In this document: piece by piece, positions 1-64,000 of the stretch | Layout: every line of letters begins with the position of its first letter | Numbering within the stretch: the stretch's first letter is position 1 | DNA from: Candidatus Vogelbacteria bacterium | GTDB taxonomy: Bacteria; Patescibacteriota; Minisyncoccia; Phycocordibacterales; XYD1-FULL-46-19 | Assembly: GCA_903864935.1 (NCBI GenBank) | Contig: CAIPHT010000015.1 | Span: forward strand, 6,618-70,617 | Direction of reading: 5' to 3' | DNA: 64,000 nucleotides | Program-made: the position numbers and the translations under genes | Notes under the pieces: generated by a model | Seen by the model: the letters and a program-made list of their open reading frames with translations, nothing else | What the model was told of the DNA's origin: nothing | Databases searched by the model: none

Positions 1-867
1 GCCGGTGATGTTATCCCGGATATCGTGCGGGTGCTTACTGAGTTACGCACGGGTAAGGAAAAAGTTTTTAAATGGCCAACGAGTCTTGAGGCTTGCTCGG
101 GCCCCATCGAGCGTATCCCGGGACAAGCAGCATGGCGTTGTGTCGATAAGAATTCTTATGCTCAACAGAAGCGCAAATTTTATCACTTTACTTCTAAGCA
201 TGCCTTCGATATTGAGAATCTCGGCCCGAAGATTGTTGATCAATTGATGGATGGGGGCTTGCTCGCTACTTATGCTGATATCTTCAGATTAGAGAAGGGC
301 GATCTCTTGGCTTTGCCTCGTTTTGCGGAGAAGTCGGCTGACAATTTAATCAAGTCTATTAATGAGCGCCGAACAATAGAACTCTCAAGATTTATTGTGG
401 GACTCTCTATCCCTAATGTGGGCGAAGAAACGGCCGAAGACGTGGCCGAACATTTTGGCACTCTGTCTAAAATTCAAAATGTAAAAGTAGAAGAACTCCA
501 AGCGATAGAGGGTGTAGGGGGGATTGTGGCTCAGTCTATTTATGACTGGTTCCGTGATTCTAACAACAATAACCTTGTCCAGGCATTGCTTAGCCAAATT
601 AGCATTTCCCACGAGACTAAGTCTCGTGGCAAAGAAGCTGGGAAGTTAAGAGGCAAGACCTTCGTCCTGACCGGCACCTTGCCGACACTCTCGCGAGATG
701 AAGCCAAGGTGCTAATTAAGAAAAATGGCGGCGAAGTCTCAAGTGCTGTCTCGTCTAAGACGAGTTATGTCTTGGCGGGCAGTGAGGCAGGCTCCAAACT
801 CAAGCAAGCTGAGCGATTAAATGTTACAATCATTAGCGAAACAGAGTTTTATAAATTGATAAAGTAA
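1..867 (+). CDS. ligA: NAD-dependent DNA ligase LigA, C-terminal part (the gene starts upstream of the window)
   Basis: Frame 1 is open from nt 1 and translates AGDVIPDIVRVL, the LigA OB-fold motif. HhH repeats follow and a C-terminal BRCT domain (GKTFVLTGTLPTLSRDEAKVLIKKNGGEVSSAVSSKTSYVLAG) ends at a TAA. Confidence 0.85.
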   Translation, partial: AGDVIPDIVRVLTELRTGKEKVFKWPTSLEACSGPIERIPGQAAWRCVDKNSYAQQKRKFYHFTSKHAFDIENLGPKIVDQLMDGGLLATYADIFRLEKGDLLALPRFAEKSADNLIKSINERRTIELSRFIVGLSIPNVGEETAEDVAEHFGTLSKIQNVKVEELQAIEGVGGIVAQSIYDWFRDSNNNNLVQALLSQISISHETKSRGKEAGKLRGKTFVLTGTLPTLSRDEAKVLIKKNGGEVSSAVSSKTSYVLAGSEAGSKLKQAERLNVTIISETEFYKLIK

Positions 868-873
868 AAAATG

Positions 874-913
874 ATGTTAACACTTTTTGACGGCCGTCAA
901 AAAGTGTTAACAT
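874..913. repeat. Perfect 40-nt palindrome atgttaacactttttgacgg|ccgtcaaaaagtgttaacat (P-element copy P1), intergenic between ligA and the pseudouridine synthase gene
   Basis: Exact reverse-complement symmetry was read directly from the sequence. The core TTGACGGCCGTCAA recurs at five other loci. Confidence 0.8.
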
Positions 914-924
914 TAAGAAAAATT

Positions 925-1641
925 ATGAGTGATTTAATTAACTACCCCATTCGAATAAATAGATATCTTGAGCTACAAGGTGTAGCGACTAGGCGTGGCG
1001 CGGATGACCTGATTGCTGAAGGTTTGGTTTTTGTGAATGGCAAGAGAGCCGTCCTCGGTTATAAAGTTAATAAAAATGATAAGGTTGAAGTCTCGCCCAA
1101 GGCGGGGATTAAGGAGAAGGTCTTCGAATATTTTGCGTTCTACAAACCGCGCGGGATTGTTACTCACTCACCACAAGAAGATGAGAGAGAGATTTCGGAT
1201 CTAACTAAGCGCAAAGATATTTTTCCCCTTGGACGTCTCGATAAAGAATCTGAAGGTTTAATTATCCTTACTAACGATGGCCGTATCACCGACCGTTTGC
1301 TTAATCCGAAGTATGAGCACGAGAAGGAGTATGAGGTAGAGGTAAAAGAGAAAGTTTCTCCCATGCATAAGAAGATTCTTGAGGGTGGGATTATTTCGCT
1401 CCGGGAAATGCTCAAAGCCAAACACGTGGAGATTACGGGGCCAAGCACGATGACCATACTCCTAACTGAAGGTAAGAAGCATCAAATTCGCCGCATGTTA
1501 GATGGCGCTCATTTGACAGTGAAGAGCCTAAAGAGGGTGCGAGTGATGAACATAAAACTAGGCAAATTACGCTCTGGTGAGTGGCGCGCTCTTGGTGGTA
1601 AAGAACTCTCTGATTTCTTCTCCGAAATTGGCCTAAAATAA
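925..1641 (+). CDS. RsuA/RluB-family rRNA pseudouridine synthase (S4 domain plus catalytic domain)
   Basis: S4-like N-terminus (YPIRINRYLELQGVATRRGADDLIAEGLVFVNGKR) and the catalytic motif FAFYKPRGIVTH...LGRLDKESEGLIILTNDG. The start was moved to the ATG at 925 because the upstream ATG at 871 lies inside palindrome P1. Confidence 0.8.
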   Translation: MSDLINYPIRINRYLELQGVATRRGADDLIAEGLVFVNGKRAVLGYKVNKNDKVEVSPKAGIKEKVFEYFAFYKPRGIVTHSPQEDEREISDLTKRKDIFPLGRLDKESEGLIILTNDGRITDRLLNPKYEHEKEYEVEVKEKVSPMHKKILEGGIISLREMLKAKHVEITGPSTMTILLTEGKKHQIRRMLDGAHLTVKSLKRVRVMNIKLGKLRSGEWRALGGKELSDFFSEIGLK

Positions 1642-1656
1642 GGAGTTTTTTGGCTC

Positions 1657-1686
1657 TTGACAAGTAGGGTGTTTTGGGTGTATAAT
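1657..1686 (+). promoter_or_regulatory. Sigma70-like promoter TTGACA-N18-TATAAT upstream of the small high-GC ORF
   Basis: Consensus -35 at 1657-1662 and -10 at 1681-1686. Confidence 0.4.
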
Positions 1687-1751
1687 AAAAAGGTATTTGA
1701 ACATGTAAAACTGTATGCAGGCTTTGGCCGCGTACTTAAGAAAGGACTGTC

Positions 1752-2030
1752 GTGAAAAAGTATGCTATTTCCGTTGCCGTTTGTCTTCTCGTCTCGGCCC
1801 TCATTTTTGGTGGAACGGGACCGGTGTGGTGCCTCATCGGACTTTTCGAGGCTTGGGCATTCGGAAAGATGAGCCAGTCGACCTACACCCTCCTGCTTTG
1901 GAAGAGCACTGACAGAGAAGGTCTCTCTTACTGGAAGAGTGGATACCGAAAAGTGTCGGGCTGGATCACCATTATGGTTTTGGGCCCACTGGCCATCTTC
2001 TGGATGATGGGCCGGTATGCCCAGCTCTAG
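1752..2030 (+). CDS. Small hypothetical membrane protein (92 aa) in a local high-GC patch
   Basis: Two predicted TM helices. GC is clearly higher than in the flanking DNA. Confidence 0.4.
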   Translation: MKKYAISVAVCLLVSALIFGGTGPVWCLIGLFEAWAFGKMSQSTYTLLLWKSTDREGLSYWKSGYRKVSGWITIMVLGPLAIFWMMGRYAQL

Positions 2031-2057
2031 GCCCACCGTTTTTTTTGCCCTGTTGCG

Positions 2058-2090
2058 AGGCCCTGCCTCCAACAGGGCCTTCGTGTTTTC
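2058..2090 (+). terminator. Rho-independent terminator candidate
   Basis: Hairpin aggccctg-cctccaa-cagggcct followed by tcgtgttttc. Confidence 0.45.
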
Positions 2091-2118
2091 AATTTTCAAA
2101 ACTTATTTTTAATGCTAT

Positions 2119-2428
2119 ACTGGCCCGTATGTTAGAGCGAAAAGATATTGATAATCTGGCGAATTTGGCCAGAATTGCCTTGTCTGAAGAAGAGAAGGAC
2201 AAGCTCCAGAAGGATATGGAGTCTATTTTGGGCTATATTGGCGAATTGCAAAAGGCCCCCTCCTTCGCTGAAGCTTCGGAGGGCAAGCCCGGTAATCATT
2301 ATCTTCGTAACGTTATGCGTGAAGATGTTGAGCCTTTTGAGGCGGGAGCAAATACCGAATCAATTTTATCGCAAGCGCCTAAGCGTCGCGGTGATTATTT
2401 TGTGGTGAAGAAAATACTCGACAATTAG
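2119..2428 (+). CDS. gatC: Glu-tRNA(Gln)/Asp-tRNA(Asn) amidotransferase subunit C
   Basis: MLERKDIDNLANLARIALSEEEKDKLQKDMESILGYIGEL is a typical GatC, and it lies directly upstream of gatA. Confidence 0.8.
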
Positions 2429-2477
2429 ATTGTCTCAAAATTTCTAATTTCTAATTTCTAAATTTAAAAACTAACAA

Positions 2478-3977
2478 ATGAAACTAACTGCAGAAAAACT
2501 AAAGGATTTGACTATTCGATCAGCGCACGAGGCGTTGATGAAGGGGGACTTCACGGCGGTTGAATTAGCTGAGGCTTACTTGGCCGAGATTGAGAAGAAG
2601 AATCCCGAGCTCAATGCTTATCTTGAAGTTTTTGCGGATGTTATTGATCAGGCTAAAGAGGCTGATAGAAAAATTGCTGAAGCCAAGAAAGAAGGGAAAG
2701 AAAGCGAGCTCGATATTTTGATTGGTATTCCCATGGCCATTAAAGATAATATTTTGATCAAGGGGCGCATTGCCTCATCGGCCTCGAAGATGCTTGAGAA
2801 TTATACGGCAACTTATAGTGCTACTGTTATTGAAAAATTAAAAGCCAAAGGGGTTGTCTTTTTGGGCCGAACAAACATGGATGAATTTGCGATGGGTGGT
2901 TCTACCGAGAACTCTGCTTATGGTATTACCAAGAATCCCCATGACCCTACTTGTGTTCCTGGTGGTTCCTCTGGTGGCTCAGCGACAGCCGTTGGAGGTA
3001 ATATGTGCCTCGCGGCCTTAGGTTCAGACACTGGTGGTTCGATTCGTCAGCCGTCGGCCTTTTGCGGGACCGTTGGTCTCAAGCCAACTTATGGCTCGGT
3101 CTCTCGTTATGGCGTGATGGCCATGGCCTCATCGCTCGATCAGATTGGACCGATTGCTAAGACGGTGGAGGATGCGGAGATTATCTATGATGCTATTCGC
3201 GGCTTCGATCGCTACGACTCTACTAGCTATGACTTGCCCGAAATACCCGCCTCCGCTAAGAGCTTCGGCGAGGCGAGGAAGATTAAAATAGGCGTACCTG
3301 AATCTTTCTTAAACCAAGGTGGTATTGATGAAGTTGTACTCAAGAACTTCCGTGAGACTCTGGCTAAGTTAGAGAAGGCGGGTTGTGAGATTAAGACGGT
3401 TGAGATGCCTAATCTCCATTATTCTCTCGCCACTTATTACATTACTGTTTTCTCTGAAGTCTCGGCCAATATGGCTCGTTTCGACGGGGTGCGTTATGGC
3501 TCGCACTTAGAGGGCAAAGATTTGCTCGAAGATTATATGAAGACGCGTGGTGAGAAACTTGGCCGTGAAGTTCGTCGTCGCATCATGCTCGGCACCTACG
3601 TGCTCTCGGCCGGCTACTATGATGCTTATTATAATAAGGCGACACAAGTGCGCGAATTGATTCGTCGTGATTATGCTAAAGCTTTCGACGAAGTGGATAT
3701 CGTGGCGACCCCAGTTGCTCCGTCATCAGCTTATCCGATTGGCAAGAATACCAATGACCCGCTCCAGATGTATCTAGAAGATATCTTCACTGTGCCGATC
3801 AATATGGCGGGTGTCCCTGGGATGGCGGTGCCAACCCGCCTAGGCTCGTCCGAGCTTCGGCGAGGCGAGGCAGGCAACACGGATCACTTGCCACTCTCGA
3901 TCCAAATAGTTGCCCCCTGGCGCAGGGATGACATTTTGTTCACACTTGGTAAAATAATAGAATCATGCCGGGCTTAA
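2478..3977 (+). CDS. gatA: Glu-tRNA(Gln) amidotransferase subunit A (amidase signature family)
   Basis: Amidase signature GGSSGGSA plus the Ser-cisSer-Lys context. There is a short C-terminal insertion (TRLGSSELRRGEAGNTDH) relative to a typical GatA. Confidence 0.9.
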   Translation: MKLTAEKLKDLTIRSAHEALMKGDFTAVELAEAYLAEIEKKNPELNAYLEVFADVIDQAKEADRKIAEAKKEGKESELDILIGIPMAIKDNILIKGRIASSASKMLENYTATYSATVIEKLKAKGVVFLGRTNMDEFAMGGSTENSAYGITKNPHDPTCVPGGSSGGSATAVGGNMCLAALGSDTGGSIRQPSAFCGTVGLKPTYGSVSRYGVMAMASSLDQIGPIAKTVEDAEIIYDAIRGFDRYDSTSYDLPEIPASAKSFGEARKIKIGVPESFLNQGGIDEVVLKNFRETLAKLEKAGCEIKTVEMPNLHYSLATYYITVFSEVSANMARFDGVRYGSHLEGKDLLEDYMKTRGEKLGREVRRRIMLGTYVLSAGYYDAYYNKATQVRELIRRDYAKAFDEVDIVATPVAPSSAYPIGKNTNDPLQMYLEDIFTVPINMAGVPGMAVPTRLGSSELRRGEAGNTDHLPLSIQIVAPWRRDDILFTLGKIIESCRA

Positions 3978-4558
3978 ATTTTGATTACCTCTTATATGTA
4001 TTTTATGACTTCTTGGCGACCTTGTGGCGAATGATTTTCGATCCTTCTTTGCGATCGGGTCTCTTTAGTTGGTTTGATTGGTTGTGGTGGGTTTGCCTTA
4101 TCGTCTCTTTGCCTCTTTTGGCTGGTCTCATTTATTTTGTTTATAGTTACGAACAGATTCTGAAGGAACAACGCGAGAGGGTCTATGGTAAGCCTGGTAA
4201 TATTGTGGAGGCAGTTAAAGAAGATTTGGTTGTCGCTCCACCGGTGCGCAATGAAGCTTGGGAAAGGGTAACGAAGTTAATTGGCTCAGATAATCCAAAT
4301 GATTGGAAGTTTGCTATTATTGAGGCTGATAAAATACTCGAAATGGTTGTTGATACTTTTGCTGTGCCAGGAGATAATATGGGAGACAAAATGAAGAATA
4401 TTGAGCGTGGCGATTTCCAAACTATTGATGAGGCTTGGCAAGCACACAAGATTCGTAATCGAATTGCTCACGAGAGTAATTATCACATTAGTCAAAGAGA
4501 GGCCCGAATGGCCATAGCCAATTTCGAAAAAGTTTTTCAGGAATTTGACTTTATCTAG
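3965..4558 (+). CDS. Hypothetical protein with N-terminal TM helices and a C-terminal HEPN-like (DUF4145-like) domain
   Basis: Hydrophobic N-terminus, then a C-terminal KIRNRIAHES that matches the Rx4H HEPN signature. This was recognised by eye only. Confidence 0.35.
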   Translation: MPGLNFDYLLYVFYDFLATLWRMIFDPSLRSGLFSWFDWLWWVCLIVSLPLLAGLIYFVYSYEQILKEQRERVYGKPGNIVEAVKEDLVVAPPVRNEAWERVTKLIGSDNPNDWKFAIIEADKILEMVVDTFAVPGDNMGDKMKNIERGDFQTIDEAWQAHKIRNRIAHESNYHISQREARMAIANFEKVFQEFDFI

Positions 4559-4577
4559 CTTGATAGTATAATTAGAG

Positions 4578-4648
4578 AGCGGGGTAGAGTAATGGTAATT
4601 CGTAAGGCTCATAACCTTGAGACGCCGGTCCGAATCCGGCCCCCGCAA
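4578..4648 (+). tRNA. tRNA-Met (anticodon CAU), initiator-like
   Basis: Hand-folded cloverleaf with anticodon loop CUCAUAA and T-loop TCCGAAT. The A1·A72 mismatch and A11:U24 pair are features of initiator tRNAs. CC is encoded after discriminator A. Confidence 0.55.
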
Positions 4649-4657
4649 CCGCGTAAA

Positions 4658-4695
4658 GAAAAAGACAAGTTGAAAAACTTGTCTTTTTCGGTTAA
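4658..4695 (+). terminator. Hairpin (aagacaagtt-gaaa-aacttgtctt) plus a T-tract, lying between two tRNA genes
   Basis: 10-bp stem followed by tttcgg. Confidence 0.5.
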
Positions 4696-4707
4696 GATGT
4701 ACCCATT

Positions 4708-4784
4708 GTCGGCGTAGCTCAGTTGGTTAGAGCGTGGGACTCATAAGCCCAAGGTCGGAGGTTCGATTCCTCCCGCCGACACCA
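4708..4784 (+). tRNA. tRNA-Met (CAU), with G1-C72, so elongator Met or possibly tRNA-Ile2. CCA is encoded.
   Basis: Cloverleaf gtcggcg...cgccgac-A-CCA with anticodon loop CUCAUAA and T-loop TTCGATT. Confidence 0.8.
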
Positions 4785-4868
4785 CGTAAAGTCTTACTTT
4801 AGCGTGACCACGTGGCATAGCCCCTTTGATTTGATAATCTTGGGAGATTATGTCAAAATAGGACGTCT

Positions 4869-4943
4869 GCGGTCGTAGCTCAATTTGGTTAGAGCATCCG
4901 CCTGTCACGCGGAAGGTTGCCGGTTCAAGTCCGGTCGACCGCG
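4869..4943 (+). tRNA. tRNA-Asp (GUC)
   Basis: Acceptor gcggtcg/cgaccgc, anticodon loop CUGUCAC, T-loop TTCAAGT. Confidence 0.85.
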
Positions 4944-4973
4944 CAGAATAAGTTCTTTAAAATAGAAATACAT

Positions 4974-5046
4974 GCCGTTGTAGCTCAGTTGGTAGAGCAC
5001 GTCATTGGTAATGACGAGGTCGACAGTTCAATCCTGTCCAACGGCT
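4974..5046 (+). tRNA. tRNA-Thr (GGU)
   Basis: Acceptor gccgttg/caacggc, anticodon loop TTGGTAA, T-loop TTCAATC. Confidence 0.85.
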
Positions 5047-5076
5047 CCGAGCAATAAAAGGTGACCATCTCAAAAT

Positions 5077-5105
5077 TTGACACTGGTCTACGTGTTTTAT
5101 ATAAT
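5077..5105 (+). promoter_or_regulatory. Perfect consensus sigma70 promoter TTGACA-N17-TATAAT whose predicted start site coincides with the ATG of the HNH gene (leaderless)
   Basis: -35 at 5077-5082, a 17-nt spacer and -10 at 5100-5105. The ATG at 5112 lies 6 nt downstream of the -10. Confidence 0.5.
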
Positions 5106-5111
5106 TAAGAC

Positions 5112-5567
5112 ATGTTGAGACCGAAGATAGCTAACGATGGATGTTTGGTTTGTGGCAAAGAGAAAGCCCGGGCTAAGTATAAATATTGCAGTAATGCCTG
5201 CCAGATTGAATATCAGTATCAATCTTATATTAAGAGTTGGAAAGAAGGTAAAGAGAGTGGATTGCAAGGCTTAGGTATCGTCTCTGGTTATGTTAAGAGG
5301 TACTTAAGAATAAAATTCAAAAATAAATGTTGTCTATGTGGTTGGTCAAAAATTAATACGAAAATAGGATATTCTCCATTGGTTGCGGATCATATTGATG
5401 GAAATTGGCGAAATAACAAAGAGAGCAATCTTCGCTTAATTTGTCCAAATTGTGACTCGCTGACGTCAACGTATGCGGGATTAAATAGAGGGAAAGGAAG
5501 GGGTAATCGGGTTAGAAGCAAAAGGGCAACAGAGGGTCGTGGTTATGCTACAAATAAGCCGTCCTAG
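5112..5567 (+). CDS. Free-standing HNH (His-Me finger) endonuclease with an N-terminal Cys4 zinc finger, inserted in the tRNA array
   Basis: CLVCGKEK...CSNAC zinc finger followed by the HNH motif CCLCGW...ADHIDGNWRNN...NLRLICPNCD. The region is AT-rich and the 3' end overlaps tRNA-Thr(CGU) by 10 nt. Confidence 0.75.
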   Translation: MLRPKIANDGCLVCGKEKARAKYKYCSNACQIEYQYQSYIKSWKEGKESGLQGLGIVSGYVKRYLRIKFKNKCCLCGWSKINTKIGYSPLVADHIDGNWRNNKESNLRLICPNCDSLTSTYAGLNRGKGRGNRVRSKRATEGRGYATNKPS

Positions 5568-5630
5568 CTCAATTGGTAGAGCAATGGTATCGTAAACCAT
5601 AGGTTGTCGGTTCAATTCCGACGGACGGCT
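5558..5630 (+). tRNA. tRNA-Thr (CGU)
   Basis: Acceptor gccgtcc/ggacggc, anticodon stem atggt/accat with loop ATCGTAA, T-loop TTCAATT. There is no long variable arm, so it is not Tyr. Confidence 0.8.
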
Positions 5631-5634
5631 CAGT

Positions 5635-6504
5635 ATGGATGAAATCAAACAAAAAATAGAAGCGATAGAAGCAGAGATGCTCCAGCCGGATTTTTGGTCC
5701 AATAAAGATTTGGCCCAAGAAAAAATTAAAGAGCTGAATCAACTTAAAGAAGATTTAGCCGGGGTTAATAAATATGACAAGAGTGATGCCATTATCACTA
5801 TCTTTGCTGGAGCGGGGGGCGATGATGCGGAGGATTGGGCGCGTATGCTCTTCGAGATGTATTTTAAGTGGGCCGATAACCACAAGTTTGAGTTCGCTCT
5901 TATCCACCAGAATATGAATGATCGCAATGGTTATCGCAATGTCACCTTCGAACTTCGTGGTAAAGGTGTTTATGGTTTGCTTAAGAACGAATCGGGCGTG
6001 CATCGCTTGGTGCGCATCTCTCCTTTTAACGCCAAGAGCTTGCGTCACACCTCTTTTGCTTTGGTTGAAGTTATCCCGCGCTTTGAGAAGATGGGAGAGA
6101 TTAAGATCCCCGATGACGACCTGAAGATTGAGTTTGCGCGTTCCTCTGGTCCGGGCGGTCAGAATGTTAATAAACGAGAGACGGCGGTGCGTATTGTCCA
6201 TTTGTCAACAAACATCGCTGTCCATGTTGATTCAGAACGGTCCCAGCTCCAGAATCGAGAGAAGGCGATGGCGATTTTGGCCGGCAAGCTCTACAAGAAA
6301 GCGGAGGAAGATCGGCAAAAAGCGGAGAAGGGTATGTATGTGAGTAAGACGACCGAGATCGAGTGGGGTAGTCAGATTCGCTCTTATGTCTTGCATCCTT
6401 ATAAAATGGTTAAGGATCACCGAACAGAAATAGAGACTAGTGATGTGGAGGCGGTCTTGTCTGGGGATTTAGATGTTTTCCTTGAAGCCGAAAAAGGTTT
6501 ATAA
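5635..6504 (+). CDS. prfB: Peptide chain release factor 2 (compact N-terminus, no programmed frameshift)
   Basis: SPF tripeptide (RISPFNAKS), the GGQ motif (SGPGGQNVNK), and a start immediately after the tRNA. Confidence 0.85.
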   Translation: MDEIKQKIEAIEAEMLQPDFWSNKDLAQEKIKELNQLKEDLAGVNKYDKSDAIITIFAGAGGDDAEDWARMLFEMYFKWADNHKFEFALIHQNMNDRNGYRNVTFELRGKGVYGLLKNESGVHRLVRISPFNAKSLRHTSFALVEVIPRFEKMGEIKIPDDDLKIEFARSSGPGGQNVNKRETAVRIVHLSTNIAVHVDSERSQLQNREKAMAILAGKLYKKAEEDRQKAEKGMYVSKTTEIEWGSQIRSYVLHPYKMVKDHRTEIETSDVEAVLSGDLDVFLEAEKGL

Positions 6505-6512
6505 TAAGGACA

Positions 6513-7190
6513 ATGATTTACTTTGATAAAGTTTGCAAAATTTACTCTAATTCAGTGGCTTTAGAGGACGTGACCTTCACTGTTCTGCCAGGAGAGTTTA
6601 TCTCTATTGTTGGTCATTCTGGCGCCGGCAAGACAACTCTCCTGAAGATGATTCTGGCCGAAGATTGCCCAACTTCGGGTAATGTTTATTTTGACTCTGT
6701 CGATATTCATAAAGTTAGCAAAGGTAAATTGCCGTTACTTCGTCGTCGCATCGGGTCGGTTTTTCAAGACTTTCGCCTTTTGCCCAATAAGACCGCTTAT
6801 GAGAATATCGCTTTTACTATGGAGGCCTCTGGCCGGCCAGACGACGAGATTAAGTCTGATATTCCTCACGTGCTTGAACTTGTGGGCTTGGGGGGCAAGC
6901 TAGCTAATTTCCCACACGAACTTTCTGGGGGGGAGAGACAGCGCCTGGCGATTGCTCGGGCCATTATCAATCAACCTGACCTTCTTATTGCTGATGAACC
7001 AACAGGCAATCTTGATCCGATTAATACAGCGGAGATTATTGAAATTTTCAAGAAAATTAATCAGATCGGCACGACGGTGATACTTACCACTCACAATAAG
7101 AAAGTCATCGATAGTCTTGGTCGACGAGTTATCACTTTAGATCAGGGCCGGGTGGTGAGAGATGACAAGGAGGGTAAGTATGCTTTATAA
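6513..7190 (+). CDS. ftsE: Cell-division ABC transporter ATP-binding protein FtsE
   Basis: Walker A GHSGAGKTT, ABC signature LSGGERQR, Walker B LLIADEPT, and adjacency to ftsX. Confidence 0.9.
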   Translation: MIYFDKVCKIYSNSVALEDVTFTVLPGEFISIVGHSGAGKTTLLKMILAEDCPTSGNVYFDSVDIHKVSKGKLPLLRRRIGSVFQDFRLLPNKTAYENIAFTMEASGRPDDEIKSDIPHVLELVGLGGKLANFPHELSGGERQRLAIARAIINQPDLLIADEPTGNLDPINTAEIIEIFKKINQIGTTVILTTHNKKVIDSLGRRVITLDQGRVVRDDKEGKYAL

Positions 7191-7198
7191 TTAAAATA

Positions 7199-8116
7199 AT
7201 GGTTTGGATTAATATCAAAAGAATTCTTAAGCTTGGTTTTGTCAATTTTTGGCGCAACGGCTTAGTCTCGGTGGCTTCGGTCTTTGCTATGACCATTACT
7301 CTATTTGCGATTGGTTCTATTTATCTGGGGACTAATTTCTTAAACTCAGCTTTGAGCGAAGTTAAGAATAAGGTGGATATTAGTATTGCCTTCAAGCTTG
7401 ATGCGCCAGAGGATCAAATTGTCGCCTTGCAAAAAGATTTGACTCTTTTGCCCGAAGTTAAAGAAGTTGTTTATTCTTCTAAGGATCAAGAGCTCACCGC
7501 TTTTCGTGCTCGGCATCAAGACAACGCTGTTTTAATTGGTTCTCTCGACGAAGTTGGCAATCCTTTTGGCGCGCGACTTAATATCCGAGCAGTTGATCCG
7601 ACCCAATATGAAAAAATTGCTCGCTTTATCGGTACTAAGAACGACCCGTCCACGGGTGGCGGCAACATTATTGATCAGGTTAGTTATAAGAAAGATGTTG
7701 TCGACAAGATGGCTGATCTTATAAACACGAGTCAGCGTGTTGGTTGGGCAGTGGCTCTGGTTCTAGCCTTGCTTTCTATTTTTGCCGTCTTTAATACCAT
7801 CTCTCTCGCTATCTATACTTCGCGCGAAGAAATCTCAGTGATGCGTCTAGTGGGGGCCGGCAACCCCTACGTTAAAGGTCCCTTTATGATTGAGGGCGTT
7901 ATTGCTGGAGTTATTGCTTCACTCTTGGCCCTAATCTTGCTCTACCCGAGTGTGCTCTGGGTGAGAGATACCACCGTGGGTGTTTATGGAGGGATTAATC
8001 TCGTCTCTTTCTACTTCAGCAATTTTGGTATTATTCTTGTCTTGTTGTTGGGCTCGGGCATTCTTCTTGGACTTCTCGCCAGCTACTGGGCTGTTCGTCG
8101 TTACGCCAAAATTTAA
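7199..8116 (+). CDS. ftsX: Cell-division permease FtsX
   Basis: Four-TM FtsX-like topology with a large periplasmic loop, directly downstream of ftsE. Confidence 0.85.
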   Translation: MVWINIKRILKLGFVNFWRNGLVSVASVFAMTITLFAIGSIYLGTNFLNSALSEVKNKVDISIAFKLDAPEDQIVALQKDLTLLPEVKEVVYSSKDQELTAFRARHQDNAVLIGSLDEVGNPFGARLNIRAVDPTQYEKIARFIGTKNDPSTGGGNIIDQVSYKKDVVDKMADLINTSQRVGWAVALVLALLSIFAVFNTISLAIYTSREEISVMRLVGAGNPYVKGPFMIEGVIAGVIASLLALILLYPSVLWVRDTTVGVYGGINLVSFYFSNFGIILVLLLGSGILLGLLASYWAVRRYAKI

Positions 8117-8230
8117 ATAAAATCATATGAAAGACACCAACATCTCCTCCCCACCATAAACAGGGGGATGAGGCCCGTTGGTTCTTTTTGTTATATTAAT
8201 AAAGTCATTGTCTAATTTTTAAAAAGTAAG

Positions 8231-9886
8231 ATGAAAAAGCACAAGTATATTTTTGTTTTAGGGGGAGTGATGTCGGGTGTTGGTAAGGGGGTGACGGCGT
8301 CGTCAATTGGGAAGATCCTGCAATCGCGCGGTTATAAAGTTAATCCGATCAAGATTGACCCGTATCTTAATGTCGATGCCGGGACAATGAATCCGATTGA
8401 GCATGGCGAAGTCTTCGTGCTTGATTCGGGGCTCGAGTGCGATCAAGATATGGGCAATTATGAGCGCTTCTTGGACGTGAGTGTGCCCCATGAGAGTTAT
8501 ATGACAAGTGGCATGGTCTATAAATATGTGATTGATAAAGAGCGAGCCCTAGGTTATGGCGGTCGTTGTGTGGACCCCGTGCCTTTTATCGGTGAAGAGA
8601 TTTATCGTCGCATTAATCTCTCGATTAAGAAGACAGGCTCAGACATTACCATTATTGAGATTGGGGGGACAATTGGTGAATATCAGAATGTGATGTTTAT
8701 CGAAGCAGCCCGTGTGCTTAAATTAAGGAATCCTGAAGACGTGCTCTTTGTTCTCGTGAGTTACTTGCCGGTACCAAATAAGATTGGCGAGATGAAGACC
8801 AAACCAACTCAATCGGCCGTGCAAACTATGAACTCTTATGGTATCCATCCTGATATTATTATTGCTCGCGCTGATCGCCCGCTTGATACAAGACGCAAAG
8901 AGAAGATCGCTTTCATGAGTAATATCACGACCGAGAGCATTATCTCGGCGCCGGATATTGAGAGTATTTATGACATCCCCATTAATTTTGAGAAAGATCA
9001 TCTTGGTGAGCGTTTGCTGAAATTACTTAAACTTAAATCTAAAACCAGTGACCTTAAGGCTTGGGCCAAGATGACCGAGAAAGTTAAGAAAGCGAAGACT
9101 GAGGTAAGGATTGGGATTGTGGGGAAATATTTCAAAACGGGGGACTTCGTTTTATCAGATGTTTATATTTCAGTAATCGAATCGCTTAAGCACGCGGCGA
9201 CCTCTCTTGATAAGAAGGTGAAAATTGATTGGCTCGATTCACATGATTATGAAGAGGATCCAAAGAAATTAAAAGATCTAAAAAAATATCAGGGCATCTT
9301 AGTGCCGGGGGGTTTCGGCGAGCGGGGGATAGAAGGTAAGATTCGCGCGATTCAATTTGCGAGAGAGAACAAGATTCCTTATTTTGGTTTGTGTTATGGG
9401 ATGCAATTAGCGGTCATTGAATTTGCCCGTCACGTGGTGGGGCTTAAAGACGCCCACACGACCGAGATTAATCCCGAGACCAAGAATCCGGTGGTGGTGA
9501 TTATGGATGAACAGCGCAAGCTTATGGCGAATAAGAATTATGGGGGCACTATGCGCCTCGGGGCCTATCCTTGTCTTCTTAAGCCCAAAACCATTGCCCT
9601 AGAGGCCTACAAGGCCGGTGGGAGGCTAGAGAAGGGGGATAAAATCAGCGAACGTCACAGACACCGCTTCGAGGTGAATCCGGCCTATGTCGAGCAATTG
9701 GAGGCCAAGGGGCTCGTTTTCTCCGGTACTTCGCCCAATGGTGTCTTGATGGAGATTGCCGAGTTGCCTCGCAAAGATCACCCCTTCTTCTTAGGTTCCC
9801 AATTCCACCCTGAGTTCAAATCCTCACCCTTAAATCCCCACCCACTCTTCGTGGAGTTCGTAAAATCCGCCAGCAGACAAAAATAA
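8231..9886 (+). CDS. pyrG: CTP synthase
   Basis: N-terminal synthetase domain (YIFVLGGVMSGVGKGVTASS) and a C-terminal class-I glutamine amidotransferase domain (GLCYGMQ...H..E). Confidence 0.95.
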   Translation: MKKHKYIFVLGGVMSGVGKGVTASSIGKILQSRGYKVNPIKIDPYLNVDAGTMNPIEHGEVFVLDSGLECDQDMGNYERFLDVSVPHESYMTSGMVYKYVIDKERALGYGGRCVDPVPFIGEEIYRRINLSIKKTGSDITIIEIGGTIGEYQNVMFIEAARVLKLRNPEDVLFVLVSYLPVPNKIGEMKTKPTQSAVQTMNSYGIHPDIIIARADRPLDTRRKEKIAFMSNITTESIISAPDIESIYDIPINFEKDHLGERLLKLLKLKSKTSDLKAWAKMTEKVKKAKTEVRIGIVGKYFKTGDFVLSDVYISVIESLKHAATSLDKKVKIDWLDSHDYEEDPKKLKDLKKYQGILVPGGFGERGIEGKIRAIQFARENKIPYFGLCYGMQLAVIEFARHVVGLKDAHTTEINPETKNPVVVIMDEQRKLMANKNYGGTMRLGAYPCLLKPKTIALEAYKAGGRLEKGDKISERHRHRFEVNPAYVEQLEAKGLVFSGTSPNGVLMEIAELPRKDHPFFLGSQFHPEFKSSPLNPHPLFVEFVKSASRQK

Positions 9887-9935
9887 TCAAGGGCGTGCCT
9901 TGATTAAAAAATAGGCTAGTCTTATAATTATCTTC

Positions 9936-10610
9936 ATGCAAAGAAATTTTTCTTTTAGTGTGGGAGAAATTTATCATCTTTATAATCGCGGAGTTAATAA
10001 ACAGCCTATTTTTTTAAATGAACATGACAGAGTTCGTTTTTTAATTTTGCTTTATCTTTGCAACGGGAGCAATGATGTCCATATTAGTAACAATAATCAA
10101 GGGCGTGCCTTGATTGAGCGAGAGTACTTTGATCTAGATAAGGGGGAGCCTCTTGTTGAAATTATTGCTTACTGCTTAATGCCAAATCATTTTCACCTTT
10201 TAGTTAAGGAAAAAGAAGAGGGTGGTATTTCTAAATTTATGTTGAAGCTTCTGACTGGCTATGGAATGTATTTTAACAAAAGAAATCAAAGAACCGGACC
10301 AATTTTTGAAGGTCGTTTTAAAGCGAAACATGTTTTTGAAGATTCTTATTTAGAATACTTGCTTGCTTATATTCATTTGAATCCTGTTAAAATAAAAGAT
10401 GAAGAAGGTTGGAATGGAAAAAGTATCCCTGATCTAGCTAGGGCGAAGGAATTCCTTGAAGACTATCGATTTTCTAGCTACCTATTTTTTCTCGGTCAAG
10501 ATCGGCCAGAAAATAGCATTTTTAATATTGAAGCTTTATCAGAAGAAGTTTTGGGAGAGCAAAAAAATCTTAAAGAGTTAGTTAAGCTTTGGTCAGACTT
10601 TGAAGTTTAG
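9936..10610 (+). CDS. IS200/IS605-family or REP-associated tyrosine (Y1, HUH) transposase
   Basis: HUH motif PNHFHLLV and catalytic-Tyr region YLLAYIHLNPV (COG1943-like). Confidence 0.7.
   Translation: MQRNFSFSVGEIYHLYNRGVNKQPIFLNEHDRVRFLILLYLCNGSNDVHISNNNQGRALIEREYFDLDKGEPLVEIIAYCLMPNHFHLLVKEKEEGGISKFMLKLLTGYGMYFNKRNQRTGPIFEGRFKAKHVFEDSYLEYLLAYIHLNPVKIKDEEGWNGKSIPDLARAKEFLEDYRFSSYLFFLGQDRPENSIFNIEALSEEVLGEQKNLKELVKLWSDFEV
10095..10115 (+). repeat. Third copy of the REP-like hairpin, in frame inside the transposase ORF (it encodes NNQGRALI)
   Basis: The 24-nt string aataatcaagggcgtgccttgatt is identical to the left flanking copy at 9882-9905. Confidence 0.75.
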
Positions 10611-10638
10611 ATAAAAAATAATCAAGGCACGCCCTTGA

Positions 10639-11835
10639 TTATTGGGGAGAGGTTTGATTTTTTAATTCTTCAACAATTTGCTCGTGAGATTTTCTCTTTG
10701 GCCAGACTAAATTACCATCAGTATCATAAATAGGGATTAAGAGCTCCGGGGTATGGCCATACGTTCTTAGTAAAAGATTTCCTAAATCATCAACAACTCT
10801 GTCTGCATCAATAAAGTCTTTTTCGCGAAGAGAGATTAGGTCAATGACAATCCCTCTAAAAGATGTTGGTTTTATGCTTGGAGTTAACACAAAACCATAT
10901 TCAGAGGTTGGAACAGGCCGGCCTTCTTCATTGAAGCTCCCAACCATATACCCTTTTTTGTTTCTTAAATCTTCCCTGGTAAGATCTCTGCCTTGAGCTT
11001 TTTTCATTTCTTCGTAAAGACCAAAGAGTTGGGGGTCATTGTGTTGGTATTTTTTCCCCTCAATAATTTTGTCTTTATTTCTGTAAATAGAACTTTCTTT
11101 CCCTTCGCCAGGTAACTCATCGAAAGATTCTATGTCGAATAGTAAGGCAATAGAATTTGGAGAAATCCAGTGAGAACTAGCAATTTCAGTTTTACCTATA
11201 GAAAAATATTTTTTTTCATGTCCGCCTCGACCAGTTATATTAAAATGAACAAAAACATTTTTACCCCCTTCAGGGGATCGGTTCTTCTCATATGAAGTTA
11301 GGGCCTTATCTATAAAACCTTCTCTATCTAGGCGATCATCGTCTTCATAATTTAATCCCAATAACCCACGATTTAAGATTCTTCTTATGTTAAACAATTC
11401 TTTTCTCCAGTCTTCCTCGAAAGCTTCTTTCTCCCGTTCCGGCAAACTGTTCCACATTTCCCATATTTCTTGTTCAACTTGAACTCTGGTCTTTCCTTTT
11501 GTTGGCCAATCTCTTGTTTTTTGCTCGGCTTCTTTCGCTAATCTGTTAGATTTCCATATTGCAGCTATATTCGAATAGGCGGTCCCTTTTGCGTCAATAT
11601 CCTGGACTTTAGTCATAATCTTTTCGATCACCTCTGGTGTTAATTTAATTTCTCCTTTATGAGGGACAGCTTCTCTCCGTTTAATATCCAACAATTCATC
11701 TTCAAGATCATATTGACCGCCAGAAAATGAACCTTTTTGTCCTGGATGTTTTTCACCAAGACTTGTTCTTAATTCCTCGGCTTCTTTGAGGGCGTCGCCT
11801 AAATTTAGTGGTTTTTGTTCAAATTTTTCAGGCAT
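10639..11835 (-). CDS. Hypothetical protein (398 aa)
   Basis: Long clean ORF with no recognisable motif. Confidence 0.5.
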   Translation of the reverse strand: MPEKFEQKPLNLGDALKEAEELRTSLGEKHPGQKGSFSGGQYDLEDELLDIKRREAVPHKGEIKLTPEVIEKIMTKVQDIDAKGTAYSNIAAIWKSNRLAKEAEQKTRDWPTKGKTRVQVEQEIWEMWNSLPEREKEAFEEDWRKELFNIRRILNRGLLGLNYEDDDRLDREGFIDKALTSYEKNRSPEGGKNVFVHFNITGRGGHEKKYFSIGKTEIASSHWISPNSIALLFDIESFDELPGEGKESSIYRNKDKIIEGKKYQHNDPQLFGLYEEMKKAQGRDLTREDLRNKKGYMVGSFNEEGRPVPTSEYGFVLTPSIKPTSFRGIVIDLISLREKDFIDADRVVDDLGNLLLRTYGHTPELLIPIYDTDGNLVWPKRKSHEQIVEELKNQTSPQ

Positions 11836-11849
11836 AATTTTCTAAGTAA

Positions 11850-12563
11850 CTAAATTAATTTCCCTAGGTAGTGATTGAGCGTATAAATCCAATCTTCGTC
11901 ATCGGCTTCGCCCTCTAATTTTTGCTTCAGGAGCCATTCGAGATAACCGCGGTCGGTCTTGGCGACATCGGCGATAGCTTCGTCTTTGTGCTTGCCAAAA
12001 TTAAACTTCTTGTAGAGAGCCGGCGTGTTCGAAATCTTAATCATCTTCGCGATGGTCTCGTCGTCACTTAAGCCCTCGGACTTAATCTTTTGGAATTGAC
12101 GGTTGAAGATGGCTTCGAGCACATTCACATCACCTTCGGCATCATGCGCCCCACCCTCGATCTCAAGATCAAGGTAATAGCGTAAGAATTGCAAATTATA
12201 CTCGGGGATAATCGCCTCGGTATCAAGATAGCGAGCCACGCGCAGGGTACAAATAAAGTGGGGGACCTTGAGACCCTCGGCCTCGAGAATAGCGATATCA
12301 AACTTGGCATTATGGGCGATTAAGACGTGGTCGGCGAGCAAGGTCTCTAGTTCTTGCTTCATAGCGCTACCTTCGAAGGCAGGTTTGTCTTCAACCATCT
12401 TGTTAGTGATGTGGGTGATACTTGATGACTTGGTTGAGATAGGAAGCGGTGGTTTGAAGTATTCGGTTCTGGTCCCGTCTTTGGTGCGATAACAGACTTG
12501 GCAGAGACGATCCTTGGCCACTTCATTGCCGGTGGTCTCAGTGTCTAAGAAAAGTAGATTCAT
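11850..12563 (-). CDS. DEDDh 3'-5' exonuclease (DnaQ/ExoX-like) with an ExoX-like C-terminal domain
   Basis: Exo I FLDTETTG, Exo II HNAKFDIAIL, Exo III HDAEGDVNV, and a C-terminal FNFGKHKDEAIADVAKTDRGYLEWL. Confidence 0.75.
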   Translation of the reverse strand: MNLLFLDTETTGNEVAKDRLCQVCYRTKDGTRTEYFKPPLPISTKSSSITHITNKMVEDKPAFEGSAMKQELETLLADHVLIAHNAKFDIAILEAEGLKVPHFICTLRVARYLDTEAIIPEYNLQFLRYYLDLEIEGGAHDAEGDVNVLEAIFNRQFQKIKSEGLSDDETIAKMIKISNTPALYKKFNFGKHKDEAIADVAKTDRGYLEWLLKQKLEGEADDEDWIYTLNHYLGKLI

Positions 12564-12575
12564 ATTGTTTTATCT

Positions 12576-13214
12576 TTAGTTGCGATTAATGCCTTCGATT
12601 AATTTTGGTTTGCCACTGGTGTCGATAATTCGTGCCGGGGCGCTGTAGTTATCCGTCTTAATCTTGCTTTGATCTAAAGTGAGGACTTTGGTTTGGGCGT
12701 CATCAACTATTTTTTTGTAACCATCAATTTGAGTTTGGGTTAAGCCTGAATCCTCCGGAGAGAGTCCGCTGATCGCTGCGCTGAGATCGTTGAGGTAATC
12801 TAAAACAATCTTACGATTTTCTTCGGAGAGACTCTGGAGACTTGAGTTAGAGAGAGACCCTGGTTCGGCGATAAGTTTGGCCCAGTCTTGGAGGAGCTTG
12901 TTTAACTCGGCTCTTTTGGTATTGATTAACTTTTTATCATTAAGATTAGCCAGACGAATTTTGATCTCGGGGTTAGGCCCTAGGGGGTTAGAGAAGAGAC
13001 TGTCGGTCCCTGATTGAAGGGCGTCTCTTGCTCCGATATAAGTTAGGGCGGGGATATTAGAGCTTTGGTTGCTGGAGTTTTCTTGAATCATTTTTTCGAT
13101 CTTGGCGTCACTTGTTGCTTGGGGAGTAATGGCCGGGCTCATCTTGTGGAAGAACCAAAAGCCAATAATAATGATTATTAAGATAAGGCTAGTGATTAAA
13201 AATATTTTTTTCAT
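12576..13214 (-). CDS. Hypothetical membrane-anchored protein
   Basis: N-terminal TM helix followed by a low-complexity Ser/Asn-rich region. Confidence 0.5.
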   Translation of the reverse strand: MKKIFLITSLILIIIIIGFWFFHKMSPAITPQATSDAKIEKMIQENSSNQSSNIPALTYIGARDALQSGTDSLFSNPLGPNPEIKIRLANLNDKKLINTKRAELNKLLQDWAKLIAEPGSLSNSSLQSLSEENRKIVLDYLNDLSAAISGLSPEDSGLTQTQIDGYKKIVDDAQTKVLTLDQSKIKTDNYSAPARIIDTSGKPKLIEGINRN

Positions 13215-13232
13215 TCCATTTATCTTACACTA

Positions 13233-13958
13233 CTAATGAGCTTGGGTGAAGAGGACACGGGCAGGCCCGTCAGCCTTCTTGGTCTTCTCGTTATAGTCGT
13301 GGAAAGAACTTATAAATAATTGGTAACCATAGCGATGACCATTGCCCTGCTTAAGATCCCCCGGGTCGTTTGTTAAGAACTCCTGCTTGCTGTCATCATA
13401 ACCACGAATCACCATCACGTGATAGGAGGAACCATTCGGAGCAAAGGGGATATTGGGGTTCTTAAGATCAAAACCGTGGTGGAAGCTGACAACAGGGTGA
13501 CCTTCTCTCAATTCATTTTTAATTTCTTCGAGCGTTGGATTATCTTTTATTACAGCGCGATAAGATTCATAATTATTTATCAGATAAGCCGTGCGCAGGG
13601 CAGAGGAGTTGTCGTTGCTACCATAGAGTTTGTCTTGGGTGGCAAAAAGAATTTTCATTGCCTCGACGGCAGTGCTTGTGCTAATGGTCTTATCACCTTG
13701 GTAGAACTTCGCAATCATGGTCATGCTGGCCTCTTCGCAGGCGTTGACCCAGGGGCGTTTCTCTATCCCCTCGGGCATCTCGCTGGCATAAGGAACGGGC
13801 AAGTCTACTTTATTAGCAATAGTGACAAAACTTTGTTCGCTTGATTTTGTTGGAAGCTTAATTTCAAAATGCGTAATTAAGCCATAGGCAATTAGGCCGA
13901 TAGAAAAGATAAAGAGAATTAAATAAGTAAAAAACTGTTTTGGCGTAAACATGTTCAA
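13233..13958 (-). CDS. Membrane-anchored protein with a C39-like (papain-fold) cysteine peptidase domain
   Basis: N-terminal TM helix, a Cys in PWVNACEEASMTM and a His in SSYHVMVIRGYDD. Confidence 0.4.
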   Translation of the reverse strand: MNMFTPKQFFTYLILFIFSIGLIAYGLITHFEIKLPTKSSEQSFVTIANKVDLPVPYASEMPEGIEKRPWVNACEEASMTMIAKFYQGDKTISTSTAVEAMKILFATQDKLYGSNDNSSALRTAYLINNYESYRAVIKDNPTLEEIKNELREGHPVVSFHHGFDLKNPNIPFAPNGSSYHVMVIRGYDDSKQEFLTNDPGDLKQGNGHRYGYQLFISSFHDYNEKTKKADGPARVLFTQAH

Positions 13959-13964
13959 CCTGGA

Positions 13965-15098
13965 CTATTGATACTGAATAAAGCTTGGCTGAGGTTTAAC
14001 TCTCAAGACCTCGGTGGGGGTCATCATGCGGCCTCCCTCCTCTTTATAATCATTTTTATAGAAGAGCTTGAAGCCGGTAAATTGGATAGGATAATCGTAG
14101 ATGTAGTTTTTATAAGTATTCAATTTGCGCGCTTGCATGCCCCAGCCATCCATATCCATAACAATCTGAACTTCAGGCAAGGGCTTGATACTCATGGCGT
14201 TGGTCACCATGTTTTGGGTGAAGCGATGAACGATGAGAATCTTGGGTGGGAGATTGTTGTCGCGCACTAACTTGGCCAAATAATTGGCCGTCACATTTAC
14301 CTCGCTCCCGTCGACCGTGCCGATATAGTCGCCCGGCTTCTGGCCGTTCTTCATGCAAAATTCGGGATCAATCGCGAGGTGCACTTGAGGAAGTTTGAGA
14401 TAGGGTTCGAGGACCTTAATCTCTCGCTGGAGATTACCAAGGCCCGGTTGAACTTCTAAAATTACGATAGCCTGCTTCTTGGCGGCCATCTTGATAACCT
14501 TATCAATCTCGGTGCTTGGCATACGTAAGCTATAATCTCCGTCTTGTCCGGCACTGCCTTGGGCGGTAGCGACAATATAATCAAGCGCGGGTTGCACGGG
14601 GGTATTGGGGTCAGCGAGTTCCCACTTCTTAATCTCAACTTCGAGACGTCTTAACATTTCCGCTTCGGGATACTCACCAAGAACCCCCATCCTGGTGGAG
14701 TAGAGGTTGCCATAATAAGCGACGACTCGTTTGAAGGGGAGGATGGCGCCGGCGTTAGGGTAAACGGCTTTGGCGGGCCAAAGACTTTTTATTTTTTTGG
14801 TCGAACTAGCGGTACTACTTGAGATTGTTGCTGAGGGAATATTTTTGCTGGTGGTGGCATTAGCTAATTGCCAGAGTTTGAGATCATAGGCGACCTTATC
14901 TAAGACAGGGACAGTGTTGACGGGCAGAGTACTGGTGGAGCTTGTGGCCTGATTGACTAAGGCGAGAGCCTCAGCTTGGTTATAGTGAGCGGGGAAGAGG
15001 TAGCCTGAATACATATAGCCAAAAACCAAAAAAGCGCCCAAAAAGGTTATTCCCATGATTCGAGTCCGAAACCCTTTATTGTGACGTTTTTTTGTCAT
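13965..15098 (-). CDS. Hypothetical membrane-anchored protein
   Basis: The start was set at MTKKRHNK (nt 15098) because the longer ORF overlaps the dedA-like gene. Confidence 0.45.
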   Translation of the reverse strand: MTKKRHNKGFRTRIMGITFLGAFLVFGYMYSGYLFPAHYNQAEALALVNQATSSTSTLPVNTVPVLDKVAYDLKLWQLANATTSKNIPSATISSSTASSTKKIKSLWPAKAVYPNAGAILPFKRVVAYYGNLYSTRMGVLGEYPEAEMLRRLEVEIKKWELADPNTPVQPALDYIVATAQGSAGQDGDYSLRMPSTEIDKVIKMAAKKQAIVILEVQPGLGNLQREIKVLEPYLKLPQVHLAIDPEFCMKNGQKPGDYIGTVDGSEVNVTANYLAKLVRDNNLPPKILIVHRFTQNMVTNAMSIKPLPEVQIVMDMDGWGMQARKLNTYKNYIYDYPIQFTGFKLFYKNDYKEEGGRMMTPTEVLRVKPQPSFIQYQ

Positions 15099-15681
15099 AC
15101 TGAGCCCTAATTGTAGCATAAATAAGGAAGATAACGATGAAGATGGCGAGGGGAACGAGAGTGAGGGTGGCCCCATAATTCTGAAATTGATCGCCAAAAA
15201 AATAACCGCCCAAGCTGAAGAGGGCGACATCTAGAGCTTCGCCGATGAGGTCAATAAGTAAAAATTTTTGGAAAGAGATATTGGAGGACAAACCTGACAG
15301 AACATTGACCACTGGCCCGGCCGCTGTGACAAAACGACTAAAAAAGATTGTGGGAACGGGATGTCTTTTGACATATTGCTCAGCTTCTCGGTAATAACGA
15401 TATCCGGCGACGCGCCTAATCCCCCTAAACTTCAGAACTTTTGGCCCGTAGAAACGAGCAAGAAGGAAACCCGAACAATCGCCCAAAACGAAGCCGAGAA
15501 AAGCGACCACGATGGTTAGAGGCAAACTAACATAACCGCTCCCGGCAAAGACGCTCATGGCGGTGAGGCTGGTGGTGGCTGGAAGGGGGAGGGCCAGAGA
15601 TGCTGTGAAGCAAATTAAAAATAGGGCCCAATACTTATAGACTAAGACGAAGGGGACTAAGGTATCAAGAAGGAGAGACAT
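15076..15681 (-). CDS. DedA/TVP38-family membrane protein
   Basis: VTT-domain motif FFSRFVTAAGPVVNVLSGLS plus multiple TM helices. Confidence 0.7.
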   Translation of the reverse strand: MSLLLDTLVPFVLVYKYWALFLICFTASLALPLPATTSLTAMSVFAGSGYVSLPLTIVVAFLGFVLGDCSGFLLARFYGPKVLKFRGIRRVAGYRYYREAEQYVKRHPVPTIFFSRFVTAAGPVVNVLSGLSSNISFQKFLLIDLIGEALDVALFSLGGYFFGDQFQNYGATLTLVPLAIFIVIFLIYATIRAQYDKKTSQ

Positions 15682-16027
15682 AGTTTAGGTAATTACCGAT
15701 GGCACTTCGAACTTCTTCTAAGAATTTGAGATGATCGAGCTTGTGGCGGTCGGCATAAGCCTCGATTGAGATATTGGGATACTTGCTGTCGGGAGCGGGG
15801 AGCTGGCTCTCGAGATAGGTTGGTGGAAGGCGGAAGACAAAATTGAGATAGTCAAAAGTGAGCCAAGACTGAACTCGCCCAAGATCGTTCTTGGTCCAGG
15901 CTTGATGTCTTTGTGTGGGGCGAAGATGGAGGGGCTGGCTTGTTTTGTTGACGAGAAAAGCGACGCCACCAAGAAGAATCATGACAATAATAAGTGCCAA
16001 AAGGATCTCTTGTTTGGGCTTCTCCAT
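15665..16027 (-). CDS. Hypothetical membrane-anchored protein
   Basis: Single N-terminal TM helix. Confidence 0.4.
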   Translation of the reverse strand: MEKPKQEILLALIIVMILLGGVAFLVNKTSQPLHLRPTQRHQAWTKNDLGRVQSWLTFDYLNFVFRLPPTYLESQLPAPDSKYPNISIEAYADRHKLDHLKFLEEVRSAIGNYLNYVSPS

Positions 16028-16046
16028 CTAGAAAGTATAGCGCAAT

Positions 16047-16631
16047 TTAGAAGCCGAAGATACGTCCAAAGAATTGTCTAAACATCCCAACTCGAGGGGC
16101 CACTCGTCTGTCGCTTGTTGTCGCTAGGGTTGAGCTAGCCTTCCCCTCCTTATGGCCAAATATTTTTTCTTTGTCACCAAGCTTGATTCTTGGTCCACCA
16201 AGTTGACCTTCACGAATCAAATTGGCGGTGACGCTGGTGCCACTCACTGTCCCAGCGATCATGACAGCGTTACCGACAGTGAGACCTGAGATTGTCCCGG
16301 TGGCATTGTTCTTGATTACAATTTTGGCTTTGCTGGCATCTACCGTGTAGCTAACTAAAGTTGAAGTACTATTGTTCCCCATCATGGCTCGGCCTTGGCG
16401 ACCAGAGACGGTGAGGGTTGTGCCGTTAATAGCGGTAATCGTGCCGAAGATGCCATTAAGACCCGGCTTTTCTCCTCGTACAAGGTTGCCAATCCCGCGC
16501 ATTAGGCCAGGTCGCCTCGCTTCGGGCTTGGTAGTGCTACCATTCTCGGCCGCCAGAGCTTGCCCGGCGAAGGCGGTGGCCGCAATAATGGCTAAACTTA
16601 AAGCGCCCAGGGCATATTTTTTGTTTTTCAT
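16047..16631 (-). CDS. Hypothetical secreted protein
   Basis: Signal peptide MKNKKYALGALSLAIIAATAFA followed by a Gly/Thr-rich beta-rich region. Confidence 0.5.
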   Translation of the reverse strand: MKNKKYALGALSLAIIAATAFAGQALAAENGSTTKPEARRPGLMRGIGNLVRGEKPGLNGIFGTITAINGTTLTVSGRQGRAMMGNNSTSTLVSYTVDASKAKIVIKNNATGTISGLTVGNAVMIAGTVSGTSVTANLIREGQLGGPRIKLGDKEKIFGHKEGKASSTLATTSDRRVAPRVGMFRQFFGRIFGF

Positions 16632-16730
16632 ATTTTTATTTTTCCCGTTAGACGGGTTTGATTAATAATCCTACCTTACTTCTTAATACGCACAAGGAAC
16701 TTAAAAAGTTTCAAAAATAGATGGGAGTTC

Positions 16731-17213
16731 TTATTTGTTGAACTCCGCTTCAGCCCGGGAGGCGAGATCCATGAGTTTAGAAATATCTTCGGTTGAGAAC
16801 TTGCGAGGTTTGGTATCCTTAATACATAGAACGCCAATATTCATTCCCATCTTGTCATAGAGAGCCACGCCGGCGTAGAAGCGAATATAAGGTTTGCCAA
16901 TGACCATGGGGTTATCTTTGAAACGTTCGTCCTCCAAAGCATCTTCAACAATGAAGACGTCTCGCGACAACATGGCATGAGCACAAAAAGAGATGGCTCG
17001 TGGTGCCTCGGTGCTGTCTAAACCTTGGCGAGACTTATACCACTCGCGGTCCTTGTCCATAATTGTGATTGTTGAAATAGGTACATTAAAAGCGGTCATC
17101 GCTTCACGAGTGATAGTATCGAAGCGTTCCTCTGGTGCACTATCTAGTAGCCCGAGGTCCATAATCTTCTTCAAGCGCTCGTCTTCATTTGTTGGTAATG
17201 GTGCTGATTGCAT
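16731..17213 (-). CDS. GAF domain protein
   Basis: GAF-like core of about 150 aa, resembling free-Met-R-sulfoxide reductase/GAF proteins. Confidence 0.65.
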   Translation of the reverse strand: MQSAPLPTNEDERLKKIMDLGLLDSAPEERFDTITREAMTAFNVPISTITIMDKDREWYKSRQGLDSTEAPRAISFCAHAMLSRDVFIVEDALEDERFKDNPMVIGKPYIRFYAGVALYDKMGMNIGVLCIKDTKPRKFSTEDISKLMDLASRAEAEFNK

Positions 17214-17292
17214 GGGTTAATTATAACAAATCTGAATCTTTTGGGAACAACATCCCCAAGTGTGCAACACTAAGTGTTGCACAGTAGCCATC

Positions 17293-17997
17293 TTATTTTT
17301 TAGGATTCAAAAATTCTTCCATTTCTTCATTGGGAACATAAACTGTCGCTTCGGCGGGGTTTAAAAAAGTTGTATTTAGATAAAGCTCTTTTTCTACTGG
17401 CTCGCCAATCATTGGGTCGTAAATTAAATTATCATTTTGGCATACTGAGTGGCCCCCCCATGTTACCCTCCCCGAATAACGACGAGGGATAAGATCTTCG
17501 GTATTGCCTCCAAGATCGGTCTTCCTCCCCCTTATGTCTAGTATCTGAGGGTGTCCACCTTCGGCTATTAACAGTCTTGCAACATCACACGCAATAAGAC
17601 TGCAGGCGTGATTTGTGCCATAATCATTCTCTAGTTCAGAGAAGTTATCCTTCAGGTATTGCAAAGTTTTACCGAATCTCACTTCTTCTTTAATTTGCCA
17701 AATATCTTTTCTCTCATTAAATTTCTCTCTCTCAATTCTCTCTTCGTCAGGATAGGGGATGCCGGCTTTGCTCCCAGTAAAAACTATATGAATTAAGTCA
17801 GGGTATCCTTCCCATAGTCTAACTGTTCCTACCTGTCTCTCGCCGTCATAGCGTCCCCAAGGTTGGAAGCTTACTTCTTTGCCCTCGCCAAATTCTACAC
17901 TCCCCAAAGTTGCCAATTGATCGAAGTCTTTAATATGGGCTTCTTTTTCCTCTTTCCCTTCGGGTAATTCGCTGTTGTTATTCATATCGACATTCAA
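17293..17997 (-). CDS. Hypothetical protein with a candidate papain/transglutaminase-like Cys-His-Asp triad
   Basis: NHACSLIACDVARL ... GGHSVCQNDNLIYDP. Confidence 0.35.
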   Translation of the reverse strand: MNVDMNNNSELPEGKEEKEAHIKDFDQLATLGSVEFGEGKEVSFQPWGRYDGERQVGTVRLWEGYPDLIHIVFTGSKAGIPYPDEERIEREKFNERKDIWQIKEEVRFGKTLQYLKDNFSELENDYGTNHACSLIACDVARLLIAEGGHPQILDIRGRKTDLGGNTEDLIPRRYSGRVTWGGHSVCQNDNLIYDPMIGEPVEKELYLNTTFLNPAEATVYVPNEEMEEFLNPKK

Positions 17998-18007
17998 GTA
18001 TGGAAGA

Positions 18008-18598
18008 CTATTTTAAGACTAAAATGATATCTTTTTCTGTTGTCTGATCTTTCAAAATATCACTATGGGCAACAGTCATACCCATTTGTGAAAATGACGG
18101 TTGGAAGCTGGACCATATGCCGCTTTCGTCAGGATATACCAGTATTACTTTGTCCATCAGGTCACCCCATTTCTTAAAAGCCTCTTGATATTGTTCAGAA
18201 CTTAATGAGTCAATTCCGCTTAGGGAATTAAATATTTTACCGGCAACATCTTGAATATCACGTGTTCTGAATTTGGGAATTCCCGGAAAGCCACCAGCTT
18301 CGAGTCTCTCTTTTTCGGCAAGACGAGCTCCTTCACTTATATAATCATCTCCAGATTCAATATCTTCATGGACTTTCGTCGTTAGACTACCGTCAAGGAC
18401 TTTCAAATTATTGACTGCAACCCCTGACAATTCAATTGCCCTTTCGATGTTTCCTCCGTGTAAATGTAGCCTAACTATATTAAAGCCTGCGACTGAAAGT
18501 TCTTGCTTTTCTATCTGACTTCCGTCTTCAGCTCCTTGTTTTCTTGACCCCTCACCCCCTAAGGTTTCTTTAGTTGTTTGTTGTTTAGGATTTTCCAT
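18008..18598 (-). CDS. Hypothetical protein
   Basis: ORF only. It is tightly linked upstream of the 17293..17997 gene. Confidence 0.4.
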   Translation of the reverse strand: MENPKQQTTKETLGGEGSRKQGAEDGSQIEKQELSVAGFNIVRLHLHGGNIERAIELSGVAVNNLKVLDGSLTTKVHEDIESGDDYISEGARLAEKERLEAGGFPGIPKFRTRDIQDVAGKIFNSLSGIDSLSSEQYQEAFKKWGDLMDKVILVYPDESGIWSSFQPSFSQMGMTVAHSDILKDQTTEKDIILVLK

Positions 18599-18834
18599 AT
18601 TATTTAAAATAATTACTAATATCTAAATTTTATAGGATAGTCCACTTATTGTCCATGTCGAAATTGGGGTGGGCTCGAGCTAGAATCTTTTTGTGCGCCA
18701 CTTAGTGGCGCACAGCAGTAAGGGCTTGGTAGGGCTAGATTTTTAGCCAAATTCTTGCTAAATTGTACTAGTTATTGCCAGATCGTCCCTGGCCGGGCAG
18801 GCTAATGATGGGACACATTGCGATAATAAAATAT

Positions 18835-18905
18835 TGCCGGATCATCTAATGGTAGGATTCACCCCTCTGGAGGGTGCTATCTTGGTTCGAGTCCAAGTCC
18901 GGCAG
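18835..18905 (+). tRNA. tRNA-Gln (CUG)
   Basis: The U1-A72 start is typical of bacterial tRNA-Gln. Acceptor tgccgga/tccggca, anticodon loop CUCUGGA, T-loop TTCGAGT. Confidence 0.75.
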
Positions 18906-19006
18906 CAGCCAATTTTTAACGAGCGAAGCGACTATAAAAATTGAGCTTCCCGAGCATTTGCGAGGGACAGGATTTTTCAATGAGCACATTTTGACGAATA
19001 AAATTT

Positions 19007-19255
19007 ATGTATTTTGTCTATATCCTTGAATGTGCCGACGAGACCCTCTATGTTGGTTGTACCAATAATTTGGACAAGAGGTTGGAGCAACACAACAATT
19101 CCAAATCGGGCGCTCACTATACTAAGATCAGACGACCGGTAAGCTTGAAATATAAAGAAGTTTTTGAGACACTGAAAGAGGCTCGGGCGAGAGAAGCAGA
19201 GCTAAAAACTTGGCGAAGAGAGAAAAAATTAAATTTGTGCCTAACTGGAAAATAA
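19007..19255 (+). CDS. GIY-YIG nuclease superfamily protein (YhbQ/UPF0213-like, 82 aa)
   Basis: N-terminal YFVYILEC...[16 protein letters not shown] (GIY...YIG...R...E). It lies 100 nt downstream of tRNA-Gln. Confidence 0.75.
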
Positions 19256-19266
19256 TATAAAAAATT

Positions 19267-19890
19267 ATGAAACTATTTCTTGCTTCATCTCTCGATAAGA
19301 CAGCTTCGTTATTAAAGCCATTTTTGCCGAAGACTAATTGTCGCGTGGCTTTTATTGCTAATGCTGCCGATATCTATAAAGGAGATAATTGGTGGATTGA
19401 GGCTGACAGGAAGGCTCTGAAGGAGATTTGTTGTGAGATTGTGGATGTCGATTTAAGACAAATGACCGAAGAGGGCTTCTCCGAGATTTTAAAAAATGTA
19501 GATGTCGTTCATTTCTGCGGGGGAAGTGTTCTTTATTTAATTGGGTTAATAAAAGAAAAGAAATTAAAAGATCTGATTGTTGATTTTGTAAAAAATGGCG
19601 GTCTGTATACTGGCACCAGCGCGGGTTCAATGATTGTCTCGGCTGATTTAATGTTGAGTACCGCCGATCCGGAGGAGAAGGACTATATCGAGACGGCGAA
19701 TATAAAAGAATATTCGGGGCTTGGCTTAGTTGATTTTCTTATCATTCCACACTGCAATAATCCCGAATTTGTCGCCGGTAACAAAGATTTGGTAGAATTG
19801 ATGCCTAAGACCAACAGGCCTCTTGTCTGGATATATGACAATCAGGTTGTTGTAGTGGAAGACAAAAGTTTTCAAATCATTAATACTTAA
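19267..19890 (+). CDS. Peptidase S51 (dipeptidase E-like)
   Basis: FCGGSVLYL ... YTGTSAGSM matches the S51 catalytic Ser context. Confidence 0.65.
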   Translation: MKLFLASSLDKTASLLKPFLPKTNCRVAFIANAADIYKGDNWWIEADRKALKEICCEIVDVDLRQMTEEGFSEILKNVDVVHFCGGSVLYLIGLIKEKKLKDLIVDFVKNGGLYTGTSAGSMIVSADLMLSTADPEEKDYIETANIKEYSGLGLVDFLIIPHCNNPEFVAGNKDLVELMPKTNRPLVWIYDNQVVVVEDKSFQIINT

Positions 19891-19896
19891 AGTAGC

Positions 19897-20253
19897 ATGT
19901 TTATTAAGAAGACATATTTGGATAAATCGGCAATTCAGGGCATAGGGTTGTTTAGTGGAGAAGAAATTAAAAAGGGTGAACTGGTTTATAAACATTCGCC
20001 CAAGCTCCAGCAGGTTTTGACTCCCGAAGAATTAAATCTACTTGAGGAGGATGAGAAAAAAACTTTTACCCATTATGGATATCTCTGGGAAGGGAAATGG
20101 TATTTAGATTTTGATGATATAAGGTTTCTTAACCATGCTGACGAACCCAGCCTTGCTCTGACCCAAGAAGGTATTGTTGCCACGAGAGATATTGCCAAAG
20201 GGGAAGAATTAACTCAAGATTATAAAGACTTCGAAGATAAAATTAGATTTTAA
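19897..20253 (+). CDS. SET-domain protein (putative lysine methyltransferase)
   Basis: GIGLFSGEEIKKGELV ... RFLNHADEPS ... ELTQDY matches the SET motifs GxG, NH(S/A)xxPN and ELxxDY. Confidence 0.6.
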   Translation: MFIKKTYLDKSAIQGIGLFSGEEIKKGELVYKHSPKLQQVLTPEELNLLEEDEKKTFTHYGYLWEGKWYLDFDDIRFLNHADEPSLALTQEGIVATRDIAKGEELTQDYKDFEDKIRF

Positions 20254-20325
20254 AATTTTAGCCTGGAACGACTATTCTCATCTGGGATAAAACAAAAATC
20301 TAGTGTATACTGGACACGATAATTT

Positions 20326-20991
20326 ATGAAAGATAAAAAAGATAATAATCCAATCCCCCAAGAGATACGTTTTGCCGCTTTAGCGGTGGATATTGTTTGC
20401 TTCCGCGTTGCCGACGGGGATTTAGAAGTTCTCTTGGGAAAAGTCGCCACCGATAATAATAAATACAAGGGCTGGTGGGCTCATGTCGGGGGACTGGTCC
20501 AGATAGACGAGACAGCCGAACAAGCCGTTGATCGGTTATTGTCTGATAAGGCTGGTATTAACAAAATATACAAGGAACAACTTTATACCTTCAGCGCTAT
20601 CAATCGCGACCCCCGTGGCCGGGTTGTCTCGGTTGCCTACATTGCTCTAACTGACGGGACAAATACTCAAGACTTGGCCAAGGCTCGTGTCGAGACGGTG
20701 TGGAAGAGGGTGGGGAGCTTGCCCAAACTTGCCTATGATCACGACGAGATAATAAGAGTGGCCATTGAGCGTTTGCGATCTAAGATTATGTATACCGATA
20801 TTGCCCGCTATTTCATGCCTAAAGAGTTCACATTGTCTGAATTGCAAAAAGTCTATGAGGCCGTCACGGGGGAGGGGGTTGATAAAAGAAATTTTAGAAA
20901 GAGGATAATTGCTCTCGGTATTTTGAAGGATACCAGACGAACTATTAAGAAGGGGGTGATGCGACCAGCCTCCCTTTATACCTTTAAATAG
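20326..20991 (+). CDS. nrtR: NrtR-like Nudix-related transcriptional regulator of NAD metabolism
   Basis: N-terminal Nudix-fold domain followed by a C-terminal winged-helix domain. It sits directly upstream of nadV. Confidence 0.7.
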   Translation: MKDKKDNNPIPQEIRFAALAVDIVCFRVADGDLEVLLGKVATDNNKYKGWWAHVGGLVQIDETAEQAVDRLLSDKAGINKIYKEQLYTFSAINRDPRGRVVSVAYIALTDGTNTQDLAKARVETVWKRVGSLPKLAYDHDEIIRVAIERLRSKIMYTDIARYFMPKEFTLSELQKVYEAVTGEGVDKRNFRKRIIALGILKDTRRTIKKGVMRPASLYTFK

Positions 20992-21047
20992 CAACGTATT
21001 TTCGTCTTTTGCTGTCTTAAACTAGGCCCCTAATCGGGGTTTTATTT

Positions 21048-21115
21048 AGTGTACACTTGACACCAAATATCCCCTCGTATATAGTGTACTCAGAACACTA
21101 GGTACACTTCGTACC
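21048..21115 (+). promoter_or_regulatory. nadV promoter (TTGACA-N17-TATAGT) overlapped by three AGTGT/ACACT-type palindromes, candidate NrtR operators
   Basis: agtgtacact (21048-57), tagtgt-N7-acacta (21082-21100) and ggtac-acttc-gtacc (21101-15). A similar site agtgtatactggacac at 20302-17 lies upstream of nrtR. Confidence 0.45.
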
Positions 21116-21155
21116 TCAAATTTGGTCCTTTACAACTCACACAGGAGATACAGCC

Positions 21156-22565
21156 ATGTTGAAGAACATCTTGCTCATGACGGATTCCTACAAGGTTTCC
21201 CACTACCGCCAGTACCCGAAGGGTACCACCAAGATCTATTCGTATCTCGAGGCCCGCAAGGGTGGCGAGTACGCCGAAGTTATGTTCTTCGGTTTGCAAT
21301 ATCTGATCAAGCGTTATCTGTTGGGACAAGTTGTTACCCAGCAGAAGATTGATCAGGCCGAAGCCCTCTTCACGGCACACTTCGGTGATGCCAGCCTCTT
21401 CAATCGTGCTGGCTGGGAACACATTCTCAATGAGCACGACGGCAAGTTGCCGGTCGAGATCAAAGCGGTGCCCGAGGGAATGATTGTTCCCGAAGGCAAT
21501 GTGCTCTTGACCATCGAGAACACCTGCCCGGATTGTTACTGGCTGGTGAACTACCTCGAGACGCTCTTGGTGCAGGTCTGGTATAGTTGCACCACGGGCA
21601 CCATCTCGCGCGAGATGAAGAAGCTCATCAAGAACGCGCTGGTGAAGTCGGGAACCGACACTCCAGAGAACCTGGCGTTCAAGCTCCATGACTTCGGCTA
21701 TCGTGGTGTCAGCTCTTCGGAGTCGGCAGCTATCGGTGGCGCGGCCCATTTGGTCAACTTCATGGGTACCGACACTCTCGCAGCAATCGAAATGCTCATG
21801 GAGTACTACGGTGCGACGATGCCGGGCTTCAGTATCCCGGCGGCCGAGCACTCGACGATCACGACCTGGGGCGAAGAAGGGGAAGAGGCGGCATATCGCA
21901 ATATGCTTGACCAATATCCCACCGGCCTTGTCGCTGTGGTCTCGGATTCTTGGGATATCCGCAATGCGGTGGAGAACATTTGGGGCGATCGTCTTCGCAA
22001 CAAAATCATCTTCCGTGATGGGGTCCTCATTATCCGGCCTGACTCGGGCGATCCCATCAAGATCTTGCCCGAACTCTTCGAGAGTATCGGACGACGTTTT
22101 GGCACCACTACGAACGAGAAGGGTTACAAGGAGCTCCACAAGAAAGTTCGGGTCATTCAGGGCGACGGCATCAATCGCCGCAGCTTGGGAAAAATTCTCG
22201 ACGCACTGATGGAGCACGGTTGGTCGGTCGATGGCATTGCCTTCGGCTCTGGTGGTGGATTGTTGCAGAATTGCGATCGTGACACTCAACGTTTTGCGAT
22301 GAAGTGCTCCTACGCTGAAGTGAACGGTGTTGGGCGGGATGTCTACAAGCAGCCCGCCACCGACAAGACCAAGAACAGCAAACGGGGCCGGCTGATGCTC
22401 GTGGAGAACGCGATATTCGAGACCACTCACGGTTCGAGGTTCGCGACTTTACCCGAAGGCACCAAGGGCTTCACTGACATTCTCGTGACAGTCTTCAGAG
22501 ACGGCGAGTTGCTCTGTGATCAGACTCTTGATGAGATTCGGGTCAGGGCGGCGATCGCCTCCTGA
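21156..22565 (+). CDS. nadV: Nicotinamide phosphoribosyltransferase (NAMPT/NadV)
   Basis: N-terminus MLKNILLMTDSYKVSHYRQYP and overall type-II PRTase architecture. The GC content is high. Confidence 0.9.
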   Translation: MLKNILLMTDSYKVSHYRQYPKGTTKIYSYLEARKGGEYAEVMFFGLQYLIKRYLLGQVVTQQKIDQAEALFTAHFGDASLFNRAGWEHILNEHDGKLPVEIKAVPEGMIVPEGNVLLTIENTCPDCYWLVNYLETLLVQVWYSCTTGTISREMKKLIKNALVKSGTDTPENLAFKLHDFGYRGVSSSESAAIGGAAHLVNFMGTDTLAAIEMLMEYYGATMPGFSIPAAEHSTITTWGEEGEEAAYRNMLDQYPTGLVAVVSDSWDIRNAVENIWGDRLRNKIIFRDGVLIIRPDSGDPIKILPELFESIGRRFGTTTNEKGYKELHKKVRVIQGDGINRRSLGKILDALMEHGWSVDGIAFGSGGGLLQNCDRDTQRFAMKCSYAEVNGVGRDVYKQPATDKTKNSKRGRLMLVENAIFETTHGSRFATLPEGTKGFTDILVTVFRDGELLCDQTLDEIRVRAAIAS

Positions 22566-22643
22566 CGCAAGAGTTACAACCACAACGAGCCTCCGTATCC
22601 GACTTTGGGTGCGGAGGCTCAACTTATCTAAGGAAAAACCATC

Positions 22644-23357
22644 ATGAAAATAAGAATCAGAGATTATGAAGTTCCCGTTAGGGGTAAGAGCGTTCGCCTG
22701 GCGATTAAGTCTCACCTCTTCAAAAAGTGGATTGAGTCCCTCGACCCTCTCTTCATTGTTGTCGGTATTGAGATCCAATCTGTCGACACGGTGAAGCGCA
22801 AGGGGGAAGAGAAGGTTCTCTTTCTCAAGTTGAAGGCTGAGATTACTGACAAAACGGGACGGATTTACCCAGGAATCTTTTTTCTCCGGGGAGACTCCGT
22901 CGCCATTCTTGTCATTCTTGAGACGCCAGAGAAAAAATACGTCGTGGTCATCGAGAGTCATCTCCCTTCTATCGGCAAGAGGAATTCTCTTCAATTGCCA
23001 GCAGGGATGATGGATACCGAGACTGATGCTCTGCAAGTGGCCCTACGAGAGATGGAGGAGGAGACGGGTCTTAATCCGGCCCTTGGCCAGATGATTCATC
23101 TTGGTCACATCTATCCCTCTCCCGGTGCCTGTGACGAAGCGATCCATCTTTTTCTCTTTGAGGCAAAGATGAGTGAAGCTGAGGTCATGCTACTCCAAGG
23201 CACGACAACGGGTCTTGCGGAGGAAGGAGAACACCTTGTCGTTAAATTGGTGGAGCTCGACGAGCTTTGCCCCAAAACTCAAGACCCGAAGGCTCATTCA
23301 GCGCATATGCTATATTGTGCCTTGAAAATGAAAGGGAATTACCATGAAAACGATTGA
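22644..23357 (+). CDS. Nudix hydrolase (probable ADP-ribose pyrophosphatase)
   Basis: Nudix-box-like GMMDTETDALQVALREMEEETGL, in a nadV/NMNAT context. Confidence 0.55.
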   Translation: MKIRIRDYEVPVRGKSVRLAIKSHLFKKWIESLDPLFIVVGIEIQSVDTVKRKGEEKVLFLKLKAEITDKTGRIYPGIFFLRGDSVAILVILETPEKKYVVVIESHLPSIGKRNSLQLPAGMMDTETDALQVALREMEEETGLNPALGQMIHLGHIYPSPGACDEAIHLFLFEAKMSEAEVMLLQGTTTGLAEEGEHLVVKLVELDELCPKTQDPKAHSAHMLYCALKMKGNYHEND

Positions 23358-24477
23358 AGACAAAATTGCCGCTTTGCATGCCGGGAGGCTGAAGGTCTGC
23401 CTTGTTTGCACCGGAGCGGGAGCTGGCACTCAGAACCTGATTGCTCAAGTTCCCGGTGCCTCGAACACTTTGCTCGAATGTCTCTTCCCCTACAGTAAGG
23501 AATCACTGGCCGACTTTCTCGGTGCCGAGCCGGAGAAGTTTGCCTCTGAAGAAACAGCCATGAAGATGGCGGCCAGGGCCTGGCGAAGGGGGCAAGAACT
23601 CGTGGTGAGACAAGGTGGAGACGTTAGAGACGTTGTTGGCTTGGCCGTAACAGCGGTTATTGCCACCAATCGATCACTGCGTGGTGAGCACCGAGTCTTC
23701 ATTGCGGCCCGTACGGCCGGGGGATTCTTCGTCTCTCACGCTGGCTTCGCCAAAGGGGAAGACGGTCTCTCTGTTCTTGGCCGCAAGCGAGAAGGAGAAC
23801 TCTGCGATATCCTCACTCTCAACATGCTTCTCTACTTAGCGGGCATTGAGCCGGTAAACGTCCCAGAGGATGTGACCCTCTCTCCTCGTCAGGTGGAATA
23901 TCGGTTAGAGATTGACGAAGCGAAGTATTGTTTTGTTGAAGTTGATGGAACTCCGGCCGAGCTCTCCTCCCTCGATCCGAGCAAGCACGTTCTCTTTCCT
24001 GGTTCCTTCCGCCCGCTTCACTTTGGTCACGAGAAAATCGCCACTGAGGTGGAGAGTCTGGCTGGCAAGAAAGTTGTCTACATGATCACTAATTGTCACC
24101 CAGACAAAGGTGAAATCGAACGAGAAGAATTGCTCGGGCGCCTTGACCAGTTCAGATACGTGGCACCGGTTCTGGTGACGAACGATCTCAGCCTCTGCCT
24201 CGACAAGGCTAGAGCCTTCCCCGGCTTCAGCTTCATCATTGGCGCCGACACACTCAAGCGACTTCTTGACCCGAAGTATTACACGACAACGGTAGAGGAG
24301 GTTCTGGATGAGCTTCAACAACTTGGTGTTCACTTCTATGTTGCTGGTCGGCATGAGGGAGGTGAGGTAGTAGATCTGGAGACTCTGAGGGATATCATCC
24401 CGACACCGTTCTGGGGCTTGTTTACCCAGTTGGCCACTGTCATCCAAGTATCTTCTACTGATATACGAGGGGTGTGA
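23344..24477 (+). CDS. Bifunctional protein: CinA-C/PncC-like (NMN deamidase-like) N-domain fused to nicotinamide/nicotinate mononucleotide adenylyltransferase
   Basis: N-terminal LVCTGAGAGTQNLIAQVPGAS...YSKESLADFLGA resembles the PncC ESCTGG...YSNEAK pattern. The C-terminal FPGSFRPLHFGH carries the (H/T)xGH nucleotidyltransferase motif. Confidence 0.65.
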   Translation: MKTIEDKIAALHAGRLKVCLVCTGAGAGTQNLIAQVPGASNTLLECLFPYSKESLADFLGAEPEKFASEETAMKMAARAWRRGQELVVRQGGDVRDVVGLAVTAVIATNRSLRGEHRVFIAARTAGGFFVSHAGFAKGEDGLSVLGRKREGELCDILTLNMLLYLAGIEPVNVPEDVTLSPRQVEYRLEIDEAKYCFVEVDGTPAELSSLDPSKHVLFPGSFRPLHFGHEKIATEVESLAGKKVVYMITNCHPDKGEIEREELLGRLDQFRYVAPVLVTNDLSLCLDKARAFPGFSFIIGADTLKRLLDPKYYTTTVEEVLDELQQLGVHFYVAGRHEGGEVVDLETLRDIIPTPFWGLFTQLATVIQVSSTDIRGV

Positions 24478-24496
24478 GTTGAGAACACTAAAATCA

Positions 24497-24535
24497 CGGG
24501 TTGCGCCTACATATAGGCGCAACCCGTTTTCTTTT
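24497..24535 (+). terminator. Rho-independent terminator ending the NAD-salvage operon
   Basis: cgggttgcgcc-tacatata-ggcgcaacccg followed by ttttctttt. Confidence 0.7.
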
Positions 24536-24565
24536 GGTATAATTCTATATATAAGATATTAATTT

Positions 24566-24955
24566 ATGAACCTCTCACAAGAACAAAGCATTGAATCCGA
24601 AAACCAGATTGAACAACGTCTCTTACTGGTGGCAAAAAATTTAATTTCAAATTTTGACCAAACGCTTGAGGCTATGGGCTATATTGAGGGTGCGGGCTGG
24701 TTAGAGAGGCAACGTGACATTCTGACTAATCAGAAAGAAGTCTCTTTGCCAACGAGTGTTGCTGGAGCGCAGAAATTTCTCGAAGAGAGGGCTGAGGACG
24801 AAGAAAGTTTTGGTCCGGATTCTTATTGTGTCTACGGTCAGGGCGGCTTCCATCGTTATTGGGTTATGTCAGACGGGGAAGTAATTTTTGACTCTTATTA
24901 CGCTCAGGGTCAGGAGATCGAAAAAGCGAAACGGGTCGGTTTTAAAATAAGATAA
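24566..24955 (+). CDS. Hypothetical protein
   Basis: ORF only, low GC. Confidence 0.45.
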   Translation: MNLSQEQSIESENQIEQRLLLVAKNLISNFDQTLEAMGYIEGAGWLERQRDILTNQKEVSLPTSVAGAQKFLEERAEDEESFGPDSYCVYGQGGFHRYWVMSDGEVIFDSYYAQGQEIEKAKRVGFKIR

Positions 24956-24974
24956 TATTCTATATAATCATAGT

Positions 24975-25412
24975 ATGAATGAATCAATGAATTTTGGCTC
25001 GGGACAGGAGAATCAAGAGGAAGAGGATAATGCGCGTTGTGCTGATTATCTGGAAAGACATCCAACTCCGGTTTTTGTTCAATTAGAGAGTTCCCCTGAT
25101 TTTGAAAGTCTTGTTGCCGATTTCGAGAAAAAGCACTCACTGGATGAATTGCTGGAGATTGGTCAACTTAGTGCCGGGCTTTTTGGTATGTTTTCTAAAG
25201 ATCGAGATGTCCCAGAAGAAACGATAGAATGGCTGGTTAGCGCCTTATCACCAGAAGATGCTCAAAGGTACCGGGCAAGGACATCGGCCAAGCAAGACCT
25301 TAAGCCAATTGTTGAAGCTCTGAAGTCTCATTCTAGCGGTCGCGAAGCCTATATGAAGTTGTCACGAGCGGTTGGTATGATAAGTGGGAATGAGGTTGTT
25401 CATGATCGGTAA
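24975..25412 (+). CDS. Hypothetical protein
   Basis: ORF only. Confidence 0.45.
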   Translation: MNESMNFGSGQENQEEEDNARCADYLERHPTPVFVQLESSPDFESLVADFEKKHSLDELLEIGQLSAGLFGMFSKDRDVPEETIEWLVSALSPEDAQRYRARTSAKQDLKPIVEALKSHSSGREAYMKLSRAVGMISGNEVVHDR

Positions 25413-25469
25413 GAATTCAAAGGGAAGTAATTATCTGCCGGTAATGACCAGGCCCAGTAGAATATATTA

Positions 25470-25970
25470 ATGTTGGATTTAATTTTTAGATCAGAATCTC
25501 CACAACTTGAGAAAGAGGCTCAGGAGTATATAGATATTTGGAGTCAGCAAGGAGAAAATATTTTGGGCGTTCTTGAGAAGGTCTCCGGTCTTGAATTTAA
25601 ACAAAAGAAGATTGAGGTTCTCGTCTACGAAGGCCCCAGCTCTTCTGGGGGGCCGGAGATTCCAATGAAATTGCGTGCCAGCTACAGCAAGGAGGTCAAA
25701 ATGGGCACCTTGGTCCATGAGCTTGGACATCGCCTACTTGAATCCCTGTCTTCTCGACCCGAAGGACTTGACGAACATCAGACCTTGAACCTTTTTCTTT
25801 ATGATTCTTGGTTTGAGCTATTTGGTAAAAATTTTGCCGATATGATGGTTGGGGTTGAGAGTGAGAGAAAGGGAATTTACGATTACAAAAAAGCTTGGGA
25901 CTGGTTTTTGTCCTTGTCTAAAGATGATGGCAGTTCTTTGCGGATAAAATTATCTGATAAAAATAAATAA
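25470..25970 (+). CDS. Hypothetical protein with an HExxH zinc-metallopeptidase motif
   Basis: VHELGHRL. Confidence 0.4.
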   Translation: MLDLIFRSESPQLEKEAQEYIDIWSQQGENILGVLEKVSGLEFKQKKIEVLVYEGPSSSGGPEIPMKLRASYSKEVKMGTLVHELGHRLLESLSSRPEGLDEHQTLNLFLYDSWFELFGKNFADMMVGVESERKGIYDYKKAWDWFLSLSKDDGSSLRIKLSDKNK

Positions 25971-25974
25971 AACA

Positions 25975-26496
25975 ATGAACTCATCACACGAAAAAATTCT
26001 TGAATCGGACCCCAAGTGGGCCGAGGCTTATGCCGAGGAGGCAGAAAAACTCAGGCCGGTCTTTGGTGAGTCTTTGGTTGAGATTGAACATATTGGTAGC
26101 ACTTCCATACCGGGCCTCGCTGCGAAGCCAATCGTTGATATTGCGGTCTTGATTAAGAATCACGAAGAGGCCGATAATTTTATCGAGCCCCTCCTTGCTC
26201 TTGGTTACAAGTTTGACCGAGAGATGCACGAGAAAACTGAATTTCCTGAGCGCCACTTCTTTCGCAAAAGTGAGCCGACTCAATTTCATTTATCTATTGC
26301 TTATGCTGACAAGGCAAAATTCTGGCCCAGGCAAATTCTCTTCCGTGATTACTTACGCTCTCACCCTGAAGACCGAGACCGTTATGGGGAGTTAAAGAAA
26401 AAACTACTCGAAGCCGACCCTACCGGTGTGGGTTCTTATATCTCTGGCAAGACTGAATTTGTACAAGAAATTCTTAATAAGGCGGGGTTTAACTAA
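25975..26496 (+). CDS. GrpB/UPF0157 family protein
   Basis: IEHIGSTSIPGLAAKPIVDI is the characteristic GrpB motif. Confidence 0.7.
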   Translation: MNSSHEKILESDPKWAEAYAEEAEKLRPVFGESLVEIEHIGSTSIPGLAAKPIVDIAVLIKNHEEADNFIEPLLALGYKFDREMHEKTEFPERHFFRKSEPTQFHLSIAYADKAKFWPRQILFRDYLRSHPEDRDRYGELKKKLLEADPTGVGSYISGKTEFVQEILNKAGFN

Positions 26497-26505
26497 AAAA
26501 TAATC

Positions 26506-27375
26506 ATGCTAAAAATCATTGTGAAGAAGGATATCGAGAAAGACATTGCCCTAATAAAAAGAGAGCTTTTTGATGGGGGAGAGAATTACCGTCAGAGGAT
26601 TTTGAGTTATTATAAAACTTTGGCTGAAGAAATTAAGAACAAATCAAGAGAAGAAGCCGAGGAAATTGCCGATAATTTTTTCCGCAGGCAATACCATAAG
26701 ATGGCAGAAGATATTGACGAGATTGTTAAGGAGAGCCAAGAAATTTTAGAAGATAGATCAGAAGCTTGCCTCAATAAGCTTGTCGAACTAATGGACTATA
26801 AAATAAAAAGGGACGAAGAGTTTGTGGTTATTCCTACGTTGTTACCATATTCTCCTTTCCATCGGCCAACCGTTTATTTTTCTTTAATTACTCGACTGTA
26901 TTTGGGTAGAGGAAACATGATTTTGGATATCGCTATTCACGAGATATCCCACTTCTTATTTTTTGATATATTGAATGAGATTGGAGCGGATATCATAAAA
27001 ATTGAACCTAAAGAGTTTGGCTTCTGGTATCTCTTTAAAGAAGCTCTGACAGGGATGCTCTTGTCAGAAAAAGAGTTAGAAGATTTACTTGAAAGAAAAG
27101 GTTATAAGGGTAATCCTGAAGTTGAGAATCTCTCTGTCCAGAAAGAGGGCTCGGCTGATAAGATAACGCTAAGAGAATATTTAAGAGAAAGGCTCAACGA
27201 CCATAAGCAGAACGGCTCATGCTTTAATTCCTTTATTAAAGAGATTATTTCTGAACTCCGACCTCAAGTGGAAGCCTTTGAGGCAAAGAATAATTTTTGG
27301 GTTAAGAATGAGGAGGAAATAAAAAAATGGAATCAAGATTTAATTAGAGAGTACGAGGAGCCAATTTTAATTTAA
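26506..27375 (+). CDS. Hypothetical protein with an HExxH motif
   Basis: IAIHEISHFLF. Confidence 0.4.
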   Translation: MLKIIVKKDIEKDIALIKRELFDGGENYRQRILSYYKTLAEEIKNKSREEAEEIADNFFRRQYHKMAEDIDEIVKESQEILEDRSEACLNKLVELMDYKIKRDEEFVVIPTLLPYSPFHRPTVYFSLITRLYLGRGNMILDIAIHEISHFLFFDILNEIGADIIKIEPKEFGFWYLFKEALTGMLLSEKELEDLLERKGYKGNPEVENLSVQKEGSADKITLREYLRERLNDHKQNGSCFNSFIKEIISELRPQVEAFEAKNNFWVKNEEEIKKWNQDLIREYEEPILI

Positions 27376-27382
27376 TTACAAA

Positions 27383-27982
27383 ATGAAAAAGATTGGTGAA
27401 GGTTGGCAATATGGTGTCTATGATTTAGAGAACGGGCGGGTGTTGAAGAAATTTCACTCACCGCTAAAATCGTACTGGGTAATATTAAAAGATATTTTTC
27501 CTTTTAAACAGGATTCGATTTTTGAGATACCCGGTTTTTCGCGGGGGATGAAAGTTAAGGCCCTTGAGTCATTCGAAATTCTGAAAAAGAAAAATCTCCC
27601 GCCGGAATGGCTGGGGAATCCTAAATTTATAAATGATCTAGACTTCGAGCAAGATAAGGCCTTTCCTCTCCATGACATTTTTTCTCAATCCGAGGTTGAA
27701 GAAGCGAAGGGGATTATTGATAAATTTGTTGAGTTTAATAAAAAGTTATTAGAGAGAGGGGTGATAGATAAGAGCTTTAACATCACTAAGAATTATGGGC
27801 TAAATAGTGACGGAGAAATTGTCTTGATTGATATTGGAGAATTATTTGATAATCCGGAAAGAATAAAAGAACAATGCGCGGGTCGCGCTTGGGCCAAGGA
27901 TTATGTTGCTGGCCGTATTGCCAATGACGTGGCAAGAGAGTATTTTATTAAGGAGATGGATAAGAATTTTGAATCTAATTAA
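27383..27982 (+). CDS. Hypothetical protein, possibly an atypical kinase-like fold
   Basis: Gly-rich IGEGWQYGVY followed by VLKKF, and later LIDIGE. The call is weak. Confidence 0.3.
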   Translation: MKKIGEGWQYGVYDLENGRVLKKFHSPLKSYWVILKDIFPFKQDSIFEIPGFSRGMKVKALESFEILKKKNLPPEWLGNPKFINDLDFEQDKAFPLHDIFSQSEVEEAKGIIDKFVEFNKKLLERGVIDKSFNITKNYGLNSDGEIVLIDIGELFDNPERIKEQCAGRAWAKDYVAGRIANDVAREYFIKEMDKNFESN

Positions 27983-28501
27983 ATGAAAAAGAAAATCACC
28001 GTAAATGATTTAATGCAGAAGGGCTATATTTATTATCTCACGGAGTTAGAAGGGAAGAATTTTGCTAAAGACTTCAAACCGGATTTGTCGCCCAAACAAA
28101 TGCTTAAGTTGGGTGTCTTCGGTGGGCGCTATATGCGTGATTGCCAGAAAGAGTTTCCATCAGACTGGTTCAAGGGGGCCAAACTCTTGCCGATGGGAGT
28201 GAGGGGTCATGATCCTAAATTAAACCTCTTCGGGGTAGATGCTTCGCAGCCACTTGCGGTGTGGCGCAAGAAGGGCTGGATTAATGAAGAGCATGACCCG
28301 AGGGGTTGGTTCCAATGGTACTGTCGTTATTATCTGGGGCGTCGTTTGCCAGAGGAGGATGAGAAACAGATTAAGCGTTGGCGCGCCATTAATCGTCATT
28401 TGGCACAGTTAAGAAAAAACTGTAGGGTCGGGGATCTAAATTGCCGCCGTCGCCAACGTCAGGCTGTTCTCCACTGGGCCTATGATAGTCGCAAAATTTA
28501 G
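27983..28501 (+). CDS. Hypothetical protein
   Basis: ORF only. Confidence 0.4.
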   Translation: MKKKITVNDLMQKGYIYYLTELEGKNFAKDFKPDLSPKQMLKLGVFGGRYMRDCQKEFPSDWFKGAKLLPMGVRGHDPKLNLFGVDASQPLAVWRKKGWINEEHDPRGWFQWYCRYYLGRRLPEEDEKQIKRWRAINRHLAQLRKNCRVGDLNCRRRQRQAVLHWAYDSRKI

Positions 28502-28515
28502 GGTATAAATAATAT

Positions 28516-28965
28516 ATGTCTGAAGAAAAAAAGAGAGTGGGTGCGGGGTTTGGAGTTATTCTTGAGAAAGATGGCAAAATTCTCATGGGACTAAGGCACC
28601 CTGATCCGGACAAAGCGGACTCGGCTTTTAGAAGCTCTGGTGAATGGTGTTTGCCGGGTGGTAAACTGGAGTGGGGTGAATCTTTTGAAGATGGGGCAGT
28701 CCGCGAAGTTAAGGAGGAGACAGATATTGATATTAAAAATCCTCAAGTTATTTCTGTCCATAATTGCAAGAACGAGCATGCCCACTTCATGACCGTGGGC
28801 CTTATCACTCACGAGTGGCAAGGGGAGGCCAAGGTCACCGAGCCTGATGAGATTGTCGACTGGCAATGGTTTGGACTAAAACAACTTCCCGAGAAAATTT
28901 ATTTTCCCAGTCAAGAAGTAATTGAGAATTATTTGCAAGGTAAGTTTTATATTGAGAGAAAGTAA
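28516..28965 (+). CDS. NUDIX hydrolase
   Basis: Canonical Nudix box GGKLEWGESFEDGAVREVKEETDI. Confidence 0.8.
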   Translation: MSEEKKRVGAGFGVILEKDGKILMGLRHPDPDKADSAFRSSGEWCLPGGKLEWGESFEDGAVREVKEETDIDIKNPQVISVHNCKNEHAHFMTVGLITHEWQGEAKVTEPDEIVDWQWFGLKQLPEKIYFPSQEVIENYLQGKFYIERK

Positions 28966-28969
28966 ATTT

Positions 28970-29308
28970 ATGATAACTATTGAAGATTTTGAAAAAGTTG
29001 ATATTCGGGTCGGGAAGATTGTGGGAATTGCCGATTTTCCTGAAGCGAAGAAGCCGGCTTATAAATTGAAGATTGATTTTGGTCCTGAGTTGGGGATTAA
29101 AGTCTCTAGCGTGCAGGCAGTCGGTGCTCATACCAAAGAGGAGCTCCTTAACTCTCTGGTTTGTTGTGTTGTTAATTTCCCGCCGAGACAGATTGGACCT
29201 TTTCTCTCCGAAGTCTTAACCCTTGGTTTTAAAAATAATGCTGGCACTGGTTGGGTCCTGATCACTACAAAAAATGGCAATGTCGATCTTGGTTCAAAAT
29301 TAGCTTAA
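28970..29308 (+). CDS. tRNA-binding domain protein (CsaA/Trbp111-like)
   Basis: FEKVDIRVGKIVGIADFPEAKKPAYKLKIDFG matches the Myf/EMAP tRNA-binding OB fold. Confidence 0.75.
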   Translation: MITIEDFEKVDIRVGKIVGIADFPEAKKPAYKLKIDFGPELGIKVSSVQAVGAHTKEELLNSLVCCVVNFPPRQIGPFLSEVLTLGFKNNAGTGWVLITTKNGNVDLGSKLA

Positions 29309-29316
29309 AAAATAAC

Positions 29317-29925
29317 ATGCAAAAAATTTCTACAATTTGCGTTTTTGGAGACAGCACCGCTTGGGGGGCTTGGGATATGGAGAAGGGTGGTTGGGTCAAT
29401 CGGCTGTGGTTTTATATTGGTCAGAAAACTGATGGCGATTGCGAAGTTTATAACTTGAGTATCTCTGGCGGGACAACACAGACGATTCTTGACCGTTTTG
29501 AAGCTGAGGCAAAAATTAGGGATGCCGATGCTCTCATCTTCCAGTCCGGGGGCAATGACGCCTGCCTCTTGGGTAAGGCTGGCTCTAATAGAATACCTCT
29601 AGAACAATTCAGGAGAAACTTAGAAAAAATTATCAGCTGGGCCAAAAATCTAACAACGAATATTGCCTTCGTCGGATTTGATATTGTTGATGAGACAAAA
29701 ACGACACCCGTGCCTTGGGGCGATTTTTATTATACTAATTCTGAAATTGAGAGGTATAACAAAGAGATGGAAAAGGTTTGCAACGAGCAGGGGATTTTAT
29801 TTTTAGATATTTTTAATCTCCTTTCTAAAGAAGATCTCGAAGATGGTTTGCATCCTAATGTGCGAGGCCATGAGAAAACCTTTGTAATGGCCAAAGACTT
29901 TTTGGAGAAAAACGGCTGGTTTTAG
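29317..29925 (+). CDS. SGNH/GDSL hydrolase
   Basis: Block I FGDSTAWG, GGND block, and a DGLHP block. Confidence 0.75.
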   Translation: MQKISTICVFGDSTAWGAWDMEKGGWVNRLWFYIGQKTDGDCEVYNLSISGGTTQTILDRFEAEAKIRDADALIFQSGGNDACLLGKAGSNRIPLEQFRRNLEKIISWAKNLTTNIAFVGFDIVDETKTTPVPWGDFYYTNSEIERYNKEMEKVCNEQGILFLDIFNLLSKEDLEDGLHPNVRGHEKTFVMAKDFLEKNGWF

Positions 29926-30007
29926 GCCTTATTGGCGGACTTGACAGGCTTTTGGGTAGTTATTATAATCAAGAAAGTATTTTATTATTAATTAGTCACT
30001 AATTTAG

Positions 30008-31084
30008 ATGAAAAACAAAAAATTGTTATGGCTCGTGGTTGCTGTCATTATTATTGTTGTTCTCGTTATTATCTTTAAATCTTCTCCTGCTAAGACGGCT
30101 CTCACTTCTGAGTCCGGCACCTTCACCGTTGGGGCTGTCCTCCCTATGACTGGTCCGGCTGCTCTCTGGGGCGAGACGGTTAAGAACGGTATGGAGTTGG
30201 CTCTTGCTAAGAAGTCGGGGATTAAGGTCCTCTATGAGGATAGTAAGTCGACGGCCGCTGATGGTATCTCCGCTTATAATTTATTGCAGAGCAAGAAGGT
30301 AGATCTCACTGTCTCTGAATTATCTCTGGTGGCCGTTCCTCTCTCTAAGATTGCTCTTGAGACCAAAGCTCCACTCTTGGTTTCTCTTGTGGCCGCTAAA
30401 CATACCTCAATTGTTAATGATTATACAACTCGTTATTATACTAATCCGACTAACTATGCGACCCCCGCTTTTACCGATGCAATGTCTCCCGTTCTTAAGG
30501 CTAAGAAAATTGCTCTCCTTACTCGCAATGACGAACTCGGGATCTCTGTTCGTGACAAGATTAAAGAGTTAAGCTCTGCTAATGGCAAAGAGATTGTCTA
30601 CCAGGATTCTTTTGTTCCGGCTGAGAAGGATTATCGCACAACCCTCTTGAAGGCTAAGAACTCTGGTGCCGACGTCTTCATCTTTGTCGCTTCAACTCCG
30701 GGCGAAGCTCTGGGGATTGTAAAGACTGCCAGTGAGATTAAGCTTGGCATGCCAATTGTTGAGTCATCCGCTGTTTTTGCTGATCTGGCTACTCGCAAGC
30801 AGGCTGAAGGGATTTCTTTCTACGCTACTTCTTATGATTTTTCTCTCCCCGGCAAGGCTGAAGACTTCAAAACTAGTTATCTCGCCAAGTTTGGCAAGGA
30901 ACCGAATTTTGGTGCGGCCTTTGGTTATGACATGGTTAATCTGATTGATGTCTGTAAGGCTAAGAAAGAAGCGGTTCGAGATTGTCTCTCTGGAGTCAAA
31001 CAACTCGAAGGTGTTGCTGGTGTTGCCACTCAAGTTGAAGCCGGTGACTTTGTTGTCCCAATGCATCTAGAGAAAGTAAACTAA
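30008..31084 (+). CDS. Periplasmic-binding-protein type I (LivK-like, branched-chain amino acid binding family) with an N-terminal membrane anchor
   Basis: GAVLPMTGPAALWGETVKNGMELA is a typical Leu/Ile/Val-binding-protein start. Confidence 0.7.
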   Translation: MKNKKLLWLVVAVIIIVVLVIIFKSSPAKTALTSESGTFTVGAVLPMTGPAALWGETVKNGMELALAKKSGIKVLYEDSKSTAADGISAYNLLQSKKVDLTVSELSLVAVPLSKIALETKAPLLVSLVAAKHTSIVNDYTTRYYTNPTNYATPAFTDAMSPVLKAKKIALLTRNDELGISVRDKIKELSSANGKEIVYQDSFVPAEKDYRTTLLKAKNSGADVFIFVASTPGEALGIVKTASEIKLGMPIVESSAVFADLATRKQAEGISFYATSYDFSLPGKAEDFKTSYLAKFGKEPNFGAAFGYDMVNLIDVCKAKKEAVRDCLSGVKQLEGVAGVATQVEAGDFVVPMHLEKVN

Positions 31085-31112
31085 GTTTCAAAAGTTTTAA
31101 GTATAAAAAGTA

Positions 31113-31142
31113 AAGCGCCTCGGGTCGAAACCCGGGGCGCTT
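31113..31142 (-). terminator. Hairpin terminator serving the minus-strand high-GC gene, with a T-tract on the minus strand
   Basis: aagcgcc-tcgggtcgaaacccgg-ggcgctt. The minus strand continues with tactttttatac. Confidence 0.5.
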
Positions 31143-31183
31143 GTCGAATGTTGGGAACGTGGACAGTACTTGTTGCGGAGGGC

Positions 31184-32200
31184 CTAGGCCTTCTTGCCTT
31201 CGGACTCCGGCGGGGTGGCCTCGTCTTCGGGTTTGACCAACTTTGTGACCTCGGCGAGGAGCTCAAGCAATGAGTCGCGGGCATCGCTGGCGTCGTTGAT
31301 GCGCTCGGCGAGCCCCTCGAGGTCCTTGCGGTAGGTCCTGATGTTGTCCTCGAGGCTGTTGCCCTCGGAGTCCTCTTCGATGTTGTCGAGGAGATCCCCG
31401 ATTTCCTTCTTGAGGGCGTCGATGGCTTGGAAGGCCCCGTAGATGCCGGTGTCGTTGTCATCCAACGCGACGGCACGGGCTTTGAGGGCCTCGAACTTGG
31501 CCTTCAACTCTTCGGCTGGGCCCATGAGTTTCTCTGCGGCTTCGATACTCGCCTTGTGGTCGGCGAAGTATCCGTTTATGCGGTTATACTTGGCCTTGGC
31601 GTCATTATCTCCCTCGTCTTCGAGGTTGGACAGGCCTTTGCGAATTTCGTCATCGACATTGTCGGCGTCAGACAGAGCCTGGTCGCGCAATCTCCGGGCT
31701 TCTTGCAACCGGTTGACTCGATTCTTGATTTCCTCTTGCCTGGCCACGAGTTCCTCAACTTGCCGCATTTGTTCATCGTGACCCAAGTTGGCTTTCTCGA
31801 ATTGCTCCGTTCTGGCTAGCTGGTCGGCCAGCGAGAGTTTGAGTTCTCCCACTTTGTGGGCGGGACTTTCTTCTTTGAGACCCTCCATAACTTGTTCAAT
31901 CTCTCTCCCTGTCCGGCCACTTTTGTTGAGCATGTAGTCGGTACTTGCTCTCCAGTCTCTCAGCTTGATGTTTTCCTGGACCAGCTCGCGTTTTTTGTAA
32001 GCTTGGACCAGGGAAATGAGCAGGATAGCCACGAGACTTAAGGCTATGGCACCGGCGCAGCGTTTGTCCAGATCGGTCGGGTTGTTGGCGACCATTTCGA
32101 CAACGTTGTCGTTTTGGTGGAGTGATACGCGGGGGGTTGTGGCAATGACAACCAAACTCCCCACCACAAAAATCAAAAACAGCAATTTCACAAGGTTCAT
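31184..32200 (-). CDS. Membrane-anchored coiled-coil protein (339 aa) in a high-GC island
   Basis: The start was set at MNLVKLLFLIFVV, preceded by GAGGGAG. The protein carries long acidic coiled-coil segments and has about 55% GC. Confidence 0.5.
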   Translation of the reverse strand: MNLVKLLFLIFVVGSLVVIATTPRVSLHQNDNVVEMVANNPTDLDKRCAGAIALSLVAILLISLVQAYKKRELVQENIKLRDWRASTDYMLNKSGRTGREIEQVMEGLKEESPAHKVGELKLSLADQLARTEQFEKANLGHDEQMRQVEELVARQEEIKNRVNRLQEARRLRDQALSDADNVDDEIRKGLSNLEDEGDNDAKAKYNRINGYFADHKASIEAAEKLMGPAEELKAKFEALKARAVALDDNDTGIYGAFQAIDALKKEIGDLLDNIEEDSEGNSLEDNIRTYRKDLEGLAERINDASDARDSLLELLAEVTKLVKPEDEATPPESEGKKA

Positions 32201-32349
32201 CTGACGTTCTCCCTCATTTTTTCCGCCGGAGCGGAACAAGTTTTCCTGAGCGGAATGCCCAGGTCTGGGCATACATATAGCACTAAAGGTAAGGGGTGTC
32301 AATGGCTACTTCTTGCTATTTTTTAAGAATAGTGATATAATTAGAATAT

Positions 32350-32943
32350 ATGAAAAACTTTAATCAAGGAGGAGGTAATCGCTTTGGCGGTAACCGTAGT
32401 GGAGGTTCTCGTTTTGGTGGCGGTCGCCCTGGTGGAGATCGTGGCCCGGTAACTATGCATAAGGCTATTTGTAGCGATTGTGGTAATTCTTGTGAAGTAC
32501 CTTTTCGCCCTACTGGTGATAAGCCAATCTTCTGTAGCGATTGTTTCAGCGCCAAGCGTGGCGGAGATGCTCCTCGTGAGTCATCTCGAGCCGGTAGCTT
32601 TGGTGGCGATCGTTTACCTCGTAAGGACTTCAGCGATCGTGGCCCACGTCCTAGCTTCGGTGGTGCCTCTAGCGCCCCACGTGGCAATGACGATGTTAAG
32701 AAGCAATTAGAATTTTTGGGTCTTAAGATTGACCGTCTGACCAAGATTGTTGAAGGCTTAACTCCTGGGCATGCTCACACTACGCCAGAAAAATCTGCTC
32801 AAGTTAAGGAGGCTATCAAGGATGCCACTTCAACTAAGAAAGTTATGGTTAAGGAAGTGAAGGCTCCGGTTAAAAAAACTGTTGCCAAAACTCCAGCTAA
32901 GGCTGTTGTTAAGAAGGCTGTTAAGAAAACAGTCAAGAAATAA
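32350..32943 (+). CDS. RGG/Gly-Arg-rich protein with a CxxC...CxxC zinc ribbon and a lysine-rich, histone-H1-like C-terminal tail
   Basis: GGNRFGGNRSGGSRFGGGRPGG, then CSDCGNSC...CSDC, then KKTVAKTPAKAVVKKAVKKTVKK. Confidence 0.5.
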   Translation: MKNFNQGGGNRFGGNRSGGSRFGGGRPGGDRGPVTMHKAICSDCGNSCEVPFRPTGDKPIFCSDCFSAKRGGDAPRESSRAGSFGGDRLPRKDFSDRGPRPSFGGASSAPRGNDDVKKQLEFLGLKIDRLTKIVEGLTPGHAHTTPEKSAQVKEAIKDATSTKKVMVKEVKAPVKKTVAKTPAKAVVKKAVKKTVKK

Positions 32944-32958
32944 AACATAAAACAAAAA

Positions 32959-32990
32959 GGCCTCTCCGGAGGCCCTTTTTGTTTTTTTAT
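32959..32990. terminator. Bidirectional terminator hairpin ggcctc-tccg-gaggcc with flanking A and T tracts
   Basis: aaaaa before the hairpin and ctttttgttttttt after it. Confidence 0.7.
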
Positions 32991-33376
32991 TATTTATTAC
33001 TCTCAGTTAATTCATCGAGCTTATCTTCAATCGTGTTTAATTCTCGGAGAACTTTTTTGAGTTGATCTTCTTCGCCCAATATTTCTTCTTCAGTTTTCTC
33101 AATTATTTTTTTCTCACCTTTAAGACTAGAGATGATGAAGCGATCTCCAATGAAGTAAGAGACGAAGAGGCCGGTGGCTAGCAGTATAATTATGCTAATA
33201 ATTAGGGCATCTAGATTTGATAATCCCATATCTTCGGAGAGACCCCAAACCGCACGCCAGAAGAGGACTATCCCAATTCCGCCAATTAAGGCATAGGCAA
33301 TGGGGAATTTGCTCAGAGACTTTCGGACATGGTCCTCTAATTTGTCAAAAAAGTTGAAGATTTTTTTGAATAACAT
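32990..33376 (-). CDS. Hypothetical membrane protein with a C-terminal coiled coil
   Basis: TM helices followed by an acidic C-terminal coiled coil. Confidence 0.45.
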   Translation of the reverse strand: MLFKKIFNFFDKLEDHVRKSLSKFPIAYALIGGIGIVLFWRAVWGLSEDMGLSNLDALIISIIILLATGLFVSYFIGDRFIISSLKGEKKIIEKTEEEILGEEDQLKKVLRELNTIEDKLDELTESNK

Positions 33377-33424
33377 ATCTCGTATTTTACCGTTTTTGTG
33401 TTAAAATAGCCAATAGTAAAACAT

Positions 33425-34318
33425 ATGAGCAAGATTGCAATTATCGGCGCGGGAGAATTAGGTCAGGCCTTGGGGGAGATTCTTTCTTCTTCGCGAGAGG
33501 TTTTTTATTGGGATCGGAGTGAAGACCAATTGGCCAAGCTAAATTTACCCTTACTTTCTTTACCTGAAGTTGTGGCGGGAGCGGATTTTGTTTTTCTCTG
33601 TATCCCATCTTGGTGCGTAAGAGAGGCTCTCGCTTTTCTCTTGCCTTATTGGCCGGTCTCGGCGACCGCTGTCTTCTTCTCTAAGGGCATAGATGGGCCA
33701 ACGGGCAAATTACCCTTTGAGATGGCACAAAAATTGTTACCTAAGAAAGTTGATTTTGTTGTCGTGTCTGGCGCGATGATTGCTGAAGAAATTCGGACCG
33801 GACATTTTGGCGCTTGTCTGGTGGCCTCTAAGGGGCTTGAACCAAGCCAAAGAGTGGCAGAGATTTTTGCGGGGACGAATATTATGGCCGTTCCCTCGGC
33901 CGACCTTAAGGGCGTGGCCTGGGCTGGTGCTCTTAAGAATATTTATGCTCTAGGTGTCGGTATTGCTGAGGGTCTTGATTGGACGGTCAATGAGCGAGGA
34001 CTTCTCTTTGGTCAAGCCAACGAAGAAATTTTGAAATTGATTAAGCTCTTGGGTGGCAAACGTGAGACTTGGCTTATGGCCCCAATTTTGGGCGACTTTG
34101 CTGTTACCAGTTTTGACAATCATTCGCTTAATCATCAGGTTGGATTAGAACTTGGCCGTAATGGCCAGACCGAGAAGCGAAGCGAGGGCACCATGTCTCT
34201 GGCTCCGCTCATTGATCGCCTGAAGAAAAAAGGCCCCAAGGATTTTCCCATCCTCTTCAATCTTGCCCAAATCATCATCGCCCACGAAGATCCGAAGAAA
34301 GTCTTCGGAAAGTATTAA
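33425..34318 (+). CDS. gpsA: NAD(P)H-dependent glycerol-3-phosphate dehydrogenase
   Basis: IAIIGAGELGQALG Rossmann fold plus ALKNIYALGVGIAEGLDWTVNERGLLFGQANEEILKL, which matches the GpsA catalytic region. Confidence 0.75.
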   Translation: MSKIAIIGAGELGQALGEILSSSREVFYWDRSEDQLAKLNLPLLSLPEVVAGADFVFLCIPSWCVREALAFLLPYWPVSATAVFFSKGIDGPTGKLPFEMAQKLLPKKVDFVVVSGAMIAEEIRTGHFGACLVASKGLEPSQRVAEIFAGTNIMAVPSADLKGVAWAGALKNIYALGVGIAEGLDWTVNERGLLFGQANEEILKLIKLLGGKRETWLMAPILGDFAVTSFDNHSLNHQVGLELGRNGQTEKRSEGTMSLAPLIDRLKKKGPKDFPILFNLAQIIIAHEDPKKVFGKY

Positions 34319-34333
34319 ACCCTCCCCACCGCC

Positions 34334-34373
34334 CCCGCCAGACCTCGGGCTCTCTTGAGGTCTGGCGGGTTTC
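34334..34373. repeat. REP-like hairpin H1 (cccgccagacctc-N10-gaggtctggcggg) plus a T-tract. It terminates gpsA and is the inverted member of a three-copy family.
   Basis: 13-bp stem. Its reverse complement matches the hairpins at 43772-43811 and 46204-46238. Confidence 0.65.
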
Positions 34374-34465
34374 TATGCCCTTGACAAATAGGTCTATTTG
34401 GGTCTATAATGATAGACAGATAATCGAGACAGTGATGTCTCACAACAATCCCGTGAGGGAACCCG

Positions 34466-34906
34466 GTGACGGGAAGAAGGAATCTCGAAATGAACTTTGG
34501 CAAAGGTACCGTTAACGCCATCCTCCAAGGTCAGAGGAACCTCGACCAGATGAGAGAAGAAGTCAACCAGTTTCTTGGCATGCTCGTTGGTATGGTGTCG
34601 AGCGACGAGTGGGGCAGGTTTTTGGGTAAGGCTAACTCGGCCTCTATCCCCAGCCCGATTGTCACGGTGGGTGACTCCCCCTGTTACTGGGAGTTCCGGG
34701 TCAGCAGACCAGTCCCCTTCGAGTTGTGGTTTGTTTATGGACACAGAGGCGAGGAGGTCTACAACTTCAAGGGACAGTGGAAAGACCTCAAGTACGTGGA
34801 GTTGGTCCGTGGACAACTTCATGAGCTCTTGAAGCTCTTTGTTGATACCTTCCCTGGTCTTGAAGGCCGCCTCCAGCCCTTCCTCAAGGCCTCTAAGATG
34901 GTCTGA
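34466..34906 (+). CDS. Hypothetical protein (high GC)
   Basis: ORF only. The composition is atypical. Confidence 0.4.
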   Translation: MTGRRNLEMNFGKGTVNAILQGQRNLDQMREEVNQFLGMLVGMVSSDEWGRFLGKANSASIPSPIVTVGDSPCYWEFRVSRPVPFELWFVYGHRGEEVYNFKGQWKDLKYVELVRGQLHELLKLFVDTFPGLEGRLQPFLKASKMV

Positions 34907-34912
34907 TTACCG

Positions 34913-34960
34913 CCCCGCACAAGAAGCCTCGCGCTTCATGTGCGGGGCTTCTTTGATTCT
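34913..34960 (+). terminator. Rho-independent terminator
   Basis: ccccgcacaagaagc-ctcgc-gcttcatgtgcgggg followed by cttctttgattcttcc. Confidence 0.6.
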
Positions 34961-34967
34961 TCCTCAA

Positions 34968-35008
34968 ATTTATTAACATTACTGACGGTCGTCACAAACT
35001 GTAATAAA
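34968..35008. repeat. P-element copy P2 (imperfect palindrome with core ctgacggtcgtcac), downstream of the PaaX-like gene
   Basis: The core TGACGG-N-CGTCA is shared with P1 and P3-P6. Confidence 0.6.
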
Positions 35009-35037
35009 TTTTCAATGTGAGTAAACAAAAAAGGAAA

Positions 35038-35556
35038 TTAAATAATATCCGTCTCTTTAACTTCAAAAAATTTCAGATGAGGAATAAGTTTCATATATTT
35101 GAGATCCTCAATAAATTCTTTTGGTAATGGAGCTGGGCCAAGCCAGACACTTTTTTGTAAGAGTTTAAAGTTTAGATGGAGCAATTGAAGACGTAGCCAA
35201 TTTCTATTTTTTCTCTCTGCTTCTGGTACGTCAAAAGTAATGATAATTTTTTTGTCTGATTTAGGAATAGGGGGATAGGAGGGATGCTTTTTATCTTGGC
35301 CTTGTTTTTTTGCTTTTTCCTTTCCTTGCCTCGTTGTCTCCCAAAAGTGACCATCATTCTTTACTAGCCCGTTTTTCTTGAGTCTTGAGAGTGTCACACG
35401 AAAAGAATTTTCTAGGGCTTTTATCTCTGCCCTTCTTCTTTTGTTTTGGTCTATTTGATCTTCTAAATAAAGATCACCCAGCATCAAAGATCTTAGCTGG
35501 CGATAATTTCCTGGGTGATTGGACAAGAGGATTAGAATTCTATCACTTATTCTCAT
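35038..35556 (-). CDS. PaaX-like transcriptional regulator (winged HTH plus a PaaX_C/Cas2-like C-terminal domain)
   Basis: wHTH region FRVTLSRLKKNGLV, and IIITFDVPEAERKNRNWLRLQLLHLNFKLLQKSVWLGP matching the PaaX_C consensus (W..s..vPE..r.lRd.lr..L.wlGF..lq.SVW..P). Confidence 0.55.
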   Translation of the reverse strand: MRISDRILILLSNHPGNYRQLRSLMLGDLYLEDQIDQNKRRRAEIKALENSFRVTLSRLKKNGLVKNDGHFWETTRQGKEKAKKQGQDKKHPSYPPIPKSDKKIIITFDVPEAERKNRNWLRLQLLHLNFKLLQKSVWLGPAPLPKEFIEDLKYMKLIPHLKFFEVKETDII

Positions 35557-35567
35557 ATCTCTAAAAT

Positions 35568-35600
35568 ATTACACTAAATGACGGTCGTCTAAAATGTTAA
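35568..35600. repeat. P-element copy P3 (core atgacggtcgtcta), upstream of the PaaX-like gene
   Basis: Shares the core motif with the other P copies. Confidence 0.55.
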
Positions 35601-35660
35601 TAAGTGGATAATGATGAGTTGGTTGGGGGGTGTGACTAAAGGTGAAAAGAGAAAATATCT

Positions 35661-36110
35661 TTAGAATAAACTCTCCACCACTTCTTTAATCACATTGCCG
35701 TCGGCGGCGCCTCTGGCTTCTTTGGAGATGGCGCCGATGAGCATGCCCATCTTTGTTTTGTCGGTGACACCGAGTTCGGCTTTTTTGGCTTCGGCGATTT
35801 TCACAATTTCTTCACGAGACATCTGGGCGGGAAGGAAGCTCTCGACAATGGCGAGTTCTCGCTTCTCACTCTCAGCCATCTCTGGGCGGTTGCCAATGGT
35901 GAATTGCTCGATCGATTCTTTGCGTTGTTTAGCGAGACGCTTGAGTACTGTGAGAGCCCCATCGTCGTCGATAAGTTCATCGGGTTTCTTGCCCTTGGCC
36001 ATTACTTCGCTAGTAAAGGCACTGACAATATTTCTAAGGGCACTTAAGCGCTCAGCTTCTTTGGCGAGCATGGCTTTCTTAATCTCGTCTTTGATTTGTT
36101 GGTGTAACAT
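35661..36110 (-). CDS. GatB/YqeY domain protein
   Basis: MLHQQIKDEIKKAMLAKEAERLSALRNI is a typical YqeY start. Confidence 0.8.
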   Translation of the reverse strand: MLHQQIKDEIKKAMLAKEAERLSALRNIVSAFTSEVMAKGKKPDELIDDDGALTVLKRLAKQRKESIEQFTIGNRPEMAESEKRELAIVESFLPAQMSREEIVKIAEAKKAELGVTDKTKMGMLIGAISKEARGAADGNVIKEVVESLF

Positions 36111-36152
36111 ATTATGTATGATTATGTCTAATATTTAGATAATAGCACAATT

Positions 36153-39100
36153 TTGAACAGATTTGCTATAATCTGGAGAATGATTACCGAAGAATTTAAA
36201 GAAGCTTATAAACGCTTAAACAAGGCCCAGAAGGAAGCGGTAGATACTATCGAGGGGCCAGTCTTGGTAGCGGCGGGGCCGGGGACAGGCAAGACGCAGA
36301 TCTTGGCCTTGCGTATTGCTAATATTTTACTCAAGACTGATGTTAAGCCTGAGAATATCTTGGCCATTACTTTTACTGAGTCGGGAGTGCTCGCAATGAG
36401 ACGACGTTTGGCTGAAGTTATTGGGACACCGGCTTATGCGGTCTCGATCAACACCTTCCACGGTTTCTGTAATGATATTATTAAAGACGAGCCCGAGAGC
36501 TTCCCCAATATTATTGGAGCGACCAACATTACAGATGTTGATCAGATTCGGATTCTCGAAGAAGTGTTGTCCGAAGGAAAGTTTTCTGAACTCGTTACTC
36601 GTAATGACCTTTTCTATTATCTGCGCGCTATACTCTCGGCGATCAATGAGCTTAAACGCGAGGGCGTGAGCGTGGAGAGATTCCAAAAAGAAATTAAACA
36701 AGGTCTAAAAGATTTTGAGAGTATCCCCGATCTTTATAATGAGAAGGGCAAGTATGCTGGTCAGATGAAGACGAAGTACGCGGATGAGCAGAAGCGTTTG
36801 AGGAAAAATGAAGAGCTGGGTGTTATTTATGAAGCTTATCAGGCCAAGCTTCGTAAAGAGAAACATTATGACTATACGGACATGATTAGTGAGGTGGCCG
36901 AAGTTCTCGCCGAGAACCCTTCGACAAGCTCAGGGCCGGCCAATCAGCTCCTTCTTAAACTTCAAGAGCAGTATCAATATATCTTGGTTGATGAGCACCA
37001 GGATACGAATAATGCTCAGAATAAAGTGGTTGAACTTCTGGCTAATTATTTTGATAATCCAAATTTGTTTGTAGTGGGAGATGACAAGCAGGCGATATAC
37101 CGCTTCCAAGGAGCCTCTTTAGAGAACTTTCTATATTTCAAACAAAAATATCCTGAGCTTAAATTAATTGTCCTTGAAGAAAATTATCGTTCGAGCCAGA
37201 TGATTCTTGATGCTGCGGATAGTTTGCTTTCTGGCGACAAGAAGCTAAAAGCAAAAAGTGGTCACGAAGACGAGCCTGTGAAACTTTGCGAGTTTAGCCA
37301 GAAGGCGGTAGAAGATTATTTTCTTGCTCAAGATATTTCTAATAAGATAAAGTCTGGCATCGCGCCTGAACAAGTCGCTGTCTTTTATCGTGATAATGGC
37401 GACGTCTTTGCTATTGCCAAAGCTCTTGAACAAGCCGGTGTCCCGGTGGTAATTGAGTCTAATCAGGATATCTTGAGCGATATTGATTTGCACAAGCTTG
37501 TTACTATATTTCGTGCGGTTGAGAAGGTTGGTGACGAGAAATTATTTGCTGAGACCTTACATATCGATTTTCTTAATTTCCCTCCACTTGAAGTTTATAA
37601 ATTAATTCAAGAGGGCTACAAAAAGAAGATTTCTATCATCGACTTAGCTAAAGATAATGAGGTCTTTTCTGCTTGGTGTGAGAAATTTATGAAGCTGGCT
37701 GGTGTGGCGAAGAATGAAGGCTTGGCCGAATGCTTCGAACATATTGTTCGCGAGAGTGGATTCTTGAATTACCTTTTGTCTAAACCCGAGACGGTCGAGA
37801 AACTTGAGAAATTGAATGGCTTATTCACTGAAGCCAAGGGCTTAATCGAAAGGCATAAAGAAGGGCGGTTGTCTGATTTTATTAGCTATCTCGATCTTCT
37901 CTCTACCCACAACATCTTACTTAAGAAAAGTGCTGAGGCCGTTGCTTCGAAGAGAGTAAGGTTGATGACTGCTCATAAGTCTAAGGGCTTGGAGTTTGAA
38001 CATGTCTATATCACCTATGCTTATGACGGTCACTGGGGCAATAAGAAAAAACGTGACTTAATAAAATTGCCGAGACATATTTTTTCCCTTACCGAAGATA
38101 AGGCTGTCGAAGAAGACCCTTCGACTACGCTCAGGGCAAGCAACGATGATGAGAGGAGGTTATTCTATGTTGCTTTAACTCGAGCCAAGAAGACGGCCAC
38201 AATTACTTATTCGCGCCAAGATGAGAATAAACGGGAATTATTGCCATCGCAATTTATTAGTGAGCTTAAGCCCGAACTCGTAGAGAAGATGGATGTGTCT
38301 AAATATGAACAGAGTTTTGCTGAGCATCCCGAGATAATTTTTTCTCCGCGGATTTCTAAATCTGTCTCGGTGCAAGATAAGGAGTTCGTTAAGACTCTTT
38401 TTGAAGAACGGGGTCTGGCCGTGACTCATCTCAATAATTATCTTAAATGTCCGTGGAATTATTTTTATACTAATCTTTTGCGTCTGCCTAAGGCGCAGGC
38501 CCCACACTTAATGTTTGGGACGGCGATTCATGGGGCGCTCGAAGATTTTTTCAAGAAGTTTGGCGGAGATGAAGATCCTGACAAATCGTATCTGTTGGCA
38601 CGTTTTGAAGATTACTTAAGCAAGCAACCGCTCATGGCGCGCGATTACGGTTCTCTCTTGGAGCGAGGAGAGAGGGATCTTGGTGGTTATTATGACTTCT
38701 GGCAAGGACAATGGCGCACACGAGTTCTCACTGAATTTAATATTCCTGGAGTGGTGCTTACTCCGGAGATTCGTCTGACTGGTAAGGTAGACAAGATGGA
38801 ATTCTTTGGTGATGGAGGAGAAGTTAACGTCGTTGATTATAAAACTGGCAAGCCTAAGACTCGCGGTTATGTGGAGGGTAGCACTAAGAATTCTGAAGGG
38901 GATATCAAGCGCCAAATTGTTTTTTATAAATTATTACTCGACAATTATATGGATGGCAAATATAAGATGGTGAGTGCCACTATTGATTTTGTCGAACCGG
39001 ATGAGAAAGGCAAATATAAGCAGGAAAACTTCACGGTAATGCGTGAAGAGGAAGAGGAATTAACTGCTCTAATTAAAAAAGTCTCAGCCGAAATCTTGAA

Positions 39101-39173
39101 TCTCGACTTCTGGGACAAAAAATGTGATGACCCGGATTGCGAATTTTGCTCTCTTCGCGAGATGATGCAATAA
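36153..39173 (+). CDS. UvrD/PcrA-family helicase fused to a C-terminal PD-(D/E)xK nuclease with an Fe-S cysteine cluster (AddA/AddB-like single-chain helicase-nuclease)
   Basis: Walker A AAGPGTGKTQ, helicase motifs (DEHQDTN, VVGDDKQAIYRFQGA), a C-terminal VVDYKTGKPK...QIVFYKLLL nuclease core, and CDDPDCEFC at the C-terminus. The true start may be the ATG at 36180 after a TATAAT at 36165-70. Confidence 0.8.
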   Translation: MNRFAIIWRMITEEFKEAYKRLNKAQKEAVDTIEGPVLVAAGPGTGKTQILALRIANILLKTDVKPENILAITFTESGVLAMRRRLAEVIGTPAYAVSINTFHGFCNDIIKDEPESFPNIIGATNITDVDQIRILEEVLSEGKFSELVTRNDLFYYLRAILSAINELKREGVSVERFQKEIKQGLKDFESIPDLYNEKGKYAGQMKTKYADEQKRLRKNEELGVIYEAYQAKLRKEKHYDYTDMISEVAEVLAENPSTSSGPANQLLLKLQEQYQYILVDEHQDTNNAQNKVVELLANYFDNPNLFVVGDDKQAIYRFQGASLENFLYFKQKYPELKLIVLEENYRSSQMILDAADSLLSGDKKLKAKSGHEDEPVKLCEFSQKAVEDYFLAQDISNKIKSGIAPEQVAVFYRDNGDVFAIAKALEQAGVPVVIESNQDILSDIDLHKLVTIFRAVEKVGDEKLFAETLHIDFLNFPPLEVYKLIQEGYKKKISIIDLAKDNEVFSAWCEKFMKLAGVAKNEGLAECFEHIVRESGFLNYLLSKPETVEKLEKLNGLFTEAKGLIERHKEGRLSDFISYLDLLSTHNILLKKSAEAVASKRVRLMTAHKSKGLEFEHVYITYAYDGHWGNKKKRDLIKLPRHIFSLTEDKAVEEDPSTTLRASNDDERRLFYVALTRAKKTATITYSRQDENKRELLPSQFISELKPELVEKMDVSKYEQSFAEHPEIIFSPRISKSVSVQDKEFVKTLFEERGLAVTHLNNYLKCPWNYFYTNLLRLPKAQAPHLMFGTAIHGALEDFFKKFGGDEDPDKSYLLARFEDYLSKQPLMARDYGSLLERGERDLGGYYDFWQGQWRTRVLTEFNIPGVVLTPEIRLTGKVDKMEFFGDGGEVNVVDYKTGKPKTRGYVEGSTKNSEGDIKRQIVFYKLLLDNYMDGKYKMVSATIDFVEPDEKGKYKQENFTVMREEEEELTALIKKVSAEILNLDFWDKKCDDPDCEFCSLREMMQ

Positions 39174-39511
39174 TAGATGTTGTGAAATTAGAAAATAACC
39201 AAGAAAAACATGACCCCATAGCAGACTTACGAGTTTGGCGTTTTAGCTATTCGGACGAAATACCAAAAGAAATTATTCGTGGTTCTGGACACGCAATAGA
39301 ATACAAAGTCAAGAAAACTTCCTGGATGATTCCTGTTGGGTGTTTATCCCTTTTAGTTTATTCTGGGAGGTTAGATGGGGAACTTAAGGAAGAAGCCGAA
39401 AGATTTATAGAAAAATTTAGTTCAGAATCTTTTAATCAACGCTTAGTTACTGCTGAAGACATCGCCGAAGCTAATTCTCTTATTGATAGAGTTTTACAAT
39501 CAATAAAATAA
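39137..39511 (+). CDS. Hypothetical protein (its start is uncertain; a GTG at 39182 is possible)
   Basis: ORF that overlaps the helicase 3' end. Confidence 0.3.
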   Translation: MRILLSSRDDAIIDVVKLENNQEKHDPIADLRVWRFSYSDEIPKEIIRGSGHAIEYKVKKTSWMIPVGCLSLLVYSGRLDGELKEEAERFIEKFSSESFNQRLVTAEDIAEANSLIDRVLQSIK

Positions 39512-39512
39512 A

Positions 39513-39552
39513 ATGTTATCAAAAATTGACGGTCGTCAAAAAGTGTTAACAT
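39513..39552. repeat. P-element copy P4, a 40-nt near-perfect palindrome atgttatcaaaaattgacgg|tcgtcaaaaagtgttaacat
   Basis: Its right half is identical to that of P1. Confidence 0.75.
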
Positions 39553-39586
39553 TGGGATTTATTGCTGGGCCTAATCTTTTGTGCTA

Positions 39587-39649
39587 GTTTGAGGTCAGAC
39601 TAGAAACTCAAGTGGCTCTAAGGGGCCCTAACTAGTGGAGGATTTTGTT
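39587..39649 (+). promoter_or_regulatory. Conserved leader R1: a possible promoter (TTGTGC...TAGAAA), a conserved hairpin ggctc-uaag-gggcc and the SD GGAGG. It is about 87% identical to R2.
   Basis: Aligned by eye to 40134-40206. The GGAGG-N8-ATG geometry is identical in both copies. Confidence 0.5.
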
Positions 39650-39862
39650 ATGAAAAATGGCAGGAAGAAACCGGTATTAAAAACCGGAACGAGGAGTCTG
39701 GCCGATGTCCATCTTCCTCACATGGAGACACCGCCCGTTCCTCGGCAGGCCATCCGTGGGTGTGGCGTCATTGGAGGGCGGTCTGTCTTACCTGATGACC
39801 TCTCCAGTGGGTCAGGTTTTGTCGCCCGGGAGATTGATATCCTCAAGGGTGACGAGAGGTAG
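39650..39862 (+). CDS. Small hypothetical protein (70 aa), cassette 1
   Basis: ATG 8 nt after GGAGG. High GC. Confidence 0.45.
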   Translation: MKNGRKKPVLKTGTRSLADVHLPHMETPPVPRQAIRGCGVIGGRSVLPDDLSSGSGFVAREIDILKGDER

Positions 39863-39878
39863 AGTTTTCAGTGTTTGT

Positions 39879-39906
39879 GCCCCGCGTCGGCAAGCCGACG
39901 CGGGGC
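39879..39906 (+). terminator. GC-rich hairpin T1 (gccccgcgtcggc-aa-gccgacgcggggc), near-identical to T2
   Basis: 13-bp stem. There is no strong T-tract after this copy. Confidence 0.45.
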
Positions 39907-39946
39907 AGTGTCATTTATAGATCACTTAAAGAAGGACAAGTTAACA

Positions 39947-39985
39947 GGTAATAAACTGTTCACGGTCGTGAGCGGTTTATTACCA
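39947..39985. repeat. P-element copy P5 (ggtaataaactgttcacgg|tcgtgagcggtttattacc)
   Basis: Imperfect palindrome with the core cacggtcgtgag. Confidence 0.55.
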
Positions 39986-39995
39986 TTCACAAAAA

Positions 39996-40035
39996 ATGTT
40001 ATCAAAAGTTGACGATCGGCAGGGATTGATAACAT
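39996..40035. repeat. P-element copy P6, a degenerate relative of P4 (atgttatcaa...ttgacgatcggc...ttgataacat)
   Basis: The arms atgttatcaa/ttgataacat are perfectly complementary, while the core is degraded. Confidence 0.5.
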
Positions 40036-40133
40036 TACCCCCCCTCATCATTCCTCGCCATACCCCAAGGGAGCCCCGCCTGCCTTGCGTTGCAAAGCAT
40101 TGCGGTCAGGCCGAGGTGTGGCGGGTTTTTTGG

Positions 40134-40206
40134 TTTTGTGCTAGTTTGAAAACAGATTGAAAACTCAAGTGGCTCTAACGGGCCCTAACCAGTGGAGGAT
40201 GTTGCT
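40134..40206 (+). promoter_or_regulatory. Conserved leader R2, a paralog of R1
   Basis: About 87% identity to R1 over roughly 75 nt, including ttttgtgctagtttga and aaactcaagtggctctaa. Confidence 0.5.
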
Positions 40207-40581
40207 ATGTCTCAGAAGAAGGTTTCAGTCAGGTTTTTGTACGGTTTTGGGTTCGACTCACCCCGCCGTCGTAGCGGGCCCACTGTTGCAATAAACCTCG
40301 GGGCGTTATTTAGCCTTGTCTATAGATTTGCCGAAGAGATATCTTTGTTGGCAGACAAGGAGGGGGGCTATTTCATCATTGAGGCCGTGGTCGACCAGAA
40401 CGGGGAGAATTTTTCTTCTAGACCTGACGTCAAAGGGTGGAAAGACTCATGCTTCCTCGGCCGAAGACAGGACGACTTTTGTATTCGAGAAGGGAAGCTT
40501 CTGGTCTCGAATAAAGAAGTCACTCCGGCAGAGGCCTCCAGCTTTGTTTGGAATAAGTTCAAGGAGGCTTCTAAGGGGTAA
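40207..40581 (+). CDS. Small hypothetical protein (124 aa), cassette 2
   Basis: ATG 8 nt after GGAGG. Unrelated in sequence to the cassette-1 ORF. Confidence 0.45.
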   Translation: MSQKKVSVRFLYGFGFDSPRRRSGPTVAINLGALFSLVYRFAEEISLLADKEGGYFIIEAVVDQNGENFSSRPDVKGWKDSCFLGRRQDDFCIREGKLLVSNKEVTPAEASSFVWNKFKEASKG

Positions 40582-40606
40582 TCTTGGTAAATTTGTGCCC
40601 CGTGTC

Positions 40607-40645
40607 GGCTTGCCGACGCGGGGCACCTTTTATTTTGTATCCACC
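40607..40645. terminator. Hairpin T2 (gccccgtgtcggc-tt-gccgacgcggggc) plus ccttttattttgt. It overlaps the 3' end of the convergent MFS gene and is probably bidirectional.
   Basis: Near-identical to T1. A T-tract follows. Confidence 0.6.
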
Positions 40646-41820
40646 AAGTCCCAAGCGAATTTGAAGCCGAGGAGCATGACGAGGCCGAGACAGATAAAAA
40701 TATATTTGAATTCGAACGAAGTAAGAATCAGCGAAACAAAAATTGGTCCAAGGAGATAAGAGAAAGGAACGCTGATGCGAGAGAGAGCCACAATTCCTGA
40801 ATCTTTGCCCGAGATTTTTTTGAACAAATAAGTCTCTTTCATAATCTCAATACTGGCGGCCCCGGTGCGGGTGATGAAGAGAAGGATGGCCCAGAGGACC
40901 CAATTGGTAGTATTCAAGAAAGAGCAGGCGATGGTTGAGGCGACAATAATGAGTATCCCGCCAATGAGAATCTCTTTCTCGCCAAGATATTTGTCAGCAA
41001 TACGTCCAAGCGGTAGCTCGAAGAGAACGAAGGGTAGAAGCATCACGGTGAAAGTGAGACCAATCTGTTCCCAAGATAAGCCAACATGATTGTGAAGATA
41101 TAGAGGCATATAAACGACCATCACGGCGTAGAAAAAATTAAGCAAAAAATCAACCACAAGAATCCGATGGATATTGCCCGCTTCGGGAATCCTCTTACCC
41201 CAGATATTCTTGAGGCTCGCCCAGACCGAAGCGCCTGGGACCACACAGTGGGGGCAACTCGTCTCCTTAAGACCAAGAGTGATGATTAAGAGAAGGGGGA
41301 TAAGGATAGTGCCCGCGAGTCCATAAACCAAACCATAATTGCCCGTGCTGGCGAGGTACCCAGCAAGAAAAGGTGAGACCAACCAAGCGAGATTGTAGAA
41401 AGTTGAGTAGACGCCGCGGATAAGACCGGTTCCCTGGTCGGTCGAGATATTCTCAAGATAAACATCAAGCACGTAGCGCACCAGGTAACCAAGTATAATA
41501 TAGAGACTGAAGGCTCCAAGCGCGACAAAGATCGTTGGGGTGTAGCCAAACATTGGTCCAGCAATTGGGAGAATGGAGAGAAAAGAAATAACCGTGAGCC
41601 AGAACAAAACTTTTCTATTTCCAAAATGGCTGATGAGCCTTGGTGTGGAGATCATCAGGATTATGGTAATGATTGAGGTGAAGGCGTAGAGGAAACCAAT
41701 CTTTGTTTCGGGAATATAGTTTGCGAGGAACGAAGAATTAATATAAGCCGGGAGCGAAGAATAGGCCGCCATAAAAACGGCACCAATATAAGTGTAGATG
41801 CGTAATTTTTTATTTAACAT
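40630..41820 (-). CDS. MFS transporter
   Basis: Twelve predicted TM helices. The MFS motif region GRIADKYLGEK is present. Confidence 0.75.
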   Translation of the reverse strand: MLNKKLRIYTYIGAVFMAAYSSLPAYINSSFLANYIPETKIGFLYAFTSIITIILMISTPRLISHFGNRKVLFWLTVISFLSILPIAGPMFGYTPTIFVALGAFSLYIILGYLVRYVLDVYLENISTDQGTGLIRGVYSTFYNLAWLVSPFLAGYLASTGNYGLVYGLAGTILIPLLLIITLGLKETSCPHCVVPGASVWASLKNIWGKRIPEAGNIHRILVVDFLLNFFYAVMVVYMPLYLHNHVGLSWEQIGLTFTVMLLPFVLFELPLGRIADKYLGEKEILIGGILIIVASTIACSFLNTTNWVLWAILLFITRTGAASIEIMKETYLFKKISGKDSGIVALSRISVPFSYLLGPIFVSLILTSFEFKYIFICLGLVMLLGFKFAWDLVDTK

Positions 41821-41845
41821 TACGTTTATTATAACGTAAAAAGTT

Positions 41846-43759
41846 TTAGACTTCTATCAACACGGGGAGAATGATTGGACGCTTGTGAGTTTTTTGGAAG
41901 AGGTATTTGCCAAGTTCTTCGCGGACAGTATTCTTCACATAATCCATATTGATAGGGTGCATCTTCGCGGCTGAGTCCTCAATACTTTTCTTTGTTAAGA
42001 TACGAACATAACGTAAGAGGTCTTGTGATTCTTTGAGATAGACAAAACCACGCGAGATAATGTCGGGTGATTTACGCACCTTGCCCGTGCTCATATCAAC
42101 CACAGCGATTAAGACAAACATGCCATCTTGGGCGAGGAGTTGGCGATCACGAATGACTACCTCTTGGACGTTACCGGTCCCAAGGCCATCCACCATCACC
42201 AAGCGTGAGGAAGTGGTATTCTTGAGCATGGTAATCTTCTGTCCGCCTTCTTGAATCTCAATGATTGAACCGTCGTCGGGAACAACAATATTTCTCTCGG
42301 GAGTGCCTATGCGCTCAGCCAGATCAGCGTGAACGCGGAGCATGTAATGATGACCGTGGGCGGGCATGAAGAACTTAGGTTTGATCATGCGGTGGATCCA
42401 CTCCAACTCGCCTTGATAAGCGTGACCGGAGGAGTGCACATCGGCAATGCCATAGTGCACAATCTTGGCTCCTTGGCGGGAGAGATTATCCTTGAGCTTC
42501 TGTACTGCTTTCTCGTTGCCAGGGATAACTGAAGAGGAGAGGAGGATCGTGTCACCCTTCTTTAACTTCACATTGCGATGTTCCTTCTGTGAGATACGCA
42601 TTAGAGCGGCATATTCGTCGCCTTGAGCGCCGGTGGCGAGAATGACAATCTTATTATCAGGGTAATTATCAATATCTTCGGAACTGATAAAAACATTTTT
42701 ATTAACTTTAAGATAACCAAGCTCCTTGGCAATCTCAATATTAGTCTTCATCGCGCGACCTTCAACCGCCACCTTCTTCCCTAATTGTTCGCAGGCCTCA
42801 ATAATGGAGATGACGCGCTCGAAGAGCGAGGCGAAGGTCCCGATAATAATACGACCATGAACTTTCTCAATGATACTCTTAAGATTCTTCTGAACCTCTT
42901 CTTCGGAGAAGGAAAAACCAGGCTTCTCCACATTGGTAGACTCGGCAATTAGGAGGAGATTTTTTTCTTCGCCTAATTTCTTGTAAACATCATTCTCAAT
43001 TTCTTTAATTTGTCCATTCTCGTGCTCAAGCTTGATGTCGCCGGTGACGATAATGTTGCCGTAAGGTGTCTCGACGATAATACCGATCGAATCGGGAATA
43101 GTGTGGTTGGTGGCAAAGAAGCGAACAGTAAGATCGCCTAATTTTAATTTATCTTTAGCCTCGATCACTTGGATGTTGAGACGGGCGACATGAGGGAATT
43201 CTTCTTGGCGTTTCTTAATCATTACGGCCGTGAGGAGTGAGGTGTAGATGGGCGGATTGCCCATTTTCTCCATTAAGTAGGGGATGCCACCAATGTGGTC
43301 GAGGTGGCCATGGGTCACGAGGAGGCCACGAATTTTGCTCTTTCTTTCTTCAAGATAAGTGGTATCGGGGATAACATAATCTACGCCCGGAACTTCTTCG
43401 CCGGGGAGGAGAAAACCGGCATCCACCACAAGAATATCGTTGCCGTATTCAATCATGGTCATATTTTTGCCAACTTCTTCAACCCCACCAAGAGGAATAA
43501 TACGAACATTGCCAGGAGCGAGTGGTGGGACCTTCTCTTTTGGTTTATTATTTTCTTCGTCGCGATTCTCGTTTTTGGCAAAACTAAATTTGCGTCCACC
43601 GGGAGATCGTCGAGGAGCGTGTGAGTTGTGGGGCGAACGGGGGGCATGAGGAAGACGAGGAGCTTGAGGTCCTTTGATTGCGGGAACTTTTTTCTTGCCG
43701 GCTTCGAAAGTTTCAACGTTGCCGTTACTGTCGACGCGCATGCGTCTGATTTTTAACAT
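41846..43759 (-). CDS. rnj: Ribonuclease J (metallo-beta-lactamase/beta-CASP) with a basic N-terminal extension
   Basis: HGHLDHIGGIPYL motif and beta-CASP architecture. The start was trimmed to MLKIRRMR because the longer ORF runs into hairpin H2. Confidence 0.8.
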   Translation of the reverse strand: MLKIRRMRVDSNGNVETFEAGKKKVPAIKGPQAPRLPHAPRSPHNSHAPRRSPGGRKFSFAKNENRDEENNKPKEKVPPLAPGNVRIIPLGGVEEVGKNMTMIEYGNDILVVDAGFLLPGEEVPGVDYVIPDTTYLEERKSKIRGLLVTHGHLDHIGGIPYLMEKMGNPPIYTSLLTAVMIKKRQEEFPHVARLNIQVIEAKDKLKLGDLTVRFFATNHTIPDSIGIIVETPYGNIIVTGDIKLEHENGQIKEIENDVYKKLGEEKNLLLIAESTNVEKPGFSFSEEEVQKNLKSIIEKVHGRIIIGTFASLFERVISIIEACEQLGKKVAVEGRAMKTNIEIAKELGYLKVNKNVFISSEDIDNYPDNKIVILATGAQGDEYAALMRISQKEHRNVKLKKGDTILLSSSVIPGNEKAVQKLKDNLSRQGAKIVHYGIADVHSSGHAYQGELEWIHRMIKPKFFMPAHGHHYMLRVHADLAERIGTPERNIVVPDDGSIIEIQEGGQKITMLKNTTSSRLVMVDGLGTGNVQEVVIRDRQLLAQDGMFVLIAVVDMSTGKVRKSPDIISRGFVYLKESQDLLRYVRILTKKSIEDSAAKMHPINMDYVKNTVREELGKYLFQKTHKRPIILPVLIEV

Positions 43760-43771
43760 AAAAGGGTGTGG

Positions 43772-43811
43772 CCCCCGCCAGACCTTAAGGGAGCCCAAGG
43801 TCTGGCGGGGG
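43772..43811. repeat. REP-like hairpin H2 (cccccgccagacctt-aagggagccc-aaggtctggcggggg)
   Basis: 15-bp stem, a member of the H1/H3 family. It lies downstream of the minus-strand binding-protein gene. Confidence 0.65.
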
Positions 43812-43850
43812 ATTTAATAATATTAATTAACTAATAATGTACATAATAAT

Positions 43851-45653
43851 TTAGAAATAAGAAGCCACACGAGCAAAAATTGTCCACACCCGATCGGTCT
43901 TGAAGTACCAACGATAGATGCCCGAGAAGCGGTCTGAGGGGCTAGCGATGATTGGTAGCTGGACGCCCTTTAGGCCACTTGGTATGGCATAAAGAAAATC
44001 TGGCTGATAAAGGAATATGGCCGGTTGATCGTTGTTGATCTCGGTGGCGAGGGCTTGATATTTACTCCCTAGATCCTTGATCTGATTAGACTCGCGAATT
44101 TCTTCAAGAAGTTGGTCGGCTTTATTGTTGGCATAAAGAGCAATATTAAGACCGGGATCTAGGCGCTGTGATGAGTGCCAGAAGGGGTAGAGGTCATAAT
44201 CACGACCAACAACTTCGCCAAAGAGGATGGCATCATAACGACGGGGACGAATGATGTCTTGATTTAAATCGCCAGGTTCGAAAATTTCGATATTAACCTT
44301 GATTCCTAATTTGCCCCAATCTTGGGCGATTAGCTCGGCGGCAGTTTTAAGCTCACTAATATTAGCGGTCGCGAGGGTAAAGCTGATGGGGCCTGAAGCG
44401 GCGCTCTTGGTCGTGACCGTCACCAGTTTGCCTTTACTATTCTTGACCTTACTGGTCGTAATCTTTGCTTGCTTCTCTAATTGACCATTGGCGTTTATCT
44501 GCCAGCCATTAGTCTGAAGGAGAGTTAGAGCCGGACCTATCCCCTTGGTCGTGATCTGGCTCTGACCGGCAATGGACTCAGGGAGAACACCATTTAGTGG
44601 GACACCATAATCTGAGAGAACATTCTTAATAATTGCCTCACGATCAATGGCGAGATTAAGGGCTTGGCGGATGACGGGATCAACAAAGATCTGATTGCGG
44701 CTCTGGTTTAAGAAGACGGCAAAAGTTCTTGGCAGTGGAGCTTGGATAATTTTTTGGCCACTGCTCGAAAGTTTCTTGGCGGTATTTGGGGTGATGGCAC
44801 TAGCGCTCCCAATCTCACCGTTATTTAGACTCGAGATAAGTTCTTTCTCATTATTGTAAAAACGAAGGGTCAAATTAATTCGAGGTGTCCCTAAGGCAAA
44901 ATTTTTAAAAGGTTTAAGATTATAACTCAAGGGGATACCGGCTCCGTCTCGATTGACGTTGGTCACTTCATAAGGGCCACTACCAATAGGGTTGATGTTG
45001 AGACTAGAGAGAGGAAATTGCTCGGGCTTGATCTTATCCCATAGATGTTTGGGCAAGATACCCAACGTTGTATTCTCTAAGAAAAAGTTGTAAGGCTTCT
45101 TGAGGGAGAATTGGATGGTTTGGTCATCAATTTTTCTCACGGTCACCCCGTTCCAGCTGCCACGCTTAGGACTCTTGTAGTCTTGATCCTGAGCTTTCTC
45201 AATGGTGAAGATAATGTCATCGGCCGTCAACTTCTGTCCGTCGGACCAAGACAAATTTTTGCGGAGGTGGAAGGTGTAGGTTAGCCCATCGGTGGAGACC
45301 TCATAACTCTCGGCTAGGTCTGTCTCATAACCTCGTCCGGGCGCGAGACGTAAGAGCCCAGAATAGACAAGGGTCGTGAGATCACGATCTACATCGGAGG
45401 TGGCAAGAAGCGGGTTGATAAAACGAGGAGAGCCAACAACCCCCTCGGTCAGGGATCCTCCCGTGATAGGCACATCGGTCATTAATTTGTTATTTATTTT
45501 GCTGGCAATGGCTAGTGTACTGACAACGAAGATTATCATTAAGACGATAAAAACTTTTTTTGTTGTTGAGCCAAGAGTCTCAAAAGCAAAAAAGAGTTCC
45601 TCGCGAGAAGGTAGATTCAAACGTTTAAGCCAAGAGAAAAATTTTTCTTTCAC
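43851..45653 (-). CDS. ABC transporter substrate-binding protein, family 5 (peptide/nickel, DppA/OppA-like), membrane-anchored
   Basis: SBP_bac_5-like core (SGPYEV..., FHLRKNLSWSDGQKLTADDIIFT). Confidence 0.8.
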   Translation of the reverse strand: MKEKFFSWLKRLNLPSREELFFAFETLGSTTKKVFIVLMIIFVVSTLAIASKINNKLMTDVPITGGSLTEGVVGSPRFINPLLATSDVDRDLTTLVYSGLLRLAPGRGYETDLAESYEVSTDGLTYTFHLRKNLSWSDGQKLTADDIIFTIEKAQDQDYKSPKRGSWNGVTVRKIDDQTIQFSLKKPYNFFLENTTLGILPKHLWDKIKPEQFPLSSLNINPIGSGPYEVTNVNRDGAGIPLSYNLKPFKNFALGTPRINLTLRFYNNEKELISSLNNGEIGSASAITPNTAKKLSSSGQKIIQAPLPRTFAVFLNQSRNQIFVDPVIRQALNLAIDREAIIKNVLSDYGVPLNGVLPESIAGQSQITTKGIGPALTLLQTNGWQINANGQLEKQAKITTSKVKNSKGKLVTVTTKSAASGPISFTLATANISELKTAAELIAQDWGKLGIKVNIEIFEPGDLNQDIIRPRRYDAILFGEVVGRDYDLYPFWHSSQRLDPGLNIALYANNKADQLLEEIRESNQIKDLGSKYQALATEINNDQPAIFLYQPDFLYAIPSGLKGVQLPIIASPSDRFSGIYRWYFKTDRVWTIFARVASYF

Positions 45654-45694
45654 GATAGTTTAAAAATAGAGGGAGTTGTAAAACTAATTAGTAG

Positions 45695-45919
45695 TTATTT
45701 GAAGAGGGCGAGAACGGCTGAGATGGCAAAGAGAATGGCGATAACAATAGTGGCAATGAAGAGTTGCTTCTCAAGACCGCGCTTGGTGTGCCAGCCGGAA
45801 CCACTCTGACTCCCGCCAAAAGCGGAGCCGAGACTGCCTTCACTTTGTTGCAACAAAATAGCGCCAACCAAAAGGACGGATAGGATAATTTGGACGTACG
45901 GTAAATAGGTCGCTAACAT
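45695..45919 (-). CDS. secG: Preprotein translocase subunit SecG
   Basis: Two TM helices and a Gly-rich loop GSLGSAFGGSQSGSG. Confidence 0.7.
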   Translation of the reverse strand: MLATYLPYVQIILSVLLVGAILLQQSEGSLGSAFGGSQSGSGWHTKRGLEKQLFIATIVIAILFAISAVLALFK

Positions 45920-45958
45920 TGGTTTCTAGTATAGCAGAATATCTAAAAAAGGCAATAT

Positions 45959-46177
45959 TTATAAAATCTCCACTACTTTCGCCGAAGAAGTGTGACCGGA
46001 TTTGATAGTGATGAGGGGCTTGGGTTTATCAAAATATTCAGCCAAAACGCGGACAACGCCCTTGTTGGCTTGGCCGTGCTGGGGTGGCTCTTTGACCCAG
46101 ACTATATAATGAGTGTCGTCAGTTTTATCCACCTTATCACCCCCGGCCCCCGGCCTCGTTTTCACAAAAATTCGCAT
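45959..46177 (-). CDS. YggU/DUF167 family protein
   Basis: MRIFVKTRPGAGGDKV...HYIVWVKEPPQHGQANKGVVRVLAEYF. The start was trimmed to exclude hairpin H3. Confidence 0.6.
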   Translation of the reverse strand: MRIFVKTRPGAGGDKVDKTDDTHYIVWVKEPPQHGQANKGVVRVLAEYFDKPKPLITIKSGHTSSAKVVEIL

Positions 46178-46203
46178 TAGGCTTATTCTAGCACACCCAC
46201 GCT

Positions 46204-46238
46204 CCCGCCAAACCTCAAGTGAGCCCAAGGTCTGGCAG
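46204..46238. repeat. REP-like hairpin H3, a decayed copy with three stem mismatches
   Basis: cccgccaaacctc-aagtgagccc-aaggtctggcagg. Confidence 0.5.
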
Positions 46239-46304
46239 GACAAAGCTTTTAGTGGTATTATAATAGGGTCAAAATTATCATTAATTATTTTATAAAATAT
46301 TATT

Positions 46305-46856
46305 ATGATGTGGATTCTCTTAATTATCGTTGTTGTTATCGTCGCTTGGCTTGCTCTAAGTTATAACGGTTTTGTTCGTCTGGTTAATCAGACCAAGGAG
46401 GCTTGGGCCGACATTGATGTTCAACTCAAGCGTCGCTATGATCTTATCCCTAATTTGATTGAGGCCGTTAAAGGTTATGCTGCTCACGAGGAATCGGTTT
46501 TTGCTAAAGTTACCGAAGCTCGCGCTAATGCGCTCTCGGCTCAAGGTCCTGTTGAGAAAGGTAAGGCTGAGAATATGCTGACCGATAGTCTTAAGAGTGT
46601 TTTTGCTGTCGCCGAAGCCTACCCAGCTTTGCGTGCCGTGGAGAGTTTTACTAATCTTCAGAACGAACTCTCGGATACTGAGAACAAAATTCAAGCCGCT
46701 CGTCGCTTCTACAATGGTAACGTCCGTGACTTGAATATTAAAGTTGAGACCTTCCCTTCTAATCTTATTGCCGGCATCTTCCACTTCACCAAGCAAGAAT
46801 TCTTCCAGCTTGAAGAAAACTCTGTCGAGAAACAGCCTGTCGCCGTTAAGTTCTAA
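46305..46856 (+). CDS. LemA family protein
   Basis: N-terminal TM helix followed by YNGFVRLVNQTKEAWADIDVQLKRRYDLIPNLIE. Confidence 0.85.
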   Translation: MMWILLIIVVVIVAWLALSYNGFVRLVNQTKEAWADIDVQLKRRYDLIPNLIEAVKGYAAHEESVFAKVTEARANALSAQGPVEKGKAENMLTDSLKSVFAVAEAYPALRAVESFTNLQNELSDTENKIQAARRFYNGNVRDLNIKVETFPSNLIAGIFHFTKQEFFQLEENSVEKQPVAVKF

Positions 46857-46868
46857 ATTAATTTAAGC

Positions 46869-47762
46869 ATGGCGACTTTGTACACACAGCAGGCGAGTAA
46901 TACTCGGCGCACCTGGCTACTCATGGCCGTGTTTTTGGCATTGGTGGTGGCGTTGGGTTATCTGATTAGTTTTTACTATAACAATCAGGCCATACTTTAT
47001 ATCGCAATTGTTTTTAGTTTGGCCATGAACTTTGCCAGTTATTGGTGGAGTGACAAAATTGTCTTAAGTTTGGCTGGGGCGAGACCAGCTGACCATGATT
47101 CGAATACTGAGCTCTATCATATTGTGGAGAATCTCTCTATTACGGCCGGACTCCCGATGCCTAAGCTCTATATAATAGAAGATAGTGCACCAAATGCTTT
47201 TGCCACTGGTCGTGATAAGAAGCATGCGGTGGTGGCGGTGACTTCGGGCTTGCTCGCGATGCTAAATAAAAATGAATTAGAAGGAGTCATTGCCCATGAA
47301 CTCTCGCATATTGGCAATCGTGACATCTTATTGTCATCAGTGATTGCCGTTCTTGTTGGCTTGATTGCCATTTTGTCGGACATGTTTATTCGGTCCCGAT
47401 TTATTTTTGGTGGGGGAGATGATGATAATAAAGCTGGGGGAGTCATGGCCATTGTCGGCATCATCTTTATTGTTTTATCTCCAATCATTGCGACTATTAT
47501 TCAACTCGCTGTCTCACGTCAACGCGAATTCTTGGCCGATACTGATGGCGCACTCCTCACTCGTTATCCCGAAGGTCTTGCCAGTGCCCTAGAAAAAATT
47601 GGTGCTTATAATCAGCCAATGACCAAGGCCTCCAACGCTATGGCCCATATGTACATTTCTAATCCCTTCGGTGCCAAGGCGGCTAAGGGCATTAGCAAAC
47701 TCTTCATGACTCATCCGCCCATTGAAGAACGAGTGGCTAAGTTGCGAGGACTAAATTCTTAA
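46869..47762 (+). CDS. htpX: Zinc metalloprotease HtpX (M48)
   Basis: HELSHIGN HExxH motif and four TM helices. Confidence 0.85.
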   Translation: MATLYTQQASNTRRTWLLMAVFLALVVALGYLISFYYNNQAILYIAIVFSLAMNFASYWWSDKIVLSLAGARPADHDSNTELYHIVENLSITAGLPMPKLYIIEDSAPNAFATGRDKKHAVVAVTSGLLAMLNKNELEGVIAHELSHIGNRDILLSSVIAVLVGLIAILSDMFIRSRFIFGGGDDDNKAGGVMAIVGIIFIVLSPIIATIIQLAVSRQREFLADTDGALLTRYPEGLASALEKIGAYNQPMTKASNAMAHMYISNPFGAKAAKGISKLFMTHPPIEERVAKLRGLNS

Positions 47763-47815
47763 AACTAGTCCCTTGGTCTTTTGGGTTTTGCTTTGTTATA
47801 ATTAAAAGCAATATT

Positions 47816-50644
47816 ATGAAAAGGCCTTTTTCTCTTGCCTCCTCTTTTCTTCTTGGTCTAATGATTATTTTTAGTTTTCCGGCCTTAGCCAGCGCGGCGA
47901 CGTATTATGTTCGTGCGGATGGGACAGTGACTTGTGCAAATAAGGCGAATGCTACCAGCCCAGATTTAGCCAGCACTTCGTTAAGCGTTTTAAGCAGTGC
48001 AAATGGAGTTAATGGTTGTAATACTTTTTTACCTGGCGATACGATATATTTTTCTGCCAAAGGAGGCTCATACACGGCGGTAAATAGTGCCATTGATGCT
48101 ATCCCCACAGCAATTTATATACCCCAGGCTTCGGGAGTAGTTGGTAATCCTATAAATTATATTGGACTTTCTGACAATTCCTCTACTACAACTTTAGCTA
48201 ACGGAGCGACAAATAATTATCCCCTTGTTGATGTCAGTGCTGTTGCTGGAGGAAATGGTGTTACAGGGGGTTCTGCTGGGATAAGAGTTGCTCATGTCAA
48301 TTATGTAACAGTTCAAAATTTTAACATTAAAGGTAGCGGTGGCTCTGGCGCTGCTGTTTTTCAAATGGATAATTCTTCTGGGACAGCAGGAAACGGATAC
48401 ACTAACGTATTTACAAACATAAATGTGCTTCAAGGTTATGGTGCCTCAACTGGCAATGATGATTGCTTTGGGGGCGGATCCTCTGCCGGTGAGAATGCGC
48501 AGGGTGTCTTTAATAATATTTATGCTAGCGGTTGTCGGCCCAATCCTCAATCCTCTATGAGTGACCAATGCTTTACTCTCCACGAGAACGCCAAGGCTCA
48601 AATCAATGGTATGTATTGTACAGATTCTAATAATGGAATTACTGATACTTTGAATACCCAATTAACAGCGACAAACATTACAATTAATAATGCTTATATA
48701 AATGTTATCTCTGCAGGTGGAATGACAAGCTCTGGTTATGTAACAGTTACAAATTCAACCTTTAATGTTAATGGAACGGGTGATTTACTTAATATCCCCG
48801 CTGGCAATGGGGCGGTTGTCGTTACAATATCAAGCAGTACAATTAATGCTACTGCGGGTGGTACTGGTTTTGTTTTTGGGGGCATTGCTAATTTTATTAG
48901 CAATATTTGGTCCATTAATTCATCTGCTTTTCAAGAAAAGGCTGAAGCTGGTGGAACAATTAATATTATTGGGCAAAATATTTTTTCTTTAAGTACAACG
49001 CCTTCGTCCGCGATGTTTTATGCTGATTCTGGTTCACCGGTCTCAACTCTTAATATCTCAGGAGCTACTTTTAATGGTGGTACTGGCGGGGGCGATTTAA
49101 TTGCCAACACTGGAACGGGGACTGTTAATGCCCATAACAATATTTTTACTAATTTTGGTGGGCTAGAGGCTCCTGGTTGGGCTTTTAATGGATCAGGAGT
49201 TTCTAATTGGTTTAATAATACTTTTTATAATACAAGCAAAACAGGCTCTGCCTTTCGTAACCAGAGTCCTTTAGTTGCCACCATAAATAATAAAAATAAT
49301 ATCTTTTATAATGTCGCAAACCCGTGTTATGGAGGAGACTGTGGCGCTACGGGTTATACTTCGTCTTACAATGATTATTACAACTATACGGCGATAACTA
49401 ATCCTGGCGCGGGGAGTATTCTAACTGATCCAAAATTTATAACCCCCGGAACCGACTTCCGTCTTCAGCCAACGTCTCCCGCAATTAATATGGGAACAAA
49501 TGTTTCTTTGACCTCTGATTTCTTGGGCAATAGTGTTCCTCAAGGTTCGGCTCCAGATATCGGAGTTTATGAATTTGTCATTCCTTCTGCTCCATCATCT
49601 CTTGCTCAATACAAAGCCGATGGGACAACGAACATCGCTTCCGGCCGATGGACTAGTGACCCAACCGTCGTGCTGAAGTTTTTGATGTCTTCAGTTAATG
49701 GTTCTGATTCTTTAACTCCGCAAGTAGAAATTCAACCGATGGGAACGGCTTTTACTAATATTACAACTAATTCAGGCAATGCGGTTGCTTATTCTGGTTC
49801 CTCGGTAGTAGGAGTAGTTACAATTGCTGGCTTAAGTTCTGGTCGAACTTATCATTGGCAAGCGCGAGTTAGTAATTCTGTCGGGACAAGCTCTTGGTCG
49901 GCAATGGGTGGTAATCCTGACTTTGGGGTTGGCTCTTCTGACGCTTCGCTTAGTAATCTTACGCTTAGCTCTGGCACTTTAAGTCCGACTTTTGCTTCTA
50001 GCACGACCTCGTACACGGGTGAAGTCTCTAATAGTGTTAACAGTTTAACCGTTATCCCGACCGCTGGTCAGGCCAGTTCAACTATAACGGTTAACGGCAC
50101 AACTGTTACTTCTGGTTCGACTTCAATACCCGTAAATTTAAATGTTGGCAATAATATTATTAATATTGTCGTTGTTGCTCAGGACGGCTCAACCACTAAT
50201 ACCTATACGGTTAATGTGGCGAGGGCGAGCGGCTCTGTGGTCTCTGGTTCTTCATCTGGCAATTCAGTCGCGAATCAAATCGATAATCTCAATGCGATGG
50301 GGAATACCAAACTAGCGGGTGACTTGAGGCTCAAATACAATCTTGCGACTTCTACCCAATCCCGTAAAGTCGCTACGCTCCCACGGGACGCAGCCACCAT
50401 CACTCGCACTCTAAGTTACAAGATGACGAGCAAGGAGGTGAAACTCTTGCAACAATTCTTAAATACTCACGGCTTCGCAGTCGCCAAGAAGGGGACAGGC
50501 TCGCTCGGTCACGAGACCACCTACTTCGGTCTCTCCACTAAAGCGGCCGTCATTAAATTCCAAAAGGCCAACAAAATCAAACCAGCGAATGGCTTGGTGG
50601 GGCCACTGACCAGAAAAGCGATTCTCAAACTACTTTCTTCTTAG
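47816..50644 (+). CDS. Secreted parallel beta-helix (pectate-lyase-fold) repeat protein with a cadherin-like beta-sandwich domain and a C-terminal peptidoglycan-binding (PG_binding_1) domain
   Basis: Signal peptide, Asn/Gly/Thr-rich beta-helix repeats, LSNLTLSSGTLSPTFASSTTSYTGEV (cadherin-like), and a C-terminal LLQQFLNTHGF...YFGLSTKAAVIKFQKANKI. Confidence 0.55.
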   Translation: MKRPFSLASSFLLGLMIIFSFPALASAATYYVRADGTVTCANKANATSPDLASTSLSVLSSANGVNGCNTFLPGDTIYFSAKGGSYTAVNSAIDAIPTAIYIPQASGVVGNPINYIGLSDNSSTTTLANGATNNYPLVDVSAVAGGNGVTGGSAGIRVAHVNYVTVQNFNIKGSGGSGAAVFQMDNSSGTAGNGYTNVFTNINVLQGYGASTGNDDCFGGGSSAGENAQGVFNNIYASGCRPNPQSSMSDQCFTLHENAKAQINGMYCTDSNNGITDTLNTQLTATNITINNAYINVISAGGMTSSGYVTVTNSTFNVNGTGDLLNIPAGNGAVVVTISSSTINATAGGTGFVFGGIANFISNIWSINSSAFQEKAEAGGTINIIGQNIFSLSTTPSSAMFYADSGSPVSTLNISGATFNGGTGGGDLIANTGTGTVNAHNNIFTNFGGLEAPGWAFNGSGVSNWFNNTFYNTSKTGSAFRNQSPLVATINNKNNIFYNVANPCYGGDCGATGYTSSYNDYYNYTAITNPGAGSILTDPKFITPGTDFRLQPTSPAINMGTNVSLTSDFLGNSVPQGSAPDIGVYEFVIPSAPSSLAQYKADGTTNIASGRWTSDPTVVLKFLMSSVNGSDSLTPQVEIQPMGTAFTNITTNSGNAVAYSGSSVVGVVTIAGLSSGRTYHWQARVSNSVGTSSWSAMGGNPDFGVGSSDASLSNLTLSSGTLSPTFASSTTSYTGEVSNSVNSLTVIPTAGQASSTITVNGTTVTSGSTSIPVNLNVGNNIINIVVVAQDGSTTNTYTVNVARASGSVVSGSSSGNSVANQIDNLNAMGNTKLAGDLRLKYNLATSTQSRKVATLPRDAATITRTLSYKMTSKEVKLLQQFLNTHGFAVAKKGTGSLGHETTYFGLSTKAAVIKFQKANKIKPANGLVGPLTRKAILKLLSS

Positions 50645-50670
50645 TTTCGAATATGGTTTAATTTAGAAAT

Positions 50671-51312
50671 ATGGAATCTTTAGACAAAAATATTGAACAG
50701 CAATTGGCTGAGGCGCAAGAATTATTGCGCCAAAGTGAGGCACGGATTATTGAACTAGAAGGAGAAAACAAAAAATTAAGGGAAGATTTAATTCACGATG
50801 CTTTAACTGGTTTGAAGACACGCTCGTTTCTTGAAGCGCGAGCGCACGAGATTCTCTCGGAGATGTCTTCGTCTGAAGAACGCCGGCGGGGCCTTTATGA
50901 GAATGTCGGTTTTGTCTTTTGTGATATTGATGACTTCAAATTAATTAATGATACTTATGGTCATGATGTTGGAGACCTCGTTTTGAAGGCGGTAGCCGAA
51001 GTATTATCTAATGGGGTCCGCGAATCAGACGTTTTTTGTCGTTGGGGTGGGGAAGAGATGGTGGGGATAATGTTGGGGGCAGACTTGGCTAATTCTCACG
51101 AGAAAGCTGAGAAGTTAAGACAAGATGTTGAGGCTCTTAAATTTCCCGATTATCCTAACCTTAAAGTTACCGCCAGTTTTGGCGTTTCGTCTTTCTCGGC
51201 TGAGGGAGAGAAGTCGTCGGCGACTGAGCTCGTTAAGCAATTGATTGATCAGGCTGATGAGGCCTTATATTTGGCCAAGAAAAACGGGAAGAATCAGGTT
51301 AGGTATTTATAA
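50671..51312 (+). CDS. GGDEF-domain diguanylate cyclase with an N-terminal coiled coil
   Basis: RWGGEEMVG active-site variant with I-site-like context, and the preceding DFKLINDTYGHDVGD. Confidence 0.7.
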   Translation: MESLDKNIEQQLAEAQELLRQSEARIIELEGENKKLREDLIHDALTGLKTRSFLEARAHEILSEMSSSEERRRGLYENVGFVFCDIDDFKLINDTYGHDVGDLVLKAVAEVLSNGVRESDVFCRWGGEEMVGIMLGADLANSHEKAEKLRQDVEALKFPDYPNLKVTASFGVSSFSAEGEKSSATELVKQLIDQADEALYLAKKNGKNQVRYL

Positions 51313-51390
51313 TCCTTTGTGTCTCTCTGGTGATTATAATATTTGCAAAAGAGGCGTTTTTTCTGCTATCCTGTAGGGGTTGGAGGGTCG

Positions 51391-51467
51391 CCCCGCCAAG
51401 TGATTTAAGCTTAAATCACTTGGCGGGGTAAACATAGTTGGTCTAGTTTACCCCGTAATCTGCGGGG
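51391..51467. repeat. Cluster of three overlapping hairpins (a 38-nt perfect palindrome ccccgccaagtgatttaa-gc-ttaaatcacttggcgggg, then ggggtaaac...gtttacccc, then ccccg-taatct-gcgggg)
   Basis: Read directly from the sequence. Adjacent hairpins share G4/C4 arms, so the structures are mutually exclusive. Confidence 0.6.
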
Positions 51468-51477
51468 TGCGCATAAA

Positions 51478-51729
51478 ATGTACCACGTCTATATTTTGAA
51501 AAGTCTCAGAGACAACGGATATTATATAGGGTGCACTTCTGATTTAGATAAGAGAATCCGCGAACATAATTCTGGCAAAACGGTCTCTTTGCGAAATCGG
51601 CGACCACTGGAAATTATTTACTCTGAGAGGTATGATAACCAGGCAGAGGCTTATAGTAGAGAAAAACAAATAAAGTCATACAAAGGAGGTTCTGCCTTTA
51701 AAAAATTAATACACGGAGAGGTCGCATAG
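51478..51729 (+). CDS. GIY-YIG nuclease superfamily protein (second paralog), with a 3' end overlapping tRNA-Ser
   Basis: YHVYILKS...YYIGCTSDLDKRIREHN. Its last 15 nt overlap the 5' end of the tRNA. Confidence 0.7.
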   Translation: MYHVYILKSLRDNGYYIGCTSDLDKRIREHNSGKTVSLRNRRPLEIIYSERYDNQAEAYSREKQIKSYKGGSAFKKLIHGEVA

Positions 51730-51804
51730 TGGTCTAGTGCGCACGCTTGGAAAGCGTGTGAGGTGTCAAAGCCTCCGAGGGTTCGAATCCCTCTCTCTCC
51801 GCCA
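51715..51804 (+). tRNA. tRNA-Ser (GGA), long variable arm, CCA encoded
   Basis: Acceptor ggagagg/tctctcc, anticodon loop TTGGAAA, variable arm tgaggtgtcaaagcctc, T-loop TTCGAAT. Confidence 0.75.
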
Positions 51805-51841
51805 AGAAAATTTAGTATCGGTGTGACCCGAATACCTAAAA

Positions 51842-52210
51842 ATGCTTATGAACGACATAACCAAAATAATCTATGATTTAGAGCTATCGCTCTTGAAACC
51901 CGAGGTAAGATCTTCGAAGGAAGCTCTTGATAAGTTGCTTGCTGATGATTTTATAGAATTTGGAAGTTCCGGTAATAAATATACAAAGCAGGATATTCTT
52001 GAAAGACTCCCAAATACTCTTGAAAAGGTTGAATATTTGGTGAGCGATTTCAACGTTGATACACCTTCTGAAAATATAGTCATCGCAACATTTAAAACAG
52101 TGAGGACTACGGACGGCAAAGATAAAGTTGTTTCTCTAAGAAGTTCACACTGGCGAAAAGCCGATGGGAGTTGGCAGATGTTTTTTCATCAAGGAACCCC
52201 GATTCAGTAG
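51842..52210 (+). CDS. DUF4440/SnoaL-like (NTF2 fold) protein
   Basis: The pattern of about 120 aa ([12 protein letters not shown]...[16 protein letters not shown]) is typical of DUF4440. Confidence 0.55.
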
Positions 52211-52351
52211 AATTTGCGAAAACTCGGTCCGACCCACACACCTTATTTTTACCTCCAAAAGTCTGCTAAAATACCCTTAGGGTATCTCACCACTTTGGTA
52301 CTGAACCCACAACCCCCGCCTTCGGTCAGTTGGGTTTTCATCTGGCAAATC

Positions 52352-52618
52352 TTATTTCTCTAACTCCTCCAACCTCTTTTGCAAACAAGCTTCTAAATTT
52401 TCTATACCAAGTCTATCAGATAGGATGAGGGTTCCAATTAGCAGATTAGATAGTTTCTCTTCAACTCCCGCCTTATCCTCAGGATGATTTAAGGTGACTG
52501 TCCATAGCTTTGTTAGAGCTTCATTTAGACCGAGAATTTCTCCTTCGAGGCTGAGCTTTTTATCGAACTTAGCAGTGACCTTTTTAACTTCTTGGACCCA
52601 ATTGTTTAAATCGAGCAT
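52352..52618 (-). CDS. Small hypothetical protein, possibly a MazG-like all-alpha NTP pyrophosphohydrolase fold
   Basis: Weak EGEILGLNEAL-type motif. Confidence 0.3.
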   Translation of the reverse strand: MLDLNNWVQEVKKVTAKFDKKLSLEGEILGLNEALTKLWTVTLNHPEDKAGVEEKLSNLLIGTLILSDRLGIENLEACLQKRLEELEK

Positions 52619-52766
52619 ATTTCAATTTTATTAAGCTAATAAAAGGGGATTTGTACTACTAAGAAGTCTATTCTTTTAATTGTTTTGTGACAATTATGGT
52701 TATCCCCAAGTTCTTATTTTTTCTTGCAACTTTTGTGCCCTTTTCTTGCTATAATTAGAGAGTCCA

Positions 52767-55700
52767 ATGCTTAAGTCAAAGACCAACAGACTGGTCAAAT
52801 TTTTGGCGCTATTTTGCGGTAGCGGGATTTTGCTATTAACCCTTCTTCCTCTTACTACTACAGCCGCTTTTACTAAGCAGATTAACTATCAAGGCAAATT
52901 ATCTGACGGCACGGGAGCCTCCGTGGTTGATGGGACTTATTCAATTACCTTCAAACTCTATGATGCCCCAACTGGCGGTTCAGCTCTCTGGACCGAAACC
53001 CAGTCCGTGGTTGTTGCTTCAGGTCTCTTCTCCACCATGCTTGGCTCGGTTTCTTCGCTTGATAATATTAATTTTAATCAGGCTCTTTACCTTACTTTGA
53101 ATGTTAATGGCGACGGCGAGATGAGTCCGCGCAAGGTAATTGGGGCTGTCCCGGCCGCCTTCCAAACCTCGCGTTTAGACGGGAGCGCTTCAACTACGGT
53201 GGTTGATGTTAGTGATTATCTTTCGGTTAGTGGTCTAACGAACTTAGCGACCACGAGTCTTAGTGGCGACATTTTCATTAATAGCCTAACGAATTTGAGC
53301 GGTACTGATTATCAGAATTTTGTTCAAACTGGTTATGTCTATACTGACGACTGGGCGGGAGATACTGTTGCTTCTCTCTATAGCCAGTCAGACAGTGGCG
53401 TTGGCTTAACTGGCCAAGGGAATTATGGCGTTATAGGTCGTGGCAGTATTGGTATTATCGGTGAAGGTTTGGATATTGGCGTTGCTGGTATAACTAAGAA
53501 TGATTCTAGTATTGCTGGGGAGTTTTATACCGATGGTAATTATTCCACTGGCCTTAAGGTTGAGACCGGTGGCCTTGGAGGATTAGGAGTTGATATATAT
53601 ACCGGCAACGCTGAAAAGGCTTTAAATGTCTACAATAGTAGCTCCACCGCTTACTCTATCTATTCGGCAGGGGGGTTAAATCAATTTGAAGGTAGCACTG
53701 TTTTTGGTTCCAGTCCTAATACCTTGAGTATCTCTCAAGTTGATTTTGTTCCAGGGCTTCTCTCTGGGATGGAGCTAAGCGGTATAACGAATCTTGGCTT
53801 ACCTTTCTTTAGTATTAAGAATGGTCTTTTCTTGCGCGGGGCCGATGTTTATCCTGGAATAACTTTTGGTGATAGTACTTTTACGTACCAGTCGAGCATT
53901 GCTTATTCTACTACGACGCGAGCAATGAATTTCAATAACGCGAGTGTCTATAATTTTGATCAGGATCTCTCAGTTAGCGGTACAGTTAAAGCCACCTGTT
54001 TCTCTAATGACGGAGGTCTTACCTGCATCACGGGTGGCGCCGGTGTCAGTGGCGGGGGAGATTCTTTGTGGGCCACAACGTCTTTGTCTGGGAGAGTTAT
54101 TCATCCAAGCGTCTCTAATGTTTATCCGGTGGTTATTGGTGACAACGCGACGACTTCTGATTCGATCTTCGAGGTCAATGGTGATACTAAATTAAGGAAT
54201 AATTTAACTGTTGGGGGTCTTTCCTTCTTATCTGGGGTTACGGTTTCTAGCTTGAGTATCGGATCTCTCTCGGGCCTACTTTTCGGTGTTGGTGGAGCTG
54301 TTGGCTCTTTAGCGACTTCTTCACTGGGTTTGATCACTACCAATGTCGCGGAGGGTTCTAATTTATATTGGACAAATAACCGTTTTGATTCTCGCTTAAT
54401 GGCAACAACTTCGTTGCCTAACCTTGCGACTCTCTCCGGCCTCTCAAGTCTCGGTTCTTCTACCGGACAGACAACGATCTTGGGCAAAACAATTTTAACC
54501 AACGCTTCGACCACGGCTCTCTCTGTCTCTGGCCAGACTTATCTTACTGGCCTGCTAACGGGGGTTAATGCTAACTTTACGGGGACCCTTGGGGTAACTG
54601 GCAAGACAACTCTGGCCAACGCTTCGACCACGGCTCTCTCTGTCTCTGGCCAGACTTATCTTACGGGTAATCTTGGTATCGGTTTGACGAACCCTTCGAC
54701 AGCTCTGTCTGTTCTCGGTGTTGCTTCTTCAACTGGTCTCCAAGTTAACGGAAATGGATTTTTGACTGGGGCTCTCTCGGTCGGGACGAGTTCGGTCGCT
54801 TCTAAATTTAATTTGCAAGGATCGCCAGGTCTCTCTGTTCTCAATATTTCTTCGTCAACGGGAGCGTCTATTTTTACCATTGCGGGTAATGGGAGTATTG
54901 GTATAGGGACTTCAACCCCAAGCTCTAGTCTGTCAATTGCGACAAAGAATGCTGGTGATGGATTGAATATCGATGGGACTTCGAGTTTCTCTCCTTTTGT
55001 TACCTTTAGTTATAATTCTACTCAAGCTGGAGGGCTTGGTCTGGCTTTGGTGGGGAACCATGGAGTCACAGGAGCCAATCCTTTTGATATGGTTCTCTTG
55101 GCCAAGAGTGCGGGGAGTAATTTGTTGTTTGGGGCTAGCAATACCGAATATATGATGATTTCTGGCAACGGTAATATTGGTATGGGAACCAATACTCCGG
55201 TGGCGGCGCTTGATATTTATAATTCACGCAATCTCACTGACTTTACTTCGGTGATTGATTCAACGACGGTCTCGGTGCCCTCAAGTCCTCTGCTTAGCGC
55301 TGGTTATAAAATAAATAGCACCGGCCTTAATTCGGTTATGTTGGGAGCCTACTCAACGAGCTCTATGGCTTACACTTTTTCTTATGGTCAAAATAATCTC
55401 TTCACTAGACTTGGCATTGTGGGGGAATACGACACCGTTTTTGGATCTAACAATCGATTCAATGCAAGTATGGGTAGCTTAACCGTTGGTAACAATAATA
55501 ATTCGCACCTTCTTGGTAGTTCTTATCTTTTTGGTAACAATAACGACGTCTCTGGTATTGGAACAAAACAATTTGTTTTGGGTAACGGCAACCTTATCTC
55601 ATCCCTTTTTGGAGATAATTATGTCTTCGGTTCTGACAACAACATGCATTCGGCCGAGAACTTTGTCGTTGGGAACAATAACAATCTTTCTCAGGAGGGA

Positions 55701-56879
55701 TCATATGTTTTTGGTAGCAATAATTATAATGATGATGGTAACACCAGCGCCCCTTCATATATCCTTGGTTCTAATTCCACGACAACAACGGGTTATGCTT
55801 TTGTCTTTGGTAATAATCTGTCTGTAACAGCGACGAGCTCTTTCCTCTTTGGGGTTGATAATGGAACCTATGCGGTAAATAAAAATTATATTTTATCGGT
55901 GATGGGAGCAAGAAACGGTATTGGCTTTGGGACAACGACACCAGCTTATGCTTTCGTCGTCGGTAGCGGAGCCAAGGCGGCCACCTCATCTATCCAGGTT
56001 CCGCGGGGTGGCATTTGTGTTGATGACGATGGTTGGTGTACTCCTACTGATGGCAAGGTCTCAGCTGTCAATTATACGACTGGTCACTCGGACTTAGCGG
56101 AGAATTATCCAGCTTTTGAAAGAGACCTTGGTGCTGGTGATATTGTCTCTATCTCTTCTCTTAATAATTCGGGTCTTGCTTTCAAGGCTGATTTTGGGGT
56201 TAAGAAGGCGGTGTCGGGAGAAACGTCCTTGGGAGTTATCTCCACGAACCCAGGCATTACTCTTGGTCTTGATAATGAGATTAATAATATTGGCCAAGTC
56301 CCAGTAGCTCTGTCCGGCCGAGTTCCTGTTAAGGTTAATCTTGAGGGGGGGGTCATCAATGTGGGTGACCGCATAACCCTCTCGTCTTTTGCCGGAGTTG
56401 GCACCAAGGCAACCTCTTCAGCTGAGACTATTGGTATCGCGTTAGGAGCCTTCAATGCCCTCTCTCCTCAGACAAATGGTATTGGACAAGTCCTTGTCTT
56501 TGTTAATCTTGGCTATGCTCATCTTGATACTTCATCTGTCAACCGACCGCTTGGCACCTTCTCTGATTTCTCGGGTCAGACCCTGGCTAATGTCCAAGCC
56601 ATCATTTCCTCGAGTGGTAATTGGAGTATTGATAGCTCTGGCAATCTCACGGCGAAAACGCTTACCGCAGACAAACTTTGTCTCGGGTTGACCTGTGTGA
56701 CAGAGGGGGAGTTGAGGACAATCCTTGAAAAAGCCGGCCTCCTCTCTTCACCGGTTGTAACTCCGTCCCCTGATCCGACAAGCTCAGACCCTGTTATCGA
56801 GACCAAAGACACAGCCCCTGAGGCCACAAGCTCTGAGTCGATAAGTGTTGACCCAATTATTACCCCTGAATCTCAATAG
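52767..56879 (+). CDS. Giant secreted cell-surface protein (1370 aa) made of Gly/Ser/Thr-rich beta repeats with a tail-fibre-like C-terminal region
   Basis: Signal peptide, long low-complexity beta repeats (LSVSGQTYLTG motifs), a C-terminal YTTGHSDLAENYP segment, and a proline-rich C-terminus. Confidence 0.55.
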   Translation: MLKSKTNRLVKFLALFCGSGILLLTLLPLTTTAAFTKQINYQGKLSDGTGASVVDGTYSITFKLYDAPTGGSALWTETQSVVVASGLFSTMLGSVSSLDNINFNQALYLTLNVNGDGEMSPRKVIGAVPAAFQTSRLDGSASTTVVDVSDYLSVSGLTNLATTSLSGDIFINSLTNLSGTDYQNFVQTGYVYTDDWAGDTVASLYSQSDSGVGLTGQGNYGVIGRGSIGIIGEGLDIGVAGITKNDSSIAGEFYTDGNYSTGLKVETGGLGGLGVDIYTGNAEKALNVYNSSSTAYSIYSAGGLNQFEGSTVFGSSPNTLSISQVDFVPGLLSGMELSGITNLGLPFFSIKNGLFLRGADVYPGITFGDSTFTYQSSIAYSTTTRAMNFNNASVYNFDQDLSVSGTVKATCFSNDGGLTCITGGAGVSGGGDSLWATTSLSGRVIHPSVSNVYPVVIGDNATTSDSIFEVNGDTKLRNNLTVGGLSFLSGVTVSSLSIGSLSGLLFGVGGAVGSLATSSLGLITTNVAEGSNLYWTNNRFDSRLMATTSLPNLATLSGLSSLGSSTGQTTILGKTILTNASTTALSVSGQTYLTGLLTGVNANFTGTLGVTGKTTLANASTTALSVSGQTYLTGNLGIGLTNPSTALSVLGVASSTGLQVNGNGFLTGALSVGTSSVASKFNLQGSPGLSVLNISSSTGASIFTIAGNGSIGIGTSTPSSSLSIATKNAGDGLNIDGTSSFSPFVTFSYNSTQAGGLGLALVGNHGVTGANPFDMVLLAKSAGSNLLFGASNTEYMMISGNGNIGMGTNTPVAALDIYNSRNLTDFTSVIDSTTVSVPSSPLLSAGYKINSTGLNSVMLGAYSTSSMAYTFSYGQNNLFTRLGIVGEYDTVFGSNNRFNASMGSLTVGNNNNSHLLGSSYLFGNNNDVSGIGTKQFVLGNGNLISSLFGDNYVFGSDNNMHSAENFVVGNNNNLSQEGSYVFGSNNYNDDGNTSAPSYILGSNSTTTTGYAFVFGNNLSVTATSSFLFGVDNGTYAVNKNYILSVMGARNGIGFGTTTPAYAFVVGSGAKAATSSIQVPRGGICVDDDGWCTPTDGKVSAVNYTTGHSDLAENYPAFERDLGAGDIVSISSLNNSGLAFKADFGVKKAVSGETSLGVISTNPGITLGLDNEINNIGQVPVALSGRVPVKVNLEGGVINVGDRITLSSFAGVGTKATSSAETIGIALGAFNALSPQTNGIGQVLVFVNLGYAHLDTSSVNRPLGTFSDFSGQTLANVQAIISSSGNWSIDSSGNLTAKTLTADKLCLGLTCVTEGELRTILEKAGLLSSPVVTPSPDPTSSDPVIETKDTAPEATSSESISVDPIITPESQ
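54501..54664 (+). repeat. In-frame tandem duplication inside the giant gene: an exact 47-nt repeat (aacgcttcgaccacggctctctctgtctctggccagacttatcttac) at 54501-54547 and 54618-54664
   Basis: Exact identity with a 117-nt period. It encodes NASTTALSVSGQTYLTG twice. Confidence 0.8.
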
Positions 56880-56886
56880 ATACGAC

Positions 56887-57936
56887 ATGAACAAAAAAAT
56901 TTTTCTAGCCCCGTTATTTTTATTTCCAGTCATTTCTTTTGGAGCTAATTTTACCGATGTGCGAATTAATGAATTTTTGCCTCAACCGACGAGCGGTTCG
57001 GGTTGGGTTGAACTTATCAATTCCTCCTCTTCGGATATAAATTTAGCCGGCTGGACGATTGGCCATCTTAACTTTACAGAAGAATCTGGGACAACAACAT
57101 CACGTGAGGCCCTTGGTGGCCTAATTCCTCGAGGGGGTCTCGTTTCTTTTGATATTGATCTTCGGCCGGAAGGGGATCAATTAATTCTAAGTGATGAAGA
57201 TGGGGCACTTATCCACGGGGTCAGTTATGGTGATGCAGTTATCTCAACGACAGACTCTTTTGACATTCCCCCGAGCTTGGGTCAATCGGCGATAACGGCC
57301 AGTAATGATGGTGGCTTTTGGACCACAACCGACATGCCTAGTCATAATTGGTTTAATCAGTCTCCGACGAAGACGGATATTTTGGATACTTTGCCTGCTG
57401 GCGTCTCTAGTAATTTAGATGTTTCTTCTGATTGGACAATTTTGGGAGATATTATTTTCTCTCGTGAGGGCTTTGAGCCTGTTATTTGGACTGGCCCACA
57501 CAATCTGACTGGGGCCGTCGAGAGGGCTGAGTTTGCTCGTCTTGGTACGGAGTTAGTTAATCGTGTGGTTCTTCCTGTTTTGCCATCAAGCGGCGGAGGT
57601 GGAGGAGGCGGCGGGAGCCCTACTGCTTCAGGAGGGGTGGTCGCTACCCCAGTAGACCCTTTAATTGGTCTTGTTTTAGGGACCTCAACTTCTCGTCGCC
57701 CCTTTACCTTTAGCCGTATTTTGCGGCCTGGGATGCGTGGGCCAGATGTCCAAGAATTGCAGAAAATTTTGCAAAGGGACGGCTTTTTTAAAGCTCAAAT
57801 TACCACTTATTTTGGCCCCCTAACTTCTCGAGCCCTAAGTCTCTGGCAAAAAAAGAATAATATTCGACCGGCGACCGGGGTGGCAGGGAAGCCGACTCTG
57901 AGATATCTCAACCTTCTTGGGAGCTTGGACGGATGA
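56887..57936 (+). CDS. Secreted lamin-tail-domain (LTD) protein with a C-terminal peptidoglycan-binding domain
   Basis: RINEFLPQPTSGSGWVELINSSSSDINLAGWTI (LTD), a Gly-rich linker, and C-terminal MRGPDVQELQKILQ...YFGPLTSRALSLWQKKNNI (PG_binding_1). Confidence 0.6.
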   Translation: MNKKIFLAPLFLFPVISFGANFTDVRINEFLPQPTSGSGWVELINSSSSDINLAGWTIGHLNFTEESGTTTSREALGGLIPRGGLVSFDIDLRPEGDQLILSDEDGALIHGVSYGDAVISTTDSFDIPPSLGQSAITASNDGGFWTTTDMPSHNWFNQSPTKTDILDTLPAGVSSNLDVSSDWTILGDIIFSREGFEPVIWTGPHNLTGAVERAEFARLGTELVNRVVLPVLPSSGGGGGGGGSPTASGGVVATPVDPLIGLVLGTSTSRRPFTFSRILRPGMRGPDVQELQKILQRDGFFKAQITTYFGPLTSRALSLWQKKNNIRPATGVAGKPTLRYLNLLGSLDG

Positions 57937-58032
57937 GTCTAAAACTGTGGATAAATATTGTTTTTTCTGGCACAAACGGTGTATACTTAGAGTTAATATA
58001 AACAGTCATTTTATTATAAACAACAAAATTTT

Positions 58033-58698
58033 ATGAACAAATCTATCCTTGCTTTTACCACTGTCTCCTTTGTTCTTTTTTTGATGATCTACCCTGCGCT
58101 TGAGGCTGGTTTGGCAACAGCGGCTTCTACGGCGACAGTAGTGGCTAAGCAACAGGTAACCTCAGAGATTTCATTAACGGTGGCGAGTTCAACTATGGCG
58201 CTTCTCCCGGCTATCCCCGGTCTTACTGGTGGTACGGGTAATGCCTCAACTTCGGTCAACGTTATTACCAACAATAAAGCGGGCTACACGGTGACCGTCC
58301 AAGGCGCGGCAACGGCGGGGAAGACCGCGGCAATGGTTGGAGATACGACGGCAGGTGTTATTGCTGATTATGCTACGACCACCGGCCCTATCACTGATGC
58401 TACTTGGGCTGATACAAGTACTAACGGTGTTTCGCAATTTGGTTTTGGTATTACTAACACCTCATTGTCTTCAGCTAATGGTGCTCCTGGCTATGGCACT
58501 TGCACTCTTGTGGATTCTTGTTGGATGAAGTTAGGTACTACTACGACTCGGACAGTTGTGAATGTCTCTACTTATACATCCAACCTGGGGGACACTTTTC
58601 ATCTTAAGTTCCGCGTTCACTTACCAGCCAACTCCAACCCTTTAGTGCCCCAAGATTGGTATACAGCCACTACCACAGTAACCGCTATTGTCACTTAG
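58033..58698 (+). CDS. Secreted beta-rich protein, paralog A of a three-member family (conserved C-terminal Y-x-ATTT-x-TA strand, two conserved Cys)
   Basis: About 60% identical to 59778..60452. Signal peptide. Shared blocks SEISLTV.SSTM.LLP, GFGITNTSLSSANGA.GYGTC and LVPQDWYTATTT. Confidence 0.55.
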   Translation: MNKSILAFTTVSFVLFLMIYPALEAGLATAASTATVVAKQQVTSEISLTVASSTMALLPAIPGLTGGTGNASTSVNVITNNKAGYTVTVQGAATAGKTAAMVGDTTAGVIADYATTTGPITDATWADTSTNGVSQFGFGITNTSLSSANGAPGYGTCTLVDSCWMKLGTTTTRTVVNVSTYTSNLGDTFHLKFRVHLPANSNPLVPQDWYTATTTVTAIVT

Positions 58699-58734
58699 TT
58701 TAATTGTTCTTAATTATTATTATTTATAAAAAAT

Positions 58735-59778
58735 ATGCTTAAATACTCTCGTTCTTTGATTTTTATGGCTTTGCTTCTGGCCAATGTGGCCATGGCTTCG
58801 CTTGCCTTTGCTTACGCCACAGAGCCCGTGCAGATTGATCCTAGTCGACAAGATTTCGTCGTTGGTCCGGGTAAGACCGACCTCACTCTTACCCCTGGAG
58901 AATCAACCGTTGTTGAGTTGATGGTCTCTAACCGTACAGGGGTTGATCGTAATTTTGAAATTAAATTTGAAGACTTTGTGGGAAGTCAAGACTTGAGTTC
59001 CCCTGTCGTTTTTACTAATGAGAAGGGGGCGACAACGATGGCCGATTATCTTTCTGTCCCAGAGAAGACATTTTTCTTAAAGAATGGTGAGAGAGCGCGT
59101 ATCCCTGTCACTATCACTGTCCCAGCTGGCGCTGAGGCTGGAGGCCGCTACGCGAGTGTCCTCATCTCAACCTTGGTCCCCGTTGAGAAGACGGCGATAA
59201 ATGGTGATGAGAGAAAGGGTGGCGTGCCACTTATTACTCAGACCGGAACTTTAGTCTTCGTGACAATCCCTGGTAATGTTAAGAAGGAAGGCGCTTTAAC
59301 AGAATTTTTCACTCAAAACAAGAAATCATTTTTCTCTGTCCCCAAGGATGTCGTCTTTAGTTTAATTTTTAGCAATACCGGCAAGATCCACCTTAAGCCA
59401 TCTGGGACGATCTCGGTCAAGAACATTTTTGGTCAAGAAATTAAGAACATTGAGGTCACGCCTTGGTTTGCCATGCCCAATTCACTTCGCCTTCGTGAGG
59501 TCAATTTGATTGCCGACCCAGTTAAAGAAAAGCCGTTCATGCTCGGGCGTTATGTGGCTGAGGCCAAGATCTTCCGCGATTACGATAATCTTACTGATAC
59601 CAAGTCCTTTGCTTTCTGGATCATCCCTTGGAAGTTGCTTCTCGTAATCTTCTTAATCCTTCTTGTCATTGTCTTCTTAATCAGCTTGGGTGTTAAGTAT
59701 GTCTCTTCTCATTTTGAATTTAAGGCCAAACCGACAGAAGTGAAGCCAACAGAAGTAGTTCCTCCTCAAACATCATAA
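58735..59778 (+). CDS. Cell-surface protein with two beta-sandwich domains and a C-terminal TM anchor (DUF916/DUF3324-like, CscA-like architecture)
   Basis: Signal peptide, FVVGPGKTDLTLTPGESTVVELMVSNRTGVDRNFEIKFEDF, and a C-terminal hydrophobic anchor FAFWIIPWKLLLVIFLILLVIVFLI. Confidence 0.45.
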   Translation: MLKYSRSLIFMALLLANVAMASLAFAYATEPVQIDPSRQDFVVGPGKTDLTLTPGESTVVELMVSNRTGVDRNFEIKFEDFVGSQDLSSPVVFTNEKGATTMADYLSVPEKTFFLKNGERARIPVTITVPAGAEAGGRYASVLISTLVPVEKTAINGDERKGGVPLITQTGTLVFVTIPGNVKKEGALTEFFTQNKKSFFSVPKDVVFSLIFSNTGKIHLKPSGTISVKNIFGQEIKNIEVTPWFAMPNSLRLREVNLIADPVKEKPFMLGRYVAEAKIFRDYDNLTDTKSFAFWIIPWKLLLVIFLILLVIVFLISLGVKYVSSHFEFKAKPTEVKPTEVVPPQTS

Positions 59779-60452
59779 TGAAGTTAACATTTCTAAATCA
59801 TTATCATTCCCCTTTGGCATTGACCTTGGTCATCTTCTTTCTCCTGCTCGCTGTTTACCCAATGGTTGAAGCCGGTTTTGTCACGGCGGCCTCTAGTGCG
59901 ACTGTCGTCTCTAAACAACAAATTACCTCAGAGATATCCCTGACGGTGTCTAGCTCGACAATGGTCCTCTTGCCATCTATCGCTGGTCTTACTGGTGGCG
60001 CGGGATATGCTTCAACAACGGTTAATATTGTCACTAACAACAAGAATGGGTATACGGTGAATATTCAAGGGACGACAACTCCTGGTGAGTTGGGGGAGAT
60101 GAGTGGGGATACCACCGCTGGTTATTTTGGTGATTATCCGGCCACGGTGCCCGAGACTTGGGCGAGTTCTTCGGCCAACGGTGTGTCTCGTTTTGGCTTC
60201 GGCATTACCAATACTTCACTGTCTTCGGCTAATGGCGCATCTGGTTATGGGACTTGCGCTGGCTTCGAGTCTTGCTGGTCTAAGTTGGCGACCACAACAG
60301 CTAAGGCTGTGGTGACAACCAGCACCTTCACTCCTTATTCTGGCGACAACTTCCAGCTTAAATTCCACGCTCAGGTCCCGGCCAACTCTAATCCGCTTGT
60401 CCCCCAAGACTGGTATACGGCGACGACCACTTTGACAGCGGTTGTGATTTAG
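59778..60452 (+). CDS. Secreted beta-rich protein, paralog B
   Basis: Paralog of 58033..58698. Confidence 0.55.
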   Translation: MKLTFLNHYHSPLALTLVIFFLLLAVYPMVEAGFVTAASSATVVSKQQITSEISLTVSSSTMVLLPSIAGLTGGAGYASTTVNIVTNNKNGYTVNIQGTTTPGELGEMSGDTTAGYFGDYPATVPETWASSSANGVSRFGFGITNTSLSSANGASGYGTCAGFESCWSKLATTTAKAVVTTSTFTPYSGDNFQLKFHAQVPANSNPLVPQDWYTATTTLTAVVI

Positions 60453-60458
60453 TTTTCT

Positions 60459-61934
60459 ATGAAAATCTTTAGAGTGTGGCTGATTTTACTTTTTTTCGCT
60501 TTTGGTCTGTTTAACGGCCAGCCGGTTTTGGCTTCTACTGCGGCGGATGTCACTGCCAAAGTTTTTGTCTCTTCAGAGGCCACGACTTTGTCGGCCCCAA
60601 TTAATCTCTTAGCCGTAGTGGTATCTAGCACCCAGATAGATTTATCTTGGTCGCCACCTGAAGATATGACTGGGGTAGCGGGTTATTATATTTATCGCGA
60701 TGGTGTTCGTTTGGTTAGCACCAATAATTTAGCTTATTCTGACCAGAATCTATTACCTTCAACGACATACCAATATTACTTAACCTCGTTTGATAATATT
60801 GGTCGAGAGTCTTTGCCTACCCCAACGGTCACCGTTACGACAAATGATTTTGTCACTCCAGCCCCCGTCCCTGTTGTTGAGACGGGGAGCCACCTCTCAA
60901 GCAGCCTCTTTCGTCTGACTAATTTCAAAATTGTACCAGTTAAGAATAATGGTCGGCGTTCTTTAGTTGTCTCCTTCGATACTAATTGGCCGACGCTGGC
61001 GACACTTCGTTATGGTCTAAAGGAGGACACGTCACTAGCGATAATTAATGGGACGGGCTATGTTCAGCATCACAGCTACTCGCTAGATTCTCTCCCTAAG
61101 AGTTTGCAGTATTATATTAATATTAAACTCATTGCTTCGAACGGGTATTCGCCCACTTTGAGTTTAGTTTATGTCGACGGGAGAATCTTTGGCGATATTT
61201 TTAGACCCGGAGATGTCAGCGATCTTGACCTAAGGGCTCAAGGGAACTCAATTATTTTGTCTTGGCAGAATCCTGAGGCCACAACTTTTGAAAATATTTA
61301 TGTTGTTCGTTCGGATAAATTTTATCCGGTAACACGATTTTTTGGTTTGCCTCTCTGGCAGGGTCAGATGACAAGTTATGTTGATAAGGGCTTAGAATTT
61401 AATAAGAATTATTATTATGGAATTTTTGTTTGTGATAAGGATAAGATCTGTTCCCTCGGTTCATATGCAGTCGCTTACTTAGAGTCGGGCAACGGATTAA
61501 ATTTGATTACGGCAACAAGCTCTGCCCAAATTGTCGGGCGTTATTGTGAGCAAAAAAAAGTTTTTAGTGGTGACAAATTTTCTCTTTCTGTCTTGGCTGA
61601 TAAGAGGGAGGATAATCCAAGGCTTTGTCTTGTCCGTCTGACTAGGGGAGGGAAGATTATTGGGCTGCATCAATTGCTTGAGACCGAAGATGGACTTTTT
61701 GAATCCTCAGCTTTTTCTATTACGGAGGCGGGGATTTATCGTTATAATGTTGAATGTTATGATGCCTTTGGGTCCAATTTGAATAAAGTTGCTTGTGGAG
61801 AAATTACTGTGGCTGGGGCCAAACCACTTACCGGGGGAGCTCTCCGGTGTTGGATTAGTTGGTTTATAATTTTGGTTATCCTTATTTTGATTTGGTATTT
61901 TTTATTAAAATCAAAAAAACAAAATAAAAAATGA
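60459..61934 (+). CDS. Surface protein with a fibronectin type III domain and a C-terminal TM anchor
   Basis: LAVVVSSTQIDLSWSPPEDMTGVAGYYIYRDGVRL (FN3), and a C-terminal WISWFIILVILILIWYFLLKSKKQNKK. Confidence 0.55.
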   Translation: MKIFRVWLILLFFAFGLFNGQPVLASTAADVTAKVFVSSEATTLSAPINLLAVVVSSTQIDLSWSPPEDMTGVAGYYIYRDGVRLVSTNNLAYSDQNLLPSTTYQYYLTSFDNIGRESLPTPTVTVTTNDFVTPAPVPVVETGSHLSSSLFRLTNFKIVPVKNNGRRSLVVSFDTNWPTLATLRYGLKEDTSLAIINGTGYVQHHSYSLDSLPKSLQYYINIKLIASNGYSPTLSLVYVDGRIFGDIFRPGDVSDLDLRAQGNSIILSWQNPEATTFENIYVVRSDKFYPVTRFFGLPLWQGQMTSYVDKGLEFNKNYYYGIFVCDKDKICSLGSYAVAYLESGNGLNLITATSSAQIVGRYCEQKKVFSGDKFSLSVLADKREDNPRLCLVRLTRGGKIIGLHQLLETEDGLFESSAFSITEAGIYRYNVECYDAFGSNLNKVACGEITVAGAKPLTGGALRCWISWFIILVILILIWYFLLKSKKQNKK

Positions 61935-62692
61935 CTCTTAAAAAAATAATTTTCTCTACCTCCCTTATAATTGTTGTCTGGGCGACCCACGGTGTTTGGG
62001 GTGCGATGACGGGCGGAACATACAAAATTGACAGTGATAGCATTAATTCTGGTGGGATTGAGGACTCATCTTTTGGGAATTATAATCTCAATGATACGGT
62101 AGGTGAAATCTCCATTGGTAATTCTACCAGTTCTAATTATCAAATGATGGCGGGCTATCGACAGATGGAGGACGCGAGTCTGGCGATTGGTGTCTCTTTG
62201 CAGAATATCAATCTTGTGCCGGACCTTGGCGGTATCTCGGGTGGGACCTCAACCGGAGCGACCGAGGTTATTGTTACTACCGATGATCCGGCCGGTTATT
62301 CTCTCACGATCCAATCCGGTAATACTCCCGCTCTAACCTCTGATAGTGATACGATTGCTGATTATTCGCCGGCCGGAGCTATTCCCGATTACGGCTTTGT
62401 GGTCTCGGTGGGGCAATCTGTCTTCGGCTTTACCCCAGAGGGACCAGATATCGTTGATCGTTATCGCGACGATGGCAGTGGCACCTGTGGCATTGTGAAT
62501 GGCGGTGACACGACCAATAAATGTTGGGATGGTTTGGCCACAATCGCCAAGCCCATTGCTTACCGTGGCTTCGAGACGCCAAATAATGGAGCCACCACCA
62601 CCCTACGCTTCTCGGCGGGGATTGGTGCCAATCGTCTCCAACGCAACGGCTCTTATTACGCGACAACCACAATTACCGCTCTAGCGCTTTAA
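61931..62692 (+). CDS. Secreted beta-rich protein, divergent paralog C (C-terminal YYATTTITALAL)
   Basis: Shares the two-Cys core and C-terminal strand motif with A and B. Confidence 0.45.
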   Translation: MTLKKIIFSTSLIIVVWATHGVWGAMTGGTYKIDSDSINSGGIEDSSFGNYNLNDTVGEISIGNSTSSNYQMMAGYRQMEDASLAIGVSLQNINLVPDLGGISGGTSTGATEVIVTTDDPAGYSLTIQSGNTPALTSDSDTIADYSPAGAIPDYGFVVSVGQSVFGFTPEGPDIVDRYRDDGSGTCGIVNGGDTTNKCWDGLATIAKPIAYRGFETPNNGATTTLRFSAGIGANRLQRNGSYYATTTITALAL

Positions 62693-62752
62693 AACCTTTT
62701 GTTTTTTATTTTTCTTGGCCTGGGCTTGGTTTTTTTGATATACTTTCAAACA

Positions 62753-64000
62753 GTGATTAAGTTTAAATTTTTTCTTGCTGTTAGTTTTTTGATCGGAGCG
62801 TTTCTCGGGGTTTTGTCGGTGTCGGCCGCGACGGTTGGTTCAGCGAATAATCTTGGCTTGGTCGGTTATTGGCCTTTGGATGAAGGCCGCGGCACTTCTG
62901 TTGGGGACATGAGCGGTAAAGGTAATAACGGTTCAATAATTGGTAGCCCTGTCTGGTCTCTGGGTAATCGTTCGAGAGCCTTAAGATTTGACGGAGTAGA
63001 CGATAATATCCAAGTTCCTTCTTCAAGTAGCTTAAATCCGGGGCCAGATATGACCATGGCCGCTTGGGTTTATTGGGCTGGAGGGACTGGAGACAAAAAT
63101 ATCATAACCAAAGAGAGTTCTTATGAAATGAGAGTTAATGGCGGTTATGTTAATTATGCCACTACCCCTTGGGATTGGCGGGGAGGAACAAGTTCTCCGG
63201 TAAGTCAAAATCAATGGGCTTTTGTTGCCGTCACAAATGATGCTGACGGGCTACAAAAAATCTATATCAATGGGGTAGAAAAGTTCAGCTATTCTTCTGG
63301 TGGAGCGATTGTCTCTAATACTAATCCTTTAGAGATTGCTTCTCGTTATACAGGAACAATAAACTTTTTTAATGGCCTTATTGATGAACCAAGAGTTTAT
63401 AACCGGGTTTTATCAGCGGATGAAATTTTGAAGTTATATCAAACGGGGGCGGTTAATTATAACGTTTCGCGAACAAATAATCCGCTTACTTCTAGCTTGG
63501 TCGGTCACTGGACCTTCGATGGGAAAAGTCTGACAAACACTACCGCACTGGATCTTTCGGTGTCTGGGAATAACGGATCCTTGGTTGATGGAGCTGTACC
63601 TGGAATTGGTAGGATAGGTCAGTCTATTAAATTGAATGGGCTCAATAGCCGAGTTCATATTTCTGATGTGGCTAGTCTTAAATATGTCGGAGGAGATATG
63701 ACAATTTCTCTTTGGACCTTTATTAATCCCAGCGAGACAGGAGGAGCGACTATCGTGAGTAAACCATGGAATGGGTCTGGCCAGTATAATTATCGAATAA
63801 CTTTGACAGCTGCTAGGAGAATACAAATTAACTTGTATGCCGACGCTGGTTTCACTTCTGCTCTTAGCACTAATGCCCTGACTGTCGGGGAGTGGCATAA
63901 TATTATATTGAAGCTGACAACTGATAAAAAAGTTCAAGTATTTATTGACGGTAATCTTGAGATTAATGACTCGCACGGATTCACTAATTGGGTCCCTGGT
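62753..64000 (+). CDS. Secreted protein with tandem LamG/concanavalin-A-like lectin domains (GTG start; the 3' end lies beyond the window)
   Basis: Signal peptide VIKFKFFLAVSFLIGAFLGVLSVSAA. LVGYWPLDEG...GNNGSIIGSPVWSLGNRSRALRFDGVDDNIQV...MTMAAWVY fits the LamG_3 pattern twice. The frame stays open to nt 64000. Confidence 0.55.
   Translation, partial: MIKFKFFLAVSFLIGAFLGVLSVSAATVGSANNLGLVGYWPLDEGRGTSVGDMSGKGNNGSIIGSPVWSLGNRSRALRFDGVDDNIQVPSSSSLNPGPDMTMAAWVYWAGGTGDKNIITKESSYEMRVNGGYVNYATTPWDWRGGTSSPVSQNQWAFVAVTNDADGLQKIYINGVEKFSYSSGGAIVSNTNPLEIASRYTGTINFFNGLIDEPRVYNRVLSADEILKLYQTGAVNYNVSRTNNPLTSSLVGHWTFDGKSLTNTTALDLSVSGNNGSLVDGAVPGIGRIGQSIKLNGLNSRVHISDVASLKYVGGDMTISLWTFINPSETGGATIVSKPWNGSGQYNYRITLTAARRIQINLYADAGFTSALSTNALTVGEWHNIILKLTTDKKVQVFIDGNLEINDSHGFTNWVPG

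Follow-up and report, generated by a model that had tools for sequence, protein, structure and literature searches.

In phages, free-standing homing endonuclease genes have been studied thoroughly; to our knowledge they have seldom been documented moving between cellular chromosomes. SegB of phage T4, a free-standing homing endonuclease encoded within a tRNA cluster, recognises a conserved element of tRNA genes and spreads both itself and the adjacent tRNA genes (PMC2330249). Its authors proposed that tRNA maturation severs the stop codon of the mRNA from the last sense codon and so lowers expression, and clipping of the end of the nuclease mRNA by tRNA processing has been proposed for the T5 enzymes as well (PMC2330249). 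In the tRNA arrays of mycobacteria, plasmids and mycobacteriophages, no protein-coding genes are more widespread than those for HNH homing-type endonucleases, which have been implicated in diversification of the tRNA repertoire (PMC5966550). Our literature search found no description of an HNH family of Patescibacteria or of tRNA-Thr.

Does a cellular counterpart of the phage elements exist? The window analysed here is a stretch of 64,000 nt from a Candidatus Vogelbacteria bacterium (contig CAIPHT010000015.1, positions 6,618 to 70,617 of the forward strand); positions given without a locus number are those of the window, and L numbers designate comparison loci. We consider it probable, from sequence comparisons, that positions 5049-5557 constitute a free-standing homing-endonuclease cassette, composed of a promoter and the gene for a 151-aa zinc-ribbon/HNH nuclease, at the 5' boundary of tRNA-Thr(CGU). 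The best-supported interpretation is that the cassette represents, in a cell, the type of element familiar from phage tRNA clusters, such as T4 SegB and the T5 heg genes. The features of the locus are as follows.

4974-5048, + strand: tRNA-Thr(GGU) (ARAGORN, Rfam), left flank of the insertion
5049-5557, + strand: inserted cassette of about 0.5 kb, comprising the inverted repeat, the promoter and the HNH ORF up to the tRNA boundary
5063-5088, + strand: inverted repeat GACCA-N16-TGGTC around the -35 box, a possible operator
5077-5105, + strand: sigma-70 promoter TTGACA-17-TATAAT, 12/12 match
5112-5567, + strand: HNH endonuclease ORF, 151 aa
5142-5201, + strand: zinc ribbon, residues 11-30 of the HNH ORF
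5328-5456, + strand: HNH core, residues 73-115 of the HNH ORF
5558-5631, + strand: tRNA-Thr(CGU) (ARAGORN; Rfam tRNA, 68.5 bits)
5635-6504, + strand: prfB, encoding release factor 2 (RF2), 289 aa, the host gene of the right flank

Anatomy of the cassette and its expression signals

The tRNA genes on the + strand follow the order Met, Met, Asp, Thr(GGU), Thr(CGU), and the HNH ORF lies between the last two, just where the first-pass annotation had placed a 151-aa zinc-finger/HNH gene. That annotation had also located the stop codon inside the downstream tRNA, and correctly so: the ORF overlaps tRNA-Thr(CGU) by 10 nt, its TAG (5565-5567) occupies positions 8-10 of the tRNA, and the first 10 nt of the tRNA gene encode the last residues of the ORF and the stop. 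prfB starts 4 nt past the tRNA, a junction found also in L219. No terminator-like site was found between 5105 and 6664, and prfB is probably co-transcribed with the HNH gene.

Pfam places members of the PseudoU_synth_2, GatC and Amidase families upstream (by family, an rRNA/tRNA pseudouridine synthase and gatC/gatA), and prfB is followed downstream by ftsE. Both flanks consist of cellular housekeeping genes rather than a phage genome, and the immediate flanks, covering about 4 kb upstream and prfB/ftsE downstream, showed neither an integrase nor any other gene of phage type. The HNH ORF stands alone, being intergenic and lying in neither an intron nor an intein. The first-pass annotation had proposed a look for an intron in nearby tRNA or rRNA genes; in 4300-5900, Rfam reports tRNAs only, with no intron RNA or other RNA family.

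The segment had been described as AT-rich and its composition as fitting an insertion. GC content is indeed lower in the HNH ORF, 38.8% against 44.7 +/- 4.5% for the ORFs of the window, but the departure is only mild (z = -1.3, rank 7 of 56). Across genomes, the GC of the HNH gene falls below that of neighbouring prfB in 40 of 42. GC3 averages 37% in the HNH gene and 52% in prfB, and since the two values track each other across genomes (r = 0.68), the HNH gene appears to have become partly adapted to the base composition of each host.

The promoter is made up of TTGACA (5077-5082), a 17-nt spacer and TATAAT (5100-5105), with 6 nt separating the -10 box from the ATG. Transcription usually starts 7 nt after the -10 box; the predicted start is therefore the A of the ATG (5112) and the mRNA would be leaderless, in agreement with the earlier annotation. 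In the Patescibacteria clade described below, a TAnnnT box ends 5-9 nt (mode 6) before the start codon in 61 of 65 members, and inspection found no Shine-Dalgarno motif in clade members. What does not hold is the idea that a leaderless consensus promoter is a special trait of this gene. The window contains four perfect (12/12) TTGACA-N16-18-TATAAT promoters against 0.05 expected; just 3 of its 60 long ORFs have a Shine-Dalgarno-like motif, and in 12 of the 60 a strong -10 box lies 5-8 nt upstream of the ATG, among them ftsE (6513) and the next gene (7199). The leaderless layout is ordinary for the source genome.

Each of the four upstream tRNAs (4545-4974) has its own promoter-like site, whose -10 box ends 5-10 nt before the tRNA 5' end (-10 end/tRNA start: 4572/4578, 4698/4708, 4859/4869 and 4963/4974), so the tRNA leaders would be only 0-4 nt long. 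prfB of the window is one continuous ORF, about 70 aa shorter at its N-terminus than the 357-aa RF2 of L009, and the 5' end of its mRNA may arise by tRNA 3' processing.

The inverted repeat GACCA-N16-TGGTC is the sole such match in the window. About 20 clade members carry a repeat of the form (A)CGACCA(C)-N14-17-(G)TGGTCG(T), or CAACCA..TGGTTG, at the same place; its arms covary (CGACCA/TGGTCG vs CAACCA/TGGTTG), and it lies inside the horizontally transferred tract discussed below. From this pattern we suggest, with low confidence, that the repeat around the -35 box is an operator. Mimicry of a tRNA D-arm/anticodon stem was considered and rejected, the arms not tracking the local tRNA by inspection. 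An internal tRNA promoter at the 3' end of the ORF (TATGCT, 5544-5549) is plausible and too poorly conserved to claim.

The zinc ribbon and HNH core of the protein

The protein begins with a zinc ribbon, CxxC-x11-CxxxC (C11, C14, C26 and C30), for which NCBIfam gives a faint YacG-like match. The HNH core that follows has the pattern CC-x-C ... DH ... N ... N ... CPNC-D, represented by C73/C74/C76, D93-H94, N102, N106, N113 and C111-P-N-C114-D115. The residues DH...N...N and two CxxC pairs never vary within the clade, the core residues as a whole are invariant or nearly so, and an alignment of 23 clade proteins contains 56 invariant columns. The final His of the H-N-H motif is Asp in 69 of 69 clade members. 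The Pfam models HNH_3 and HNH score below their cut-offs; PHROG HNH families reach 1e-16, one of them spanning residues 11-128, and the PADLOC 'homing endonuclease' model reaches 1e-9. In the AlphaFold model (pLDDT 72), strands 91-94 and 107-110 and helix 112-115 form a beta-beta-alpha core. Foldseek against the PDB returned HNH matches that are all weak (TagI, Cap5, endonuclease VII and I-HmuI; all E > 0.1) and therefore allow no finer structural classification, and a PDB sequence search with the 151-aa protein gave nothing meaningful. Motifs and model together identify a predicted HNH (His-Me finger) core with the catalytic His/Asn and the zinc-binding Cys pairs. Nicking would be a plausible activity because there is a single HNH domain.

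To which type of HNH nuclease does this core belong? McrA-like proteins join an N-terminal domain that binds modified DNA to a C-terminal HNH domain in about 280 aa. We rejected an McrA-like or type IV restriction assignment: only the short zinc ribbon precedes the core in this protein of 151 aa, and neither Pfam nor NCBIfam detects a modified-DNA-binding domain in it. IscB/OMEGA RNA-guided nucleases are characterised by RuvC and PLMP domains and an associated guide RNA. This assignment was rejected as well, with guided_IscB scoring 16.6 bits against a cut-off of 175 (NCBIfam) over the HNH part only; it is further countered by the shortness of the protein and by the lack of an RNA family nearby. 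The kinship with homing endonucleases foreseen by the first-pass annotation is borne out, the nearest families being phage HNH/homing endonucleases and not McrA-like proteins.

Site fidelity, empty sites and transfer among relatives

A protein search returned 1980 clusters (about 2000 homologues), more than a chance ORF would have. The best 120 of the 1980 share 67-100% identity with the window protein and have lengths of 146-171 aa; all named ones are from Patescibacteria. The Patescibacteria proteins form a tight clade (56-81% identity) that a library clustered at 50% identity reduces to one representative, while the surrounding superfamily consists mostly of longer proteins (482 clusters at E < 1e-30, 3991 at E < 1e-10). 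The exact protein of the window also occurs on several ENA metagenome contigs at the same junction.

Species-representative genomes yielded at least 585 confirmed relatives, and 80 loci were kept. In 77 of these 80, a tRNA-Thr gene lies downstream on the same strand within 166 nt. Its anticodon is CGU in Patescibacteria and in one Chloroflexia MAG and UGU in Oscillatoriales cyanobacteria and more divergent members. The window's exact 10-nt overlap recurs in the same frame in 27 of the 80, and in 12 further loci the ORF runs 1-38 nt into the tRNA; the overlap is a frame-conserved junction of the whole family and no oddity of the window locus. prfB follows in 44 of the kept loci and ftsE in 29, and the upstream neighbour varies. 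The gene is intact in 77 of the 80, and degenerate copies carry a stop codon (L043), a frameshift (L055) or an in-frame deletion (L071). At the ORFs of L017, L038 and L064, a stray tRNA 5' fragment stands before a different, complete tRNA-Thr. Two loci (L005, 2860-3474; L056, 2869-3465) carry the cassette on the other side, between tRNA-Thr(CGU) and prfB, where the ORF ends without overlapping a tRNA; this represents an alternative insertion side.

Among viral contigs we found at least 558 relatives and again kept 80 loci, 79 of which contain tRNA genes (up to 29 per 6 kb). The end of the ORF frequently abuts or overlaps a tRNA, Thr being the commonest and Lys, Arg, Ser, Met and Asp occurring also, and the 10-nt overlap recurs. 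Matches in cultured phages are mostly to Escherichia and Salmonella phages; in Klebsiella phage vB_Kpn_B01 (Demerecviridae), the homologue stands directly after tRNA-Thr. On one viral contig (L087, IMGVR_UViG_3300033121_001080), the 10-nt overlap of a relative with 59% identity falls on tRNA-Arg(CCU), which is immediately followed by a tRNA with a CUA anticodon, of amber suppressor type.

Because the family keeps to the 5' edge of tRNA-Thr both in phages and in three phyla, the likelier role of the tRNA, to judge from gene position, is that of target or anchor of the element rather than that of the 'safe haven' that the earlier annotation had seen in the tRNA cluster. Strict adjacency in Patescibacteria, the Chloroflexia MAG and cyanobacteria could also be explained by a dedicated partner of tRNA-Thr, acting in its processing, quality control or regulation. 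We regard this explanation as highly improbable, since the phage relatives also flank tRNAs for Lys, Arg, Ser, Met and Asp, every sequence affinity of the protein is with DNA endonucleases, and most relatives have the tRNA without the gene.

How many sites are empty? A sample of 80 related metagenome loci was anchored on prfB (RF2 46-79% identical), and 37 of them have tRNA-Thr(CGU) upstream together with enough further upstream sequence. Only 3 of these 37 contain the HNH gene; the remaining 34 are empty, with the tRNA intact and no detectable remnant of the gene. Both tRNA-Thr genes are present in 23 HNH-less loci; in 11 of these the gap between them is 1-30 nt, and the longer GGU-CGU spacers contain unrelated small ORFs and no HNH remnants. 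The closest HNH-less relative among the prfB loci, L219 (RF2 79% identical), has a tRNA-Thr(GGU) 100% identical to that of the window over 74 nt, followed by an unrelated 85-nt spacer, a tRNA-Thr(CGU) of 74% identity and prfB with the same start. The empty arrangement is common in relatives, and positions 5049-5557 of the window (509 nt) are therefore an insertion relative to it. With these empty sites, the phage HNH kin and the transfer among relatives described below, the original suggestion of a homing-endonuclease-like selfish insertion gains support. The tRNA is intact in occupied alleles, and when these were compared with empty alleles, the 5' region of the tRNA showed no convincing 'immunity' substitutions (the higher frequency of G4 in occupied alleles is confounded by lineage); this counts against the homing reading.

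Two further observations concern the neighbouring tRNAs. Among 37 loci with both genes, divergence is faster at tRNA-Thr(CGU) than at the tRNA-Thr(GGU) next to it: in 15 genome pairs with GGU at least 95% identical, CGU averages 74.6% (range 64-87.5%). This could reflect repeated replacement at the nuclease site or weaker constraint on a minor tRNA. In L004, which among HNH-bearing relatives is the closest, tRNA-Thr(GGU) is reduced upstream of the cassette to its 3' half, from the anticodon loop onwards (2860-2916), which indicates further rearrangement beside the element.

Transfer was assessed by synonymous sites, taken as third positions of fourfold codon families at identical residues, and by blocks of nucleotide identity; these replaced correlation of distances over the whole set. 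That correlation gave Mantel r = 0.79 for RF2 with FtsE, 0.21 for HNH with RF2 and -0.05 for HNH with FtsE, and is low-powered for HNH because the protein is short and its identity range narrow (sd 5%, near sampling noise). Between L022 and L037, fourfold sites are 84% identical in the HNH gene vs 34% in prfB and 38% in ftsE; for L016, synonymous-site identity is 64-69% in the HNH gene vs 22-32% in the flanking genes. Nucleotide identity between L022 and L037 is 86-96% exactly over the ORF and about 40% upstream and from the end of the ORF, the tRNA bodies being different. The left edge of the high-identity tract lies about 45-70 nt upstream of the ATG, depending on the pair, and its right edge is the end of the ORF. 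L016 and L022 form a mosaic, 94-98% identical in the first 200 nt and 64-76% thereafter. Judged by these sites and identity blocks, exactly the HNH ORF has been transferred, horizontally and recently, between distant lineages of other Patescibacteria (L016, L022 and L037).

Did the nuclease play a part in this movement, or were the gene and its tRNA-Thr merely cargo of a phage or integrative element recombining at the tRNA? Among the matches listed, the closest relatives outside Patescibacteria (58-59% identity) are viral contigs on which the gene lies beside tRNA-Thr or tRNA-Arg with the same overlap. The rapid turnover of tRNA-Thr(CGU) relative to GGU would also suit joint arrival, both in the pairs with near-identical GGU and between the window and L219. 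We nonetheless consider it very unlikely that the nuclease took no part in its own spread. Housekeeping genes occupy both flanks and the immediate flanks show no integrase or phage gene, the transferred tract stops at the 5' edge of tRNAs whose bodies still differ, and the similarities of HNH and tRNA are uncorrelated (Mantel r = -0.02).

The copy in the window has no disruption and retains all the invariant residues. Compared with its nearest relatives it shows saturation at synonymous sites (34-43%), and it is as similar to L004 (81%) as RF2 is (81-83%), with no sign of recent transfer. On these two grounds it may have been long resident in its lineage, a history that fits vertical descent there. 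The lack of such a sign counts against the homing reading, as do the replacement of the final His by Asp throughout the clade and the stronger conservation of HNH than of RF2 in 93% of pairs, with which a host-level function is possible. Has a nuclease of homing origin then been domesticated and kept for its benefit to the cell, for example in defence against phages that carry tRNA arrays, in recombination/repair or as a strong promoter for tRNA-Thr(CGU)/prfB? Mean identities of 66-67% for HNH vs 56-57% for RF2, the invariant alignment columns, the high proportion of intact copies, an Asp substitution both clade-specific and invariant, and a promoter that probably reads into the tRNA and prfB are all consistent with domestication. 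It is an unlikely outcome all the same: the gene is missing from nearly all relatives that keep the tRNA-prfB arrangement, the ORF alone has recently been transferred, and conservation is equally expected of an element that needs its activity to spread.

A proposed cycle and its comparison with known systems

How might a homing cassette at this site spread, and how might its expression be restrained? We propose that the nuclease would recognise the DNA of a cassette-free tRNA-Thr gene and nick or cut it near the 5' end. Repair from a cassette-bearing copy, acquired via transformation or phage, would then copy the cassette into place before the tRNA. Transcription from the ATG would produce a leaderless mRNA continuing through the tRNA and prfB, and two controls may bear on its expression. 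When RNase P matures the tRNA 5' end, the stop codon, which lies inside the tRNA, would be cut away and a stop-less mRNA left, keeping nuclease output low as suggested for T4 SegB. The second control may be the inverted repeat around the -35 box, acting as an operator.

A further reading, which takes up the invariant H-N-D motif and the conservation exceeding that of RF2, sees in the protein of the Patescibacteria clade more than a parasite: a chromosomal nuclease recognising tRNA-Thr DNA, which would attack incoming DNA of phages or other foreign origin bearing tRNA-Thr or drive repeated replacement of the tRNA-Thr(CGU) locus, its expression gated by RNase P clipping the stop codon from the leaderless mRNA. 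We think this distinctly unlikely; a link of such a nuclease to the tRNA-within-tRNA locus of L017, described next, is a possibility.

Nested tRNA genes were observed at two loci (L194, 1762-1944; L017, 603-787), where the D-loop of a tRNA-Thr(CGU) is interrupted by an insert of about 110 nt. The insert consists of a GC-rich inverted repeat, CCTGCCCGCCATCGCC ... GGCAGGCGGGG, around a second complete tRNA-Thr(CGU). ARAGORN calls the inner tRNA only, and RNAfold folds the outer tRNA into a cloverleaf from which the inner one projects on a stem of 12-13 bp (-77 and -83.5 kcal/mol; z = -5.6 and -4.5). Degenerate forms occur in L211 (1890-2010) and L189 (1160-1290). The outer tRNA of L017 is overlapped by an HNH ORF, and L194 is without HNH. 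The arrangement could be split-tRNA-like or a tiny mobile element. An 11-mer of the repeat in the viral locus L141 was dismissed as a chance match because there is no tRNA structure there.

As a homing cassette, the element has uses beyond its own locus. The Patescibacteria that carry the family are uncultivated, reduced and host-dependent, and a family at the 5' edge of tRNA-Thr provides a natural tracer of DNA exchange and homologous recombination across their distant lineages. It also supplies a small candidate enzyme, 151 aa long, whose target is probably a tRNA gene, and a clean case for asking whether tRNA 5' processing limits expression when the stop codon sits in the tRNA. For annotation, proteins labelled 'hypothetical protein' or generically 'HNH endonuclease' gain a specific identity.

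How does the cassette compare with the described systems? The T5 heg genes (F-Tfl enzymes), like the window gene, are free-standing HNH ORFs interspersed among tRNA genes. The ORFs of hegC, hegD and T5.069 run 14-24 nt into the following tRNA at its 5' end; for the window ORF the figure is 10. The core of T5 hegA (T5.075), …EH.DGN..NN..NL.LLCPNCHALTPTHAGKN, shares 55% identity over 40 aa with the window protein (E = 1e-11), the similarity being confined to the catalytic core. The heg products differ in being phage proteins of 170-227 aa with extra DNA-binding modules and the canonical final His, and they have no fixed tRNA-Thr partner. I-HmuI, a nicking HNH homing endonuclease, resembles the window protein in its single HNH domain, although the Foldseek match is not significant (E > 0.1) and its class is intron-encoded, whereas Rfam finds no intron at the window locus. 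I-TevI represses its own synthesis through an operator overlapping its promoter, and the inverted repeat of the window, if it is an operator, would parallel this autorepression. The mycobacterial-type HNH genes are likened to the window gene by their setting among tRNA genes; they reside in large mobile tRNA arrays, and the window gene lies at a single housekeeping tRNA beside prfB. T4 SegB, finally, is a GIY-YIG enzyme and is not homologous to the window protein; it acts between co-infecting phages, while the window cassette belongs to cellular chromosomes.

Follow-up and report, generated by a model that had tools for sequence, protein, structure and literature searches.

A Y1 HUH nuclease gene downstream of pyrG

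The window (the whole stretch of DNA that we analyzed, 64 kb in length) contains the gene for CTP synthase (pyrG; 8231-9886, plus strand), which is the conserved left neighbor of a RAYT-like gene for a Y1 HUH nuclease of 224 amino acids (9936-10610, plus strand). This gene was identified by Pfam, alignment, and fold match. A convergent ORF of 398 amino acids (10639-11835) lies beyond it on the minus strand.

The nuclease matches Y1_Tnp (PF01797) with a score of 32.7 bits (the cut-off is 23). Its HUH motif is H85-F-H87 (nucleotides 10188-10196), and the putative catalytic residue is Y145, in YIHLNP (nucleotides 10368-10370). H85, H87, and Y145 are invariant in an alignment of 34 homologs. A sequence-profile search of PDB with this protein gave no match, so a fold search was needed. 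The top PDB structure for the AF2 model (pLDDT of 92.9) is the complex of E. coli TnpA_REP with a REP hairpin (4er8_A; E = 1.8e-6; TM of 0.63 when normalized by target length), and the next matches are the TnpA proteins of ISDra2 and IS608 (E = 8e-4 or weaker). The protein differs from TnpA_REP in being about 60 amino acids longer and in falling short of the NCBIfam equivalog model for RAYTs (REP_Tyr_transpos, NF047646; 43.6 bits and E = 2.6e-11, with a cut-off of 80 bits). By this score, it is best classified as a distant relative, not as an equivalog. Neither the protein nor the neighboring ORFs matched a PHROG, and scanning viral contigs with the family alignment found nothing, which speaks against a phage origin for the unit.

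The order pyrG-[hairpin]-RAYT(-exoX) is found in five species (the window, L013, L022, L024, and L035), and neither the 64-kb window nor any locus of the family has more than one copy of the Y1 gene. The RAYT proteins are 78, 69, and 77% identical, as compared to 71-86% for the neighboring genes; by these figures, the Y1 gene diverges at about the same rate as its neighbors.

Three copies of one hairpin

A 21-nt palindrome, AATCAAGGGCGTGCCTTGATT, is present in three exact copies in the window. It consists of an arm (AATCAAGG), the loop gcgtg, and a second arm (CCTTGATT), and it lies at 9885-9905 and 10095-10115 on the plus strand and at 10620-10640 on the minus strand. The 64-kb window contains no additional match, even if 3 mismatches are allowed, and no matches are expected by chance (100 shuffles of the window). 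The left and internal copies are identical over 24 nt (9882-9905 and 10092-10115), and there are two perfect inverted repeats of 25 nt (9882-9906 with 10619-10643, and 10091-10115 with 10620-10644). As single-stranded DNA, each copy is predicted to form a stem of 8-11 bp with a 5-nt loop (-6.8 to -9.1 kcal/mol; z of -3.3 to -6.0). A preliminary description of this locus had reported three hairpins, and our recomputation of their positions, identities, and inverted repeats bears this out.

The left REP-like hairpin (9882-9906, plus strand) has its core at 9885-9905, and its stem grows to 9 bp over 9884-9906. It was thought to lie immediately after the pyrG stop codon; it is indeed there, but it shares 2 nt with the stop codon (TAA, 9884-9886) rather than following it. 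The right REP-like hairpin (10617-10643, minus strand; core at 10620-10640) has a stem that grows to 11 bp, and its loop is inverted relative to that of the left copy. It is an exact reverse complement past the transposase stop codon (TAG, 10608-10610), as described, but not immediately past it, as the core begins 9 nt further on. The right hairpin also shares 2 nt with the stop codon of the convergent ORF. The intragenic REP copy (10092-10115, plus strand; core at 10095-10115) is where the preliminary description placed it, in frame between strand 1 (amino acids 12-19 of the AF2 model) and the HUH motif, and it encodes N53-N-Q-G-R-A-L-I60.

These copies did not arise by chance, as none are expected in shuffles and the same 21-mer is present in independent assemblies. 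Nor are they an assembly or adaptor artefact, because different samples, assembled by NCBI, JGI, ENA, and Logan sources, have the same arrangement.

The left hairpin overlaps a promoter-like site for the Y1 gene (9900-9928, plus strand), which was identified by consensus match only (10 of 12 positions). The 3' arm of the hairpin provides the -35 hexamer, TTGATT (9900-9905), which is followed by a 17-nt spacer and the -10 hexamer TATAAT (9923-9928). By eye, L013, L022, L024, and L035 have the same layout. The -35 box falls within the upstream copy, and the internal copy is transcribed into the mRNA. By binding at these two places, the protein would probably also dampen its own expression; the evidence for this idea of autoregulation is the consensus match of the promoter. 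In IS200, a hairpin beside the promoter or the ribosome binding site controls expression.

On the minus strand, the left and right hairpins are each followed by a T-run and were called terminator-like, the right one for the convergent ORF. An intrinsic terminator would be a stem-loop with a T-run downstream of a gene on the transcribed strand, and the right copy alone fits this, downstream of the convergent ORF on the minus strand; after pyrG, the left copy is followed by A6, and the internal copy is inside an ORF. The hairpins had no match in Rfam at E ≤ 1, which speaks against a known RNA family.

Internal copies match the flanks of their own lineage

We compared the DNA of 13 members or lineages of the family (50-100% amino acid identity; the DNA of the homologs came from 12 single-protein look-ups). 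In all 13 loci, the gene has hairpins or REPIN-like inverted doublets on both sides, about 25-55 nt upstream of the start codon and 0-13 nt past the stop codon. The hairpins of the family are perfect and AT-rich, with stems of 7-13 bp and loops of 3-5 nt. In 9 of the 13 loci, the sole segment of the gene that recurs in the flanks is at about nucleotides 155-186 of the gene (amino acids ~52-62). The recurring segment is 17-25 nt long, and L033 is the only locus in which it falls short of 18 nt.

Down to about 50% identity, orthologs and paralogous lineages have a hairpin at the same codons, with a sequence that differs between lineages and matches their own flanks. In a cross-lineage matrix, flanking copies had 0-1 mismatches to their own internal 19-mer, as compared to 4-9 mismatches to the internal copies of other clades, with one exception (L029 and L033 cross-match at 3). 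In L033, CGN in the loop is replaced by TCA in the internal and flanking copies alike, which changes an arginine to serine. Between the genes from the window and from L013 (75.7% nucleotide identity), no identical run is longer than the 29 nt across the hairpin (permutation p = 0.048).

In a small sample of 10 sequences, from which the tested structure was itself derived, 90% of cells in the internal stem were paired and we counted 20 double-sided changes, as compared to 6.5 ± 2.1 in shuffles (0 of 500 shuffles reached 20). Covariation was low in slid controls. The stem includes G-T (G-U) wobble pairs.

Some internal copies have decayed: L035 retains only the left arm, and L024 and L032 have none. 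In these three loci the flanking hairpins persist, with loops that are unlike those of sister lineages. In L026 and L031, the internal unit alone forms a stem of only 4-7 bp, and it is identical to one arm of the flanking doublets at 19 of 19 nt (L026) or 13 of 19 nt (L031). Both flanks of L013 have a T..A stem end that is missing from its internal copy, which implies that exchange does not always extend fully to the internal site. The orientation of the three copies is +,+,- in the window, +,+,+ in L013, and -,+,- in L022; since orientations vary among orthologous loci, a fixed inversion or deletion switch is ruled out as a general model.

In the AF2 model, the residues that are encoded by the internal copy form a surface loop between two short helices (50-53 and 61-64). 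The mean pLDDT of residues 51-60 is 82, which is the lowest of any 10-residue block besides the two terminal ones. NQGRALI coincides with a family-wide motif, [QEK]-G-x-[STAP]-[LF], whose ends go together: among 118 homologs, Q occurs with L (54/56), E with F (12/12), and K with F (13/15). The compensatory changes in the stem (CAAGG/CCTTG, GAAGG/CCTTC, and AAAGG/CCTTT) encode just these combinations (Q..L, E..F, and K..F). About 30% of close homologs do not have the motif, which implies that the internal copy is dispensable.

Overall, the comparison of these sequences indicates that the intragenic REP is conserved and evolves in concert with the flanking copies, and that it is not a one-off self-insertion.

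Copies in other genes

Exact copies of the 21-mer are also present on other contigs of related organisms, both in frame within genes and at gene ends. The in-frame hosts are UvrC, a MurD-like protein (2 sites), an IscS-like protein (2 sites), an MnmA-like protein, and a phosphoesterase, and only stop-free reading frames were seen. L034 has its own variant of the hairpin in frame in a prepilin peptidase and as a doublet in LigA. (A match in L018, within an 1805-amino-acid Ser/Thr-kinase/AAA/GAF/His-kinase protein, is probably due to chance because this domain architecture is unexpected in Patescibacteria.) The preliminary description had considered that the hairpin might be confined to three places, with no palindrome in the orthologs; instead, there are copies elsewhere, and the orthologs have kept palindromes. 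Its REP/RAYT reading also holds up, given the invariant HUH and tyrosine residues, the best fold match to TnpA_REP, the hairpins on both sides of the gene, and the dispersal of the hairpin in related genomes.

The copy number of the hairpin appears to be low: the 3 copies at the Y1 gene are the only ones in the 64-kb window, and each of two related MAGs has 2-3 exact copies. L026 has 10 units in 12 kb. Beside 15 or more copies, we found no GTAG/CGTC-type tag or shared guide tetranucleotide; the flanks are variable and A/T-rich.

Hairpins at orthologous sites are not always the same. The loop is flipped in the phosphoesterase (L006 vs. L014) and in the right flank of the Y1 gene (the window vs. 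L013), a replacement of the same length distinguishes the first IscS site of L011 and L020, and the second MurD site has two different palindromes in L012 and L004.

Comparison with known systems

The unit resembles the REP/RAYT systems (or REPtrons), such as E. coli TnpA_REP (RayT/YafM) with REP/BIME and the Pseudomonas RAYTs with REPINs. It has a single-tyrosine Y1 HUH protein whose predicted fold is nearest to 4er8; a syntenic gene that appears to be single-copy and vertically inherited; cognate palindromes on both sides, either single or as REPIN-like inverted doublets; and repeats that are also dispersed without the gene. What sets it apart from those systems is that the coding sequence itself contains a cognate repeat, at a codon position that is conserved, and that this repeat co-evolves with the flanking copies. 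As a control, we examined rayT of E. coli K-12 and found that no k-mer of at least 10 nt is common to the coding sequence and the flanking REPs. In the literature, we found no report of a cognate repeat inside a RAYT coding sequence. Also, in characterized REPs the stem is imperfect and bulged, and a tetranucleotide (GTAG or CGTC) is conserved as a tag on the 5' side (PMC3479197, PMC3733652), while the hairpins in this family are perfect, short, and AT-rich, without the tag or a bulge. Finally, the copy number here appears to be low and many of the copies are intragenic.

IS200/IS605 elements (IS200, IS608, and ISDra2) share the Y1 HUH fold and the subterminal hairpins that flank a small gene. 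Unlike them, the unit appears to be neither multicopy nor mobile on the sampled time scale, its palindromes are perfect, the orientation of the loop varies by locus, solo copies are found elsewhere, and a third copy is inside the ORF.

The Rickettsia palindromic elements (RPE) and the GTAG/CGTC REPs that Di Nocera et al. described within genes in 2013 (PMC3733652) are also short palindromes in frame within unrelated housekeeping genes, and they use only stop-free reading frames. In both cases, intragenic repeats hit DNA repair genes (UvrC here; uvrA and uvrB in PMC3733652). In contrast to those elements, the unit described here is much shorter (21 nt, or 7 codons). At some sites it has taken the place of an equal number of native codons and has not lengthened the gene. 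It also has a dedicated Y1 gene, and that gene has a copy within it.

How the copies might be kept alike

We think it probable that the locus is a vertically inherited single-copy unit of the REP/RAYT type, whose third cognate copy is old and undergoes concerted evolution by enzyme-driven exchange. The host would be a Patescibacteria (Paceibacteria/Vogelbacteria-like) genome, and the unit would comprise the Y1 HUH nuclease gene and a cognate palindrome on each side; the third cognate copy, in frame, makes up codons 53-60 of the gene. This third copy would be old in the gene family and would occupy the same surface loop in most members. Copies appear to be kept identical within a genome and to diverge between genomes; such concerted evolution implies that this stretch of the protein, [QEK]-G-x-[STAP]-[LF], owes its sequence to a DNA element. 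We infer that the enzyme recognizes the hairpin when it is extruded in single-stranded DNA and cuts and rejoins the DNA at the foot of the hairpin. It would favor the copies that are nearest to its own gene, so that hairpin sequences would be swapped among the three sites, and it might occasionally seed hairpins elsewhere, including in frame in other genes. Exchange by the enzyme would explain the identity within genomes, the flipped loops, the same-length replacements, and the different palindromes at one site.

The preliminary description proposed instead that the element had inserted a hairpin into its own gene. A recent event of this kind, with one 24-nt copy placed in the gene and the frame kept by luck, would account for the 24-nt identity of the internal and left copies and for a length that is a multiple of 3. 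The loop of the window's protein and of P0002 is indeed about 3 amino acids longer than that of P0003, P0005, P0007, and P0008, and the presence of the same hairpin in frame in unrelated genes implies that in-frame intragenic copies do arise. However, NNQGRALI does not align as an insertion: the window's protein is only ~3 amino acids longer than its nearest hairpin-less relatives, not 8, which rules out a clean 8-codon insertion; QGRAL aligns with the family motif; and P0007 has YQGRALM at the same length as relatives without the hairpin. Furthermore, members at 50-79% identity have a lineage-specific hairpin at the same codon that matches their own flanks; to explain this, one would have to suppose either that the hairpin arose once, long ago, or that it was inserted there independently many times over. 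A recent self-insertion is thus largely refuted, and we consider it improbable. It is still more improbable that the unit is an active insertion sequence of the IS200/IS605 type, in which the outer hairpins would be the subterminal structures of the left and right ends and the internal copy would be incidental. Hairpins bracket a Y1 gene of ~0.7 kb, as in IS200, and ISDra2 and IS608 TnpA are the next-best folds, but the best fold is the domesticated TnpA_REP, and the gene is single-copy in the window and in every locus. Also, its position is constant across species whose housekeeping neighbors are 71-86% identical, and it diverges in step with them; the hairpins are dispersed on their own, without the gene; and hairpin orientation varies among orthologous loci.

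The hairpins might also be ordinary terminators or RNA stem-loops that are unrelated to the enzyme, with the internal copy as a separately selected mRNA structure, such as a translation attenuator or a nuclease site. The T-runs on the minus strand, the resemblance of the L007 repeats and the L026 doublets to bidirectional terminators, and the G-U wobbles in the internal stem would fit this account. Yet, downstream of pyrG on the plus strand, the left hairpin leads into an A-run rather than a T-run, and a terminator inside its own ORF would be self-defeating. The internal stems of L026 and L031 are weak and are still related to a flanking arm, which implies that it is sequence identity and not stem stability that is kept. 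This account also leaves unexplained the in-frame 21-mer in UvrC, MurD, IscS, and MnmA and the strict association with the Y1 gene (13/13 loci), and there is no Rfam match; we regard it as very improbable. As to how the copies are kept alike, concerted evolution could proceed by ordinary short-patch gene conversion instead of by the enzyme. In its fullest form, this would mean that an ancient in-frame REP was tolerated by the loop and that RecA-type conversion acted between copies 0.2-0.5 kb apart, with no role for the enzyme and no function. The loop is variable and has the lowest pLDDT of the internal 10-residue blocks, ~30% of homologs have lost the motif and kept the gene and the flanking hairpins, and the two flanks of L013 have drifted jointly away from the internal copy, as might be expected. 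On the other hand, RecA-dependent conversion would have only very short tracts of homology to work with (19-25 nt), similar homogenization is seen in 9 independent lineages, and the flipped loops and swapped palindromes in other genes point to a process that is specific to hairpins. We consider this passive history to be quite unlikely.

Implications

To our knowledge, REP/RAYT is the best-known case of a domesticated transposase that has lived with non-autonomous repeats for millions of years. A repeat that is embedded in the enzyme's coding sequence, and that co-varies with the flanks across lineages down to 50% protein identity, provides a direct and testable handle on how a REP and its RAYT co-evolve and stay matched.

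Beyond a unit whose copies would be homogenized by its enzyme, it is conceivable, if rather unlikely, that the intragenic copy is a heritable master or anchor: a template within the ORF that reseeds and homogenizes the hairpins of the genome, so that the repeat and the protein loop are co-encoded as one unit. The residues of the loop may take part in recognizing the hairpin that encodes them. If the master-copy reading is true, then neither the repeat nor the loop could be lost or drift alone, which would provide a built-in linkage for the long-term association of REP and RAYT, and a non-coding mobile element would be dictating protein sequence across a phylum.

Our results extend REP/RAYT biology to the Patescibacteria (CPR), whose genomes are very compact. 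There, the repeats are often in frame in essential genes, which makes them relevant to the annotation and alignment of CPR proteins.

A Y1 transposase gene with three copies of one hairpin

The preliminary description of this locus, as a Y1 HUH transposase gene with one hairpin on each side and a third in frame within it, agrees with the sequence. The 21-mer AATCAAGGGCGTGCCTTGATT is found without mismatches at 9885-9905 (+ strand, after pyrG), at 10095-10115 (+ strand, within the gene), and at 10620-10640 (- strand, after the gene). The internal copy occupies codons 53-60 of the ORF at 9936-10610 and encodes the peptide NNQGRALI. The identity between copies reaches 24-25 nt, and there are two perfect inverted pairs (9882-9906 with 10619-10643, and 10091-10115 with 10620-10644). 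A fourth copy was not found in the 64-kb window, with up to three mismatches allowed; the number expected by chance is 0. Folded as single-stranded DNA, each copy forms a stem of 8-11 bp with a 5-nt loop (z-scores of -3.3 to -6.0).

The left hairpin shares 2 nt with the pyrG stop codon. The right hairpin, 9 nt past the end of the transposase gene, overlaps the stop codon of an ORF of 398 aa that is convergent with it. On either strand, a neighboring gene takes its TAA stop from the extended stem (TAATCAAGG...CCTTGATTA): pyrG at 9884-9886, the 398-aa ORF at 10639-10641, and MetRS on another contig (L005:4910-4912). The repeats thus lie right at the ends of genes in these compact genomes.

The product of the ORF is a Y1_Tnp protein, and H85, H87, and Y145 are unchanged throughout an alignment of 34 homologues. 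Its AlphaFold model is confident (pLDDT 92.9), and of all solved structures the one it matches best is that of E. coli TnpA_REP with a bound REP hairpin (4er8_A, E = 1.8e-6); the TnpA proteins of ISDra2 and IS608 rank below it in the fold search. A profile search of the PDB gave no match. The score against the curated RAYT model NF047646 was 43.6 bits, below the cut-off of 80, and by sequence the protein is only a distant relative of that model. Patescibacteria have a very large family of such proteins: the homologue search gave at least 7944 matches among the 8000 candidates scored, all of about 220 aa.

The internal copy is shared across the family

The internal copy had been suggested to be a hairpin that the element inserted into its own gene. 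The family alignment argues against this: the loop of the window's protein is just ~3 residues longer than that of its nearest relatives, so NNQGRALI is not an eight-codon insertion, and QGRAL aligns to a family motif. This motif, [QEK]-G-x-[STAP]-[LF], is present at the position of the hairpin in 83 of 118 homologues (at least 49% identity). Of the motif carriers, 54 of the 56 with Q have L, all 12 with E have F, and 13 of the 15 with K have F, as predicted by base pairing in the stem (CAAGG/CCTTG, GAAGG/CCTTC, and AAAGG/CCTTT).

The DNA also speaks against self-insertion. We compared 13 lineages of the family (the window and the RAYT loci L013, L022, L024, L026, and L028-L035), and 9 of the 13 have a lineage-specific copy at the same codons that matches their own flanks. 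At these nine loci, nt ~155-186 of the gene, the same codons as the window's internal copy, is the sole segment of the gene (17-25 nt) that recurs in the flanks, and the recurring segment is at least 18 nt at every one but L033. The hairpin itself varies by lineage (for example, AATCAAGGgcgtgCCTTGATT, TTCAAGGTcgaACCTTGAA, GTGAAGGTcggACCTTCAC, AAAAAGGtcggtCCTTTTT, CGAAGGGCGGTCCTTTGTA, TACAAGGTtcaACCTTGT, or GGCAAGGGcgaCCCTTGCC). A lineage's own internal 19-mer has 0-1 mismatch to its flanks, while those of other clades have 4-9 mismatches; the sole exception is a cross-match between L029 and L033 at 3. Across ten internal hairpins, which is a small sample and the one from which the tested structure was derived, 90% of cells are paired and there are 20 double-sided changes, as compared to 6.5 +/- 2.1 in shuffles (0/500), with low values in slid registers.

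Every hairpin copy of L033 has TCA as its loop, and its protein carries Ser in place of the Arg of other lineages; here the protein sequence follows the repeat. The internal unit of L026, taken alone, forms only a 4-bp stem, yet it is identical at 19/19 nt to one arm of the flanking doublets, which argues that sequence identity, rather than stem stability, is what is maintained. Between the genes of the window and L013 (75.7% nucleotide identity), the longest identical run is 29 nt and covers the hairpin (p about 0.05).

The internal copy is dispensable: L035 has its left arm only, L024 and L032 have none, and the internal hairpin of L031 is related but diverged, and all four still have flanking hairpins. 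In L032, where the internal copy has been lost, a ~95-nt direct repeat lies on either side of the RAYT gene (9865-9994 and 10667-10780); within each are the hairpins GGCAAGGGttaCCCTTGCC and ATGTCAAGGGttaCCCTTGACAT and, third, a small stem-loop. GGCAAGGGttaCCCTTGCC matches the hairpin inside the related L034 gene at all but 2 nt.

Flanking hairpins and gene neighborhood

All 13 loci have a hairpin or a REPIN-like inverted doublet ~25-55 nt upstream of the start codon and another 0-13 nt past the stop codon. The RAYT gene is present in a single copy at each locus. It directly follows pyrG in five species (the window, L013, L022, L024, and L035), with exoX downstream in three of the five. The identity of RAYT to the window's copy is 78, 69, and 77%, and that of ftsX, pyrG, and exoX is 71-86%. 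One copy per locus, synteny with pyrG, and divergence in step with these neighbors speak against an active IS, and the gene appears to be domesticated. The 3' arm of the upstream hairpin is TTGATT, with TATAAT 17 nt away, and the same arrangement was found by eye in near relatives. This makes autoregulation plausible.

What lies in the pyrG-exoX interval around RAYT varies from species to species: the window has a 398-aa ORF without a family match (10639-11835, - strand), L013 a 214-aa ORF flanked by two hairpins (6549-7193), L024 three small ORFs (8549-9920), and L022 an island that includes a serine recombinase (10800-14905). The hairpin-bounded locus acts as a hotspot for variable genes.

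Hairpin copies in other genes

Our search for further copies found the window's exact 21-mer in a dozen metagenome contigs, and two related MAGs have it too. In-frame copies, which occupy only the four stop-free frames, are in UvrC (translated as NQGTPLI), a MurD-like ligase (two sites), an IscS-like desulfurase (two sites), an MnmA-like protein, and a metallophosphoesterase. Other copies are intergenic or at gene ends, such as the MetRS/TatD junction, where the copy is kept in two species. L034 carries its own variant in the prepilin peptidase gene, in frame, and has a doublet of it in the linker of LigA. Another exact match (L018:3535-3555, QLNQGRALIE) is probably due to chance: it lies in frame in a 1805-aa Ser/Thr-kinase/AAA_16/GAF/His-kinase protein on a 112-kb contig, and this domain architecture is unexpected for Patescibacteria.

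With a minimum stem of 9 bp, 11 perfect hairpins occur in the window (longest stem, 18 bp), versus ~1.2 in block-shuffled sequence. They lie at 874-913, 4658-4689, 24496-24527, 39878-39907, and 51391-51428, among other places, and their sequences show no relation to that of the RAYT hairpin. Some of them are inside long open frames (for example, 609-629, SHETKSRG, and 24496-24527).

No simple insertion was seen in the comparisons of orthologous sites. In a phosphoesterase, L006:4139-4159 and L014:2736-2756 have the same hairpin with the 5-nt loop inverted (SRHALD versus SRACLD). Similarly, at the right flank of RAYT the loop is CACGC in the window (10620-10640) and GCGTG in L013 (7933-7953); loop orientation in the flanking copies is not constant among orthologous RAYT loci. 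Such inversions imply that loops often flip, or that hairpins are often re-inserted where one already stands. At site 1 of the IscS-like protein, the hairpin of L011 (NQGRALI) stands in place of ATKKHII in L020, seven codons for seven and with equal length, contrary to the prediction of a simple insertion model. At a MurD-like site, L012:3732-3752 is the 21-nt hairpin (SSNQGTPLI), and its orthologue has a different element (L004:1887-1938), a 52-nt perfect palindrome (CTGCCCCGACGACGGTCATCGGGAAA/TTTCCCGATGACCGTCGTCGGGGCAG) that is also in frame (LPRRRSSGNFPMTVVGAG). Further GC-rich oddities in frame, ACPERSRRV of L004 among them, suggest that CPR proteins are decorated by more than one family of palindromes, indeed by several.

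Relation to known systems and a proposed mechanism

In E. coli K-12, the prototype, the coding sequence of rayT (b0228) and its flanking REP/BIME copies have no string as long as 10 nt in common. Also, the system described here lacks the GTAG/CGTC tag and the bulge, which E. coli TnpA_REP requires (PMC3479197). Intragenic REPs are already known, namely RPE and GTAG/CGTC REPs (PMC3733652). In the REP/RAYT literature that we covered (Bertels 2017, Quentin 2018, Di Nocera 2013, Corneloup 2021, and Messing 2012), we found no report of a REP within a RAYT coding sequence or of REP/RAYT systems in Patescibacteria.

Our comparisons show a unit of the REP/RAYT type whose intragenic repeat is conserved and undergoes concerted evolution with the flanking copies. 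To explain how the copies are kept alike, we propose that the RAYT enzyme itself recognizes all three when the DNA is single-stranded and swaps hairpin sequences between sites that lie close together; ordinary gene conversion, with no involvement of the enzyme, is a live alternative. Such enzyme-driven exchange would explain the identity of the hairpins within a genome, the loop flips, and the replacements at the same site.

Follow-up and report, generated by a model that had tools for sequence, protein, structure and literature searches.

The locus described here, in a genome of Candidatus Paceibacterota (CPR), is likely a self-contained, repressor-gated cassette for non-deamidating NAD salvage. 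It lies within a 64-kb stretch of DNA, referred to here as the window, and consists of nrtR followed by a separately transcribed operon of nadV, a Nudix gene and a gene for a two-domain PncC-like/NadD-like protein (Table 1). The identities that an earlier note had assigned to these four ORFs agree with Pfam and NCBIfam. In our best reading, the route runs from nicotinamide to NMN and on to NAD. The regulatory switch is ordinary, but the family of the last enzyme is large and unstudied.

Table 1. Genes and predicted regulatory features of the cassette, with positions in the window.
Feature	Position	Strand	Basis and remarks
Candidate operator O_R (CTAGTGTATACTGGACACGAT)	20300..20320		pattern search; ends 6 bp before the nrtR ATG
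nrtR	20326..20991	+	Nudix-like effector domain and NrtR winged helix; Pfam
Intrinsic terminator of nrtR	21024..21042	+	terminator scan; stem CCCC/GGGG, then T-run
Candidate operator O1 (TTAGTGTACACTTGACACCAA)	21046..21066		right half holds the -35 hexamer TTGACA
Sigma-70-type promoter of the nadV operon, TTGACA-N17-TATAGT	21057..21085	+	11/12 consensus match
Candidate operator O2, core ATAGTGTACTCAGAACACTAG (21081..21101)	21077..21105		29-bp palindrome; overlaps -10 and expected start of transcription
Antisense ORF, spurious, 446 aa, opposite nadV	21090..22430	-	ORF list
nadV, nicotinamide phosphoribosyltransferase	21156..22565	+	Pfam, NCBIfam
Conserved hairpin (15 bp), nadV-Nudix intergenic region	22587..22620	+	dG -30.5 kcal/mol, z -5.8
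Nudix hydrolase, most likely ADP-ribose pyrophosphatase	22644..23357	+	Nudix box, PDB matches
Two-domain protein, 377 aa	23344..24477	+	predicted structure, motifs
Intrinsic terminator, strong, operon end	24496..24527	+	terminator scan; 14-bp stem, then T-run

The nadV operon is preceded by the sigma-70-type promoter that the earlier note had proposed, and the hexamer columns of this promoter are invariant across five lineages. Within the operon, the Nudix gene and the two-domain gene share 14 nt at the stop of the former. The hairpin that follows nadV shows compensatory changes in 6 of its 15 pairs across six lineages and could act as a partial terminator or as a stabiliser of the mRNA end. 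A riboswitch search found none. At the position of the nrtR terminator, reading of the sequence in the sister locus (L006) revealed a hairpin and T-run with a changed stem sequence. The long antisense ORF is indeed spurious, as had been suggested: a Pfam search with it gave zero matches, nadV on the other strand is strongly supported, and the ORF arises merely from the high GC3 of the nadV frame.

Three candidate operators, each with a 17-bp core AGTGT-N7-ACAC(T/C/G) within a 21-bp palindrome, lie before nrtR and on the nadV promoter. Allowing up to one mismatch, the pattern has three matches in the 64 kb, all within the two intergenic regions. Shuffled sequence gives an expectation of 1.0 match per 64 kb and ∼0.004 in the two intergenic regions (236 bases), and by Poisson arithmetic the probability of at least three matches there is ∼1e-8. 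The motif TAGTGT-N7-ACAC is present in 7 cassette loci and in none of 84 other, unrelated loci. The O1/O2 layout is common to the window and to the related loci L006, L008, L010, L092 and L096. O1 is identical in L092 despite proteins that are merely 52-74% identical, and the extended 29-bp palindrome of O2 is perfect in L010. Homologues of O_R precede nrtR in L006, L008, L010 and L096, across which NrtR identity is 57-91%; in L092 the site before nrtR is absent. Compared with L006, the intergenic region is 94% identical, and third codon positions are 63-75% identical. O_R also includes a possible -10 element, TATACT.

The earlier note had described three short palindromes. In this form the description does not hold, as the sites are 21-bp palindromes with N7-spaced cores; these are kept in relatives, whereas the short palindrome AGTGTACACT is not. 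Its further claims, that AGTGT/ACACT half-sites overlap both promoter hexamers and that a related site lies just upstream of the nrtR ATG, were both confirmed by the pattern search. The comparison with the NrtR box consensus that it had called for was positive: operators of the NrtR family are 21-bp palindromes with a GT-N7-AC core, and the sites in the window carry this core (PMC2330246). Sequence evidence thus supports a model in which nrtR and the nadV operon are under an NrtR-type repressor that would bind on the nadV promoter and before nrtR.

By its domain content, the regulator is a member of the NrtR family (Pfam PF21906, NrtR_WHD, 3.9e-22, 78.6 bits against a cut-off of 27; Pfam NUDIX, 6e-11). 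It is not an equivalog of the protein modelled by NCBIfam NF050029 (NtrR), where it scores 133 bits, far below the cut-off of 400. Its Nudix box is degenerate and reads G-x5-E-x7-RLLSDKAGI; REUxEE has therefore been lost. The closest solved relatives are BtAraR of Bacteroides thetaiotaomicron (BT0354; PDB 5BS6/5DDG; 5e-39) and SoNrtR of Shewanella oneidensis (9e-26). The recognition helix, DKRNFRKR, is identical to that of BtAraR, and the BtAraR DNA contacts K179, R180, N181, K184 and R205 are conserved, and the wing arginine is kept. BtAraR likewise has tandem sites on one promoter, with the same core AGTGT-N7-ACAC, and its operators have been validated by EMSA and crystal structure (PMC4666351). 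S. oneidensis NrtR, which controls prs-nadV (PMC2330246), resembles the regulator described here in other respects: a gene for a Nudix-like and winged-helix repressor adjoins nadV, and 21-bp palindromic operators with a GT-N7-AC core lie on the promoter. The half-site differs, being TAGTGT here, as does the recognition helix, which is QGKSFRRR in SoNrtR. The host, a CPR bacterium, and the operon, nadV-nudix-(PncC-like/NMNAT) rather than prs-nadV, differ as well.

Which ligand releases the repressor is less evident from its closest relatives. BtAraR senses L-arabinose and controls sugar genes, and Corynebacterium NdnR senses NAD. With the rest of the model unchanged, the regulator in the window could thus respond to a ligand other than ADP-ribose, for example NAD or a pentose, in a family whose members differ in effector (PMC4666351). 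SoNrtR Arg41, moreover, is unmatched: it aligns to Thr42, in a loop with a two-residue insertion. We nevertheless regard such a ligand as unlikely. The ADP-ribose contacts N43, K76 and R98 of SoNrtR are conserved as N44, K75 and R97, at positions where the arabinose sensor BtAraR has F36, L67 and G89, which fill its ADP pocket. The ribose contacts R94 and H139 of SoNrtR are also retained, while SoNrtR Phe15 aligns to Ile14 and Tyr10 falls outside the alignment. In addition, the target operon encodes NAD salvage, including an ADP-ribose-type Nudix gene.

With ADP-ribose as the favoured effector, we propose the following mechanism. NrtR dimers would bind the 21-bp palindromes and exclude RNA polymerase from the nadV promoter, because the -35 hexamer lies in O1, and O2 overlaps both the -10 and the start of transcription. 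Binding to O_R, at the start region of nrtR, would lead to autorepression, for which there is a precedent in M. smegmatis (PMC6800001). Upon NAD consumption, ADP-ribose or a close NAD breakdown product would fill the dead Nudix pocket and free NrtR from the DNA, a step that we infer from the conserved contact residues. NadV would then form NMN from nicotinamide and PRPP, and the NadD-like C-domain of the fusion would adenylate NMN to NAD. The Nudix enzyme would hydrolyse ADP-ribose to AMP and ribose-5-phosphate, by which the ribose phosphate would be recycled and the inducer removed. The PncC-like N-domain would most likely bind NMN without deamidating it, and feed or regulate the adenylyltransferase domain.

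The assignment of NadV is strong, with matches to Pfam PF18127 (NAMPT_N, 4e-43) and PF04095 (NAPRTase, 3e-53) and a score of 613 bits against a cut-off of 405 for NCBIfam PRK09198. In the Nudix hydrolase, the box GMMDTETDALQVALREMEEETG has the RE..EE.G glutamates intact (REMEEETG), with a spacing of G-x4-E-x8 and not G-x5-E-x7. Its best PDB matches are ADP-ribose pyrophosphatases (1V8I, 5e-8), and at the SPG motif YPSPG is aligned to FVSPG. Although its score for TIGR00052 (39.8) is below the cut-off of 79.55, the protein is, judging from these motifs and matches, most likely an ADP-ribose pyrophosphatase, possibly of the NudF/YffH type.

The last gene of the operon encodes a protein with a PncC/CinA-like N-domain (∼aa 1-166) and a NadD-like adenylyltransferase C-domain (∼aa 213-377). 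Its AF2 model has a pLDDT of 94, and Foldseek recovered CinA and NadD folds. The N-domain matches 6MR3, 2A9S and 5KOL with E-values of 2e-6 to 5e-5 and a TM-score (target) of up to 0.70, reaching ∼0.7 for 2A9S, the PncC/CinA NMN deamidase of A. tumefaciens (YgaD in E. coli). Positions that hold the NMN phosphate in PncC are retained, namely S40 (VPGAS), Y50 (PY) and R147. The C-domain carries H226-F-G-H229, H-P-D-K255 and S370-S371-T-D-I-R375 (SSTDIR), corresponding to the HxGH, PPHK-like and ISSTxxR motifs of NadD (B. subtilis 1KAM, E. faecium 8AIH), and shares with NadD the Rossmann-type nucleotidyltransferase fold; H226, G228, H229, K255 and S371 do not vary among 48 sequences. Unlike NadD, to which it is ∼20-23% identical, the C-domain is short (∼165 aa) and ends right after SSTDIR. 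It stays below the cut-offs of the NadD equivalogs (TIGR00482, 25 against 112; PRK00071 models, ∼20 against 150-240) and passes only the generic domain model TIGR00125 (28.6 against 27.7).

A PncC-like domain next to a NadD-like domain would also be compatible with a deamidating route. Here, the N-domain would convert NMN to NaMN, the C-domain would produce NaAD, and a NadE from elsewhere would complete NAD synthesis. Shewanella uses such a NadV-PncC-NadD route, and relatives of the two-domain protein are named 'NMN deamidase PncC' or 'CinA family' in databases. The C-domain resembles NadD, whose members usually prefer NaMN, so that its predicted preference for NMN follows from gene context alone. 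The substrate-holding residues listed above are kept, and K137, H116 and R117, near-invariant in homologues, could in principle make a new catalytic site; the active site of the N-domain may have been relocated. Yet the deamidating route appears quite improbable to us. HMMER, hhalign and MAFFT all place the catalytic lysine (Ec K61 / At K63) at Leu55, a column in which each of the 48 aligned homologues has Leu, Met or Ile, and K63A abolishes the activity of AtCinA (PMC5384747). The catalytic serine (At S31, Ec S29) corresponds to Val21 by hhalign or Thr23 by MAFFT; serine is conserved in neither column, and several homologues have Ala in place of Thr23. The score for Pfam PF02464 (CinA), 19.4 bits, is below the gathering threshold of 23.5. 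Furthermore, nadE is absent from the cassette in 6 of 6 lineages, although nadE or nadD may lie elsewhere in the genome, as our view covers 64 kb. Of the earlier proposal that a PncC-type NMN-deamidase-like domain is fused to an NMNAT, the folds therefore stand, while deamidation is unlikely in a PncC-like domain that has no catalytic lysine.

Non-deamidating salvage, our preferred reading, has known counterparts. NadV is paired with NadM-Nudix in Synechocystis (slr0787), Francisella and Acinetobacter, and phages encode NadV/NatV. The same three reactions, nicotinamide to NMN, NMN to NAD and ADP-ribose hydrolysis, are predicted here. In contrast to these systems, the Nudix protein of the window is separate, and the adenylyltransferase is NadD-like, not of the archaeal NadM type, and is fused to a PncC-like domain.

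This fusion is not the unusual architecture that it had seemed from one sequence. The two-domain family comprises at least 2,535 clusters (50% identity) and occurs in Patescibacteria, Chloroflexota, SAR86, Planctomycetota, Myxococcota and at least one huge phage. The gene is linked to nadV in six CPR lineages and independently in L047, L111 and L155; the majority of distant family members do not adjoin nadV. The last enzyme belongs to a large, uncharacterised family whose database labels are probably wrong. Going further, we tentatively suggest that the 377-aa protein could stand for a large class of NAD-forming adenylyltransferases that has gone unrecognised and is now mis-annotated. In this class, a catalytically dead PncC domain would have turned into a module that binds NMN and either feeds a minimal NadD-like domain or gates it allosterically. 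This protein could be the main NMN/NaMN adenylyltransferase in many of the lineages listed.

The composition of the cassette raises the question of its origin. The earlier note had put nadV, the Nudix gene and the fusion at ∼55-58% GC, which is overstated for the three, and read them as horizontally acquired; a recently acquired genomic island, possibly phage-derived, would be one form of this reading. Against a window GC of 44.6%, nadV is a true outlier (GC 55.1%; GC3 0.711, z 3.3, rank 1 of 60 ORFs). The fusion is marginal (53.6%; GC3 0.566, z 1.5), and both the Nudix gene (48.5%; GC3 0.538, z 1.2) and, as had been noted, nrtR (45.9%; GC3 0.500, z 0.7) are compositionally ordinary. In synonymous codon usage, nadV and the fusion deviate by only ∼1.5 sd from the mean of the window (codon-usage likelihood z ∼ -1.5). 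The GC3 of nadV is also above that of its neighbours in L006, L008 and L010, the cassette contexts are unrelated across lineages, and 2,019 phage records contain NadV homologues, all in keeping with such an island. A recent arrival is nevertheless doubtful. In L006, on the sister contig, the cassette is syntenic and the flanks are as diverged as the cassette (flanking proteins 74-92% identical, cassette proteins 82-95%). No flanking direct repeats and no integrase or mobility genes were found at the cassette borders, and the nearest tRNA, tRNA-Gln, is 1.4 kb and three genes away. The closest relatives of NadV are bacterial (60-67% identical) and not from phages (at most 52%), and no relatives of the fusion were found in IMG/VR.

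The cassette predates the split from the sister genome, and since it is syntenic there, any transfer must be old. The claim of horizontal acquisition is thereby weakened, with nadV alone a strong outlier. An old transfer stays plausible, because the cassette is rare, its genomic context differs between lineages and nadV is GC3-rich relative to the host in 4 of 5 lineages. The cassette may have entered the lineage earlier from a more GC-rich relative.

CPR bacteria (Patescibacteria) are believed to rely on building blocks that they scavenge. The cassette would allow such a bacterium to rebuild NAD from nicotinamide alone, switched on by an NAD breakdown product. The regulatory prediction specifies the DNA sites, the helix that reads them and the likely effector, and predictions of this kind are scarce in uncultured CPR. 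Beyond this organism, the family poses an annotation problem: thousands of proteins labelled PncC or CinA have no deamidase lysine and carry an adenylyltransferase domain. Reading these fusions as deamidases would place the wrong NAD route in metabolic reconstructions.

Control of the nicotinamide-salvage cassette by NrtR, as read in the earlier note, was largely right and is strongly supported once the geometry of the operators is corrected. The AGTGT/ACACT half-sites are genuine but are arranged in pairs with 7 bp between the two halves. The short palindromes initially taken for operators were rejected: AGTGTACACT lacks conservation in L008 (a Pacebacteria MAG) and L010, whereas the N7-spaced sites are kept in both. 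With at most one mismatch allowed, AGTGT-N7-ACACT gives three matches in the 64-kb window, against 1.0 per window in shuffled sequences; about 0.004 would be expected in the 236 intergenic bases that hold the sites. The match overlapping the -10 (O2) belongs to a longer palindrome (21077-21105). The pattern TAGTGT-N7-ACAC is present in seven cassette loci and in 0 of the 84 other loci compared.

Features of the cassette and its control regions
Feature	Position in the window	Strand	Content or context	Basis
AGTGT-N7-ACACT match	starts 20302		before nrtR	pattern search, <=1 mismatch
nrtR	20326-20991	+	Nudix domain + NrtR winged-helix domain	
Terminator	21024-21042	+	3' of nrtR	terminator scan
AGTGT-N7-ACACT match (O1)	starts 21048		contains -35	pattern search, <=1 mismatch
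Promoter TTGACA-N17-TATAGT	21057-21085	+		promoter scan, 11/12 match
AGTGT-N7-ACACT match (O2)	starts 21083		overlaps -10	pattern search, <=1 mismatch
nadV	21156-22565	+	NAMPT_N + NAPRTase domains	
Nudix gene	22644-23357	+	237-aa protein, Nudix hydrolase	
Fusion gene	23344-24477	+	377-aa protein; C-terminus cytidylyltransferase-like, N-terminus CinA match sub-threshold	
Strong terminator	24496-24527	+	3' of the last gene (fusion)	terminator scan

The arrangement recurs in all five further cassette lineages, where O1 goes with TTGACA and O2 overlaps TATAGT, and the columns that are invariant in the five-lineage alignment lie within the two boxes and the two promoter hexamers. A site just before nrtR is found in L006, L008, L010 and L096 and is absent in L092. 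Between the window and L006, the sister contig, the nrtR-nadV spacer is 94% identical, compared with 63-75% for the flanking genes at their third codon positions. In L010 and L008 there is also a third operator (3617-3637 and 3693-3713, respectively), located upstream of O1 at about 41-42 bp centre to centre. The one in L010 lies within an inverted repeat (GGGAA/TTCCC) with a T-run after it, an arrangement that resembles the nrtR terminator. Scanning the window and the cassette loci with a PWM revealed no further regulon site of at least 10 bits except one weak intragenic match in L010. As the PWM was derived from the same operator sites, the independent tests are the pattern count in the window and the comparison with the 84 loci.

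Known NrtR boxes are palindromes of 21 bp whose core, GT-N7-AC, is conserved (Rodionov et al., PMC2330246), and the window sites fit this description. The closest solved relatives of the window NrtR are BtAraR, the arabinose-sensing NrtR-family repressor of Bacteroides (5e-39), and then SoNrtR of Shewanella (9e-26). The BtAraR operators used in EMSA and crystallisation, AGTGTATTTGATACAC, AGTGTTACTTTTACAC and AGTGTAAAAAAGACACT, share their core with the window sites, and according to that study a GTGT motif is defined by the contacts (PMC4666351). The DNA-contact residues K179, R180, N181, K184 and R205 of BtAraR are all kept in the window NrtR, K204 (here Met) being the sole contact residue that differs, and both proteins have the helix DKRNFRKR. 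The shared operator core and the conserved contact residues thus give the predicted binding support beyond pattern matching.

For the effector, we used the SoNrtR contact residues given in PMC4666351. In SoNrtR, N43, K76 and R98 contact the ADP moiety, with F36, L67 and G89 in their place in BtAraR. The window NrtR has N44, K75 and R97 and keeps the ribose contacts R94 and H139; Arg41 has no match. On these residues the predicted effector pocket resembles that of SoNrtR, so that ADP-ribose would most likely be the effector. In M. smegmatis, there is a precedent for an NrtR that represses its own gene (PMC6800001).

The host is a Candidatus Paceibacterota (CPR) bacterium, since all named top hits of the CTP synthase encoded in the window are Paceibacterota, Vogelbacteria or Patescibacteria; identical proteins are present on a 74-kb NCBI/ENA contig. 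The four genes in the interval are all co-directional, and the fusion gene starts 14 nt ahead of the Nudix stop codon. From the promoter and the two terminators, nrtR is predicted to be a separate transcription unit, followed by a nadV-nudix-fusion operon. In the nadV leader, Rfam gave no riboswitch match with the threshold relaxed to E<=1. The spacer after nadV, ahead of the Nudix gene, holds a 15-bp hairpin (22587-22620; dG -30.5 kcal/mol, z -5.8). This hairpin is kept in six cassette lineages, 6 of its 15 pairs show compensatory changes, and no clean U-run comes after it. It could reduce expression of the downstream genes or shield the end of the nadV mRNA.

NadV scores 613 bits against NCBIfam PRK09198, passing the cut-off of 405. 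The Nudix protein has intact catalytic glutamates. Among solved structures it matches ADP-ribose pyrophosphatases best, and the SPG loop is aligned in these matches; it scores under the TIGR00052 cut-off. The structure model of the fusion protein is confident (pLDDT 94), and Foldseek matches one part to CinA/PncC structures and the other to NadD structures. In the C-domain, the motifs HFGH, HPDK and SSTDIR are invariant or nearly so among 48 homologues. PncC/CinA enzymes use a Ser/Lys dyad (S31/K63 in A. tumefaciens) with the binding residues S48, Y58, T105 and R145, and the S31A, K63A and R145A mutants of the A. tumefaciens protein are inactive (PMC5384747).

In the fusion, three independent alignments place Leu55 opposite the catalytic Lys, a column occupied by Leu, Met or Ile in 48/48 sequences. 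The position of the catalytic Ser, which one aligner or another puts at Val21 or Thr23, is unconserved. Y50, S40 and R147 align with the phosphate-binding residues. We therefore read the N-domain as a putative NMN-binding module that would not deamidate, and the operon as a route from nicotinamide to NMN to NAD, with recycling of ADP-ribose. The alternative route, in which NMN is converted to NaMN and then to NaAD and a NadE encoded elsewhere completes the pathway, is judged improbable. NMNAT-C of cyanobacteria apparently differs from the fusion in being an enzyme that stands alone, and its catalytic His16/His19 sit at the N-terminus.

The proposal of a high-GC, horizontally acquired island holds only in part. 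nadV is a clear outlier in GC3 (0.711, z 3.3), while the fusion gene is elevated chiefly in GC1 and total GC, and the Nudix gene and nrtR are of ordinary composition. The GC3 of nadV exceeds that of its neighbours in L006, L008 and L010 and is like its surroundings in L092, a 51%-GC contig. In L006 the cassette is likewise flanked by the Peptidase_S51 and GrpB genes, and identity to the window is similar for flanking proteins (74-92%) and cassette proteins (82-95%), so that the cassette has been inherited vertically since the split from L006. No bracketing direct repeats, mobility genes or adjacent tRNA were found at the island borders. A recent phage origin of nadV was rejected, as phage NadVs are more distant from it than bacterial ones. 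An older transfer of the cassette from a GC-richer relative would fit the data; alternatively, the GC3 of nadV may reflect constraint on a very conserved gene.

Recent acquisition is more likely for the interval 29926-32349 than for the cassette. This interval is missing from L006, in which the genes for the GDSL lipase and zf_Tbcl_2 adjoin, and holds a periplasmic-binding-protein gene (30008-31084) and a minus-strand ORF (31184-32272; GC3 0.69, no Pfam match). A tRNA-Gln and, after it, a gene for a small GIY-YIG nuclease of 82 aa that stands alone lie at 18835-19255, 1.1-1.4 kb upstream of the cassette, with the Peptidase_S51 and SET-domain genes between. The 118-aa SET-domain gene (19897-20253) directly precedes nrtR; at the same junction L006 has genes for an alpha/beta hydrolase and a histidine phosphatase instead (1441-2950), which shows remodelling of this junction.

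The fusion, described earlier as an unusual architecture, is in fact common. When 1.84 billion representatives were searched with a profile, at least 2,535 clusters matched at E<=1e-30, and nearly all of the best 150 of these are full-length (370-430 aa). Complete genomes with a member of the family include those of Telmatocola sphagniphila and Planctomycetales bacterium 10988 (CP043547). A scan of GTDB species genomes gave 236 relatives confirmed by tblastn, the best 80 of which come from Chloroflexota, SAR86, Planctomycetota, Myxococcota, Uhrbacteria and others. In the five further cassette lineages, identity of the fusion protein to that of the window ranges from 82% to 51%. Outside the CPR clade the gene seldom adjoins nadV, the exceptions being L047 (nrtR-nadV-fusion), L111 and L155, and distant members have no conserved neighbour that is clearly NAD-related. 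In 9-12 Chloroflexota loci (among L012-L091), small genes that, judged by eye, resemble those for NADH dehydrogenase subunits A, B and C follow the fusion gene.

An uncultured phage (LR745208.1, 485 kb; L095 5926-7077) encodes a 383-aa homologue (33% identity) with no NadV within 6 kb and an ATP-dependent DNA ligase gene 2 kb downstream. An 885-aa relative, P0369, was rejected as a Rosetta-stone fusion with NadV, having no NAMPT domain. Its additional 486-residue N-terminal region has no Pfam match, and the two stretches matched by HMMER suggest that it may be a tandem duplication.

Our literature search turned up no description of a PncC-like/adenylyltransferase fusion, and the sources label the relatives CinA family or PncC. 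The most interesting point is the adenylyltransferase family itself, which is uncharacterised and probably mis-annotated.
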